Of a stretch of DNA of 43,575 bases, positions 1 to 43,575 are shown piece by piece. The DNA is from Desulfovibrio desulfuricans (GTDB lineage Bacteria; Desulfobacterota; Desulfovibrionia; Desulfovibrionales; Desulfovibrionaceae): the NCBI GenBank assembly GCA_003251995.1, contig QKDT01000015.1:1-43575 (forward strand), written 5' to 3'. Numbering within the stretch: position 1 is the first letter of the stretch; every line of letters begins with the position of its first letter. The translations under genes and the position numbers were made by a program. Below the pieces are notes generated by a model that made no database searches, was not told where the DNA came from, and saw only the letters and a program-made list of their open reading frames with translations.

Positions 1-165
1 GTCAGGCAGCGTACTGATCTGCGTGCCCCTGAGGTCGAGGTAGCCGCCCACTACCAGGTTGTCAGGCAGCGTACTGATCTGCGTGCCCCTGAGGTCGAGG
101 TAGCCGCCCACTACCAGGTTGTCAGGCAGCGTACTGATCTGCGTGCCCCTGAGGTCGAGGTAGCC
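1..165. repeat. 60-bp tandem repeat array (left part); 1-94 duplicated at 43482-43575 (circular assembly overlap)
   Basis: Identical 60-nt units at 1-60 and 61-120, partial unit at 121-165; exact match of 1-94 to the last 94 nt. Confidence 0.95.
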
Positions 166-228
166 TTCAACATTTAAGCCATACTTTTTAACAAACGCCT
201 TCGCATCCATACCTTTGACCTTCGCCAT
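1..228 (-). CDS. LRR-like repeat protein, N-terminal part (gene wraps through the contig end and continues at 43575/43481..42783)
   Basis: ATG at 228 with GGAGG RBS (minus strand 235-239); translates MAKVKGMDAKAFVKKYGLNVEG-YLDLRGTQISTLPDNLVVGG-repeats, open to position 1 and in phase with the repeats at the other end. About 308 aa if the 94-nt terminal overlap is collapsed. Confidence 0.85.
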   Translation of the reverse strand, partial: MAKVKGMDAKAFVKKYGLNVEGYLDLRGTQISTLPDNLVVGGYLDLRGTQISTLPDNLVVGGYLDLRGTQISTLPD

Positions 229-240
229 GTTCAGCCTCCA

Positions 241-305
241 TAAAAAAGGCCGCTCACGGCGACCTGATGATAAAAATAAAGGCCGCTCCCCAATGGAACG
301 GACCC
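241..305 (-). terminator. Two tandem intrinsic terminators in the early-left operon
   Basis: Minus strand GGTCGC-CGTGA-GCGGCC-TTTTTTA (241-264) and GGTCCGTTCC-ATTG-GGGAGCGGCC-TTTATTTTT (271-304). Confidence 0.6.
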
Positions 306-341
306 AGCGCAGCGACATAGACACAGAACGCGGCGCAAATT

Positions 342-542
342 TTAAACACCGAGCTTATCAGCAATCTTGCGGCAGTCCATGCACCCATGCGCGATCTCTG
401 CCGGGATGTCGCAGTTACCCGAAATCTTAAGCATGTCTCGGCATTGGCGCTCCCTCATTTCAAAAAAGCGCTTTACAGAAAAAATTCCATACTCGTGCAG
501 ATGTTTAAGCTCTTCCTTAGTCAGCTTGTCTTGCCAGCGCAT
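342..542 (-). CDS. hypothetical protein (C-terminal CxxC)
   Basis: AGGAGG RBS before ATG at 542; MRWQDKLTKEELKHLHEYG...HGCMDCRKIADKLGV. Confidence 0.7.
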   Translation of the reverse strand: MRWQDKLTKEELKHLHEYGIFSVKRFFEMRERQCRDMLKISGNCDIPAEIAHGCMDCRKIADKLGV

Positions 543-905
543 AAACACCTCCTAAAATTTGATGGCAGTCCCCGTATTCGCACCGGGTTAGCCTCTACGG
601 ATTGTCTGGTCATGCGCGCTGTTGCCAGAGTCCTCAGCAATACCCACGTTCGCCGCAGGCCGCACCTGCCGTAACCTCTCCATCACAGTCAGCGACATTT
701 TTGCTGATGGTAGCAATATGGTCGCTGGCAGGGTGAAAAGATTCAGGAAAACTGCTGTCGCTCAAAAAGGGCAATTATAAGCTGGCATTTGACCAGCTTC
801 CGAAGTTCTTTGCCCGCAAATCACTTGCCGGAATAATACGATTCAAGGCGTTTCGTATTTCGTAAAACTAGCTTTTCATGACTCCCTCCACTTATTGAAG
901 TTCCT

Positions 906-1256
906 TCATTCCCGCCCCGGTACGCGCCGGAGCTGTGTGAAAGAAATTCCGCCGCTACTCCATTCCGGCATCGGGCTCGAAGCGCACGCCGCCCCAGGCG
1001 AGTCTCGCGGCGACAAGGTTACCGTCTCAACGCAGATACCAAGCGCTCGGCCGCCAGCATCAGCATGCCCCATGAACACGAATTTCTGTATCTTTTCCCC
1101 CTCCATTCCGCTGTAGATGATGTCGCCCGGTTTGAGCGCTGCCAGACGCTTGGCGTGTTCAATGCCCGCACCTTCGGAATCGAACTGAATGATATTGGCC
1201 CTCATTCCTCCGGAACCAGCGATATTGCCCAAAAGTTCTGCGATATGGTCATTCAT
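906..1256 (-). CDS. hypothetical protein, first gene of the early-left operon
   Basis: 116-aa ORF with purine-rich RBS; correct orientation downstream of the PL-like promoter. Confidence 0.7.
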   Translation of the reverse strand: MNDHIAELLGNIAGSGGMRANIIQFDSEGAGIEHAKRLAALKPGDIIYSGMEGEKIQKFVFMGHADAGGRALGICVETVTLSPRDSPGAACASSPMPEWSSGGISFTQLRRVPGRE

Positions 1257-1339
1257 TATTTTTCTCTCTCTGTTGATGGTTTATGGGTGTTGGTAACTTT
1301 TCCAATCCCGCCGACAACCGGGGTTGCCAGCGGTCAGAA

Positions 1340-1693
1340 AAAATTCGCTTTATCCATTTTCACGGCCCGCTCTCTACGTCGTAACCGTGGGGGATTTTGT
1401 GATTCGGCCCATCCCCGACCGTCCTCGCTCCAGCTGGCCCCAGTAGATCCACCCGCTCGTGCTTCACATCTGGGTAGGGCTTTCATCGCGCTCAATTGTC
1501 AATGATCTGTTCGCCGTAATCCGCTTTAACCAACCGCCTTGCGCCCTTCGGTCTAGGACTCCGTACTTGCTCGGCTTCGCTTACGGTCAGCCTCCCTTTT
1601 CGGGCCTCGCTACTGAGCAGCGGCTTTGCTCCCAGGTACTTTCCCCGGCCCCCTGCCCGTAGGCGCTGTTCCGTGGAGTTCTTCCCTGCTCGC
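1340..1693 (-). ncRNA. candidate structured leader RNA of the PL transcript, containing a boxA-like element
   Basis: No credible ORF; many short stems (GCC-UACG-GGC, CCGGG/CCUGG, GAGCA/UGCUC, CCC-GAAAA-GGG), closing helix ACUCC/GGAGU, possible pseudoknot CCGUAA/UUACGG, then GATCATTGACAATTGA at 1492-1507. Confidence 0.5.
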
Positions 1694-1699
1694 AAAGTC

Positions 1700-1728
1700 A
1701 GTATGTTCGATTGTCAGAACAATGTCAA
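1700..1728 (-). promoter_or_regulatory. PL-like sigma70 promoter
   Basis: TTGACA (1728-1723), 17-bp spacer, CATACT (1705-1700); overlapped by an operator palindrome. Confidence 0.8.
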
Positions 1729-1763
1729 CATGCCAGAAGCAAATTTGTTTGATTAAGAGAACA
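1704..1763. promoter_or_regulatory. Two putative repressor operators (TGTTC-N8-GAACA)
   Basis: TGTTC-GATTGTCA-GAACA at 1704-1721 and TGTTT-GATTAAGA-GAACA at 1746-1763; same motif at 3492-3509 between cI and cro. Confidence 0.75.
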
Positions 1764-1777
1764 TTTTTTGATATAAA
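1749..1777 (+). promoter_or_regulatory. Rightward sigma70 promoter divergent from PL, upstream of the structured element
   Basis: TTGATT (1749-1754), 17-bp spacer, TATAAA (1772-1777) with extended -10 TG at 1769-1770; overlapped by operator 1746-1763. Confidence 0.5.
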
Positions 1778-1810
1778 AAAATCACGCCGAGGAAAACGGC
1801 GCGATACGGG

Positions 1811-2160
1811 GGTTCCGTCTACTCGTTAAAAATGACGGTGAGTGGTTGGCATGACCGACCCGCAGGCCAAAGCGTGAAACTGGCCCCATTCTGGACGGTA
1901 TACAGACAGTGGCGGAATGGGAGTTGAAACCCTCGGAACCACGAAGTCAGCAGCCGGGGTCGCAAGAGTCGAAAGCAGAGAAGAGCGAGACTGACAGGAC
2001 GGGAACGCTACATACCCGGCAAGCTCTGAGCCAATCTAGTTAGCAGCGTACTAGGGTTGGCCCCTCCGATTCCCCGGCTCTCCTTCGGGAATACATGGAA
2101 TCAAGGGCAAGATCGTCCCCATAGCTTAACGGCATGGGTAAGGGCGAGTCTTGCCCTCAC
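1811..2160 (+). ncRNA. candidate large structured ncRNA (~350 nt, unknown family)
   Basis: No ORF of 60 aa or more on either strand in 1830-2204; at least 8 complementary segment pairs, including long-range and crossing ones; G-U wobbles favour the + strand. Confidence 0.6.
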
Positions 2161-2274
2161 TTGCAAGCCCCTCTCCGCTTGGGAATACATAAAGGCATTA
2201 AGAGTTAAAGCATAAAGGCATTTAAGCCAGTAAGTATATTAACCAGTAAAAAGCCCCCATGAAGGGGCGGGAGA

Positions 2275-2430
2275 ATGAGCATGGAAGATTCAGTCACACG
2301 GGAAAGGCTGTTGCAGGTATGCACGGAGATCAATTTCAATCTGGCGCAGCTTGTCGAATATCTCCAAGCAAAAGATGCTGCTGCATCGGTGGCATCTGAG
2401 CCTACTTCAAACCCTCTGTGGAAGAAATAA
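2275..2430 (+). CDS. small hypothetical protein (51 aa; below the ORF-track cutoff)
   Basis: GGGAGA RBS, ATG 2275; MSMEDSVTRERLLQVCTEINFNLAQLVEYLQAKDAAASVASEPTSNPLWKK; overlaps the 3' end of the convergent 2402-2686 ORF. Confidence 0.5.
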   Translation: MSMEDSVTRERLLQVCTEINFNLAQLVEYLQAKDAAASVASEPTSNPLWKK

Positions 2431-2686
2431 AGCCGATTTTCCGTTGCTGTAACTCGTCTTCCATTTCTTGAGTGAACAGCCCTTGTCCTCTGGCAGTGAG
2501 CAAAATTAGCCCAGCAATACAGGCATCCATTGACATGGATGTAACTGGCGTTGGGCTTTTGCACCCAGCATAGCAACCCTTACGGGCATTACCGACAATT
2601 TCACATACCCGCACAGCCGGACAATCAGAGCCACGAGTGAATTGTGGCAATCTTCCAAATCGCTCCTGAATCTCTTCATGGTTCAT
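2402..2686 (-). CDS. hypothetical protein downstream of cI (immunity-region accessory gene)
   Basis: 94-aa ORF with AGGGAG RBS, co-oriented and adjacent to the repressor gene. Confidence 0.7.
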   Translation of the reverse strand: MNHEEIQERFGRLPQFTRGSDCPAVRVCEIVGNARKGCYAGCKSPTPVTSMSMDACIAGLILLTARGQGLFTQEMEDELQQRKIGFISSTEGLK

Positions 2687-2726
2687 TGATATGCTCCCTG
2701 ATTAAATTCCATCCCCACCTCGCGGC

Positions 2727-3434
2727 CTAAAACAACTGCCACACCCACGCCACGCGGCCCAACACTACCTTGTCATAGCCTTCATAATTGATGGTGCGTT
2801 TTTCATAGCGCTCATTGTCTGAAACCAAATCTATCCCGCCGTCAACGCCCATTTTCAGCCGTTTAATCAGCCTGCCGAAAGGTGGGATACTCACCAGATA
2901 AATGCCGCCCTCGGCTATGTCACCATTGAAAGGGACAACGCCGACATACGAGCCACACTTGATTGTCGGTTCCATGCTGTCACCATCAACGCGGAAGGCA
3001 GCCAGATCAGGCAGCATATATTGCGGCAACACCTGGATGAAGGTTTCAGGCTCAGCGTCAAAAAGTTCGACGTCCGGCCCCGCGCCAGTACCGCCAAGCA
3101 CAGGCACGAGGGGTAGATTCTCGCCGCTCACGACATGCTTAGGGGCATACTTCCCAAGCCTGCAAATCATCGGGACATTGGGAAGGTAGTCATGCACGTT
3201 AAGCCCCAAGACGTCTAAATATTTAAGCATGTCTGAAAACGAGGCGTTTGAAGAGGTGGTTGTCCCATTTACCCACCCGCTAACTACCGAGCGAGTAACG
3301 CCTAAACGTCTGCTTATTTCTGCCTGCTTAACGCCGGAGTCTTTCATCTCAACAATCTTGCTTGAGATGGCAGCCCACGCGCTTTGTGCGGCCTGTTCGT
3401 ATGCGGTCAATTCTTCTTTTTCCATATTCATCAC
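2727..3434 (-). CDS. cI: CI-like prophage repressor (HTH plus S24 peptidase)
   Basis: N-terminal HTH (QAEISRRLGVTRSVVSGW); A-G cleavage site (GTGAG); catalytic motifs VDGDSMEPTI and IKRL; divergent from a cro-like gene. Confidence 0.93.
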   Translation of the reverse strand: MMNMEKEELTAYEQAAQSAWAAISSKIVEMKDSGVKQAEISRRLGVTRSVVSGWVNGTTTSSNASFSDMLKYLDVLGLNVHDYLPNVPMICRLGKYAPKHVVSGENLPLVPVLGGTGAGPDVELFDAEPETFIQVLPQYMLPDLAAFRVDGDSMEPTIKCGSYVGVVPFNGDIAEGGIYLVSIPPFGRLIKRLKMGVDGGIDLVSDNERYEKRTINYEGYDKVVLGRVAWVWQLF

Positions 3435-3491
3435 TTAGCGAGCTTGTTCGTTTTTTACAAATGACAGCAATGTTTTTTCACTTGCTTTTTT

Positions 3492-3509
3492 TGTTCTTTT
3501 GATAGAACA
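3492..3509. promoter_or_regulatory. putative OR operator
   Basis: TGTTC-TTTTGATA-GAACA directly upstream of the cro start in the cI/cro intergenic region. Confidence 0.75.
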
Positions 3510-3511
3510 TA

Positions 3512-3763
3512 ATGTCTATGAAAAATGCACTTGAAGTATTTCGTATCGAACGTGGCATGACCTTTCGGGAGCTTGCCTCCGCCTGTAGCTCTCGCGGGCT
3601 GAATGCCGTCTATCGGCACTGTAAGGCGGATAAAATTCCGGCTGAGGCTGCGGCGGAATATTCAGAGGCTTTTGGCATCCCTCGTTCTGAGCTGCGCCCC
3701 GACCTGTGGCCCCCGGCTACAGCAACCCCTGCCACACAACGCGGAGGCGAAGATGCTGCGTAG
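3512..3763 (+). CDS. cro: Cro/YdaS-like HTH regulator
   Basis: HTH plus the typical C-terminal GIPRSELRPDLW motif; divergent from cI. Confidence 0.85.
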   Translation: MSMKNALEVFRIERGMTFRELASACSSRGLNAVYRHCKADKIPAEAAAEYSEAFGIPRSELRPDLWPPATATPATQRGGEDAA

Positions 3764-3917
3764 GCTGTGGAATTTGAGCGGCGTAATTTTCAATGCCGTA
3801 ATGTTCATCTGCGGGTGCGTTGCAAGCTTCGCTGAACCTACATTTTGGGGTGGAGTCTTCGTTGCTTTGTGCGCAGCTAACCTCCCCGATGCCTTCTTTG
3901 AATGGCGAGGCCGCTAA
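3753..3917 (+). CDS. small membrane protein (54 aa)
   Basis: GGAGG RBS, ATG 3753; two hydrophobic segments (MLRRLWNLSGVIFNAVMFICGCVASF...VFVALCAA). Confidence 0.6.
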   Translation: MLRRLWNLSGVIFNAVMFICGCVASFAEPTFWGGVFVALCAANLPDAFFEWRGR

Positions 3918-4010
3918 ATGCCCACCCTTGACCGCATAACCATCTGCGCCTGCCTGATCATTGCTGCATACGGCGTGTACGGCTACTGGCTCGTTAACTC
4001 CATGAGGTGA
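3918..4010 (+). CDS. small membrane protein (30 aa)
   Basis: ATG immediately after the previous TAA, GAGG RBS; MPTLDRITICACLIIAAYGVYGYWLVNSMR. Confidence 0.55.
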   Translation: MPTLDRITICACLIIAAYGVYGYWLVNSMR

Positions 4011-4013
4011 ACC

Positions 4014-4157
4014 ATGCCTGAGTACATGTTTTACATCGGTATATTCGGATTTGTCGTGTTCTGCGCAGTTGCTATCCCATCCATCATTGCCATACGGCGT
4101 TGCTGGAAACGTGCAGGTCAGCGGCTGGGCAACCACGACATTTACGGCGGGGATTAA
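4014..4157 (+). CDS. small membrane protein (47 aa)
   Basis: GAGGTG RBS; MPEYMFYIGIFGFVVFCAVAIPSIIAIRRCWKRAGQRLGNHDIYGGD (TM segment followed by a basic tail). Confidence 0.6.
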   Translation: MPEYMFYIGIFGFVVFCAVAIPSIIAIRRCWKRAGQRLGNHDIYGGD

Positions 4158-4160
4158 GCT

Positions 4161-4289
4161 ATGGCGCTGTCTGTTGCCCTCATGGGCATCATTCTCGGCT
4201 GTTTCATCTGGGGCAGCAAAGACCGCGTTGAGGCTGGGTTTATTGCGCTGCTCACGTTCATTCTTTGTGCGTTGTTGGAGCGCGCATAA
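4161..4289 (+). CDS. small membrane protein (42 aa)
   Basis: GGGGA RBS; MALSVALMGIILGCFIWGSKDRVEAGFIALLTFILCALLERA (two hydrophobic segments). Confidence 0.55.
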   Translation: MALSVALMGIILGCFIWGSKDRVEAGFIALLTFILCALLERA

Positions 4290-4521
4290 CGCATGCCCCA
4301 CTGACCGTTCCACTGCCACCGCCTCGCCGAGTTCCGCAGGGTACATACGGAACAATGGGCGAGGCAGGGCAGCAGATAGGACGGTAACGCGATATACGCC
4401 GGACGGAAGGCGTTTCAAGTAGGCACGTAACAGGACTGAGGCGGTAAGGCAATTGGGCATGAGTAGAGGTTATCAAAACCAACCAAGTCAACAATAGACC
4501 ATTTTTGAAAGGTAGTGCCCT

Positions 4522-5004
4522 ATGCAATCAATCAATCTGCGACATTCCACATTCAATCAGGCGTTGCAATTTGCCAAGATGCTTTCCGGCCTGACCAACT
4601 CTGAGATAGCCGAAAAGTCCGGTCTATCGCCTGCAAATGTCGCCAAATATTTCAAGCCCAACGAAGACTACTACCCAAATCCCTGCAACATCCCTGCGCT
4701 GTGCTGCGCCTTGGGAAACCGTGTGCTGCTTGATTGGCAGACTGCCCAAATGGACGAGATTTGCCCGCAGAGCGCAATTTCAAGCGCAACCGACCTGACG
4801 GACGCGGCAATGTCCATTGCTGACCGTGTGGGCCAATTCTGCGCCATCACGCGGGAGCATGTGGCAGATGGGAAGATCGACAGAAACGAGGCCAAGGAGA
4901 GCCAAGGGCAGATCGCCGACATGGTGCGCCACCTGAAAGGGCTGCATGACAAGCTTGAACCGCTGGCGAGTGGGGAACTTATCGACATGGGGAGGGCACA
5001 ATAA
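4522..5004 (+). CDS. CII-like phage regulatory protein (HTH)
   Basis: HTH (LTNSEIAEKSGLSPANVAKY) and C-terminal ADGKIDRNE motif typical of CII/CP76-like proteins; canonical position after cro. Confidence 0.7.
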   Translation: MQSINLRHSTFNQALQFAKMLSGLTNSEIAEKSGLSPANVAKYFKPNEDYYPNPCNIPALCCALGNRVLLDWQTAQMDEICPQSAISSATDLTDAAMSIADRVGQFCAITREHVADGKIDRNEAKESQGQIADMVRHLKGLHDKLEPLASGELIDMGRAQ

Positions 5005-5192
5005 TGCACGTCTTTACTTCCAAATCCAACTACCTGCGCAAGCCTGAGCCGTGCTCACAAGGGCTGTGCCACGACTGCAAGGCGCCCACGCCAACCTACC
5101 GCTGCCCCAAGTGTAAGGCAAAGCATGACGCGAAGCACCGCGCCAACATGGAAGGGTTCGCGGAAGATGAAACGTACAGGGTGCTGCATTGA
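5004..5192 (+). CDS. small Zn-finger protein
   Basis: CHDC...CPKC; TAATG translational coupling to the upstream gene. Confidence 0.65.
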   Translation: MHVFTSKSNYLRKPEPCSQGLCHDCKAPTPTYRCPKCKAKHDAKHRANMEGFAEDETYRVLH

Positions 5193-5369
5193 TGAAGCCG
5201 CCGCGCTGCATCGAATGCCTGCAATGGCGTCAGCAGAAAGGCAGGGCATGGTGGAACGGATACTGCGCGCTTACTGGTCAGGATATTTTTTACAGGACGA
5301 AGTGCCAACTGCCGGAATGGCAGGCGCAGAAATAGAAAAGCCCCTGGCGAAAACAGGGGCTTACAGGGA

Positions 5370-5609
5370 ATGAACCAGTTACTCAATGGAGCTATTATGC
5401 AGAACAACACCGTAAATGTCAACGCGCAATGCAGCTTGTCTCCTGATGAAATGGAAACGCTGCTGCGTGCGGAGATTGAACTCACTGGCAGGGGTATGCA
5501 AGACGGCCTGCAATACTTCGCTGACATGCGCGACAGGAACACCGCTGCACAGAAGCAGTTGATCGCGCTGCGTGCCGGACAGCAAACTATGGTTGATTGG
5601 AGGGGTTAA
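5370..5609 (+). CDS. hypothetical protein
   Basis: 79-aa ORF (alternative start 5397), coupled by TAATG to the replication gene. Confidence 0.6.
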   Translation: MNQLLNGAIMQNNTVNVNAQCSLSPDEMETLLRAEIELTGRGMQDGLQYFADMRDRNTAAQKQLIALRAGQQTMVDWRG

Positions 5610-6499
5610 TGAACACAGACTTTCGAGTTGCTGTGGACTTTTTCGCCCACCACAAGGCCCGTAAGCTTAAAAAGCGCCTTGGCTCTGATGGGCTCATGGC
5701 CCTGCTGCAATTGTGGGCCTATGCCGCAAAGCTGCGCGCTGATGGCGACCTGTCAGGCATGAGCGTGGAAGATATCGAGCTGGCTTCCGGCTGGGACGGA
5801 ACGGATGGTGCGCTTGTTTCAGCTCTAGTTGAGGTCGGCTTCCTTGACCAGAACGGTGAAGCCTACGCGCTGCATGATTGGCTTGAGAATAATTCTTGGG
5901 CCGCTGGTGCCGATGCCCGCTCGGACGCTTCGCGATTCTCAAGGATGGCTCGTACTTATCCTAACGAATACGCAACGCTGGTTGAAGCTGGCGTTAAGGG
6001 AATCAGTAAAGAGGACTACGAATCGTTAAGGAGCGTTAACGAACGTCAAACGACCGTTGAACGGCTGCTTAACGAACTGCCAAGCCCTGCCCCCGCTCCT
6101 TCTCCTGCTCCTGTTCCTTCTCCTAGCGATAAAGAGTCTTCCCTTCGGGAAGATGCCGGAACCAAGGTTCCGCCTTGTCCTCACCAGCAGATTTTGGACA
6201 TGTACCACGAACTTCTCCCGGTGCTGCCCCGCATGAAAGTTTGGGACAAAGCGCGCAAGGGAAACCTGGGCGCAAGGTGGCGTGAGCGGTGGGAGGCAAA
6301 GGCTTTTTCCTCACAGGCAGAAGGCTTGGATTATTTCAGGCGCATGTTTGAGTACGTTGGGCGTGAGTGTGATTTCCTCATGGGCCGGGTGACAGACCGT
6401 GATGGGAAGCCATTCTTTGCCTCGCTGGATTGGATAGCCATGCCGAGGAACTTCGCAAAAATCATTGAGGGCAAGTACACTCGCAGGGAGGCCGCGTAA
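5609..6499 (+). CDS. phage replication initiator (O-like)
   Basis: N-terminal winged-helix-like region (FFAHHKARKLKKRLG...LWAYA...HDWLE), Pro/Ser linker, C-terminal ASLDWI..NFAKIIEGKY motif; immediately upstream of DnaB. Confidence 0.85.
   Translation: MNTDFRVAVDFFAHHKARKLKKRLGSDGLMALLQLWAYAAKLRADGDLSGMSVEDIELASGWDGTDGALVSALVEVGFLDQNGEAYALHDWLENNSWAAGADARSDASRFSRMARTYPNEYATLVEAGVKGISKEDYESLRSVNERQTTVERLLNELPSPAPAPSPAPVPSPSDKESSLREDAGTKVPPCPHQQILDMYHELLPVLPRMKVWDKARKGNLGARWRERWEAKAFSSQAEGLDYFRRMFEYVGRECDFLMGRVTDRDGKPFFASLDWIAMPRNFAKIIEGKYTRREAA
5992..6077. repeat. iteron-like repeats / putative replication origin inside the initiator gene
   Basis: CGTTAA-like hexamers at 5992, 6024, 6034, 6044 (CGTCAA) and 6055 (CGTTGA), mostly spaced 10-11 bp, just before the linker region as in lambdoid ori. 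Confidence 0.55.
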
Positions 6500-7875
6500 T
6501 GAGCCAGCTAACCAACGTGATTGAAATGCGCCGCGAGGCTGAACGCGATTTTGTGCGGGCCGCAGCCTGCGGGATAGTCCAGCGAGTGATTGAGGCTGAT
6601 TCCGTGCTGGCGGTTTGTCCTGCTGGACTGATTACCCACGATTTGCAGGCTCAGGCAGTGTACAGCGCGATTTCCGCGATTGCAGCAGACCATAAACGCC
6701 CCGACCCCGTGACGGTTGGCGAATGGGTGAATGCTCATTCCAAGGATTACCCCGGAGTGGGCATGGCTGATGTTGCCAATTTTTACGCTCTGTCCATCGC
6801 CTCAGCGCGTGAAGAAACGATTCTGCACTTGGCCGGAATCGTGCGCCGTGAAGGGCTGAAACAACAGGCAGAGAGCAAATTGTTGGGCATGGTCGCTGAT
6901 TGCCAGCGGTATGGTAACGAGCCTTCGGAAATAGCAAGTGGGGCGGCAATACTTGCAACGCAACTTGAGGGCGGATGCGCAGACCGGACGGATTACAGCC
7001 TAAGTGCAATTATGCGCCGGGTGGTGGCAAAGCTGGAAAACGGAGAAGCCGCAAAGCCTTTGCCGACCCCATATCCAGAGCTAAACAAAATTTTAAAGGG
7101 TGGTCTTGTCCCTGGCGAATTGGCTGTAATGGCTGCACGTCCAGCATTGGGTAAAACAGCCCTCGCAACCTGTTTCGGCGTTGAGGCGGCGAGGCTTGGG
7201 CATCCAGTGCTTGAAATAAGCCGCGAAGTCAAAGACGAGACGGTTGCCTCGCGCATACTTGCCCGCGAAGCCCGCATTGATTCGCGTATTTTCAGACAAG
7301 GTATCGAACATGCTCCTAACCTCATGCCGAAAATACAGAGCGCGCAAGAGCAGCTTGATGCTCTGCCCCTGCTGATCGTTGAAAAGTCCATTGCCCCCAT
7401 GACACCGCGTGAAGTGAGACGCATTGCAAAGAGCATGGGCGGAGTTGGGCTAATTATCATCGACTATTTGCAGCTCATGGAGGCCGATACAAAGAGCAAT
7501 AGCCGTGAGCGGGAGGTGGCCGAAATGAGCCGCAGCTTCAAGCAACTCGCGCTCGACTGCAATTGCCCTGTGCTTTTACTGAGCCAGTTGAGCCGAAAGA
7601 TGGAAGAAGAAAACAGAAAGCCACGTCTTTCTGACCTGCGTGAGTCTGGCGCGATTGAACAAGATGCAGACATTGTGATGTTTTTGCATACCTCGCGCGC
7701 CGAACAGGCTTTGCCTACTCCAAAGGTTGAATTGATCGTTGCCAAGGGACGCAGTTCTGGCGTTGGTTCCTGTGCTCTCTGCTTTGAAAAACCGTTTGCG
7801 AATTTTTATCCCACGACGATGCCAACCGAGATCGAAACAAAGCGCACCGGGCGCAATATGGACAACGGCCTGTAA
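6499..7875 (+). CDS. dnaB: replicative DnaB-like helicase
   Basis: Walker A (AARPALGKT), IIIDYLQL, LSQLSR, LSDLRESGAIEQDADIV. Confidence 0.95.
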   Translation: MSQLTNVIEMRREAERDFVRAAACGIVQRVIEADSVLAVCPAGLITHDLQAQAVYSAISAIAADHKRPDPVTVGEWVNAHSKDYPGVGMADVANFYALSIASAREETILHLAGIVRREGLKQQAESKLLGMVADCQRYGNEPSEIASGAAILATQLEGGCADRTDYSLSAIMRRVVAKLENGEAAKPLPTPYPELNKILKGGLVPGELAVMAARPALGKTALATCFGVEAARLGHPVLEISREVKDETVASRILAREARIDSRIFRQGIEHAPNLMPKIQSAQEQLDALPLLIVEKSIAPMTPREVRRIAKSMGGVGLIIIDYLQLMEADTKSNSREREVAEMSRSFKQLALDCNCPVLLLSQLSRKMEEENRKPRLSDLRESGAIEQDADIVMFLHTSRAEQALPTPKVELIVAKGRSSGVGSCALCFEKPFANFYPTTMPTEIETKRTGRNMDNGL

Positions 7876-7946
7876 TGTGTAACCGCACCGACTGCGCCTG
7901 AACCTGGGCCGGGGAGCTGGCGTGTAAGTGGTGCGAGGAGGGGGAG

Positions 7947-8147
7947 ATGCGAAAATTATCGCGTTGTATGCGCAGGGCATTGGAAGATTTGTACAACCCT
8001 TGTTGTAGCGCGTCAGCATATTTCCAACAGCCGACATTGCAGGCTCTTGAACGGCGCGGTCTGGCAGTTAGGTCTTTCGGTAGGTGGCGCGTGACAGACG
8101 AGGGGGAAAAGCTGTTGGAACAATATGAAACGGCGGCTATCCAATGA
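7947..8147 (+). CDS. hypothetical protein (winged-helix-like)
   Basis: Strong GAGGGGGAG RBS; TLQALERRGL...WRVTDEG motif. Confidence 0.6.
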   Translation: MRKLSRCMRRALEDLYNPCCSASAYFQQPTLQALERRGLAVRSFGRWRVTDEGEKLLEQYETAAIQ

Positions 8148-8187
8148 CCACCACCCCTTGCGCAATTTGAACAACTCGATGGAGATA

Positions 8188-8445
8188 ATGGCAATGACAT
8201 ACGAAGCACAACACTCAGTTTGTGGGCTTGCCGTAGGCGACAAGGTGCGCTTAGTGCGCCGTCCGGAAAAGGATGAACGAGGATGGCAATACGGTTGGGA
8301 GAGGATGCTCGACCAGCATATCGGAAGGGTATTTGAAATTCTTGAGGATGAAGGAAAGTATGGTTTTTCCATTCCTTTGCACTATCGCGGGAGCATTTGG
8401 GTATACCCGCGTGTACCGTTTTTCGTGTTGGAGAAGGTGGCATAG
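8188..8445 (+). CDS. hypothetical protein (SH3/KOW-like)
   Basis: GGAGA RBS; LAVGDKVRLV motif; packed against the next gene. Confidence 0.65.
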   Translation: MAMTYEAQHSVCGLAVGDKVRLVRRPEKDERGWQYGWERMLDQHIGRVFEILEDEGKYGFSIPLHYRGSIWVYPRVPFFVLEKVA

Positions 8446-8446
8446 C

Positions 8447-8926
8447 ATGGCAGTAATCGGAATTGACCCAGGAACAAAGTGCGGCTGGTGCGTGCTGCAT
8501 GACGGCGGCGGCATGGATTCCGGGACATGGAACTTGAAAGGCGGGCGGTTTGAGGGTGGCGGCATGCGGTTCCTTCGGATGCGGCAACACATTGCGGAAC
8601 TGCTCGACACCGTGAAGCCGGGAATGCTGGCGTTTGAAGAAGTGCGCCGTCATCAGGGCGTTGATGCAGCCCATATTTACGGCGGAATTATTGCGGTGAT
8701 TACCGAAGAATGCGAACGCCGAAGCATCCCGTACATGGGCATACCGGTAGGCACCATCAAAAAGCGGGCAACCGGCAAGGGCAATGCTGGGAAGCCTGAA
8801 ATGATGGACGCAGTGCGCAGGGAGTGGCCCGGCTGGGACGGTGACGATAACGAGGCTGATGCACGCTGGATTGCGGTGTGCGCTGGGGAAGCGGCGTTTG
8901 AATCAATATTGCCGCGCTATCAATAG
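8447..8926 (+). CDS. RuvC-like Holliday junction resolvase
   Basis: IGIDPG, AFEEV, KKRATGKGNAGK, DNEADA motifs. Confidence 0.88.
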   Translation: MAVIGIDPGTKCGWCVLHDGGGMDSGTWNLKGGRFEGGGMRFLRMRQHIAELLDTVKPGMLAFEEVRRHQGVDAAHIYGGIIAVITEECERRSIPYMGIPVGTIKKRATGKGNAGKPEMMDAVRREWPGWDGDDNEADARWIAVCAGEAAFESILPRYQ

Positions 8927-8944
8927 CAAACAAGGACGGAACGC

Positions 8945-9304
8945 ATGGGTACGGAAGCAATCAAATATGACGGCGGAAAGCCGCGCATGGACTTGATACC
9001 CCCGGAATCAATGGTGGCTATGGGAGCGGTTTTGGCGGTTGGGGCGAAAAAATATTCCGGGCGTAATTGGGAAAACGGGTGCGATTGGGGCCGCATTAAC
9101 GCAGCTTTAAAGAGGCATCTTACAGCGTGGGAAGCTGGGCAAGACAACGACCCAGAGACAAATTTGCCGCATTTATGGCAAGTGCTGACCAATGCCGCAT
9201 TCCTCGTTACGTTCGCGGCGCGCGGGGTGGGTACAGACGACAGGCCAAAGGGGTGCGCGGTTGATTTGTGGTCGGCCCCTAAAGCGGAAGAGCAGGCCGA
9301 ATGA
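8945..9304 (+). CDS. dATP/dGTP diphosphohydrolase-domain protein (DUF5664-like)
   Basis: KYDGGKPRMDLIP...GAKKYSGRNWENG...RHLTAW..G.DNDPET.LPHL signature. Confidence 0.85.
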   Translation: MGTEAIKYDGGKPRMDLIPPESMVAMGAVLAVGAKKYSGRNWENGCDWGRINAALKRHLTAWEAGQDNDPETNLPHLWQVLTNAAFLVTFAARGVGTDDRPKGCAVDLWSAPKAEEQAE

Positions 9305-10101
9305 GCCGGGGCTTTTACCGCCTCTTTGCAGGCTCCGACTTTCACTGCGGGCATTTCGCCGGGCTGACGCATCCTGGCTGGCATTACGCACTTGACGGGG
9401 CGCGGGGGATTATTGGCGAGTTGCAGCGGGAAACATGGGGCTGGTTTGCTGGTGAGATCGCCAAGTTGCGGCCCTTTGACGGCGCGGCACTGGTTGGCGA
9501 CCTGTTGGACGGTGACGGTGCGGCCTCTGGCGGTACAGAGCTTATCACCACTGATCGTAACGAACAGGTGGAGATGGCCTGTAAGGTGGTGGAAACCATC
9601 GGAGCTAAGCACAACCGCTTTGTTTACGGCACGGCCTATCACACAGGCAAGCATGAGGACTTTGAAAACCAGATCGCCCAGCGGTTTGGCGCTGAGATAT
9701 CAGATCAGGCGTGGGTGGAGAAGCACGGCGTAGTATTCCACCTCAAGCACCACGTAGGCGGAACATCCATACCCCATGGCAAGGGGACGGCCTTGATGAA
9801 AGACATGCTGTGGAATCAGTTGTGGGCCGAGATGGAAGCGCAGCCACGGGCAAACATCTTTCTGCGTGGTCACACACATCGTTACATCGGTATTGACGAC
9901 ATAGGGCCAAACGGCAGCCCACGCATGGGGTTTTGCCTGCCAGCCCTGCAATCAGCACAGACCAAGTTCGGCGGCAGACGGTGCAGTGGCATCGTCCATT
10001 TCGGGTTCATGCATTTCGACATTTACGAAAATGGGAGTGTGCAGTGGGTACGACACATACTCAATGTTCGGGCGGCAGTCCCGCAGGTGGAAAATCTTTG
10101 A
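9301..10101 (+). CDS. calcineurin-like metallophosphoesterase
   Basis: SDFHCG, GDLLDG, GTAYH, HH, RGHTH metal-binding motifs. Confidence 0.8.
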   Translation: MSRGFYRLFAGSDFHCGHFAGLTHPGWHYALDGARGIIGELQRETWGWFAGEIAKLRPFDGAALVGDLLDGDGAASGGTELITTDRNEQVEMACKVVETIGAKHNRFVYGTAYHTGKHEDFENQIAQRFGAEISDQAWVEKHGVVFHLKHHVGGTSIPHGKGTALMKDMLWNQLWAEMEAQPRANIFLRGHTHRYIGIDDIGPNGSPRMGFCLPALQSAQTKFGGRRCSGIVHFGFMHFDIYENGSVQWVRHILNVRAAVPQVENL

Positions 10102-10346
10102 TCTTTGACGCTGAGGCAATGGTCAAACTTCTCGCCGACCAGGCTACGGCAACTGGTAGGGGCGAGGGCATGACCTCCAGTGAGCTGGCGGCAGAGCTTG
10201 GTTTTGGGAAGGAAAAGACGCTCAAACTCATTAAAATGGCTGTAACAAGCGGGAGGTTCCGCGTGACACGCAAGACCGTTACGAATATCGCTGGCATACA
10301 GGCTGTTGTGCCCAGCTATGTGCTGAGCGAGGAGGTGGAAGAGTAG
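10098..10346 (+). CDS. winged-HTH protein
   Basis: GMTSSELAAELGFGKEKTLKLIK; overlaps the upstream stop (start TTG 10098 or ATG 10119). Confidence 0.65.
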   Translation: MIFDAEAMVKLLADQATATGRGEGMTSSELAAELGFGKEKTLKLIKMAVTSGRFRVTRKTVTNIAGIQAVVPSYVLSEEVEE

Positions 10347-10630
10347 TGGCTGTAAACCACCAGTTGACAACCACCGTCGGGCAGGGCGTGGGGTTTGAAC
10401 GGACGCGCAGGATTACTGGTTTTCTCGTTGGGACACTAGACCGCTTCAACAACGCCAAGCGCGCCGAAGAACGCGACAGGGTGAAACATGGGGTTTGTGG
10501 TGCGCCGATTATCACGCCAATGAATATGCAGTTTTTGCGTGAACTCGTATTGAATGGGCCAGATGACACTCAGTGCATTTGTGGGTGTGATATTTACGGG
10601 ACATTGCCAGAACGGGAGGGCTTATGTTGA
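10346..10630 (+). CDS. stand-alone anaerobic ribonucleotide reductase (NrdD) C-terminal mini-protein
   Basis: RTRRITGFLVGTLDRFNNAKRAEERDRVKH matches the NrdD C-terminal glycyl-radical region. Confidence 0.8.
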   Translation: MAVNHQLTTTVGQGVGFERTRRITGFLVGTLDRFNNAKRAEERDRVKHGVCGAPIITPMNMQFLRELVLNGPDDTQCICGCDIYGTLPEREGLC

Positions 10631-10899
10631 TTGAAGTTCGGGTACAACTCAACGGCACAATCAAAGACGATCTCGACCGGGTATCGCACGCCATCGCCAC
10701 GGCACGACTCGCCATGCGCGCGCCGGACGATATGGCAGTGTTCGGCCCAAGGTGGGAGCGTGACGAAATGGGGCATATCTGCGCAGTGCGGTACAGGTGC
10801 AGCAACACGCATCCGGCGGGTAATTGCCGGGTGTGGGAACTGCTGGCAAGGCCGATGGAATTTTTTGCTGACGCGCAGGGCAGCGCGGTGGCGGCGTAG
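10624..10899 (+). CDS. hypothetical protein
   Basis: GGAGG RBS, overlapping start; 91 aa. Confidence 0.65.
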   Translation: MLIEVRVQLNGTIKDDLDRVSHAIATARLAMRAPDDMAVFGPRWERDEMGHICAVRYRCSNTHPAGNCRVWELLARPMEFFADAQGSAVAA

Positions 10900-10909
10900 G
10901 AGGTAAGGC

Positions 10910-11110
10910 ATGGACGGACGGGCAGAACGGAGCACACAGTTACAGGGGTGGGTACAGATCGAGCGGTACTTAGGGCTGACGCGCAATACAATACTGGCGC
11001 GAGGCTATCCAGTGCGCAAGGATGGTGGTGTGTTTGCATTCCGAGAAGAACTGGACACGCACGCTAAAAGCAGACCATCGAAAAGTATCGTTGACAATGT
11101 TTCACATTAA
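10910..11110 (+). CDS. small HTH DNA-binding protein (possible late-gene regulator)
   Basis: AGGAGG RBS; LQGWVQIERYLGLTRNTI...GYPVRK.GGVFA.REELD (MerR/Xis-like HTH); last gene before the lysis cassette. Confidence 0.7.
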   Translation: MDGRAERSTQLQGWVQIERYLGLTRNTILARGYPVRKDGGVFAFREELDTHAKSRPSKSIVDNVSH

Positions 11111-11166
11111 TTGACGCTTTCTCACAATCTTTCATATAGGTAAAAGATTGCATTGCGCTATATAAT
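11091..11166 (+). promoter_or_regulatory. putative late promoter region
   Basis: Perfect TATAAT at 11161-11166 without a canonical -35; upstream tandem TTGAC-N7-CACA repeats (11091, 11111) and inverted repeat CAATCTTT/AAAGATTG. Confidence 0.45.
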
Positions 11167-11187
11167 TGCTGCAAACAGGGGCAGTAT

Positions 11188-11853
11188 ATGGCGATTGAGA
11201 TTGATGCAATTCTGGCGTTGCTTGCGCAAGTCGAGGGGCGGCGTGTTGCGGTTGGGTATGTGCCGTCACGCCGTAACTCTGATGGCGTAGGCAAGAATTA
11301 CGTTGGGCGCTCCATGCCCGTATCCAACGGCATGCCTGCATATCCTGTTTGCGGCAACCATGCAGATTTTACCGCCTTAGATTCCAGCGGCGTCACCATC
11401 GGCACCGGGATTGACCTTGGCGCATATGATGCCAAGACCCTGCTGGGCTACGGTCTGCCTATGGGCATCGTCAACGTGTTGCGTCCGTACTTTGGACTCA
11501 AGCGCTCCGATGCCCTTTCTACGCTCTATCGCCTCCCTCTGATTATATCCCATGACACCGCAGCACTCCTAGACGAGTGCGTTATCGCTGGTGACTGCAA
11601 GGCGTACATTGCCCCCGCATATGAACGCGATTCTGGCGTGTCGTTTGAGTCGCTGCCTGCCCAAGCGCAGGCTGTGACTTTTTCCGTCTGCTACCAGTAC
11701 GGCGTTGCGGGCTGGCGCAAGTTTGCCCCGGTTACATGGGGATACCTGTGCAAGCAGGATTGGTGCAAGGCCAGCGCTGAGCTGATTAACGGGTTCAAAC
11801 CTTACGCAAGCCGCCGGGCCATTGAAGGCACGCTGCTCAAGGAGTTGTGCTGA
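11188..11853 (+). CDS. endolysin, pesticin C-terminal-like muramidase
   Basis: EG...GYVP...SGVTIGTGIDLG...LPAQAQAVTFSVCYQYG...RRAIE motifs. Confidence 0.85.
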   Translation: MAIEIDAILALLAQVEGRRVAVGYVPSRRNSDGVGKNYVGRSMPVSNGMPAYPVCGNHADFTALDSSGVTIGTGIDLGAYDAKTLLGYGLPMGIVNVLRPYFGLKRSDALSTLYRLPLIISHDTAALLDECVIAGDCKAYIAPAYERDSGVSFESLPAQAQAVTFSVCYQYGVAGWRKFAPVTWGYLCKQDWCKASAELINGFKPYASRRAIEGTLLKELC

Positions 11854-12251
11854 TGGGCGCTCTACTCGCCGCTCTGCCCATCGTTGGCAACCTCATTTCT
11901 GGACTTCTGGACTGTCTGAGCGGCGATAAAAAGGCGCAGGCAGAACAAGCCCTCAAGCTACTTGAAATGGCGCAGACTGAGGCGCAGGCGCAGGCGGAGA
12001 TAAACAAGGCTGAGGCTGCAAGCGGCTCTGTGTTTGTTGGTGGCTGGCGACCGTTCATCGGCTGGGTGTGCGGTGCTGCCCTAGCATTCCAGTATATCGT
12101 GCGCCCATTCTGGATATGGGCAATCGCTGTGTGGTGGCCTAATTCCCCCATCCCGCCCGGTTTGGATAGTAACCTGTGGGAACTCATGTTGGGCATGCTT
12201 GGCCTTGGCGGGCTGCGTAGCTTTGAAAAGGTCAAGGGATTGGGCAAATGA
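11853..12251 (+). CDS. 3TM holin (GTA-holin type)
   Basis: INKAEAASGSVFVGGWRPFIGWVCG...MLGLGGLRSFEKVKG signature. Confidence 0.9.
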   Translation: MGALLAALPIVGNLISGLLDCLSGDKKAQAEQALKLLEMAQTEAQAQAEINKAEAASGSVFVGGWRPFIGWVCGAALAFQYIVRPFWIWAIAVWWPNSPIPPGLDSNLWELMLGMLGLGGLRSFEKVKGLGK

Positions 12252-12592
12252 CAGCCGCCGTCCGCGATTTTTTAATCAAGTTTGGGGCAAGCCTCGCAGT
12301 GTCTGGCGTGGTTGCGTTTTTTTCAACGATGTTTGGCATGTACGTTTATAATGCGCAGCAGCAGGTTTCGATTTCAAACATGCAGCGCGACATTGAGCGG
12401 CATGACACCCGTATTGAGCGTCTTGAGTTGCGCAGCGAGGCCCAGGGCAAGGACTTGGCAAGGCTGAGCAGGATGCCGGACGACCTTAAGGAAATTCGCG
12501 AAGACGTTAAGAAACTCCTGTCGCGTGGCGTGGCGGTCAATGCGGGGCAGCCCGGCAGCATGCAGCAGATTTACAGCCTGCCGAGGGAGTAG
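12248..12592 (+). CDS. membrane-anchored coiled-coil lysis-region protein
   Basis: One N-terminal TM segment followed by a coiled coil; ATGA overlap with the holin. Confidence 0.7.
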   Translation: MTAAVRDFLIKFGASLAVSGVVAFFSTMFGMYVYNAQQQVSISNMQRDIERHDTRIERLELRSEAQGKDLARLSRMPDDLKEIREDVKKLLSRGVAVNAGQPGSMQQIYSLPRE

Positions 12593-12599
12593 CGCATGA

Positions 12600-13049
12600 A
12601 TGGACACACTCAGCATACAGCGGCGCATACTGGCGGCAGACCTCACGCCCACGGAGAAGCTGGTGGGCATGGCCCTAGCCCCGCACGTCAATCTGACGAG
12701 CGGGCATATCCGCATACGGCAGGCGACAACCGCGCAGGAATGCGGCTTATCAACCCGCACAGTTAAGCGGGCTGTCCGTGGGCTGATCGAGGCCGGTATA
12801 TTTGACTCAAAGCGCACAGGCCGAGCGACCATATTGATACCGCTCGATGGCGCTGCGAGTGTAAAGAACAGTGGAATAGTGGAAAGGTCACTGGTGACCC
12901 ATCAGATAGGTCATGGGCGACCTATCAGGAGCAGGCAACGGAGTATGCCGTGGGAACTGGACACGACCCTGAGTACACCAGCCGAGGAGCGGTGCAAGCG
13001 GGAAGAGGCGAGGGAAGCGAAAGCTGCCCAACGTCATGCCCGTTGCTAG
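12600..13049 (+). CDS. winged-HTH protein (HTH_36 / Rep N-terminal-like)
   Basis: LTPTEKLVGMALA...RQATTAQECGLSTRTVKRAVRGLIEAG. Confidence 0.75.
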   Translation: MDTLSIQRRILAADLTPTEKLVGMALAPHVNLTSGHIRIRQATTAQECGLSTRTVKRAVRGLIEAGIFDSKRTGRATILIPLDGAASVKNSGIVERSLVTHQIGHGRPIRSRQRSMPWELDTTLSTPAEERCKREEAREAKAAQRHARC

Positions 13050-13119
13050 GGCCAAGTGGGTGCACGGTTGCATGTGGCAAAGAAGAGATTGAATGCCCGG
13101 TGGTTGGGCGGGTGTGAGT

Positions 13120-13200
13120 AGGATGGGAGGGGGGGGTAAATGTTCAGTGATTTCAAGCGGAAGACCGTGCTGGGGCTTCCGCGTGCGATTCCGGTCATAA
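13120..13200. other. probable cos/packaging-initiation region
   Basis: Non-coding G-run (GGGAGGGGGGGGTAAA) followed by GACCG...GGGG just upstream of a P27-type terS, the usual context in HK97-like phages; exact cut site not determinable. Confidence 0.45.
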
Positions 13201-13229
13201 ACGGCGGATGCTTTTAAGGGTCTGATATC

Positions 13230-13700
13230 ATGGGAAAGCGCGGTTCTGTAGGCTCACAGGCGAAACGGACTAAAGGGGTTGCGGCGGCGGTAGATGCCGG
13301 GTCGTTTCCTGCGCCTGACTACCTGAGTCCTACAGCACTTGAGTACTGGACTACCACGGTAGCGGCTTTTCCTGTGGGGCATTTCACGGATAGCGACCGC
13401 GTGCTGTTGGAACAGTACTGCGAGGCCGCTGCTACTCACCGAAATGCGGGTCTGATCATACAGAAAGAGGGCCGAAAATACAAGGACGATAAGGGAATCT
13501 GGCGCAGGAATTTGGCTGTAGATGATGCCCATCAGGCCCGTTGCGATTGCGCCATGCTGGCAACCAAACTGCGCATTACCAAGACCAGCATGATCTCTCC
13601 CAAGTCTGCGGGCAGGGCCGCGCAGGATGCAACGGATACCAACAGGGCAAATGATGGGTTTGGCGGGCTGCTCTTTGGTGGCAGCGAAGCGAGGCAATAG
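13230..13700 (+). CDS. terS: terminase small subunit (P27 family)
   Basis: MGKRG start, PAPDYLS..A..YW, D..LLEQYC, LATKLRIT motifs. Confidence 0.85.
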   Translation: MGKRGSVGSQAKRTKGVAAAVDAGSFPAPDYLSPTALEYWTTTVAAFPVGHFTDSDRVLLEQYCEAAATHRNAGLIIQKEGRKYKDDKGIWRRNLAVDDAHQARCDCAMLATKLRITKTSMISPKSAGRAAQDATDTNRANDGFGGLLFGGSEARQ

Positions 13701-13705
13701 GACAT

Positions 13706-13996
13706 ATGGGCAAGCACAAGCACATTTACAACACAGCACGCTGGCAGCAGATACGCGCCGCGAAGCTGCGGGACTGCCCCCTGTGTGAATACTGCCCTCC
13801 TGACCGCAGAAAGGCCGCAACGGACGTTGACCACTTCAAGGCTATTGAAGACGGCGGCGCACCCTATGACATGGAAAATTTACGCAGTGCTTGCCATGAG
13901 TGCCACAGCCAGAAGACGGCACACGGTGAAAGGCTGCACGGCTGTGATGAAAACGGTTGGCCCCGCGACCCGCATAACCCTTGGAATGCTGCATGA
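13706..13996 (+). CDS. HNH endonuclease (HK97 gp74-like packaging cofactor)
   Basis: YNTARWQQIR...PLCEYC...VDH...NLRSACHECHSQKT...GCDENGWPRDP. Confidence 0.9.
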   Translation: MGKHKHIYNTARWQQIRAAKLRDCPLCEYCPPDRRKAATDVDHFKAIEDGGAPYDMENLRSACHECHSQKTAHGERLHGCDENGWPRDPHNPWNAA

Positions 13997-15618
13997 TGAA
14001 CGGTGAAACTCAATATTGCCAGCGTGTACAGCGCATAATCGCATTCTGTGAGCTGCTTACGCTGCCTGATGGCGCATATGTGGGCCAGAATGTGAAGCTG
14101 CGTGCGTGGCAAAAAGAGTTCATCAATGCCGTTTACGGGCCGCAGAATGCCAATGGTTTGCGCCGTGTGCGCGAAGCATTGCTTACCATGGGCAGGAAGA
14201 ACGGTAAAACGGCCCTGATTGCGATGCTTTTGCTGGTTCATCTGTGCGGGCCTGAGGCTATCCGCAATGGACAGCTTTACAGCGTGGCCTTTGACCGCGA
14301 ACAGGCCGCGATTGTGTTCAAATACGCTGCTGCCATGGTCTACGCCAGTGATGGACTTTGCTCACGGTTGGTCGTTTTGGAGTCGAAAAAGTCCATAAAA
14401 GACCCCACATCAGGCAGCGTTTACCAGGCACTTTCGGCAGAAAGCCGCACAAAACACGGTAAATCTTCAAGTTTCATCATCTTTGACGAGCTGGCGCAGT
14501 TTGGCAATGACCGTGAGTTGTACGACACGATGATGACAAGCCGTGGTGCGCACGCAGAGCCGCTTGTCATGGTCATTTCGACACAGGCTGCCAGTGACGC
14601 GGCGTTGCTTTCGGAGCTGGTCGACCGGGGCAAGAAAATCATATCCGGCGAGGTGGTTGACCCCACCAGCGTGGCCTTTGTGTACGAAGTGCCAGCCGAT
14701 GCAGATATTTTTGACGAGGCGAACTGGTATCTTGCTAACCCCGCGCTGGGCGACTTCCTGAATATCGAAATTTTGCGCGAGGATGCCGAGAAAGCCAAGG
14801 CCATGCCGGGGGCCGAGGCTGCATTCCGCAACCTGTACATGAATCAGCGCGTCAGTGCTGACAAGCCATTTGTGACCGTGGACGTGTGGAAGCGCAACGG
14901 CGGCAAGCCTAGCATGAAAATTTTTGAATCCGGCACGCCATGCACGGCGGGGCTTGACCTGTCGAGCAAGAATGACCTCACGGCTTTGGTATTCGCTGCC
15001 GAGGACGAAGACCACAAGTACCATGTGCTGCCGTACTTCTGGACGCCCAAGGGCGGCATTGAAGAACGGGCGCACCGTGACCGCGTGCCTTACGACCTGT
15101 GGGAGAATCAAGGCTACCTGACGGCAACGCCGGGGGCCGTGGTCGACTATGACTACATAGCCGCGTTCTTGGGCGAGTGCCACGCCTCCTACAACATTAC
15201 CGGGATTCGCTTTGACCGTTGGCGGGTTGATCTGCTCAAGGCTGCAATCATCAAGGCTGGCATTCCTTGCTACATCGAGGGGAAGGACGAGGCCGTTTCT
15301 GGAGGTCTGCGCCTGATTCCTCACGGTCAAGGCTTCAAAGATTTCGGGCCAGCAGTTGACCGCCTTGAGGATTTGCTTCTTGAGGGCCGCGTGCTGCATG
15401 GCGGGCATCCAATCCTGACCATGTGTGCCTCAAACACTCGCGTGGTGCAAGACCCTGCTGGAAACCGTAAGTTTGACAAGATGAAAAGCACAGGCCGCAT
15501 TGACGGCATGGTTGCCCTCGGCATGGCTGTGAACTGGACGGAAGACGCCGCGCCTGTGAAAGAGGGCGGTATATTTGACTGGGCCGGATTTTTGGCCGCA
15601 AGGGAGGCCCGCGCATGA
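13993..15618 (+). CDS. terL: terminase large subunit
   Basis: Walker A GRKNGKT, Walker B IIFDE, ISTQ, GLDLS, RIDGMVALGMA. Confidence 0.95.
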   Translation: MMNGETQYCQRVQRIIAFCELLTLPDGAYVGQNVKLRAWQKEFINAVYGPQNANGLRRVREALLTMGRKNGKTALIAMLLLVHLCGPEAIRNGQLYSVAFDREQAAIVFKYAAAMVYASDGLCSRLVVLESKKSIKDPTSGSVYQALSAESRTKHGKSSSFIIFDELAQFGNDRELYDTMMTSRGAHAEPLVMVISTQAASDAALLSELVDRGKKIISGEVVDPTSVAFVYEVPADADIFDEANWYLANPALGDFLNIEILREDAEKAKAMPGAEAAFRNLYMNQRVSADKPFVTVDVWKRNGGKPSMKIFESGTPCTAGLDLSSKNDLTALVFAAEDEDHKYHVLPYFWTPKGGIEERAHRDRVPYDLWENQGYLTATPGAVVDYDYIAAFLGECHASYNITGIRFDRWRVDLLKAAIIKAGIPCYIEGKDEAVSGGLRLIPHGQGFKDFGPAVDRLEDLLLEGRVLHGGHPILTMCASNTRVVQDPAGNRKFDKMKSTGRIDGMVALGMAVNWTEDAAPVKEGGIFDWAGFLAAREARA

Positions 15619-16901
15619 GAAAGTGGTGGAACCCGTCCACATGGGGCAACGCACAGCCTAAAGCCTCCTACGGCGGCACGCTGGATGATGAGGCCCGCAT
15701 TATGGAGTCCCTCATTGGCGGTGCATCTGCTGGCTATCCCACTGCCAGCGGCGTGGTGGTGAACGAGTCCACGGCAATGCGCGTCAGTGCTGTTTATCGC
15801 TGCGTTGCCCTGCTGTCTGGCACAATCGCCAGCCTGCCTTGCGAGGTTTACCGCGATGGCAAGGGCGGCAAGGCCGAATCTGCCACAGACCATCCGGCCT
15901 ACTATCTGCTGCACAACGAAGCCTGCGCACTTATGACGGCGCACCAGTTTTGGCGCACCTTCCTTTGGTCAGCCTTTATGCACGGTAACGGCTATGCGCT
16001 GATATCTCGTACAGCCTTGGGCGCACCAAAGAGTCTTTCTTGGGTAGCCCCGTATCGCTGCACGCCAAAGTTGAATGACGACAAAACGCGGCTGCTCTAT
16101 CAAATGACGCTGCCGAATGGGCCGTTTGCCGTGTTCGACCAAGACGATGTGCTGCACTGGACGTTTCTCGGCTGGGATGGAACCAAGGGAATGTCGCCTA
16201 TGGACTGCGCACGCGGGGCCATTGCCCTTGCCGTAGCCGGGCAGGAGTTCAACGAGCGGTTTTTCAGCCAAGGCAACGCGGCAGACTACGCTTTTGAGTT
16301 TCCGCAGAAGTTTGATCTTGAGCAGGCCAACACCTTCTATGACATATGGGAAAAGAACCATACCGGCCTGTCAAAATCGCGCAAACCGATCATTGCAGAC
16401 AACGGGGCGAAAGTGACACGCCTCGATTTCAAGGCTGACGAATCGCAGCTCATGGAGTCCCGCTCATTTCAGGTCGAGGACATATGCCGCTTCTACGGTG
16501 TTCCCCCTCACATGGTGGGGCATACGAGCAAAAGTACCTCTTGGGGTACGGGCATCGAAGAACAAACTCTTGGCTTCGTCAAGTTCACCCTGCGGGATAT
16601 TCTCAAGGGGCTGGAACAGGAAATTGACCGCAAGCTGCTCCGATCTGCCAAGTTCTACAGCAAGTTTAACCTTGACGCTCTGCTGAGGGCCGACTCCAAG
16701 GGCCGCGCAGACTTCTACAAGGCTGCATTGGGCGGCACGCAGAACCCAGGATTTATGACCGTCAATGAAGTGCGGGCGCTGGAAAATCTCGCGCCGCTTG
16801 ACGGTGGAGATGAATTGCACGCGCCGGAACCGTCCACGCAACCAGACACAGCAAGCCAGCCAGATCAGAATACAAACGAAGGGGGCAGCAATGCAGCCTA
16901 A
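15615..16901 (+). CDS. portal protein (HK97 family)
   Basis: SAVYRCV..LS..IASLP, GNGYA, EDICRFYGVPPHMVG, MTVNEVRALEN. Confidence 0.95.
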   Translation: MRKWWNPSTWGNAQPKASYGGTLDDEARIMESLIGGASAGYPTASGVVVNESTAMRVSAVYRCVALLSGTIASLPCEVYRDGKGGKAESATDHPAYYLLHNEACALMTAHQFWRTFLWSAFMHGNGYALISRTALGAPKSLSWVAPYRCTPKLNDDKTRLLYQMTLPNGPFAVFDQDDVLHWTFLGWDGTKGMSPMDCARGAIALAVAGQEFNERFFSQGNAADYAFEFPQKFDLEQANTFYDIWEKNHTGLSKSRKPIIADNGAKVTRLDFKADESQLMESRSFQVEDICRFYGVPPHMVGHTSKSTSWGTGIEEQTLGFVKFTLRDILKGLEQEIDRKLLRSAKFYSKFNLDALLRADSKGRADFYKAALGGTQNPGFMTVNEVRALENLAPLDGGDELHAPEPSTQPDTASQPDQNTNEGGSNAA

Positions 16902-17655
16902 TACGATGAACGCCCGCCAGTTGCTCGAAGACGCCCGCGCCACGGCAAAGGCCCGCATTGATGCCGGGGGGCCGCGCCTGCTTTCGCCTGCCCCTGTGCT
17001 GAATGCGGCTGCTGATGAAGCCACGGTGTACCTGTACGATGCAATTGATTCGTTTTGGGGCATTGACGCTGGCGAGTTCGTTAAGGCTCTGAGTGAGATC
17101 GCCGCCAAGACAATCCATCTGCGCATTAACTCCCCCGGCGGGTCTGTTTTCGATGCCGAGGCCATCCAGACGGCCTTGCAGCAGCACAAGGCCCGCGTGG
17201 TGGCGCACATTGATGGCATGGCGGCATCTGCTGCGACCTATGTGGCCCTTGCTGCGGATGAAGTCGAGATGTCGGACGGAGCAATGTTCATGATTCACAA
17301 CGCCTGGACATTTGCTTTCGGCAACGCTTCTGAACTTGTGGAAACTGCGGCCTTGCTGGAAAAAATAGACGCAAATTTGCTGCGCGATTACCAAGCCAAA
17401 ACCGGGGCCAGCGCAAATCAGATCAAGCAGTGGATGGACGCGGAAACGTGGTTCACTGCGCAAGAAGCCCTGACAAACGGATTTGTTGACCGCATCTACG
17501 GCAACACTGACGCGCCGGAAGACGAGCCGGAAGACAAAAAAACCGCCGCCAAGGCTGACGACAACCAAACAAAAAACTCTGCCGAAGATCAGGCCGCAAT
17601 TGCTGCGCGTATGCGCCGCGAACGCGAATTGGCACTGGTCGAGGCGGGCATATAG
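16891..17655 (+). CDS. ClpP-type head maturation protease
   Basis: INSPGGSVF, IDGMAASAAT, MIHNAW, ETWFTAQEA...GFVD. Confidence 0.93.
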   Translation: MQPNTMNARQLLEDARATAKARIDAGGPRLLSPAPVLNAAADEATVYLYDAIDSFWGIDAGEFVKALSEIAAKTIHLRINSPGGSVFDAEAIQTALQQHKARVVAHIDGMAASAATYVALAADEVEMSDGAMFMIHNAWTFAFGNASELVETAALLEKIDANLLRDYQAKTGASANQIKQWMDAETWFTAQEALTNGFVDRIYGNTDAPEDEPEDKKTAAKADDNQTKNSAEDQAAIAARMRRERELALVEAGI

Positions 17656-17696
17656 CGGGAAACCCGCAAAAACAAACTCCCATGGAGGGAACGATT

Positions 17697-18980
17697 ATGT
17701 TCAAGTCCATCCAAGCCCTGCGGGAACAGAAGGCCGAAAAACTCAAGGCCGCCCGCGAAATGCAGAACAAGGAAGACTTTACCCCCGAAGACCAGACGGC
17801 GTTTGAAGCCCTGCTTGCTGAGGCCGAAGCCATTGAAGCCCGCATTCAGGGGCAGATGAAGCTGGACGGCCTGACCGACCCTGTCAACGCTGAAAGTATC
17901 GCCGGGGCTGCCAATGAGGTCGGGCGTATCGAGGTAGAGGCAAAGCCCGTTTACCGCAACCTGGGCGAACAGCTCATTGACGTGCAGGCCATGACGCTTG
18001 ACACCGCAGCGGCCCCCAAGGCCCGCGAACGCTTTGTTCAGGTGGTCAACGCTGCCTCCGGCGCAACCACTGGCGTGGACAGCGAGGGCGGCTATCTCGT
18101 TGAAAAGGACAAGTCCAGCGAGATCATGACCACATCGATGGAAACCGGCCTGCTGGCCCGCCGCGTCACCGTGCAGCCCATCAGTGCCAACTCGGACGGC
18201 TTCGAGTATATGGCCTCCGACGATCGCAACCGTACCACCCGTAACGGCCTGTCCGTCTACTGGAAGGGTGAAGCCACCACCATGGCCTCGTCCGGCAAGG
18301 TGTCGCTCAAGCCGCGTGAAATGCGCGTCAAAGACCTGTACGGCATCCTGTACGTCACCAACCGCATGCTTCGTGATGCCCCGGCCCTTGCCGCCTTCGC
18401 CCAGCGTGTATTGCGTGAAGAGTTCGCGTTCAAGCTCGATCAGGCCATTTTTGAAGGCTCCGGCAGCGGTCAGCCCGTTGGCATCATGAATTCTGCTCTG
18501 CCAATCACCGTGGCAAAGGAAACCAGCCAGACCGCAGCCACCGTCAACGCCAACAACCTGGTGAAAATGCTGGCCCGCTTCAAGGGCAACATGGCGAATG
18601 CCGAATGGTACTTGAACCCTGATGTTTTGCCGCAGTTGCCGCTTATGACCGTGGGCAACCAGCCTGTGTTTATTCCCGGTGGCAGCTTCGCCAATGCCCC
18701 GTTTGGCACGCTGTTCGGTCGACCCATTGTGCCGCTGGAGTTCTGCGAAACGCTGGGAACCAAGGGTGACATTATCCTTGGCGACTTCTCGGAATACATG
18801 ATTGTGCAGAAGGGCGGCATGGAAGTTGCCGAATCCATGCACGTCAAGTTCCTCACGGACGAAATGGCCTACCGCTTCATCACCCGCGTTGACGGTCAGC
18901 CCATGCACAATGAACCCATTACGCCGCTCAAGGGTACGAACACGCTTTCGCCCTTCGTCATGCTTGCGGCCCGCGCCTAA
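17697..18980 (+). CDS. major capsid protein (HK97 fold)
   Basis: N-terminal coiled-coil delta domain, EGGYLV, LDQAIFEGSG.GQP.GI, LFGRPI, GDFSEY, RVDGQP. Confidence 0.93.
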   Translation: MFKSIQALREQKAEKLKAAREMQNKEDFTPEDQTAFEALLAEAEAIEARIQGQMKLDGLTDPVNAESIAGAANEVGRIEVEAKPVYRNLGEQLIDVQAMTLDTAAAPKARERFVQVVNAASGATTGVDSEGGYLVEKDKSSEIMTTSMETGLLARRVTVQPISANSDGFEYMASDDRNRTTRNGLSVYWKGEATTMASSGKVSLKPREMRVKDLYGILYVTNRMLRDAPALAAFAQRVLREEFAFKLDQAIFEGSGSGQPVGIMNSALPITVAKETSQTAATVNANNLVKMLARFKGNMANAEWYLNPDVLPQLPLMTVGNQPVFIPGGSFANAPFGTLFGRPIVPLEFCETLGTKGDIILGDFSEYMIVQKGGMEVAESMHVKFLTDEMAYRFITRVDGQPMHNEPITPLKGTNTLSPFVMLAARA

Positions 18981-18991
18981 GGAGCAAGGAC

Positions 18992-19459
18992 ATGAATATC
19001 TCTGAAAACACGCACATTGTTTCCGCTTTTGGCCCGCAGGCTGGCGGCAGTGCCATTGCTGGCGATTACATCAGCTTGAAAAACGCCTCGCACGTCACCG
19101 TGCTGGTGGAAGTAACGCAGGGCAACGCCACCACCGTGGCTCTGACTCTGGAACAGGCCACCGCTGTGGCTGGCACTGACAGCAAGGCCATTACCGAGGC
19201 TGTGCCGATCTATCTGGTTGCGGATGCTGACGGCTCCGATCTGTGGGTGCGTCAGGCTGATGCCGTCAGCTACACCACCAGCGCGGCCCTGAAAACCAAG
19301 ATGGTTGCCTTTGAGGTGGACGTGGACACGCTGGACACCAACAACGGTTTTGACTGCCTGTGCGTCAAGGCCGCTGCCAGCAACGCCGCAAACATCCTTG
19401 CGGCTCAGTACATCGTCACCGGAGAGCGTTACCACAACGTCAGCATGATTGTGGACTAA
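18992..19459 (+). CDS. virion structural protein (probable head decoration)
   Basis: AAGGAG RBS; beta-rich Ala/Thr/Val protein right after the capsid gene. Confidence 0.7.
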   Translation: MNISENTHIVSAFGPQAGGSAIAGDYISLKNASHVTVLVEVTQGNATTVALTLEQATAVAGTDSKAITEAVPIYLVADADGSDLWVRQADAVSYTTSAALKTKMVAFEVDVDTLDTNNGFDCLCVKAAASNAANILAAQYIVTGERYHNVSMIVD

Positions 19460-19504
19460 CAGACCCAAGCGGCCCGGCATTCTAAGGTGTCGGGCCGCAA
19501 AGGA

Positions 19505-20107
19505 ATGAATATGCGGCACTGCCTACCCAAGACCATATCCATGCGCTGCACGGTTGACGCTGCATTTGAACCGCTGACGCTGGAAGAAGCAAAGCTGTTC
19601 TCCCGCGTTGACCATGACGCAGACGACACCCTGCTGACATCCATGATTACGGTGGCGCGTCAGTATGCCGAGCGGCAGACGGGCCGGGTGCTGCGTGCGT
19701 CAACGTGGCAGTGGACGGTTGAGGGCGTGTTGCTACCGTATCACAAGCTGGCTGTGCAAAACGCCCCATGCTCTGCGCTTACGGCTCTGACAGTGGATGG
19801 CACTGCGGTTGATTCCAGCCTGTATGAGTTCGTGCCGAGCGGGAACGGAGCAAACGAAGCCCCGATTCTGGCGCATCTTCTGGCACTGGAAGGGTTCCCC
19901 GAAGCCGAGGGCAAAACTGTGCTCACCCTGTCTTGTGGCTGGGCGTTGGCTGACATTCCCGAAGCGATCAAACAGTGGATGAAGGTTCGCGTGGCGACCA
20001 TGTACGAACAGCGCGAAACATTCGTGGTTGGTTCCAACGTCAAGGAGCTGGGACACAGCTTTGTTGATGGCCTGCTCGACCCCTTCCGCGTGCCGAGGTT
20101 CGCATGA
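19505..20107 (+). CDS. head-tail connector (gp6-like)
   Basis: EPLTLEEAKLFSRVD...DDTLLTSMI..AR..AERQTGR...YEQRE...LLDPFRV. Confidence 0.88.
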   Translation: MNMRHCLPKTISMRCTVDAAFEPLTLEEAKLFSRVDHDADDTLLTSMITVARQYAERQTGRVLRASTWQWTVEGVLLPYHKLAVQNAPCSALTALTVDGTAVDSSLYEFVPSGNGANEAPILAHLLALEGFPEAEGKTVLTLSCGWALADIPEAIKQWMKVRVATMYEQRETFVVGSNVKELGHSFVDGLLDPFRVPRFA

Positions 20108-20472
20108 ACGCCGGACGCCTGCGCCACCGCATCACCTTGCAAACCCTCACTCGCACCACTGACGATTTCGGCGGTGTGAGCGAGGCGTGGACAGATGCCG
20201 CAACGCTGTGGGCCTCTGTGGAGCCGCTCAAAGGTGAAGAATATTTCAACGCCACAAGCACAAAGGCCATGCACCAAGCTGTTGCCTCGGTTGAGGCCCG
20301 CATGTGGATACGCCCGCGCGCTGGCATCAATCCGGCTCTGAATCGGGTTGTCCACAACGGCATCACCTACGATATCATCAGCGTTATTGGCGACAATTGG
20401 GGCCGCAGCATGCAACTGATGGTTAAAGCCAAGGCAACGGAACAAACAGGCGGGAGCGGCGTAAATGGCTAG
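20104..20472 (+). CDS. head closure / head-tail adaptor
   Basis: MNAGRLRHRITLQ...DDFGG...W....LWASVEPL.G.EY. Confidence 0.9.
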   Translation: MNAGRLRHRITLQTLTRTTDDFGGVSEAWTDAATLWASVEPLKGEEYFNATSTKAMHQAVASVEARMWIRPRAGINPALNRVVHNGITYDIISVIGDNWGRSMQLMVKAKATEQTGGSGVNG

Positions 20473-20854
20473 CGCGGTAGACTTTGAAAAAAGCTTGGTG
20501 GCAACGCTCAAGGCGAATACCGCCCTGACTGCGCTGGTCGGCACAAAGATTTTCCCGCTTATCGTGCCGCAAGGAACGCCCTTCCCCTGCATCAGCTATC
20601 AGCGCATCAGCGGCATGCCTGCCAACACGCTCAGTGGGCATTCTGGCCTTGAACAGATTGATTTGCAGATTGATGTGTGGGCCAAGACCTACGCTGAGTC
20701 CAAGGAAATTGCGAAGGCTGTTCGTGCGGCAATGCCTGCCACTGGCACGCCTTTTTCTGCTCATTTGAGAACGGATGAAGACCTACCCGGCGACGATGGA
20801 ACGTATTTCCGCGTCAGCATGGAATACACGGTCTGGTTCCTAGAAACGGAATAA
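20465..20854 (+). CDS. tail terminator (DUF3168-like)
   Basis: IFPL..PQG...PCISYQRISG...LQIDVWA.TY motif. Confidence 0.85.
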   Translation: MASAVDFEKSLVATLKANTALTALVGTKIFPLIVPQGTPFPCISYQRISGMPANTLSGHSGLEQIDLQIDVWAKTYAESKEIAKAVRAAMPATGTPFSAHLRTDEDLPGDDGTYFRVSMEYTVWFLETE

Positions 20855-20866
20855 GGAGAACCCATT

Positions 20867-21811
20867 ATGACCGCTATCGCCGTCGGCGCTAAGTCGTCGA
20901 TTTTGATGGACGTAGAAACGTCCTTTGGCGTTCCCCCGACCACACACGCCGGGGTGATTCTTCCGCTCAACACTTTTGCCGTAAAGCCCACCCGCAGTAA
21001 AAACAGCTCTGCGACCCTGACCGGGCGTTACGACCCTGCCCAGCCGTTTGACGGCAACCTTGAAGTGTCGGGCAGCGTTGTTGTGCCGCTGGATGCCCGC
21101 GCTTTCGGGCATTGGCTCAAGGCCATGTTTGGCACTCCGACCACAACCGGGGCCAGTGTTCCGTACACCCATGTGTGGAAAAGCAACAGCGACATGCCCA
21201 GCCTCGCCATGCAAGCAAAGTATGGCACGGTCTACGGTCTGTTCACTGGCTGCAAGGTTTCAAACATGACAATTCAGGCGGGCGGTGATGGTGAATTGAC
21301 CGCCTCCGTTAACCTTGTGGGCCGTGATGCTGATTACAGCACCACCAATTATAATTCCAGTGCTGCCAGCGTTGCCCTGCAACGATTCAGCAATTTTCAG
21401 GGCAGTATCCTTTCTGGCGGCTCATCGCTTGGCGTGGTCACAAGCTTCTCGTTGACGCTTGATTTCGGTCTGCAAACGGACATTCGCGCCATCGGCGACC
21501 AGGGCCGCGTGTATGACTTGCCGCAAGGCACAATGAAGATCAGCGGCGGCATCACGGTGTTTTTCACTGATGCCACATTGCTCAACAAGGCCAAGGCATC
21601 GGAAGAACTGGCCCTGTCCATGTCCTTCACCATTGATGAAGACAATTCGCTCACTTTCGATTTTCCGGAAGTGCAGCTTTCCTACGAGGGGCCACAAATC
21701 GATGGCCCCACAGGCATTAAGCAGGAATACAAGTTTGAAGCCTACTACAACAACGCGGTTGCCGGTGCTGCCGTGGTTGCCACCCTCGTAAACGACAAGG
21801 CGTCCTACTAG
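20867..21811 (+). CDS. major tail tube protein
   Basis: ETSFGV.P, FTGCKV, LTFDFPEV...P.IDGP.GI motifs; position. Confidence 0.85.
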   Translation: MTAIAVGAKSSILMDVETSFGVPPTTHAGVILPLNTFAVKPTRSKNSSATLTGRYDPAQPFDGNLEVSGSVVVPLDARAFGHWLKAMFGTPTTTGASVPYTHVWKSNSDMPSLAMQAKYGTVYGLFTGCKVSNMTIQAGGDGELTASVNLVGRDADYSTTNYNSSAASVALQRFSNFQGSILSGGSSLGVVTSFSLTLDFGLQTDIRAIGDQGRVYDLPQGTMKISGGITVFFTDATLLNKAKASEELALSMSFTIDEDNSLTFDFPEVQLSYEGPQIDGPTGIKQEYKFEAYYNNAVAGAAVVATLVNDKASY

Positions 21812-21828
21812 GCGCGAAGGGATAAAAT

Positions 21829-22068
21829 ATGCGTACTGTGACTCTTTCTGACGGCAAGACCATGGAAGTTGGCCCCATGACTGGCAAGCAGGTTCGTGCC
21901 AGCAATTCTCCGGACAAAAAGGACTGGATTGCGGAAGCCTTCGCCAACCTTGAAAACGTGGGAATCGGGCCGGATGTGACGGATGATATGCCATTCCCTG
22001 ACGTGATGAAGCTCAGTCAGGCCGTTGTGGCTGAAACCTTCGGCCTGCCGGAAGAAGAAAAAAACTAG
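21829..22068 (+). CDS. tail assembly chaperone (gpG-like)
   Basis: Ends EEEKN* over the slippery heptamer A-AAA-AAC (22059-22065). Confidence 0.8.
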   Translation: MRTVTLSDGKTMEVGPMTGKQVRASNSPDKKDWIAEAFANLENVGIGPDVTDDMPFPDVMKLSQAVVAETFGLPEEEKN

Positions 22069-22415
22069 CGGCAGTCTGGCAATGGTTGTCGGGTGATGGC
22101 GCGGACTACTGCGAAACGTGCAGACGCGCCAAGCAGCAAACCGGGGACATGCCAGACTGCAAAGAGTGTGAAGGCCGCTGTCCTGAATTGCTGCCGGGGA
22201 ATGATGAAGCCTTTGAACTGCTCATGGCTGGAAGTACGCAAATGCGCGTAGGCGGTATGGGTAGCGTTATTGGATACGACTACAACGCGCTGGCACTGCT
22301 GGCGAACACCATGTGCATTGATCTCACCCCGGCGATCTGGCGCAAGGTCAGGGCCGTTGAGACGGTAATCAGGCGCATGGCTAAAGAAGAGGCCGAGAGG
22401 CAGAAACGCAGCTAG
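22059..22415 (+). CDS. tail assembly chaperone -1 frameshift extension (gpGT-like, DUF1799-like)
   Basis: -1 frame open from the slippery site (KLAAVWQWLSGDGADYCETC...TQMRVGGMG..IGYDYNAL). Confidence 0.8.
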   Translation, partial: KKLAAVWQWLSGDGADYCETCRRAKQQTGDMPDCKECEGRCPELLPGNDEAFELLMAGSTQMRVGGMGSVIGYDYNALALLANTMCIDLTPAIWRKVRAVETVIRRMAKEEAERQKRS

Positions 22416-22457
22416 GCCGAAGGTTCATTGACAATGGCATAGGGGTTTGCGGAATTT

Positions 22458-22494
22458 GGGGCCGGGGCTTCGGCTCTGGCCCCTATTTGTTTTG
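22458..22494 (+). terminator. intrinsic terminator inside the tail operon
   Basis: GGGGCCGGGGC-TTCG-GCTCTGGCCCC followed by TATTTGTTTTG. Confidence 0.65.
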
Positions 22495-22653
22495 TGCGCT
22501 CAAAACACCCGCCACATTTAGATTCTGCGGCGTTAAAATTCTGTTCTCGGCAGATTGTTCGCGTTGGCGCGTAAAATGCTGCATATGGCTATTGTGGGTC
22601 GTATCGCTCGTAAAACGAAAAAGCAGCCCATTTCTGAGCGGCCCGTGGTCAAA

Positions 22654-22980
22654 TTACGTTGGTTTATCCTCTGCCATCTCTGACTGTCTCGGTTCTTTTG
22701 GCAAAGGTTCAACGTCTCGCCCGCAATGCTTGCAGACAATCGCCTCGGCTTTAATCATCTCTGCGCAAAATGGGCATTTACGTTCTTCTTTTTCTGGCTC
22801 GGCTGCCTCTTCTGGAGCGTCATTTTGTTCTTCAACTTTGGGCATGAACCCGGCTGCCAATAAAGCAAACACGCCGAATATCAGGCCAAGTACAAGCCAG
22901 CCACCAAAACTTCTGCCCTTGCTACCAGCAATGATAGCAGAAAAAACGCCACAGCCAATCCACAGCAAAAGATAGTCCAT
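22654..22980 (-). CDS. moron: membrane protein with C-terminal zinc ribbon
   Basis: Two TM segments (KGRSFGGW.VLG..FG.FAL) and CPFCAE.IK.EAIVCKHCG; antisense within the tail operon. Confidence 0.85.
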   Translation of the reverse strand: MDYLLLWIGCGVFSAIIAGSKGRSFGGWLVLGLIFGVFALLAAGFMPKVEEQNDAPEEAAEPEKEERKCPFCAEMIKAEAIVCKHCGRDVEPLPKEPRQSEMAEDKPT

Positions 22981-23089
22981 ATATCACCGCCAATTTTTGA
23001 GTATAGAATATCATTTTCTATCATCCACATCAACGCTAAAGACACGCTTTTTCCGCAAACTCCCTGCCGTTGCAACCTGTGAGGTGGAT

Positions 23090-23503
23090 ATGGCTGATGT
23101 GAAAGTAAATCTCGATGTGTCGGGCATCACCAAACAGGTTGCCGAGGCTGCGCACAAGACGATCATTTTTGACGTGGCGACACAGGTGCTTGCCGAGGTG
23201 AAAAAGTCCAACGCTTTTTATGACGACCAAAGCGGAGAGCTGCGGGCATCGTTCAGGTTGGTCAAGATCATGGACGGCTTTCGTTATCGCATTGAATCCC
23301 GCAACCCCCATGCCTGGTATCTGGAAAAAGGACATTTGCTTACGGCATGGGGCAATAGAACGGAAAAGCACATCAAGGGCCGTTACCCGCTGCGCCGGGC
23401 CAGAAACAAGATCATGCGCAGGATGAAAGATATTTTGTCTGACTACTCAATTTTCATTTCAAAGGGTTCTGGCGTGTACATCCGTAAAGGAAGGAAGGCG
23501 TAA
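23090..23503 (+). CDS. HK97 gp10-like neck/tail-completion protein
   Basis: GAGGTGG RBS; SGELRASF...NPHAWYLEKGH...GRYPLRRA motifs. Confidence 0.7.
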   Translation: MADVKVNLDVSGITKQVAEAAHKTIIFDVATQVLAEVKKSNAFYDDQSGELRASFRLVKIMDGFRYRIESRNPHAWYLEKGHLLTAWGNRTEKHIKGRYPLRRARNKIMRRMKDILSDYSIFISKGSGVYIRKGRKA

Positions 23504-23505
23504 GC

Positions 23506-26355
23506 ATGACCGCAGAAAGTGGTATTTCCATATCCGTAGGGCTGGACACAAGCCCATTTCAAAAGGATTTGGCAGCCTTCCGCACCATGTCTGAAAAGGC
23601 TGGTAAGCAGGTTGCCCAAGCCCTTGAAAACTCCGTTTCGCCCACCAAAATTACGAAAGGCTTCAATGACCTTGCTCGGTCTATCAATGTCGCTGCGGCT
23701 GCTGGAAAAAACCTTGGCGCATCCATCAACGTCAGCGGCCTTGATAGCCTCGCAAAGCAGGCTGGCGTGTCTGCATCCGGCCTCGACAAAATGTACGAGT
23801 CGATGGTCAAAAATGCGCAGAACCGCGCATTTACGGACTCCCTGCGCAATGTCCAGAAGCTGACCGGGGCCAGCGCTGATGAAATGAACCGCCTTGCAAA
23901 GTCGCTGGGCGGTGTTGGAAACGAATTTACGGCAAGCAAGATCGGCGGCGGGCGTGGATTTTTCGGTGGTCTTTCCACTGGCGCGGTTGCTGCGGCCCTG
24001 TCCATAGGCGGGGTAATCACCACGCTCAAGTCGCTTACAGATTCAATGCTTACCATGTCGCGGCTGACTACCTCGTATCAATCCATCTATGGGTCGCAGT
24101 ACGGCGCAACGCAGCAGCTTGACCAGATTTATAACCAGACGCAGGCCGTTGGCTTGCAGTTTCAGGAAACCGCGCAGGCCGCGAAAACATTCTTTGCCGC
24201 CGCGCAAGGGTCCACTCTTGCGGGTGAAGCGAACAGCATTTTCAACGCTATTTCGAAGGGCGCGGCAGCCCTGCAAATGAGCACGGACGACGTTAACGGC
24301 GTGTTCCTCGCTCTTGGGCAGATGATCTCCAAGGGTAAGGTTCAGGCCGAAGAATTGCGCGGGCAGTTGGGCGAAAGGCTCCCCGGCGCGTTCCAGTTGG
24401 CTGCCAAGTCCATGAACATGAGCACCGCCGAGCTTGATAAATTCATGGCTGACGGAAAGCTCACAGCAGAAGATTTGTTGCCAAAGTTGGCGCAAGCTCT
24501 TGAGGAAAAATACGCTGCTGCGGCTACACAGGCAGCAAACAGCGTTCAGGGTTCAATCAACCGCATGACAACAGAGTGGGAACTGTTCAAGGCAAGCGTG
24601 CTGGACAGTGACGCCGTTGTAGGCATGTTGAACAAGGTCACTGGCGCTCTATCGAGTTGGAATGCCGCAGTCAAAGAAGATGCCGAGGTCGCCAGTCTCA
24701 GCTCACAATTGCAGGGCATGGGCATTGCCCCTGACACCACAAAAAAGACTGGTTACGACCTTTTTAGCATGGATTTGCCAGCCTATTCAGACGAAAAGCT
24801 GAATTGGATGCGCAATATGAATGCGGGGTGGGAAGCTGAAAATTTGATTGCTGAGCAAAATGAGAAGCAGCAAGAAGCCATCCTGAGCAAGGCGAATACC
24901 AGTGTAAAGAATTTTCTCAAAAACTCTAAAGAAGAGAAGGTTGCCAGTCTTACACAAGAGCGCGATTCCACGCTTAAGGCAATCCAAGATGCCATTGATT
25001 CGCGTCAGCAAAGCGGTGTTGGTGCTGATGATCTTATCAGTCAGCGCACCCGCGTTCTTGCAGAATATCAGTCGCAACTTGAAAAGCTGAACAAAGAAGC
25101 GGGGGGCAAAGGCCTGGCGAACAAGCAGTTCAGGTTCGACACCGGGCTTGAGCAGTTGCGGCAGGAAGTGGCGAACATGGAAGCCACGATTAACCCTGCC
25201 TCGCTGGGCATTGAAAAACTGCGCAACAAGCTGGAACTGGAAAAGCAGAATGCCCTTGCAGCGGCAGAAGCGCACGCCAAGCTTTCTGTGCAGCGCAAAG
25301 AAGCCACGCCAGCCGAAGCCGAGGAAAAGAAAAGCCTTGAGGTACGCAAGGCCGAGCTGACCTATACGCAAAAGCTTGCCGAGGCCGAGGAAAAGGGCCG
25401 TCAGACCCGCGTTGAGTTCTACAAGGATTTTGCGGAGCTTTCCGGCAACTACACGGAGTCCTTGCAGGCGCAGGCCGAGGCCATAGCTAAGCAGGGCGAG
25501 GAGTATCGCAACGCTGGCATACCAGAGCAGCTTGAACGCCAGTGGGAAGCCCTGAAAAAGCTGCAAACGGCCCGTGACCCCCTGTCTGGCCTGCAACGTG
25601 GTGTTACGAAGTTTGGCACAGAATACGGCAATCTTGCGGCGCAGGTCGAGTCAGCGACCACCAGCATGGGGAACACTATTGCCGACACGCTTTCCAACGC
25701 CTTTTTGACGGGCAAGCTGTCAGCGGCTGATTTTTTCAACAGCGTGCTGCAAATGGCTACAAAGGCTGCAAGCAATTACCTGGTCGGTCAGATGTTCAGC
25801 GGCATTGGCAGCCTGTTTAGTGGTAGTGCAGTCCAAACAACAGGCGCAAGTAGTTCATGGGCCAGCTTCGGTGTTACACCCGGCGCGTCCATGGCTCTTG
25901 CCAAAGGTGGCGCAGTCGGTGGCGGCTCTATCTCTGATTATTCAAACTCTATTGTTACCCGCCCAACGTATTTCAGCTATGGGGTGCGGGCCTTTGCTCG
26001 TGGCGGTGCTGGGCTCATGGGCGAAGCTGGTGACGAGGGCGTGTTCCCGCTGTCGAGAGATAGCCGTGGCAACCTAGCTGTCAGCGCAACTGGCCTTGCC
26101 GACATATTCAAGGCAGCAACGTCTGGCTACAGCTCAAGCAATCAACAGCCCAGCCAGCCGCAAGTACACCTGAATATCAACAACAGCACTGGTGAACAGG
26201 TGGCACAGCAGGTCAAGACCGACAATAACGGCAATATCCGCGCCGACATATGGGTTGGCAACACGGCGGCTAAGCAGATGGCAAAGCCTGGCACAGCCGC
26301 AAACCAAACCCTGCGCAGCGGCCTTGGCATCAAACAACGCGCAATAGGGAGATAG
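23506..26355 (+). CDS. tail tape measure protein
   Basis: ALGQMISKGKVQAEELRGQLGERLPGA domain; C-terminal FARGG.GLMGEAGDEGVFPL. Confidence 0.95.
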   Translation: MTAESGISISVGLDTSPFQKDLAAFRTMSEKAGKQVAQALENSVSPTKITKGFNDLARSINVAAAAGKNLGASINVSGLDSLAKQAGVSASGLDKMYESMVKNAQNRAFTDSLRNVQKLTGASADEMNRLAKSLGGVGNEFTASKIGGGRGFFGGLSTGAVAAALSIGGVITTLKSLTDSMLTMSRLTTSYQSIYGSQYGATQQLDQIYNQTQAVGLQFQETAQAAKTFFAAAQGSTLAGEANSIFNAISKGAAALQMSTDDVNGVFLALGQMISKGKVQAEELRGQLGERLPGAFQLAAKSMNMSTAELDKFMADGKLTAEDLLPKLAQALEEKYAAAATQAANSVQGSINRMTTEWELFKASVLDSDAVVGMLNKVTGALSSWNAAVKEDAEVASLSSQLQGMGIAPDTTKKTGYDLFSMDLPAYSDEKLNWMRNMNAGWEAENLIAEQNEKQQEAILSKANTSVKNFLKNSKEEKVASLTQERDSTLKAIQDAIDSRQQSGVGADDLISQRTRVLAEYQSQLEKLNKEAGGKGLANKQFRFDTGLEQLRQEVANMEATINPASLGIEKLRNKLELEKQNALAAAEAHAKLSVQRKEATPAEAEEKKSLEVRKAELTYTQKLAEAEEKGRQTRVEFYKDFAELSGNYTESLQAQAEAIAKQGEEYRNAGIPEQLERQWEALKKLQTARDPLSGLQRGVTKFGTEYGNLAAQVESATTSMGNTIADTLSNAFLTGKLSAADFFNSVLQMATKAASNYLVGQMFSGIGSLFSGSAVQTTGASSSWASFGVTPGASMALAKGGAVGGGSISDYSNSIVTRPTYFSYGVRAFARGGAGLMGEAGDEGVFPLSRDSRGNLAVSATGLADIFKAATSGYSSSNQQPSQPQVHLNINNSTGEQVAQQVKTDNNGNIRADIWVGNTAAKQMAKPGTAANQTLRSGLGIKQRAIGR

Positions 26356-26357
26356 CT

Positions 26358-26738
26358 ATGGCTGGAATATGGCCCACAACATTGCCGCAAGCCCCTGAGC
26401 TGTCAAGCTTTACGGACAAAGCGCCAAACAACTTGATTCGGTCAGACATGGATACGGGCGATGCCAAGGTACGCAGACGCGGACAGTCCAAGGCTTGGGT
26501 GGCCTCGGCAACGTACTACCTGACCAATACTCAGCTTGCCACGCTGTACACTTTTACCTCTGAAACCATTGCAGACGGTGCGCTGTGCTTTGACTGGCCT
26601 CACCCAACAAAGAGCCTGGTTCGCGCACGCCTGCGGGCTGGCAGTGATTCATTGTTTGACACGTCACAGGTTGCGCCTGACCGCACGAAAGTGACGCTCT
26701 CCATAGAATACTGGCCTGACGCGCCTACAACGTCTTAG
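26358..26738 (+). CDS. distal tail protein
   Basis: WPTTLPQ...IRSDMDTG.AKVRRR...FDWPHP; follows the TMP. Confidence 0.8.
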   Translation: MAGIWPTTLPQAPELSSFTDKAPNNLIRSDMDTGDAKVRRRGQSKAWVASATYYLTNTQLATLYTFTSETIADGALCFDWPHPTKSLVRARLRAGSDSLFDTSQVAPDRTKVTLSIEYWPDAPTTS

Positions 26739-26747
26739 GGGGCAAAT

Positions 26748-27266
26748 ATGGCGCTTTCCCCACGCATGGTGGCTGCCATGATGCAGCCTGAAACAGAAGA
26801 CACGGACATTGCGCTGATCACGATCACACATGCTTCGTGGTCTGAAACGCTGCGTTTTAGCACCCACCAAACCACATGGCTCTACAACGATGAAACGAGC
26901 GGTGAACCTGTGTATGGCACTGTTAGCCGGGGAGAAACGTATCTGCACATTCCCCTGCAAGCCACGCTGCCCAATAGTTCGGATGAGGAAGCCCCAACGG
27001 GAAAGATCATCCTGTGTAACGTGCAACGGTTGGTTACGCCGTATCTGAAAATGACGTCCGGCACATACCCTCGCCTGACGCTGGAAATAGTCAACTCTGC
27101 CACGCCGGATACTGTGGAAAAATCGTATCCTGAGCTTGATTTGGGCGACACCAACTGGAACGAGCTGACTGTGGACGTGCAGCTAAAGAATAACATTGCC
27201 TCGCAAGAACCTTGTCCATGGTTGCGGTTCTCCCCGGCGTACTTCCCCAATCTGAACGCGAGGTAG
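26748..27266 (+). CDS. tail tip/hub protein (DUF1833-like)
   Basis: LITITH, P.QATLP, PDTVE, RFSPAYFPNL. Confidence 0.8.
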   Translation: MALSPRMVAAMMQPETEDTDIALITITHASWSETLRFSTHQTTWLYNDETSGEPVYGTVSRGETYLHIPLQATLPNSSDEEAPTGKIILCNVQRLVTPYLKMTSGTYPRLTLEIVNSATPDTVEKSYPELDLGDTNWNELTVDVQLKNNIASQEPCPWLRFSPAYFPNLNAR

Positions 27267-27269
27267 GGC

Positions 27270-27677
27270 ATGGAAACAAAGCAATATATCGGCATTCCTT
27301 TCCTTGACCACGGCGAAGATCGTAACGGTTGCGACTGCTACGGGCTTATACGCATGGTGTACCGTGAGCAATTAGGTATCGAGCTGCCATACATGGGCGA
27401 CAAGTATTCTAATGCCTACGCACGCCATGAGATAAACAAGGCCGTGGCGCAAGCCGAGCGGGAATACTGGAACTACGATGTAACCAGTGAACTGTGGAAG
27501 CCATACGACATTATGGTGTTCAGCAGAGCTGGTGATGAAGCTCATGTTGGGCTGTACATCGAGCCAAGCTATATGCTGCATATTGTCGCCGGGGCGCAGA
27601 CCACAAGAGCGCGTTATGACACAAACGAATGGAAACACAGGCTTGTGAGGGTGGCCCGCCATGTTGATGCAAGCTGA
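27270..27677 (+). CDS. NlpC/P60 tail-tip protein (lambda K-like)
   Basis: YIGIPF..HG....GCDCYGL...HVGLY....MLH. Confidence 0.9.
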   Translation: METKQYIGIPFLDHGEDRNGCDCYGLIRMVYREQLGIELPYMGDKYSNAYARHEINKAVAQAEREYWNYDVTSELWKPYDIMVFSRAGDEAHVGLYIEPSYMLHIVAGAQTTRARYDTNEWKHRLVRVARHVDAS

Positions 27678-30600
27678 CCTGACAAAAACCATGCTCATGG
27701 CCCGGCGCTGGGACATGGCGCGGCCCACGTTCCTGCCCGTAGTGGACGGCACGAACCTTGGCAGCATTGTTGCCGATGCCATCCAGGGTATGTGTAAGGA
27801 CGGCTCGTACACGCCAGAGCAAGCCCTGCGCCTGATGAAGTATGCCCGCTGCCGCGTGGACGGCGTGGAGATCAAGCGCAGCCTGTGGGCGCAGACTATC
27901 CCCGCATCTGGCGCACAGATTGAAGTGATGCAAGGCGTTATGGGCGGCGGTGGCGGTGGTGGGGGGGGTAAAAGCCCGGTTGCTACAGTGTTGAGTTTGG
28001 TTGTTGTGGCTGCTGCCGTCGCAGTCCCCTGGCTTGCCCCTGCCTCTTGGGGACTGGCATCTGGTGCTTTGTTCGCGGGCGGGTCACTAACAGCCCTGGG
28101 TGGCGTTGTATCTGGCGCTATCATGCTTGGCGGCATGTACGCCATTGGACAGTTGTTCCCATCTGCAACCCCATCCATCAGTGGGTCTTCCATAGACGGC
28201 GGCGCAAGCACAACATCACCAACATACTCCATCACTGGCGCACGCAACAGCGCCAACGTGATGGGCTATGTGCCGCTGATCTGCGGCAAACACCGCCACA
28301 CCCCGCCACTGGCTGCCAAAAACTATACCTCGTGGGAGGGTGACGAGCAAACGTTCTACATGTGCGTGTGCTGGGGCCATCCTGACGTCACCGTGTCTGA
28401 TTTCCGGCTCGATGAAACGCCGCTGTCCAACTATACTGACTTTGAGCACCTATTCCATCAGTCCACCACAGGCAACGACCTTAAATACTTCGGCAAAGAC
28501 CGCAATGAAAAGAGCGTTGGCACAGTGCTCAAGGCGTCGTCTGGCTGGGTTACGCGCACCGTTGGCGAGGCCGAGGACATTTCTATTGATATCGCGTTCC
28601 TTGGCGGTCTGTGCGAGATAAGCCAAACAAACGGGTCGCCGGGCAACCGCACTGTCGCATTTCAGGCGCAATACCGCGTTAAAGATTCCGGTAGTGATTG
28701 GACAGGATTTGGCGGCTCTACGTTTGGCATTGCCGCTGCAAGCGGACTGACCGTCGCTGGTATCCGTGAGAGTGACGGGGTTTCAAAAGAGGATATTCTA
28801 AAGGTTTATGCTAACCAGAACGGGACAATAAGCGCTGGCGCAAATATCGGCGGCTATGCACAGCTATACCCCTACAAAAGCGGGTATGTCTCCGGGTGCA
28901 ATGTGTCCGTATCATGGACGCGCACAGACACGCCGGTTTGGGTTCCAGATTTTAACCTGGACGGCGGCGGCAGCTATCAGTACAGCCCGTATGGTACTTA
29001 TACAGCGACCATCTCTGTCACGTCGGGAACATATGATGACCGTGGGTATATCAGCGCCACCCGCGCAAAAACCACCCGCTGCGTGCCTACATGGAAAATA
29101 GAAGGGCTGACCAAGGCCATCTACGAAATGCGCATAAAGCGGCTGACGGCAGACACCGACAGCCAGTTTATACGCGATGAAGCCACATGGAGCGTGACGC
29201 GGGCAATCCTGAATCAGCCAGTTTTCAACACGCCTGTGCCGATCTGTGTTTCTGAGCTTCGTATCAAGGCTAGTGAACAAATATCCAGCTATGTTGACGA
29301 TTTTAACGCCCTGTGCCAGTCGAACATCCCAGATTGGAACGGGTCTGCGTGGGTGACAAAGCCCACCAGCAACCCGGCGTCAATCATGCGCTACCTGCTC
29401 ACCACGCGGAACGGGCTGGTGAACCCCTACACTGAGGCCAAGCTGGATAACGCAACGTTGGTTGAGCTTTGGGAGTGGTGCAACAAGCGTGGATATGAGT
29501 TCAACTTCATTTGCGATTCAGAAGAAACTCTGTGGGCGCGTCTGGTGCAGGTGCTGGCTCCCGGCCTCGCAGCCCCAACAACTGACGTGGATTGCCTGTG
29601 GGGCGCGGTAATCGACAGGCCCGACAAGGAGGTTGTGCAGCTTTTCACCCCGCGCAATAGCTGGGGAATGAACGTGCAACGCACTTTCAGCGACTTGCCG
29701 CACGCGCTGCGGGTCACGTTCAAAAACGAAGACAACGACTATGCAGACGATGAACAGTTTATTTATGCCCCTGGTTACAGCAAAGACGGCAGCAACGGAA
29801 CGGAAAAGGCGTGGAACATCGTTGAGTGGTCGTACCCAGGTATCACCAAGTGGCCCAAGCTGTGGGCCATGGGGCAGGTGCACCTTGCCCGCATGCTACA
29901 TAGGCCGCTGACCGTCACGCTGAACACAGATTTTGAGTGGATGGTGGCAAGCCGTGGCAAGCTGGTTGGCGTGGCGCATGACGTGCTGATGAACACTTTT
30001 GGCACGGCCCGCATTAACTACCTTGTCTATGATGTTGATGGTGTAACCGTCTATGCTGGCAAAGCAGAAGATATCCCTCTGGATGAAGAAGGCAACGCAC
30101 TTGTTCCGATCGGCGTGCAGCTTGACGACACAATTATATTCAGTGAGCCGTCACCAGCGCGTTACGGCATCGCTGTGCGCTACAATAACGGGTCTGTAAA
30201 CACCTATGAACTCATACCAAATTACGGAGATGAAGAACACTCGACTCTCTTGTTCAAATATGCTATAACAGCAGCACAAGTGCCACCGTTCAGAGCATTG
30301 TGTTCCGTGTCACTTTTTGGCTCAGAGTATGAAGAATACTTGCTGTCAAAAGTTGACAATGGCGACAACAACAGTGCGCAATTGACGCTTGTTCCGTATG
30401 CTGCTGATGAAATAGACAAGGCTGCAACTGGCGAGGCTACGCCATACGACCCGGCTGTGGTGCTGGATGTGGTGAAAAGCAAGCGGCTGCCAACGCCAAC
30501 AATCGTTGATGTGCGCAGTGATGAAACCGTGCTGATCTCTGCCTCGTCCGGTGGCACAACCCCGCGCATCGCGGCATGGTGGTCGTTTGGCACATCAACT

Positions 30601-31890
30601 GGTGACACGTCAACGCTGACAATGCAGATCAGCGCAACGGACGTGGAAACTAACGCTGCGGTGTTTGGCAGCGCATCTGTGGTCGAGGACTACGTGGCCT
30701 GCGCCGGGGTGACTGAGGGTAGGTTGTACAATGTGCGTGTGCGTGCTGTGGACGGCAGCACCGGGAAAACATCGGCATGGTCAACGCCGATACGCCACGT
30801 TTGCATTGGGCGCACCACGCTGCCGCCTGCGCCGTCCAGTGTGTATCTCGACGGTACAGTGCTCAAAATATCTCAGACTGACAGGCCGCTCGACCTCGTT
30901 GGTCATGTGGTCAAGATGGTGTTTGACGTCACCGACCCCATAGAGCGGGCAATTACTCTGCCGTCTGCCGGAATTTATACCACCACCGGACAGTTTGATC
31001 TTGCTCCGTGGTCAGGGCATGCGCGGCGCGTGTGGGTGCAGTCTATCGACGAGCTGGGGAATTTGTCAGAGGCCGTGAGCGTGGCTCTTAACCTGGGGGA
31101 CGTTGAAACAGACAACGTGCTGTTTACGATCTCTGAGGCTAGCAAAGGCTGGACTGGAACGGTTATCAACGGCTCAGTTGATGGCGCAACGCTAAAGGCA
31201 AACGAAACTGCATACCTCTGGCCTCAGGATGATAACGCGCCATTGTGGCCTCAGGATGATAGTTTCCCGCTCTGGCCTTCCGGCGGCGGTCTACAGATGC
31301 AGTATGTGTGGAGCATCAATATCCCTGCCGCATACGCAGGCGCACGCATACTGATTAATCCAATTTCAACGGCTGGAAAGCTGGCTAAAGTCGAGTTTCG
31401 AGTTTACACGCAACCACGTTTGTGGCCTCAGGACGACAACGCATTTTTGTGGCCGCAGAACGATAGCGACTACCTTTGGCCCCAGCCAATGCGGTCAGAG
31501 TGGAAGGCATTTCCAGACGCATACATCACTACCGGGGCTGAAACTCTGGCATTCCGCGTTACCTACGCCGCTGGCACCGCTGCCATATTGACGGACATTG
31601 AAACCATAATTGATGTGCCGGACAAAGAACATGTTTTGGATGATCTTGAAATCGCAGCAGACGGCACAACGCACATACCTGTGCCTGCTGACACATTCAG
31701 GGCTGTCACAAACGTGGTAGCTACACTGCAATACAGGTCTGGTGACACGGCGGTCATGACGGCGAAAGTGCCGGGCAGTGAAATAATCGGAAGCAACGGA
31801 TATTTGACAAACGGGCCTCTGATTCTGGCCCTTAATAGCAGCAGAACTGGCGTGTCGGCTGTGGCTGACGTGCGGATACGGGGGTACTAG
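27661..31890 (+). CDS. central tail tip / host-specificity protein (J-like with fused I-like N-terminus)
   Basis: 1409 aa; TYSITGARN....G.VPLICGKHR.TPPL, TSNPA, FN3-like YNVRVRAV. Confidence 0.88.
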   Translation: MLMQADLTKTMLMARRWDMARPTFLPVVDGTNLGSIVADAIQGMCKDGSYTPEQALRLMKYARCRVDGVEIKRSLWAQTIPASGAQIEVMQGVMGGGGGGGGGKSPVATVLSLVVVAAAVAVPWLAPASWGLASGALFAGGSLTALGGVVSGAIMLGGMYAIGQLFPSATPSISGSSIDGGASTTSPTYSITGARNSANVMGYVPLICGKHRHTPPLAAKNYTSWEGDEQTFYMCVCWGHPDVTVSDFRLDETPLSNYTDFEHLFHQSTTGNDLKYFGKDRNEKSVGTVLKASSGWVTRTVGEAEDISIDIAFLGGLCEISQTNGSPGNRTVAFQAQYRVKDSGSDWTGFGGSTFGIAAASGLTVAGIRESDGVSKEDILKVYANQNGTISAGANIGGYAQLYPYKSGYVSGCNVSVSWTRTDTPVWVPDFNLDGGGSYQYSPYGTYTATISVTSGTYDDRGYISATRAKTTRCVPTWKIEGLTKAIYEMRIKRLTADTDSQFIRDEATWSVTRAILNQPVFNTPVPICVSELRIKASEQISSYVDDFNALCQSNIPDWNGSAWVTKPTSNPASIMRYLLTTRNGLVNPYTEAKLDNATLVELWEWCNKRGYEFNFICDSEETLWARLVQVLAPGLAAPTTDVDCLWGAVIDRPDKEVVQLFTPRNSWGMNVQRTFSDLPHALRVTFKNEDNDYADDEQFIYAPGYSKDGSNGTEKAWNIVEWSYPGITKWPKLWAMGQVHLARMLHRPLTVTLNTDFEWMVASRGKLVGVAHDVLMNTFGTARINYLVYDVDGVTVYAGKAEDIPLDEEGNALVPIGVQLDDTIIFSEPSPARYGIAVRYNNGSVNTYELIPNYGDEEHSTLLFKYAITAAQVPPFRALCSVSLFGSEYEEYLLSKVDNGDNNSAQLTLVPYAADEIDKAATGEATPYDPAVVLDVVKSKRLPTPTIVDVRSDETVLISASSGGTTPRIAAWWSFGTSTGDTSTLTMQISATDVETNAAVFGSASVVEDYVACAGVTEGRLYNVRVRAVDGSTGKTSAWSTPIRHVCIGRTTLPPAPSSVYLDGTVLKISQTDRPLDLVGHVVKMVFDVTDPIERAITLPSAGIYTTTGQFDLAPWSGHARRVWVQSIDELGNLSEAVSVALNLGDVETDNVLFTISEASKGWTGTVINGSVDGATLKANETAYLWPQDDNAPLWPQDDSFPLWPSGGGLQMQYVWSINIPAAYAGARILINPISTAGKLAKVEFRVYTQPRLWPQDDNAFLWPQNDSDYLWPQPMRSEWKAFPDAYITTGAETLAFRVTYAAGTAAILTDIETIIDVPDKEHVLDDLEIAADGTTHIPVPADTFRAVTNVVATLQYRSGDTAVMTAKVPGSEIIGSNGYLTNGPLILALNSSRTGVSAVADVRIRGY

Positions 31891-31892
31891 AT

Positions 31893-33182
31893 ATGGGCGA
31901 ACTTGCAGCAAGAACAATTTTTTCAAACGAAACAGGGCCGCTTGCCGGAACCGGGCTTGATACGCTTGCCAAGAACCAAACCGCAATCCTTGAGCTGGAA
32001 GGCGCACAAGCCCCGCAATCAAAAACGATTGCCAGTGGCAGCATATCCCCAACGGCGGCATATGTCATTGTTGATACAGAGGGCAGCGCTGCGGCTGACG
32101 ATCTCGATGTTATCAGCCCGGTGCTGAGTGCGTCCGAAAACCTGCATGACGGAATGGTCGTGTATCTCAAGTCCGCCGACAGTGGACGCGTGGTCACGGT
32201 CAAAAACAGCGGCAGCGCCAACGGCATCAACACATACGATGGCAACGACTATGTGCTGTCCACCACGCATTGGCTCAAGCTGCAACTGCGTGCGGATGGC
32301 AGGTGGTACGAAATCGAGGGGCGGGCAATGGAAACGGCGTTGGCTGCGGCGACTGCTGCGGCTGCGGCTTCCACGGCTGCCGATCATGCGCAGACCAAAA
32401 GCGGCACTAGCTCCACGGCATCCGGCACTGCTGACAAGGTCGTGACGTGCAGCGGTTTTGAGCTGTCCGATCAAGCCAGAGTGTTTATCACCTTCGACAA
32501 TCCCAACACCGTAGCCGATGCCATTACCCTCAATGTTAACGGGACGGGCGCAAAAGCGATCTACAACCAGACTGGCATTATCTCTACCAGCAACACTGCC
32601 CTGTTTGCTGCCAATCAGCCTATTGAGTTCAGGTATGACGGCACTGGCTGGGTGTACGAAAGCATCGCTAACGTCGTAACCCCCCTGCTGTCAGGAAAGG
32701 CAGACATCGATCTGGGCAACGTAACGGGAAACGCGATAAAATTTTATTTGCACGTATGCGACGAGAAGGCTGGGGGATCGGTCGGGGGTTCTACTTCTGC
32801 AAATTCGTGGCACACCCGTGATTTAAACACAATAAAAACCAATCTCATTGGGGCCACGCTGGCATCAAACAGAATAACCCTACCAGCTGGTGACTACTGG
32901 TTTAGGGGGTATGCGCCAGGTTACGCCACGGGCAGCACGGCATTAGCTGTACATAGTACCTCTCCCAGTGCAGCCGATCTTTTAGTGGGCGAGTCGGCAA
33001 ACGTGGGCGCAGGGACGCAAAGTTCTGCGCGTGTCGAGGGGAAAATTACGCTTATTCAAACAACCACTCTGGAACTTAGGATGTGGGTAGCTAATGCGCA
33101 GACCCTTGGGCTGGGCATCGGAACGGTTGCCGGGGCTGGTGTAGTCGCAAAATATGCTGAGGTGTATATATGGAAACTGTAA
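31893..33182 (+). CDS. tail fibre / receptor-binding protein
   Basis: Modular: ITLNVNGTGAK.I motif, KADIDLGNV, C-terminal beta domain (RDLNT...ITLPAGDYW); position after J-like gene. Confidence 0.8.
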   Translation: MGELAARTIFSNETGPLAGTGLDTLAKNQTAILELEGAQAPQSKTIASGSISPTAAYVIVDTEGSAAADDLDVISPVLSASENLHDGMVVYLKSADSGRVVTVKNSGSANGINTYDGNDYVLSTTHWLKLQLRADGRWYEIEGRAMETALAAATAAAAASTAADHAQTKSGTSSTASGTADKVVTCSGFELSDQARVFITFDNPNTVADAITLNVNGTGAKAIYNQTGIISTSNTALFAANQPIEFRYDGTGWVYESIANVVTPLLSGKADIDLGNVTGNAIKFYLHVCDEKAGGSVGGSTSANSWHTRDLNTIKTNLIGATLASNRITLPAGDYWFRGYAPGYATGSTALAVHSTSPSAADLLVGESANVGAGTQSSARVEGKITLIQTTTLELRMWVANAQTLGLGIGTVAGAGVVAKYAEVYIWKL

Positions 33183-33526
33183 TTGATATCAGACTTGCCC
33201 TTGAACAGCTTGGCACTGGTTGGCAGTTCGGCGGCTCGGTAACTGACGGCACGCAAGAATCATGGGACGCCGTGGCGTGGGATGACGTGCGCGACAAGCC
33301 TACATGGGCCGATCTGTGTACCGCGCATGAGGGAATTGTGTTGCAGAATGCGCTTACGGCGATTGAGGCTAAATACGCGCCCAAGATTGCGGCACTGCGC
33401 GAGGGTATAATGTCCGCATATCTTACGGATGGTGCAATCATGGACGAAAACGTTTCTGGATTGCGCACTGAATGGGCATCGGTGATTGCCCAGCGAAATG
33501 CTGAAATGGAAGCACTGTTGATATAA
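33170..33526 (+). CDS. tail fibre assembly-like protein
   Basis: GAGGTG RBS; W.D...KPTWADL motif; follows the fibre gene. Confidence 0.65.
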   Translation: METVIDIRLALEQLGTGWQFGGSVTDGTQESWDAVAWDDVRDKPTWADLCTAHEGIVLQNALTAIEAKYAPKIAALREGIMSAYLTDGAIMDENVSGLRTEWASVIAQRNAEMEALLI

Positions 33527-33538
33527 TCAGGAGGACAT

Positions 33539-33706
33539 ATGGCAGACAACGGAAGATGCCCAGCCTGTGGGTCAAGCAATATTGCGCGCTACAAAGTTTA
33601 CGCATGGAAATGCAACGCATGCGGGGCCATATTTTTCACCCCGCTTGCTGCGAAAGCCGCAACAGAAGAAACAACCTGGGATACAGAGGCGGTGCAGGAG
33701 GAATAG
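33539..33706 (+). CDS. small Zn-ribbon protein (55 aa; below the ORF-track cutoff)
   Basis: AGGAGG RBS; MADNGRCPACGSSNIARYKVYAWKCNACGAIFF... Confidence 0.7.
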   Translation: MADNGRCPACGSSNIARYKVYAWKCNACGAIFFTPLAAKAATEETTWDTEAVQEE

Positions 33707-33738
33707 CCCAGAACCGGGCGAGGTGGGGTGTTGAGGCG

Positions 33739-33931
33739 TGTGCTAAGGCGTGTGCCAAACAACGTGTAAATTCGTTGGCACATGGGAGATATGCAGCATG
33801 TGGAACGTGGTTTTAAGCCAATGTGCGCTAAGGGTTCCGGCCTCTCAAGCCGCTAAGACGGGTTCAAATCCCGTTGGTGACGCCATGTTTCCGAGTGAGG
33901 CAATTTGACCGTGTGCTAAATTATGTGCCAA
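33739..33931. repeat. integrase arm-type binding repeats TGTGCYAA flanking the att core
   Basis: TGTGCTAA 33739, TGTGCCAA 33751, inverted TTGGCACA 33775, TGTGCTAA 33912, TGTGCCAA 33924. Confidence 0.7.
33838..33885 (+). mobile_element. attP: attP core = 3' part of tRNA-Glu(CTC)
   Basis: Anticodon arm CGGC-CTCTCAA-GCCG, T-arm ACGGG-TTCAAAT-CCCGT, 3' strand TGGTGACGCCA; 5' half of the tRNA absent; 35 bp from the integrase stop. Confidence 0.88.
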
Positions 33932-34976
33932 TTGCCGATTTATCGGGCGCGAAGGGTGTGATCTTCGCGCCCTTTCTTTTTGCAAAAACTTGTTGGATTT
34001 TTTCTGGTTGCACACCAAGGCTCTTGATATACCTCGCCGTTGTGTTCGGGTTTTTGTGCCGGAGCATGGTCTGCACCTCTGGCAGACTCATTTCTCCGCT
34101 GTATGACATAATGGTTGCAGCAAGGTGCCGGATGGCGTGTAGTCCGAATGGCTTGACGCCTGCCTCTTTGCAGAGGTTTGGCATCATGTGCTGGCGGGCT
34201 GTGTACTCAAGGCCAGTGCGTTGACTGGTGAACACCGTGCCGCCCCGGGTGGTCAACCTCATGCTTGCCAACGCCTCCTTTAGTTCGTTGGTCATGGGCA
34301 ACCATGCGTATTCTATGCCCCCATGCGCGGTCTTTCGCGTGCCGATGCGTACTTGCTGGCGGTGAAAGTCCACATCCTCCCACCTGAGCCGAAACGCCTC
34401 AGCCTTTCTTGCACCTGTGTGTAGCAGGAACAGTAGAAAAACTTTGTCGATGGTATTTGCCACGTCATATACCCGCCAAAAGTCGGATTCAGGCGGTACA
34501 TAGCGTGGGCTCTGGTCGGCAGGGAATTTTTCTACGGTAGCAAATGGATTGAGCTGTGGAAGTTCGTAATACTTTCGACCCCACTCCCAGGCTGCGGCAA
34601 GGTTTTTGCGATCTTTATTCGCCGCGTTTCCTGATGTGTGCAGTGCCACCTTGCGAAGCACAGCTAGAGCATCTTTCGGGGTAACTGTGTCTACGGGATG
34701 ATCTGGATTGAGCACTTTGAACAGATGCTTGAAGGCTAGTTTCTTTTCAACGATGGTTTTTTCTGACATCCTTTCGGATGCCATTTCCATATAGGCCGTG
34801 CAAAACTCAAGCAAGCAGGCCGTAAGGGTCTCGTTCTCGGCTTGTTTCCAGCTGTCGATGGTTTGCCCGGCCTCCCACATTTTTGCTTGTTGTTTGGTGT
34901 CGCAGGTCTTGGTTTTCACCTGCCCATGTATCATCCGTTTTGCCCGCCATTTCCCGTTGGGCATCAAATAAGGCAC
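33921..34976 (-). CDS. int: tyrosine integrase
   Basis: HTGARKAE, HAIRH, LRH...TTARY catalytic residues; adjacent to attP. Confidence 0.95.
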   Translation of the reverse strand: MPYLMPNGKWRAKRMIHGQVKTKTCDTKQQAKMWEAGQTIDSWKQAENETLTACLLEFCTAYMEMASERMSEKTIVEKKLAFKHLFKVLNPDHPVDTVTPKDALAVLRKVALHTSGNAANKDRKNLAAAWEWGRKYYELPQLNPFATVEKFPADQSPRYVPPESDFWRVYDVANTIDKVFLLFLLHTGARKAEAFRLRWEDVDFHRQQVRIGTRKTAHGGIEYAWLPMTNELKEALASMRLTTRGGTVFTSQRTGLEYTARQHMMPNLCKEAGVKPFGLHAIRHLAATIMSYSGEMSLPEVQTMLRHKNPNTTARYIKSLGVQPEKIQQVFAKRKGAKITPFAPDKSAIGT

Positions 34977-35130
34977 TGATATTACCCTCCTTTATTGCCT
35001 CTATGTGGTTTTCAGAGAACCTGACGGTACAGCCATGAGCAGGCTGGAACCCCTTTAGCGCGTCTTTGTGTCGATACACCCAAGACGGCGAAACACCAAG
35101 CAGAGCGGCAACCTCACTCGCGGTCAGCAT
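34807..35130 (-). CDS. xis: excisionase-like HTH protein
   Basis: MLTASEVAALLGVSPSWVYR...VRF; upstream of and overlapping the int 5' end. Confidence 0.75.
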   Translation of the reverse strand: MLTASEVAALLGVSPSWVYRHKDALKGFQPAHGCTVRFSENHIEAIKEGNISALFDAQREMAGKTDDTWAGENQDLRHQTTSKNVGGRANHRQLETSRERDPYGLLA

Positions 35131-35620
35131 GGACAGCCCCGTATGCTGCGGTCAATGTTATGAGCAACTCGTCTAAGGCACATTCATTTTGATAAAAACT
35201 CCATAGGGTTTCATGCGAGTAAAGTTGTTCTACCTCAAACAACCACTCCCACGCCTCGACCTTTTCGCGCAGGGCGGAGTTTTCTTCCTCAGCCTTTCGC
35301 ATGGCTTCAAGACGCGCGCAAACATCACGATGGAACCAATTCTTTTCCTCAATGCCCATTTCGCGCATGAGCATGTAAATAGTCCAGCAATCGTCGCACG
35401 GTTCGGCCTTTGTCTTGACGGAATCCATGTCGCGCAGCATAGCTAAATGATCTTCCCGCAGCCTCCTGACCTCGGCGACCAGCGCGGGGACTGCGTTGCA
35501 AGCGGCGGCAGCGAATTTTGCACTGTCGTCTGCATCGTCATGGGCTGAATAATCGCCAGCACCCGCAGCGCAAGCCAACTCCTCCAGCCGCGCCAGTTCA
35601 GTTTCTTCAATATTGCTCAT
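35114..35620 (-). CDS. hypothetical protein (Ead/Ea22-like segment)
   Basis: GGAGG RBS; FAAAACNAVPALVAEVRRLR motif, coiled coil. Confidence 0.7.
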   Translation of the reverse strand: MSNIEETELARLEELACAAGAGDYSAHDDADDSAKFAAAACNAVPALVAEVRRLREDHLAMLRDMDSVKTKAEPCDDCWTIYMLMREMGIEEKNWFHRDVCARLEAMRKAEEENSALREKVEAWEWLFEVEQLYSHETLWSFYQNECALDELLITLTAAYGAVHADRE

Positions 35621-36126
35621 GCCGCCTCCCTCATCTGCCGTGGTTCTGCCGTATCCCAATCGTAGCGGTGTAGGGCCATGTAGATAGCGGTACCGCCCTC
35701 GTCACAGCCGGGGTGACGCGCCAGCAACATGCGGGCCAAGGTTTCGGCGGTGGTGTCTAGGTAGCCCCATTCGCGGGACTTGCCGTAGATTGGGCATGTG
35801 GCCTGCGCATCGTAGGACAGGATAAGGCCGACGAAGAATATTTCGGCCCAGCGCCGGAACTCGTCTTCTTTGCTCATGCCCCTTACTTCATCGATGTATG
35901 GAGCCAGCCGTGAAAATGCGCTTTCAAGATCGCGCCGCGCTCCGCTGACCATCTTTTTCTGGTTAACTATATCAAGGCACTGGATAGCCCACTTGCTGAT
36001 CTTGGCTATCTGGTCGGTTGCTTTCTTGTCCGTCATATATAACAGCAAAGGGGCAATGGATGCTTCAATGATGACCAAGGCGAGTTTTGCCTTCATCTGC
36101 TGGGCGCTTGGAATAGGTATAGGCAT
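35617..36126 (-). CDS. hypothetical protein
   Basis: 169-aa ORF with ATGA overlap to the next gene. Confidence 0.75.
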   Translation of the reverse strand: MPIPIPSAQQMKAKLALVIIEASIAPLLLYMTDKKATDQIAKISKWAIQCLDIVNQKKMVSGARRDLESAFSRLAPYIDEVRGMSKEDEFRRWAEIFFVGLILSYDAQATCPIYGKSREWGYLDTTAETLARMLLARHPGCDEGGTAIYMALHRYDWDTAEPRQMREAA

Positions 36127-36185
36127 ATCGTCTCACTTTTTCGTTTTTATGATCGTAAACGGGCTTTGGGCCGCAGGGTGCGCCG

Positions 36186-36551
36186 TTAGCCGATGGGTGG
36201 CGCAATGGGGCCAGCCCATTCTCCAACTGTTAGGCAAGTAACAAAAAAGTCGTTTGAATCTATGTATCCAAGATTGCCATTGCGTGAATAAACCTCACGT
36301 ATGCGCCCAATTTTTTTACCAACAGGTCGCCACCAATATTTACCTGCCACCTTCGGCGGCTCCGTTGTCCACGGCAGAGAGCGGGGAAGGGCGTTCCAGG
36401 CGGCGATGGCGGCTTCTATTGGATCATCATCACTAAAGCACGGACCGCCAACACTACAACGTTGGCACTTCATACAATAAACGCCGTTGTCCCAATCTAT
36501 TTCTATAATATCGCTGCCACATGCAGGGCAGGGCAAGATTACTTCTGGCAT
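36186..36551 (-). CDS. Lar-like restriction alleviation Zn-finger protein
   Basis: LPCPACGS...CQRC...GP...AIAAWN; AAGGAG RBS. Confidence 0.75.
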   Translation of the reverse strand: MPEVILPCPACGSDIIEIDWDNGVYCMKCQRCSVGGPCFSDDDPIEAAIAAWNALPRSLPWTTEPPKVAGKYWWRPVGKKIGRIREVYSRNGNLGYIDSNDFFVTCLTVGEWAGPIAPPIG

Positions 36552-36563
36552 GGCTGGTGCTCC

Positions 36564-37373
36564 TTATTTTTCAAAGCCGTTTAGGTAGGCTTGCCAGTAT
36601 GTTTCGGCTGTTTCACCTGCTGGATTCTTACAGCCTTCGATACGCTTCTTTTTCCACCAACGCTTGACGGCATGTTCAAATGCCTTCCACTGTCCGGGCC
36701 ACTTTTGCATTGAGATTGCCCGCTGCATAACGGCCCCAGGTGTTTTGCCAAAACTGTACGGGCAGCATATGCAGCCCACGCGGTGAAAGCCTTCATCGTA
36801 CAGTGATGGATATGGCAGGCCATATGCCTCGATAAATTCCCATACTGCCCATTCAGGCCACTGAAATATTGGGTGATAGTGGATGTGAACCTTGCGGCCC
36901 TTCTGCTCTTTTCCGCGCCCTTTGCGAATAACGCGCACATTGATGCGGCCACGTTCTGCACGCCCAGCACTTTCCTCTGCCCTGATGCCAAACAATCGGC
37001 TTTCAAGCGGAACATGCCAGCTTGGTTTCTCCTTGATATGGTCGCAGCACCAACGCTGCATGCGCAGGGGGGGGTTTTTTTCGCAACACAAGCGAAAAAA
37101 ACTCTTTGCTGGTCTCATCCATTGCACTTGCGGATAGTGTGCCCGTATGAACTTCACAACTTCTGGCGGGTCGATGGTGGTATACGTGTAAAACGCCTGA
37201 TGCCTCACACCCGCCAGCCTGCACAGTTGCAGTGTAGTAATGCTGTCCTTGCCGCCACTGAACCCCACGAAATATCCTTCTGGCGGTTCATTCTGGCGCA
37301 GGAAATCTATGCTCTCGCGGATGTAGTCGCCCAGGTCATAACCGGGCAACGAGGCTTGACGGATGGCAGACAT
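36564..37373 (-). CDS. PAPS-reductase-family protein (PP-loop, Fe-S)
   Basis: FSGGKDS, WCCDHIKEKP, GIRAEES..RA, HPIFQW, RVGCICCP. Confidence 0.9.
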   Translation of the reverse strand: MSAIRQASLPGYDLGDYIRESIDFLRQNEPPEGYFVGFSGGKDSITTLQLCRLAGVRHQAFYTYTTIDPPEVVKFIRAHYPQVQWMRPAKSFFRLCCEKNPPLRMQRWCCDHIKEKPSWHVPLESRLFGIRAEESAGRAERGRINVRVIRKGRGKEQKGRKVHIHYHPIFQWPEWAVWEFIEAYGLPYPSLYDEGFHRVGCICCPYSFGKTPGAVMQRAISMQKWPGQWKAFEHAVKRWWKKKRIEGCKNPAGETAETYWQAYLNGFEK

Positions 37374-37403
37374 CGTTATCCCTCCCCCGCAGCCACGGCC
37401 CGG

Positions 37404-37634
37404 CTACACATAAATACCGCCAAAGTTTTTTGCGAAATGCACACGCAGGCCAGCAATCGTGAGGCAGTAGCTGTAGAACTCTTTCCTCCACATAAAAAAT
37501 CGTGGAGCGAGAGCCACTGTGATTTTTGCTGAATAACCGTTGCCGTCACCAACAGTACCCACGCACCACATCATGCGAAACAAGCGCAGAACTTTGTTGT
37601 CACTGTCCCATCGGAACACTGTTTTAAATTTCAT
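37404..37634 (-). CDS. hypothetical protein
   Basis: 76-aa ORF with ATGA overlap; flanked by 15-bp direct repeats. Confidence 0.65.
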   Translation of the reverse strand: MKFKTVFRWDSDNKVLRLFRMMWCVGTVGDGNGYSAKITVALAPRFFMWRKEFYSYCLTIAGLRVHFAKNFGGIYV

Positions 37635-38257
37635 CCCTTCACCTCGCTATCAGCCACGGCCCGGCGGGCGGCTTCTTTCCATTCATAGGCGTTGGTGTGC
37701 CTGCAATGCTGCATTAGGCAATGTGATATGCTGCAATTTGCGTCATCAGTGCATTTGTCACTACAATGAACAGCGCACCGCTCAGCCAGCCAATCCACCA
37801 TTTTGGTCAGCCGCGCATTATCCTGAGAAACCTCGTGCATGTTGAAGCGTAACTGGATGCGTTCCCGCACTGCTCCGTCTGTCAGTTCCTCGGAAAGCAG
37901 CTCGTTCACGCGCTGTTGCAGCCGCACGTTCTCGGCCTCTGCCTTCTCGGCGCGGGCCTCAAGTATGCTGATGTTTTCCAGCATAGAATTCCTTCCATTT
38001 TTGTAGCGCAATGGAACAATTGGATTGTTTAATAGCTTTTCAGTGGGCCAAACGACACACAATGGCTTATTAGGATAACGGCAAGGATAGGCTTCATATT
38101 CCACAAGGCCATATATTGCGAAATGATGTATGAGCCCATTCAGTAGCATGCCACTTCTTGAGCCTATCTCAATCTTCTGTATCTCACTGAGCAGGCAAGC
38201 ATCTATACCATCAAATTCACAATCACAGCATGCATACATTTCAGGGGTGTCGCTCAT
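37631..38257 (-). CDS. hypothetical protein (coiled coil plus Cys-rich C-terminus)
   Basis: GGAGG RBS, ATGA overlap; 208 aa. Confidence 0.7.
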   Translation of the reverse strand: MSDTPEMYACCDCEFDGIDACLLSEIQKIEIGSRSGMLLNGLIHHFAIYGLVEYEAYPCRYPNKPLCVVWPTEKLLNNPIVPLRYKNGRNSMLENISILEARAEKAEAENVRLQQRVNELLSEELTDGAVRERIQLRFNMHEVSQDNARLTKMVDWLAERCAVHCSDKCTDDANCSISHCLMQHCRHTNAYEWKEAARRAVADSEVKG

Positions 38258-38457
38258 TTGCTGGCCTCCTCGATGATCGCCATGCTGATTGATTCATGCC
38301 CGTTGCGGAACATTATTGCTTCCATCTGCTCACTTGTCAGAGAGATACGCACGGTGCGGAATGATGGCGAATCGTTGCAATATACCATTGGCGAGTCGTC
38401 ACGAATAATGACGGTCAGCGTGTCTGGAGGAAGCTTTTTCATTTGCAGATCACTCAT
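38254..38457 (-). CDS. hypothetical protein
   Basis: GGGGAG RBS before ATG 38457 (MSDLQMKKLPP...). Confidence 0.65.
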   Translation of the reverse strand: MSDLQMKKLPPDTLTVIIRDDSPMVYCNDSPSFRTVRISLTSEQMEAIMFRNGHESISMAIIEEASK

Positions 38458-38640
38458 AAAATCTCCCCGCGTTTTCGGTATGCGCGGCCCACCGTGTGAG
38501 GTCATGGCTGAGAAAAATGTACCCGTGCCACATGCAACGACGACACGGGATTGGGGGACGCCGTTCTACCGATGCCCCGGATATTTGTTGATGGATGTTC
38601 CTTCAACCTTTAACCGGGTCGCCACGGCGTGCAGCGCGAG

Positions 38641-38667
38641 AATAAGAAAGCCGCCTCAGTGGGCGGC
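38641..38667 (-). terminator. intrinsic terminator
   Basis: GCCGCC-CACTGA-GGCGGC-TTTCTTATT on the minus strand. Confidence 0.6.
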
Positions 38668-38880
38668 GCGTTTCGCTATCGTGATTGAAAATGGCAGGAT
38701 GCATAGTGAGTAAAAAGTCAGCCTTTCCCCACGTTCTTTGCCGCAGAAAAACCGCCGATACTGTCCATCCAGAGTTATGCAGCCTAGCGGGCGATTCCAA
38801 CAGAACATGAAGGCAACGCCAACGCCGCGCACCTTAAACATCCAGCGCACATATTGCTCTGCGCGGTTAATCGTCAGCAT
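38656..38880 (-). CDS. hypothetical protein
   Basis: ATG 38880 overlaps the end of the upstream gene; MLTINRAEQYVRWMFKVRG...; ends in the terminator stem. Confidence 0.45.
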   Translation of the reverse strand: MLTINRAEQYVRWMFKVRGVGVAFMFCWNRPLGCITLDGQYRRFFCGKERGERLTFYSLCILPFSITIAKRAAH

Positions 38881-39268
38881 TGTCGGCGGTGTCGTCGGGA
38901 AGGGGGCGGATTTCATGTCGCTCAACGCAGTCGGAATCAGCATTCCCCAAAATCAGCACTACGACAGGTTGCGAAACGATGTCCCCAGCATCGTCTATAA
39001 AAATAGCTTTACGCCATTCACTTCCCCACAGTACCTCCACCTTCTGCCCCCACTCGTATTCCTGCGGCGGCTTGGGCGGCTCGTAGGGCTGCGACGTGCC
39101 GAGGAGGTGCGCGGTTTCCGGGGTGTAGGGGATGCAAAAACGCCATGCTATTGCTCCACACACATGCATATCTGCGGACTCGTGGCTGTAATGGTGTAAT
39201 CGCCATTCTTCTGTGTGGTGCATGCGCACCAGAACAAGCTGATCCGGCTCAAACTTGTGGGCAGTCAT
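38867..39268 (-). CDS. hypothetical protein (SH3/Tudor-like modules)
   Basis: GGAG RBS; FEPDQLVLVR...W..CIPY..ETAHLLGT motif common in phages. Confidence 0.75.
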   Translation of the reverse strand: MTAHKFEPDQLVLVRMHHTEEWRLHHYSHESADMHVCGAIAWRFCIPYTPETAHLLGTSQPYEPPKPPQEYEWGQKVEVLWGSEWRKAIFIDDAGDIVSQPVVVLILGNADSDCVERHEIRPLPDDTADNADD

Positions 39269-39402
39269 TTCCGTACTCCATACCATTCATGGCTAAAATT
39301 TGCGGCATTATCGCCGTTTATGCACAATTCTGGTCACTCCACAATTTCAGGCGACACCATCCAGATGCCGCCTGTCGTATGGGGTGAATGTGGGGGAGGG
39401 TG

Positions 39403-39818
39403 TTAAGCTGCCATTTGCGCATGAACTTGCCTGTGGTGAAGTGGACAGAGCCAAATTACCTCAAGCGGTTTGGAGTAATCAGGGTGGTGCGCATGAACAA
39501 AAGAAGCCCCGCAAATTTCGCAGGGCTTTTTATGTAGCGTTCCATTTCTTAGCGCATTGCGCACCGCTCTGTGGCCTTTACCCACTCTGGATGCCTTGTG
39601 CGTTGCCTTCGCAAGTCTTCATTGGTCATTCTGCTGCCACGATTTCTGTCGTATTCGCGGTAATAATCAACTTTTGCGCAACGGTTTACTCTAGTATCTG
39701 TCCTTGTGCATTCTTTGCACTTGCCAAGGTATCCATCCCCCATTTGGGGATGTTTATAAAATTCTGTGATGGGTTTTTCTTGGCCACATTTGAAGCATGT
39801 TTTTACGGGAGGTGTCAT
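39403..39818 (-). pseudogene. frameshifted Zn-finger/HNH-like protein
   Basis: N-half (KTCFKCGQEKPITEFY...CKEC) and C-half (HRAVRNALRNG..KKPCEICG...HAHHPDYSKPLEVIWLCPLHH) are in different frames; one C missing near 39572-39575 restores a single ORF. Confidence 0.75.
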
Positions 39819-39827
39819 GCTGCCCTC

Positions 39828-40313
39828 CTAATTAAAAGGCACGTCTTCCATGTTGGAGGCTTCTGAAGGAAAGCGAGGGCCTAAGTCGTCTTGAGCCTGT
39901 GGCGGCTGCTGCCTCTGGGCATTGCCCCTTGCCGCTGGCTGCTGCCGTGGTGCGCCCTGCGGCTGGTCTGCGCCGCCCTGTCCATCACCCTTGCGGTCAA
40001 GGAACTGCACGCGCTGGGCTTTGATCTCTGTCACATAGCGGTCTTGGCCTTGTTGGTCTTGGTATTTGCGAGTTGCGAGGCTCCCTTCGACATACACAAG
40101 GCTGCCTTTTTTGAGGAAGTTTGCGCAGTTTTCAGCCTGACGCTGGAAGCATGATATTTTATGCCACTCAACACGATCAACTTTGTTGCCATCCTGCCCG
40201 GTGTAACTTTCGTCTGTAGCGACAGAAAAGCTGCACACTGGCGAACCTGACTGCGTGTAACGAAGCTCTGGGTCTTTACCGAGCCTGCCTATTATCTGCA
40301 CTTTATTGAGCAT
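39828..40313 (-). CDS. ssb: single-stranded DNA-binding protein
   Basis: MLNKVQIIGRLGKDPELRYT...KGSLVYVEGSL; acidic tail DDLGPRFPSEASNMEDVPF. Confidence 0.97.
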   Translation of the reverse strand: MLNKVQIIGRLGKDPELRYTQSGSPVCSFSVATDESYTGQDGNKVDRVEWHKISCFQRQAENCANFLKKGSLVYVEGSLATRKYQDQQGQDRYVTEIKAQRVQFLDRKGDGQGGADQPQGAPRQQPAARGNAQRQQPPQAQDDLGPRFPSEASNMEDVPFN

Positions 40314-40893
40314 TTGCGCTCCTTACGCTATTTACAAGTTCAATGGCTTTTGCGTGCGCCAGTTTGCAACGTTCCTGTAACGCGCCGATGATTCCGGCAT
40401 TCGGTTCAACGCGCTTGATCATAAGTTGGTATTGCGCAGGGCAGCGGGGGTCGTAGCTGATGAAGTCAATCCACTTTAGCCCGAATATCCATAGGTAGCC
40501 TTGCACCTGGTATTCATATTCTGCGCAGTGTTCATCGAAGTGGAAAAGATGCTTCTGTGAGCTGCGCGGGCATTTAATTTCAATTCCGCCATCTGGCCCA
40601 ACAAGGCCGTCCATAGTGCCCCCAACATAGGGCAATTCTTTACTCACTCCAAAGCCGGACTCGCGGACGTCTGCAAGTGTTAGCCCAGCGTAGACAAACC
40701 GTGCGTTGTCTTCCTGCTCTTTTCCCCACTCAAGCGATTCTGCGGTTATTTCATCGTCACGGTCTGCATCGAGCAGATCAAGTGCAAGCTGCTCAATGTG
40801 TCGCATGGCAGTTTTTCCAAACGCTTCTTTTCCTTTACCGTGCGTCATCAAGTCGGGGAACGTGGACGCTGTGATGAATCCACGCCTAGGCAC
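40303..40893 (-). CDS. YqaJ / lambda-exonuclease family protein
   Basis: ITAS, WG.EQE..AR, DGLVG..GGIEIKCP, Y.YQVQG.LW, DFISYDPR. Confidence 0.92.
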   Translation of the reverse strand: MPRRGFITASTFPDLMTHGKGKEAFGKTAMRHIEQLALDLLDADRDDEITAESLEWGKEQEDNARFVYAGLTLADVRESGFGVSKELPYVGGTMDGLVGPDGGIEIKCPRSSQKHLFHFDEHCAEYEYQVQGYLWIFGLKWIDFISYDPRCPAQYQLMIKRVEPNAGIIGALQERCKLAHAKAIELVNSVRSANAQ

Positions 40894-41380
40894 TTTGCGC
40901 CTCTTCTATGAGCATTTTTGCCATGTCCGGCGCAACGCTGAAATATTTGCGTATGCCGTCAATGGTGTTTGTACCTTCGCGGATTGCCTTGACAGCCCCG
41001 GCCCACTTGGGGTGTTCCGGCGTAAGTTCAGGCAGTGTTACTTGCGGGATTTCGGGTCGAATGCGCAGGCAGTCCACCTCTTCGCCCTTGAGCTTTGTTT
41101 TGGTGACATACACGCGGATGTGCTTTCCAACCCACTGCTCAATGTATGGCGTGGCGTACAGCTTTGTGATTGTTTTGCAGTTAGTGCGATTTATGACCAT
41201 AGGCTTCTCACGCTCCGCGAAGTGCGCGACGGTGCATTCCTCTCCCTTACCTCCGCCCATCTGCACAAATTCGCGCACCACGTTTTTGATGGTGAGAATT
41301 TTTTCTTCACCGGGCTGGAAAGCGTATGCGCCGAGATAGTCAGGATTGCAGTACGTTTTCCAGTGCGTAAGCTTGTCCAT
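40886..41380 (-). CDS. putative single-strand annealing/recombination protein
   Basis: THWK...NPDYLGAY...KPM.IN.TN.K.I...IEQW.GK...LRIR; located in the exonuclease-SSB module. Confidence 0.65.
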   Translation of the reverse strand: MDKLTHWKTYCNPDYLGAYAFQPGEEKILTIKNVVREFVQMGGGKGEECTVAHFAEREKPMVINRTNCKTITKLYATPYIEQWVGKHIRVYVTKTKLKGEEVDCLRIRPEIPQVTLPELTPEHPKWAGAVKAIREGTNTIDGIRKYFSVAPDMAKMLIEEAQSA

Positions 41381-41454
41381 TGCCTACTCCTTTTGGTTAT
41401 ATTCAGCACACCCCGGCCCCGCCGTTGGGCAGTCTGCGACATGGCGGCACATAA

Positions 41455-41706
41455 CTACCTCCTCGGCGCTTGCTGTGCACCACTCCTGCGCTGATTGTTG
41501 TCCATACGGCATACCCAGCACAGTGACCGGCCCGGCTCGGCAGGCTCATTGCGGCACCGCTGGCATATGCCGCGCTCCTTGCACCATGCCTGTGTATCGG
41601 CGTAGTAGACCAGCATGTACCTGCGCTGTTTGTCGCGGCGCTGGTACACTGCGGCGTCAACATGGGCGCAGGCGGCGCGTATGTCCGTGCGGGTTACGCT
41701 GGTCAT
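41455..41706 (-). CDS. small Zn-finger protein
   Basis: GICQRC...PAEPGRSLCWVC; ATGA overlap. Confidence 0.65.
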   Translation of the reverse strand: MTSVTRTDIRAACAHVDAAVYQRRDKQRRYMLVYYADTQAWCKERGICQRCRNEPAEPGRSLCWVCRMDNNQRRSGAQQAPRR

Positions 41707-41903
41707 GCCTTGCCCTCGGCCTTGCTGATGGCGGATTTCACTTCTTCAATTACATGAAAATTGTCTGGAAAGTCATAATAACCAAACAATATTTCCAATG
41801 GATTGAGTGCGCTTATTAGAGCTGTTTTCATTTCACGAACAAGAATTGTTAGATCGCAATTTTTTGATTGTAGCTCTTCTATTTTGTCTATATCAGCCAT
41901 CAC
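41703..41903 (-). CDS. hypothetical protein
   Basis: Ends AISKAEGKA; overlapping starts and stops with neighbours. Confidence 0.65.
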   Translation of the reverse strand: MMADIDKIEELQSKNCDLTILVREMKTALISALNPLEILFGYYDFPDNFHVIEEVKSAISKAEGKA

Positions 41904-41957
41904 GCCCCCCTTGCCTTCTGGAACGCCTGCGCAACCTCGTCCATTGTCATCGGTGTT

Positions 41958-42119
41958 TTATGCGACATAAATACCACTACCCCTTGCCGCGTTAAAAGCC
42001 TGAACAACTTCTTCCATCGTCATGCACCATGCAATCACTGCGGGCCTGCCCATGAACTTGAACACGCACTTGATGGGCCGCAAACGGCGCTTGGTAGTGT
42101 TGAATCGCATTGTTGCCAT
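41958..42119 (-). CDS. hypothetical protein (53 aa; below the ORF-track cutoff)
   Basis: TGATG coupling, GAGGTG RBS; MATMRFNTTKRRLRPIKCVFKFMGRPAVIAWCMTMEEVVQAFNAARGSGIYVA. Confidence 0.55.
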   Translation of the reverse strand: MATMRFNTTKRRLRPIKCVFKFMGRPAVIAWCMTMEEVVQAFNAARGSGIYVA

Positions 42120-42460
42120 CACCGCACCTCGTATTCTGTGCAGACCTTGTGCACGGTTACAGCGATTGCCGTCTGGCCCTCAAGGGAATCTACCTCTGCC
42201 TTGTGTATGGCCCGCTGAGCTGTTGCCATGCTCACCCAATCGCCGTTGGTGAACAGCACATAGTCGCCGGGAGTAAGCTGCTCCATGTTTATTTCGCACC
42301 GCTCAACGTGCTGGCGGATGCGCTCGCCGTATTCCTTGGAGGCCTCAAGCTGTGCGCGGAGCTCGGCGTTCTCGTCACGCAGCCGGGACAGATCGTTGAA
42401 GTCGCATGATTCGGACGTAAACGGGATAACCTTTGCTGCCTGTTCGGTTGTAAGACTCAT
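42119..42460 (-). CDS. hypothetical coiled-coil protein
   Basis: GGGGG RBS before ATG 42460 (MSLTTEQAAKVIPF...). Confidence 0.7.
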   Translation of the reverse strand: MSLTTEQAAKVIPFTSESCDFNDLSRLRDENAELRAQLEASKEYGERIRQHVERCEINMEQLTPGDYVLFTNGDWVSMATAQRAIHKAEVDSLEGQTAIAVTVHKVCTEYEVR

Positions 42461-42485
42461 GGCGTACCCCCATGTTGTTGTGCGG

Positions 42486-42605
42486 CTATTTGCGCGTTCT
42501 GATGCCTGACGCGATTTCAAGGAGCAAAGTTTTGATCTCGTTCTTGCCCCAAGAATTTTTCGTTTCCAAAATCTCGTAAAAGAGCTTGAGTTGTTCCTGT
42601 GTCAT
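42486..42605 (-). CDS. small hypothetical protein (39 aa)
   Basis: GGGGGA RBS; MTQEQLKLFYEILETKNSWGKNEIKTLLLEIASGIRTRK. Confidence 0.6.
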   Translation of the reverse strand: MTQEQLKLFYEILETKNSWGKNEIKTLLLEIASGIRTRK

Positions 42606-42745
42606 ATGTCCCCCATGTTGTTGTTTGGGCCTTGTGGATGCCGTGGGCAACGGGTCGCGTCCGACAAGGCTGGTGTCATAAGCACCGCGCACACGCTAGC
42701 AAGTGCGCTGCATTCACCTTTGCCCCCGGCCCACAATTCCCAACG

Positions 42746-42773
42746 AAAAAGCCGGGAGCACAACGCCCCCGGC
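42746..42773 (-). terminator. intrinsic terminator after the LRR gene
   Basis: GCCGGGGGC-GTTGT-GCTCCCGGC-TTTTT on the minus strand. Confidence 0.7.
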
Positions 42774-42782
42774 CCATATCTT

Positions 42783-43575
42783 CTACTTCGCAAAAAACTG
42801 CGCAAAATCACTTCCGCCGAATTGTCCCTTGGTCAGTTCGCATATTTCGCGGATGCTGTACTGTTCCTTCACGGCAGTGAGGCGTTCAACAAATCCGCGC
42901 GTGCCTGCGGAACATGCCCCGGTAATAACGCGGTAGGCTTCAATCGCTTTTTCAAAAGGCAACACGCTGTCCATGGTGAGGTCTGCGTATTGGCTCTTGT
43001 CGCGGCTGCCTATTTTGTATACCAGATCAGCCCTGGCAGCTTCCAGTGTGACGCCATGCGCCCACTTCCCCTTGCTGTCTGTGACGAGATATTCAACGCT
43101 CTCCTTGCCAATTTGGCGCGTTCGGTAGACGTTGCCTTTGTGCGAAACAACTTCGGAAAAAATGCCGTCAGCACTTACGTATTTACCACCCTGCCACGAA
43201 AGGATAAAATCTTCTGGAAATGATTTTGATCTGATTTTTTCTGCATCACTGTCACTGATCTGCGTGCCGCTGAGGTAGAGGGAGCCGCCCACTACCAGGT
43301 TGTCAGGCAGCGTACTGATCTGCGTGCCGCTGAGGTCGAGGGAGCAGCCCACTACCAGGTTGTCAGGCAGCGTACTGATCTGCGTGCCCCTGAGGTCGAG
43401 GTAGCCGCCCACTACCAGGTTGTCAGGCAGCGTACTGATCTGCGTGCCCATGAGGTCGAGGGAGCCGCCCACTACCAGGTTGTCAGGCAGCGTACTGATC
43501 TGCGTGCCCCTGAGGTCGAGGTAGCCGCCCACTACCAGGTTGTCAGGCAGCGTACTGATCTGCGTGCCCCTGAGG
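42783..43575 (-). CDS. LRR-like repeat protein, C-terminal part (start at 228 across the circular junction)
   Basis: 20-aa repeats NLVVGG(Y/S)L(D/Y)L(R/M/S)GTQISTLPD, then a non-repetitive domain (AHGVTLEAARADL...YRVITGACSAGT). Confidence 0.85.
   Translation of the reverse strand, partial: LRGTQISTLPDNLVVGGYLDLRGTQISTLPDNLVVGGSLDLMGTQISTLPDNLVVGGYLDLRGTQISTLPDNLVVGCSLDLSGTQISTLPDNLVVGGSLYLSGTQISDSDAEKIRSKSFPEDFILSWQGGKYVSADGIFSEVVSHKGNVYRTRQIGKESVEYLVTDSKGKWAHGVTLEAARADLVYKIGSRDKSQYADLTMDSVLPFEKAIEAYRVITGACSAGTRGFVERLTAVKEQYSIREICELTKGQFGGSDFAQFFAK
43254..43575. repeat. 60-bp tandem repeat array (right part) with variant units
   Basis: Units in register at 43261, 43321, 43381, 43441 and 43501; they differ at only five positions. 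Confidence 0.95.

Follow-up and report, generated by a model that had tools for sequence, protein, structure and literature searches.

Our comparison of related phage sequences leaves little doubt that a real structured element lies in the non-coding interval bounded by the leftward early promoter (1728-1700) on one side and by the 3′ end of cI on the other. Its helices have been kept by compensatory changes across three divergent phage lineages, as expected for the structured RNA proposed in a preliminary description of this DNA, and its architecture makes it a likely, enlarged homolog or member of the Rfam family RF02932 (Betaproteobacteria-1). As to function, the reading we favor, at a probability of roughly 0.45, is that of a self-targeting, RNA-primed auxiliary replication origin.

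The window, by which we mean the whole 43,575-nt stretch of DNA analysed, represents a temperate phage of the lambdoid type, which encodes cI, cro, cII, an O-like initiator, DnaB and an integrase as well as virion genes. A 60-bp tandem repeat recurs at both contig ends (1-165 and 43254-43575), which suggests that the phage genome is a complete circle opened inside a repeat-protein gene. The cI-like repressor is encoded on the minus strand (2727-3434; phrog_4, E 1.5e-28). Between it and the RNA element lie a terminator-like hairpin, predicted on the minus strand (2253-2268) to end the cI-side transcript, and variable cargo outside the conserved module (2275-2686), namely a 51-aa ORF on the plus strand and a 94-aa ORF on the minus strand. 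The idea that these two ORFs form an RNA-protein module with the element is not borne out: neither matches a family in PHROG, Pfam or PADLOC, and the neighbours of homologous RNAs differ and vary. A blastn search with window positions 1700-2300 against phage and plasmid collections gave no match.

All nine pairs of complementary segments listed in the preliminary description are present, and 1830-2204 indeed lacks any ORF of 60 aa or more. The expectation of an unusually stable fold did not hold up, as the folding energy of 1800-2170 is no better than that of shuffled sequences (z -0.87 on the plus strand, 0.21 on the minus strand); when the plus strand is folded by halves, the 3′ half scores z -2.26 and the 5′ half z -0.25. 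Since single-sequence folding is unconvincing, homologs were needed, and it is conservation that decides. BLAST identified homologs in two genomes, G049 (74% over about 305 nt; the only one among 100 relatives) and G329, and pattern searches contributed further viral and metagenome loci. The resulting 50 sequences, many of them one contig retrieved repeatedly, reduce to 10 distinct cores in three lineages: the window with L011 and L392, L002, and a group around L004 that includes L387. In an 11-row alignment, the 21 pairs of the four helices whose register MAFFT preserves are paired in 99.1% of 231 cells, and 10 of the 21 have changed on both sides; slid controls for the same helices reach 33-47%. 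The rows share kinship and represent only three deep lineages, so that these counts are not counts of independent events. MAFFT displaces P2 and two pseudoknots by one column, and these were scored per sequence, outside the 231-cell count. Such per-sequence checks showed that every lineage has P1-P3, P4, P5 and P6 along with three pseudoknots and two inserted hairpins, apart from two mismatches in the outer part of P1 in L387, a sequence that is truncated as well.

Six of the nine proposed helices, those of CCATTCTG, GTCAG, CGGG, GCCAATCT, GATTCC and AGGGCAAGAT, are conserved with changes on both strands. GGCCA/TGGCC fared less well: four of the 11 rows keep it unchanged, and the others have a different hairpin in its place. 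The proposed first helix, GGTTCCG/CGGAACC (53% of cells paired), and the CGACCC/GGGTCG pseudoknot (59%) are not conserved. The element is predicted to be pseudoknotted nonetheless, through three other interactions that are conserved. Protein-coding conservation was also looked for in the homologs, and no reading frame is common to the lineages: the window core has 2-6 stops in all six frames, and L004 has one open frame, which is interrupted in both other lineages.

The fold, read on the plus strand, begins with P1 (1886-1920; strands 1886-93/1913-20), delineated by covariation: four of its eight pairs have changed on both sides and 97.7% of cells are paired. Its compensatory pairs 1887/1919 and 1890/1916 recur in sequencing contigs of relatives. 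The P1 loop holds GTGG (1909-12), which forms the nearly invariant pseudoknot 1 with CCAC (1939-42) in the loop of P2 (1931-1959; strands 1931-36/1954-59), a helix of 5-6 bp in all eight sequences examined. The P2 loop also contains GTCAG (1946-50), closed into the conserved pseudoknot 2 by CTGAC (1991-95) just after P3. In P3 (1960-63/1985-88, within 1960-1995), the strand variants TCGC, TCGA, TGGG and TGTC are all paired, and three of the four pairs are compensatory; its loop carries GAAAG and CAGAG (1976-80). The latter pairs in the likewise conserved pseudoknot 3 with CTCTG (2024-28), flanked by the two inserted hairpins (2000-18 and 2030-61), which RF02932 members lack. Next comes P4 (2068-2102), whose loop bears the repeat copy R1 (CTCTCC 2078-83 and GGGAATACAT 2087-96), and then P5 (2104-2157), a long interrupted hairpin bigger than its RF02932 counterpart. 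P6 and the repeat copy R2 (CTCTCC 2171-76 and GGGAATACAT 2181-90) complete the structure (2164-2190).

Several other candidates were discarded. A loose contig pattern matched at least 120 loci in genomes, none upheld by the profile; a GGGTAAGGGCGA pattern matched 31 loci, six of them known members and the remainder unconfirmed; and five weak BLAST matches (L005-L009) were not upheld as homologs. An order-wide pattern allowing two mismatches matched 32 of 401 genomes, with G000 and G049 the only members among the 30 loci listed. Readings as a group I intron or as RNase P, suggested by motifs, were discarded because Rfam gave no such match. Membership in the ARRPOF, ROOL or GOLLD classes, raised in the preliminary description, finds no support in cmscan of the window against Rfam, which returned no match at gathering thresholds; these families and RT- or Abi-associated motifs are also absent among the window's three weak matches.

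Of those three weak matches, RF02932 is the only relevant one. The RF02932 motif, which reportedly comes from a survey of 224 motifs, is typed in Rfam as Gene; sRNA and has a model of 120 positions. The window element scores 21.2 bits (E 0.14), below the gathering cut-off of 49.4 bits, the corresponding position in L002 scores 18.2 bits (E 5.4), and L004 and L012 give no match to this model. Likewise, nhmmer with an extended RF02932 family has its best hit in the window at R2 with an E of only 1.3, and two covariance models (model R1, with a poor RNAalifold structure, and model R2) miss the element. At genome scale RF02932 fails to find the window element, and none of 151 genomes of the phylum exceeds the cut-off; one weak match among them, L482, resembles a cobalamin riboswitch. 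The weak cmscan alignment of RF02932 to the window pairs parts differently from a helix-for-helix mapping.

The consensus pattern of RF02932 yielded at least 120 listed viral loci, and we estimate about 350 viral stretches with the core pattern; 107 of the 120 listed loci passed a downstream-motif filter, and all 14 tested reach RF02932 gathering. These sequences run about 75 nt past the Rfam model and end in a conserved 3′ module (L054-L173). Covariation in 67 non-redundant sequences supports P1, P2, P3, three pseudoknots, P4 and P5, and in addition reveals identity coupling between two segments about 50 nt apart. The window element can be laid over this structure one helix at a time, apart from insertions. 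It shares with the family the P1-P2-P3 order with pseudoknots joining L1 to L2, L2 to the junction after P3, and L3 to a downstream strand; CGAA(A)G ahead of pseudoknot 3; a P4 loop with GGCTC..-N4-GGNA, which recurs 3′-terminally as C(A/T)CC-N4-GGNA; and a place in the phage early region. The 3′ module with its identity-covarying repeat is present in both groups. On the other hand, the core of the window's lineage is about 305 nt against about 200 nt in RF02932, pseudoknot 1 differs in sequence, two inserted hairpins, a larger P5, P6 and a leader are specific to the lineage, and its phages encode full initiators. A descriptor of P1-P2-P3 and the three pseudoknots, composed after both groups had been seen, fits 47 of the 67 RF02932 members and eight of nine lineage loci, the truncated L387 being the exception; within the window it fits nowhere else than at the element. 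In 2.14 Mb of host DNA the core descriptor matches 33 times; the core-plus-repeat version, which fits 30 of the 67 members, matches there once, inside a coding region. We therefore consider homology with RF02932 likely, and the design extends to another bacterial group in a form that Rfam misses. Our search found no study of RF02932 function in the searchable literature, subscription journals being outside its reach.

Expression of the element is probably under repressor control, judging from predicted signals in the DNA. The leftward, PL-like early promoter (1700-1728, minus strand; TTGACA-17-CATACT, 10/12) stands back to back with the predicted RNA promoter (1749-1777, plus strand; TTGATT-17-TATAAA). 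The latter is present as described earlier, although it scores under the promoter-scan threshold. One repressor-type operator, TGTTC-N8-GAACA, forms an exact palindrome at 1704-1721; a second, with one mismatch (1746-1763), covers the -35 box of the RNA promoter, in line with the reported overlap, and is a putative binding site of the repressor. A third copy lies between cI and cro (3492-3509). The window holds four matches to this pattern, including one far away, against 1.28 expected, and three of 100 shuffles are equally high. The homology of relatives in sequencing contigs begins at 1766-1771, just upstream of the -10 box, which is retained in L011, L392 and L487. The L004 group has its conserved 5′ end just behind a TTGACA box, which reads TTGATA in L017 and has a variable spacer. 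In both main lineages, a promoter coincides with the 5′ limit of conservation. These observations, an operator over the -35 box and conservation that starts at the promoter, suggest that the RNA is produced from an early promoter gated by the repressor. The predicted transcript of about 410 nt (approximately 1784-2195, plus strand) would include a leader and the conserved core (1886-2190). The leader hairpin (1781-1805) doubles as a terminator on the minus strand, and an antisense transcript through the element is conceivable. Sequencing runs of relatives (n=8) all consist of contigs, spanning element and flanks alike. Contigs from RNA libraries cover 1828-2080, 1816-2070, 1797-2012 and 1960-2203, but the flanks and other conserved stretches are covered as well, so this coverage does not show transcription; a fold-back end at 1797, seen in a single contig, is too weak to use.

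The three direct repeats of the preliminary description (2087/2181, 2188/2211 and CCAGTAA at 2227/2243) are all in place, and the first of them proved the most informative. R1 and R2 change in step, reading GGGAATACAT in the window, GGGAAG(G/A)GAAG in L002 and CCGGAAC in L004. An exact 10-nt repeat within 401 nt arises in 6% of shuffles. In the 67 non-redundant RF02932-type sequences, R1 equals R2 at two variable positions in 64 and 65 cases, where shuffling would give 40 and 23. The word they share averages 6.9 nt, against 3.9 nt on shuffling, and is 84% purine; none of the 63 sequences with a word of at least 5 nt contains its perfect complement in the RNA. For the window's repeat, a 6-nt part does find an internal complement, at 2069. 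Covariation of the copies and the lack of a perfect internal partner in RF02932 members would fit self-targeting of the RNA to DNA in an R-loop, although identity covariation may instead reflect twin protein sites or gene conversion. Downstream lies an A+T-rich patch with short repeats (2188-2250; 70% A+T against 45% in the window), a candidate unwinding element of which a repeat-length variant occurs in relatives. The 60 nt downstream of RF02932 members likewise exceed the A+T content of their locus in 61 of 65 cases.

The same logic recurs in a second RNA. In the G573 prophage (L487:1515-1770), the same promoter and leader hairpin are followed by a different structured element, about 220 nt long (z -2.97), that is unrelated and has no relevant Rfam match. 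It has a homolog on the minus strand in G285 (L498:1400-1760). Each of these elements has two copies of a purine repeat, one looped and one at the 3′ end, and between the elements both copies have changed at the same two positions; in L498, tandem A+T-rich repeats follow the RNA. The L498 element adjoins an HTH-like gene related to that beside the L004-group RNA, and a swap between RNAs is echoed by loose ends at window positions 1811 and 2213 in contigs of relatives. The motif CTCCGGTGTACTGG is common to the leaders of the family member L387 (205-270) and L498, which suggests that cores have been exchanged behind common leaders. Two viral scans for the alternative RNA gave no match, and a family search gave three: the L498 homolog, a CRISPR spacer (L499) and a chance match (L500). 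The spacer belongs to an array in G311 (L499, around 1500). Between the alternative RNA and cI of L487, the cargo position (1854-2903) holds a TIR/ThsB-like gene and a membrane gene of PDC-M50A-like type.

Taken together, these sequence features would be best explained by a primer or R-loop RNA for a second origin, as the preliminary description had guessed. On induction, the early RNA with its three pseudoknots would be transcribed under repressor control. The looped, purine-rich R1 would pair with the template DNA strand of the identical R2 at the RNA's own 3′ end and nucleate a persistent R-loop there, opening the DNA, and priming or helicase loading could follow at the opened site. Such an RNA origin would supplement an O-type origin in the window's lineage, and might serve as the main origin in those RF02932 phages that have a half initiator. 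A wider form of this proposal, in which the slot is a swappable cassette for at least two unrelated self-targeting RNA folds, each with a looped purine guide invading its own 3′ DNA to provide a repressor-gated, protein-independent second origin, is more tentative.

What is known of a replication context derives from RF02932 members, which are probable homologs of the window element and occupy early and replication regions; many of the 85 distinct loci are fragments. Among these loci, cro lies upstream of the RNA in 23, a Toprim-only primase ends just upstream in 10, and 22 have an ORF of one cluster, taken as a C-terminal-only initiator, whose four scanned members match only about positions 177-261 of initiator families. 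In G575 and G577 the phrog_270 match is limited to positions 176-261. The 124-aa half initiator of G575 is the only replication-initiation match among 48 scanned ORFs of one gene set, and no helicase, primase, polymerase or full initiator turned up among them. The window phage is equipped differently: a full-length O-like initiator (5597-6499, plus strand; N-half phrog_9474, E 3.6e-10; C-half phrog_345), with DnaB next to it, lies 3.4 kb from the RNA element. Five degenerate 10-12 bp repeats in the linker of this gene (6024-6077) probably constitute the conventional origin. Full-length initiators with a helicase or primase gene also occur in all three other complete phages of the lineage that were examined (G580, G582 and G583), repeat arrays of 10-12 bp, typical of an O-type origin, lie inside the initiator genes of these phages, and both prophages with the alternative RNA encode full initiators. 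Given a full initiator and iteron-like repeats, the RNA cannot simply replace an origin-binding domain here, and in the window's lineage it is either a second origin or has some other role in trans.

One such role, which we regard as unlikely, would be that of a scaffold or decoy RNA acting in trans early in infection, with R1 and R2 as twin sites for one phage or host protein. Its own promoter, stand-alone position and a conventional origin alongside would suit this role, as would the sRNA typing of RF02932 and the RNA-only assemblies that related large RNAs form, according to PMC12990946. However, the copies stay alike through many different repeat sequences, so the protein would have to co-vary; moreover, no neighbouring gene is common across loci, and the same repeat logic recurs in an unrelated fold. 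A ribozyme or strand-exchange switch, for which R1 and R2 would be equivalent substrates in cleavage, ligation or circularisation, appears more doubtful still. Three pseudoknots and conserved unpaired bases are in keeping with it, and RF02932 columns 135/185 are identical in 67 of 67 sequences and both complementary to columns 158/167 in 83-87%; yet there is no match to known ribozyme families, the variable purine core has no internal partner, and, as weak evidence, no joint skipping from R1 to R2 appears among the listed joints of relatives' contigs.

We give slightly less credence to a cis-acting leader or put-like antiterminator for the genes after the early promoter. The element does head early transcription units, and an ORF comes directly next in L011, L392 and G582, but only a short ORF or convergent genes lie behind it in the window, L017 and L020, and RF02932 RNAs often come after, not before, a hairpin-plus-T-run. 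A role at the level of single-stranded DNA, with the structure signalling a phage primase or primosome where to prime, is improbable: the Toprim primase upstream of RF02932 RNAs would fit, and PMC5737381 describes single-stranded DNA and RNA motifs as hard to distinguish, but the promoter marks the exact start of conservation in both lineages and variants of the G-U type lie on the plus strand. HNH-type endonuclease genes stand directly behind the RNA in two phages of the window's lineage (L018:2252-2722 and L469:11507-11941), and a few RF02932 loci have similar, unscanned ORFs behind them. Such genes in L011/L018 and G582, and the swappable slot, might bring to mind a selfish or vestigial passenger moved by homing endonucleases, but this is very improbable, as every lineage has kept the helices intact, and an adjoining endonuclease is missing at most loci.

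The coexistence of this RNA with a full initiator limits the simple idea that RNA replaces the initiator. One promoter slot can take either of two unrelated RNAs that follow a common repeat logic, which brings the role of large pseudoknotted RNAs in mobile elements within reach of a direct test. Were the wider reading of a swappable cassette true, the guide could be reprogrammed by altering both repeat copies. T4 possesses several origins, and few phages are known to have RNA-primed origins.

The known systems offer instructive parallels. ARRPOF and PAGEV are tied to plasmid replication in PMC5737381, and they and GEBRO resemble the window element in being pseudoknot-rich (ARRPOF) or motifs of 223-349 nt linked to replication regions. 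These are plasmid motifs, whereas the window element is phage-borne and has no match in Rfam or the plasmid collection. In ColE1, a stretch of rG must pair with a stretch of dC in the template, and T4 origins combine a promoter with an unwinding element (PMC4412123 and PMC5043065, respectively). Both are precedents for an RNA held in a lasting hybrid, through a G-rich stretch or at an unwinding element. Neither shares sequence or Rfam similarity with the window RNA, whose function is predicted. ColE1 is controlled by the antisense RNA I, whereas control by the phage repressor is predicted here; and while ColE1-type replication is independent of an element-encoded initiator, the window phage has an O-like gene and DnaB, which lowers only the case for membership in that type. 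What the window element would have in common with ColE1 RNA II and T4 oriF/oriG is a structured RNA driven by a promoter, a purine- or G-rich stretch that matches the DNA close to the 3′ end of the RNA, and, further downstream, a region that lends itself to unwinding.
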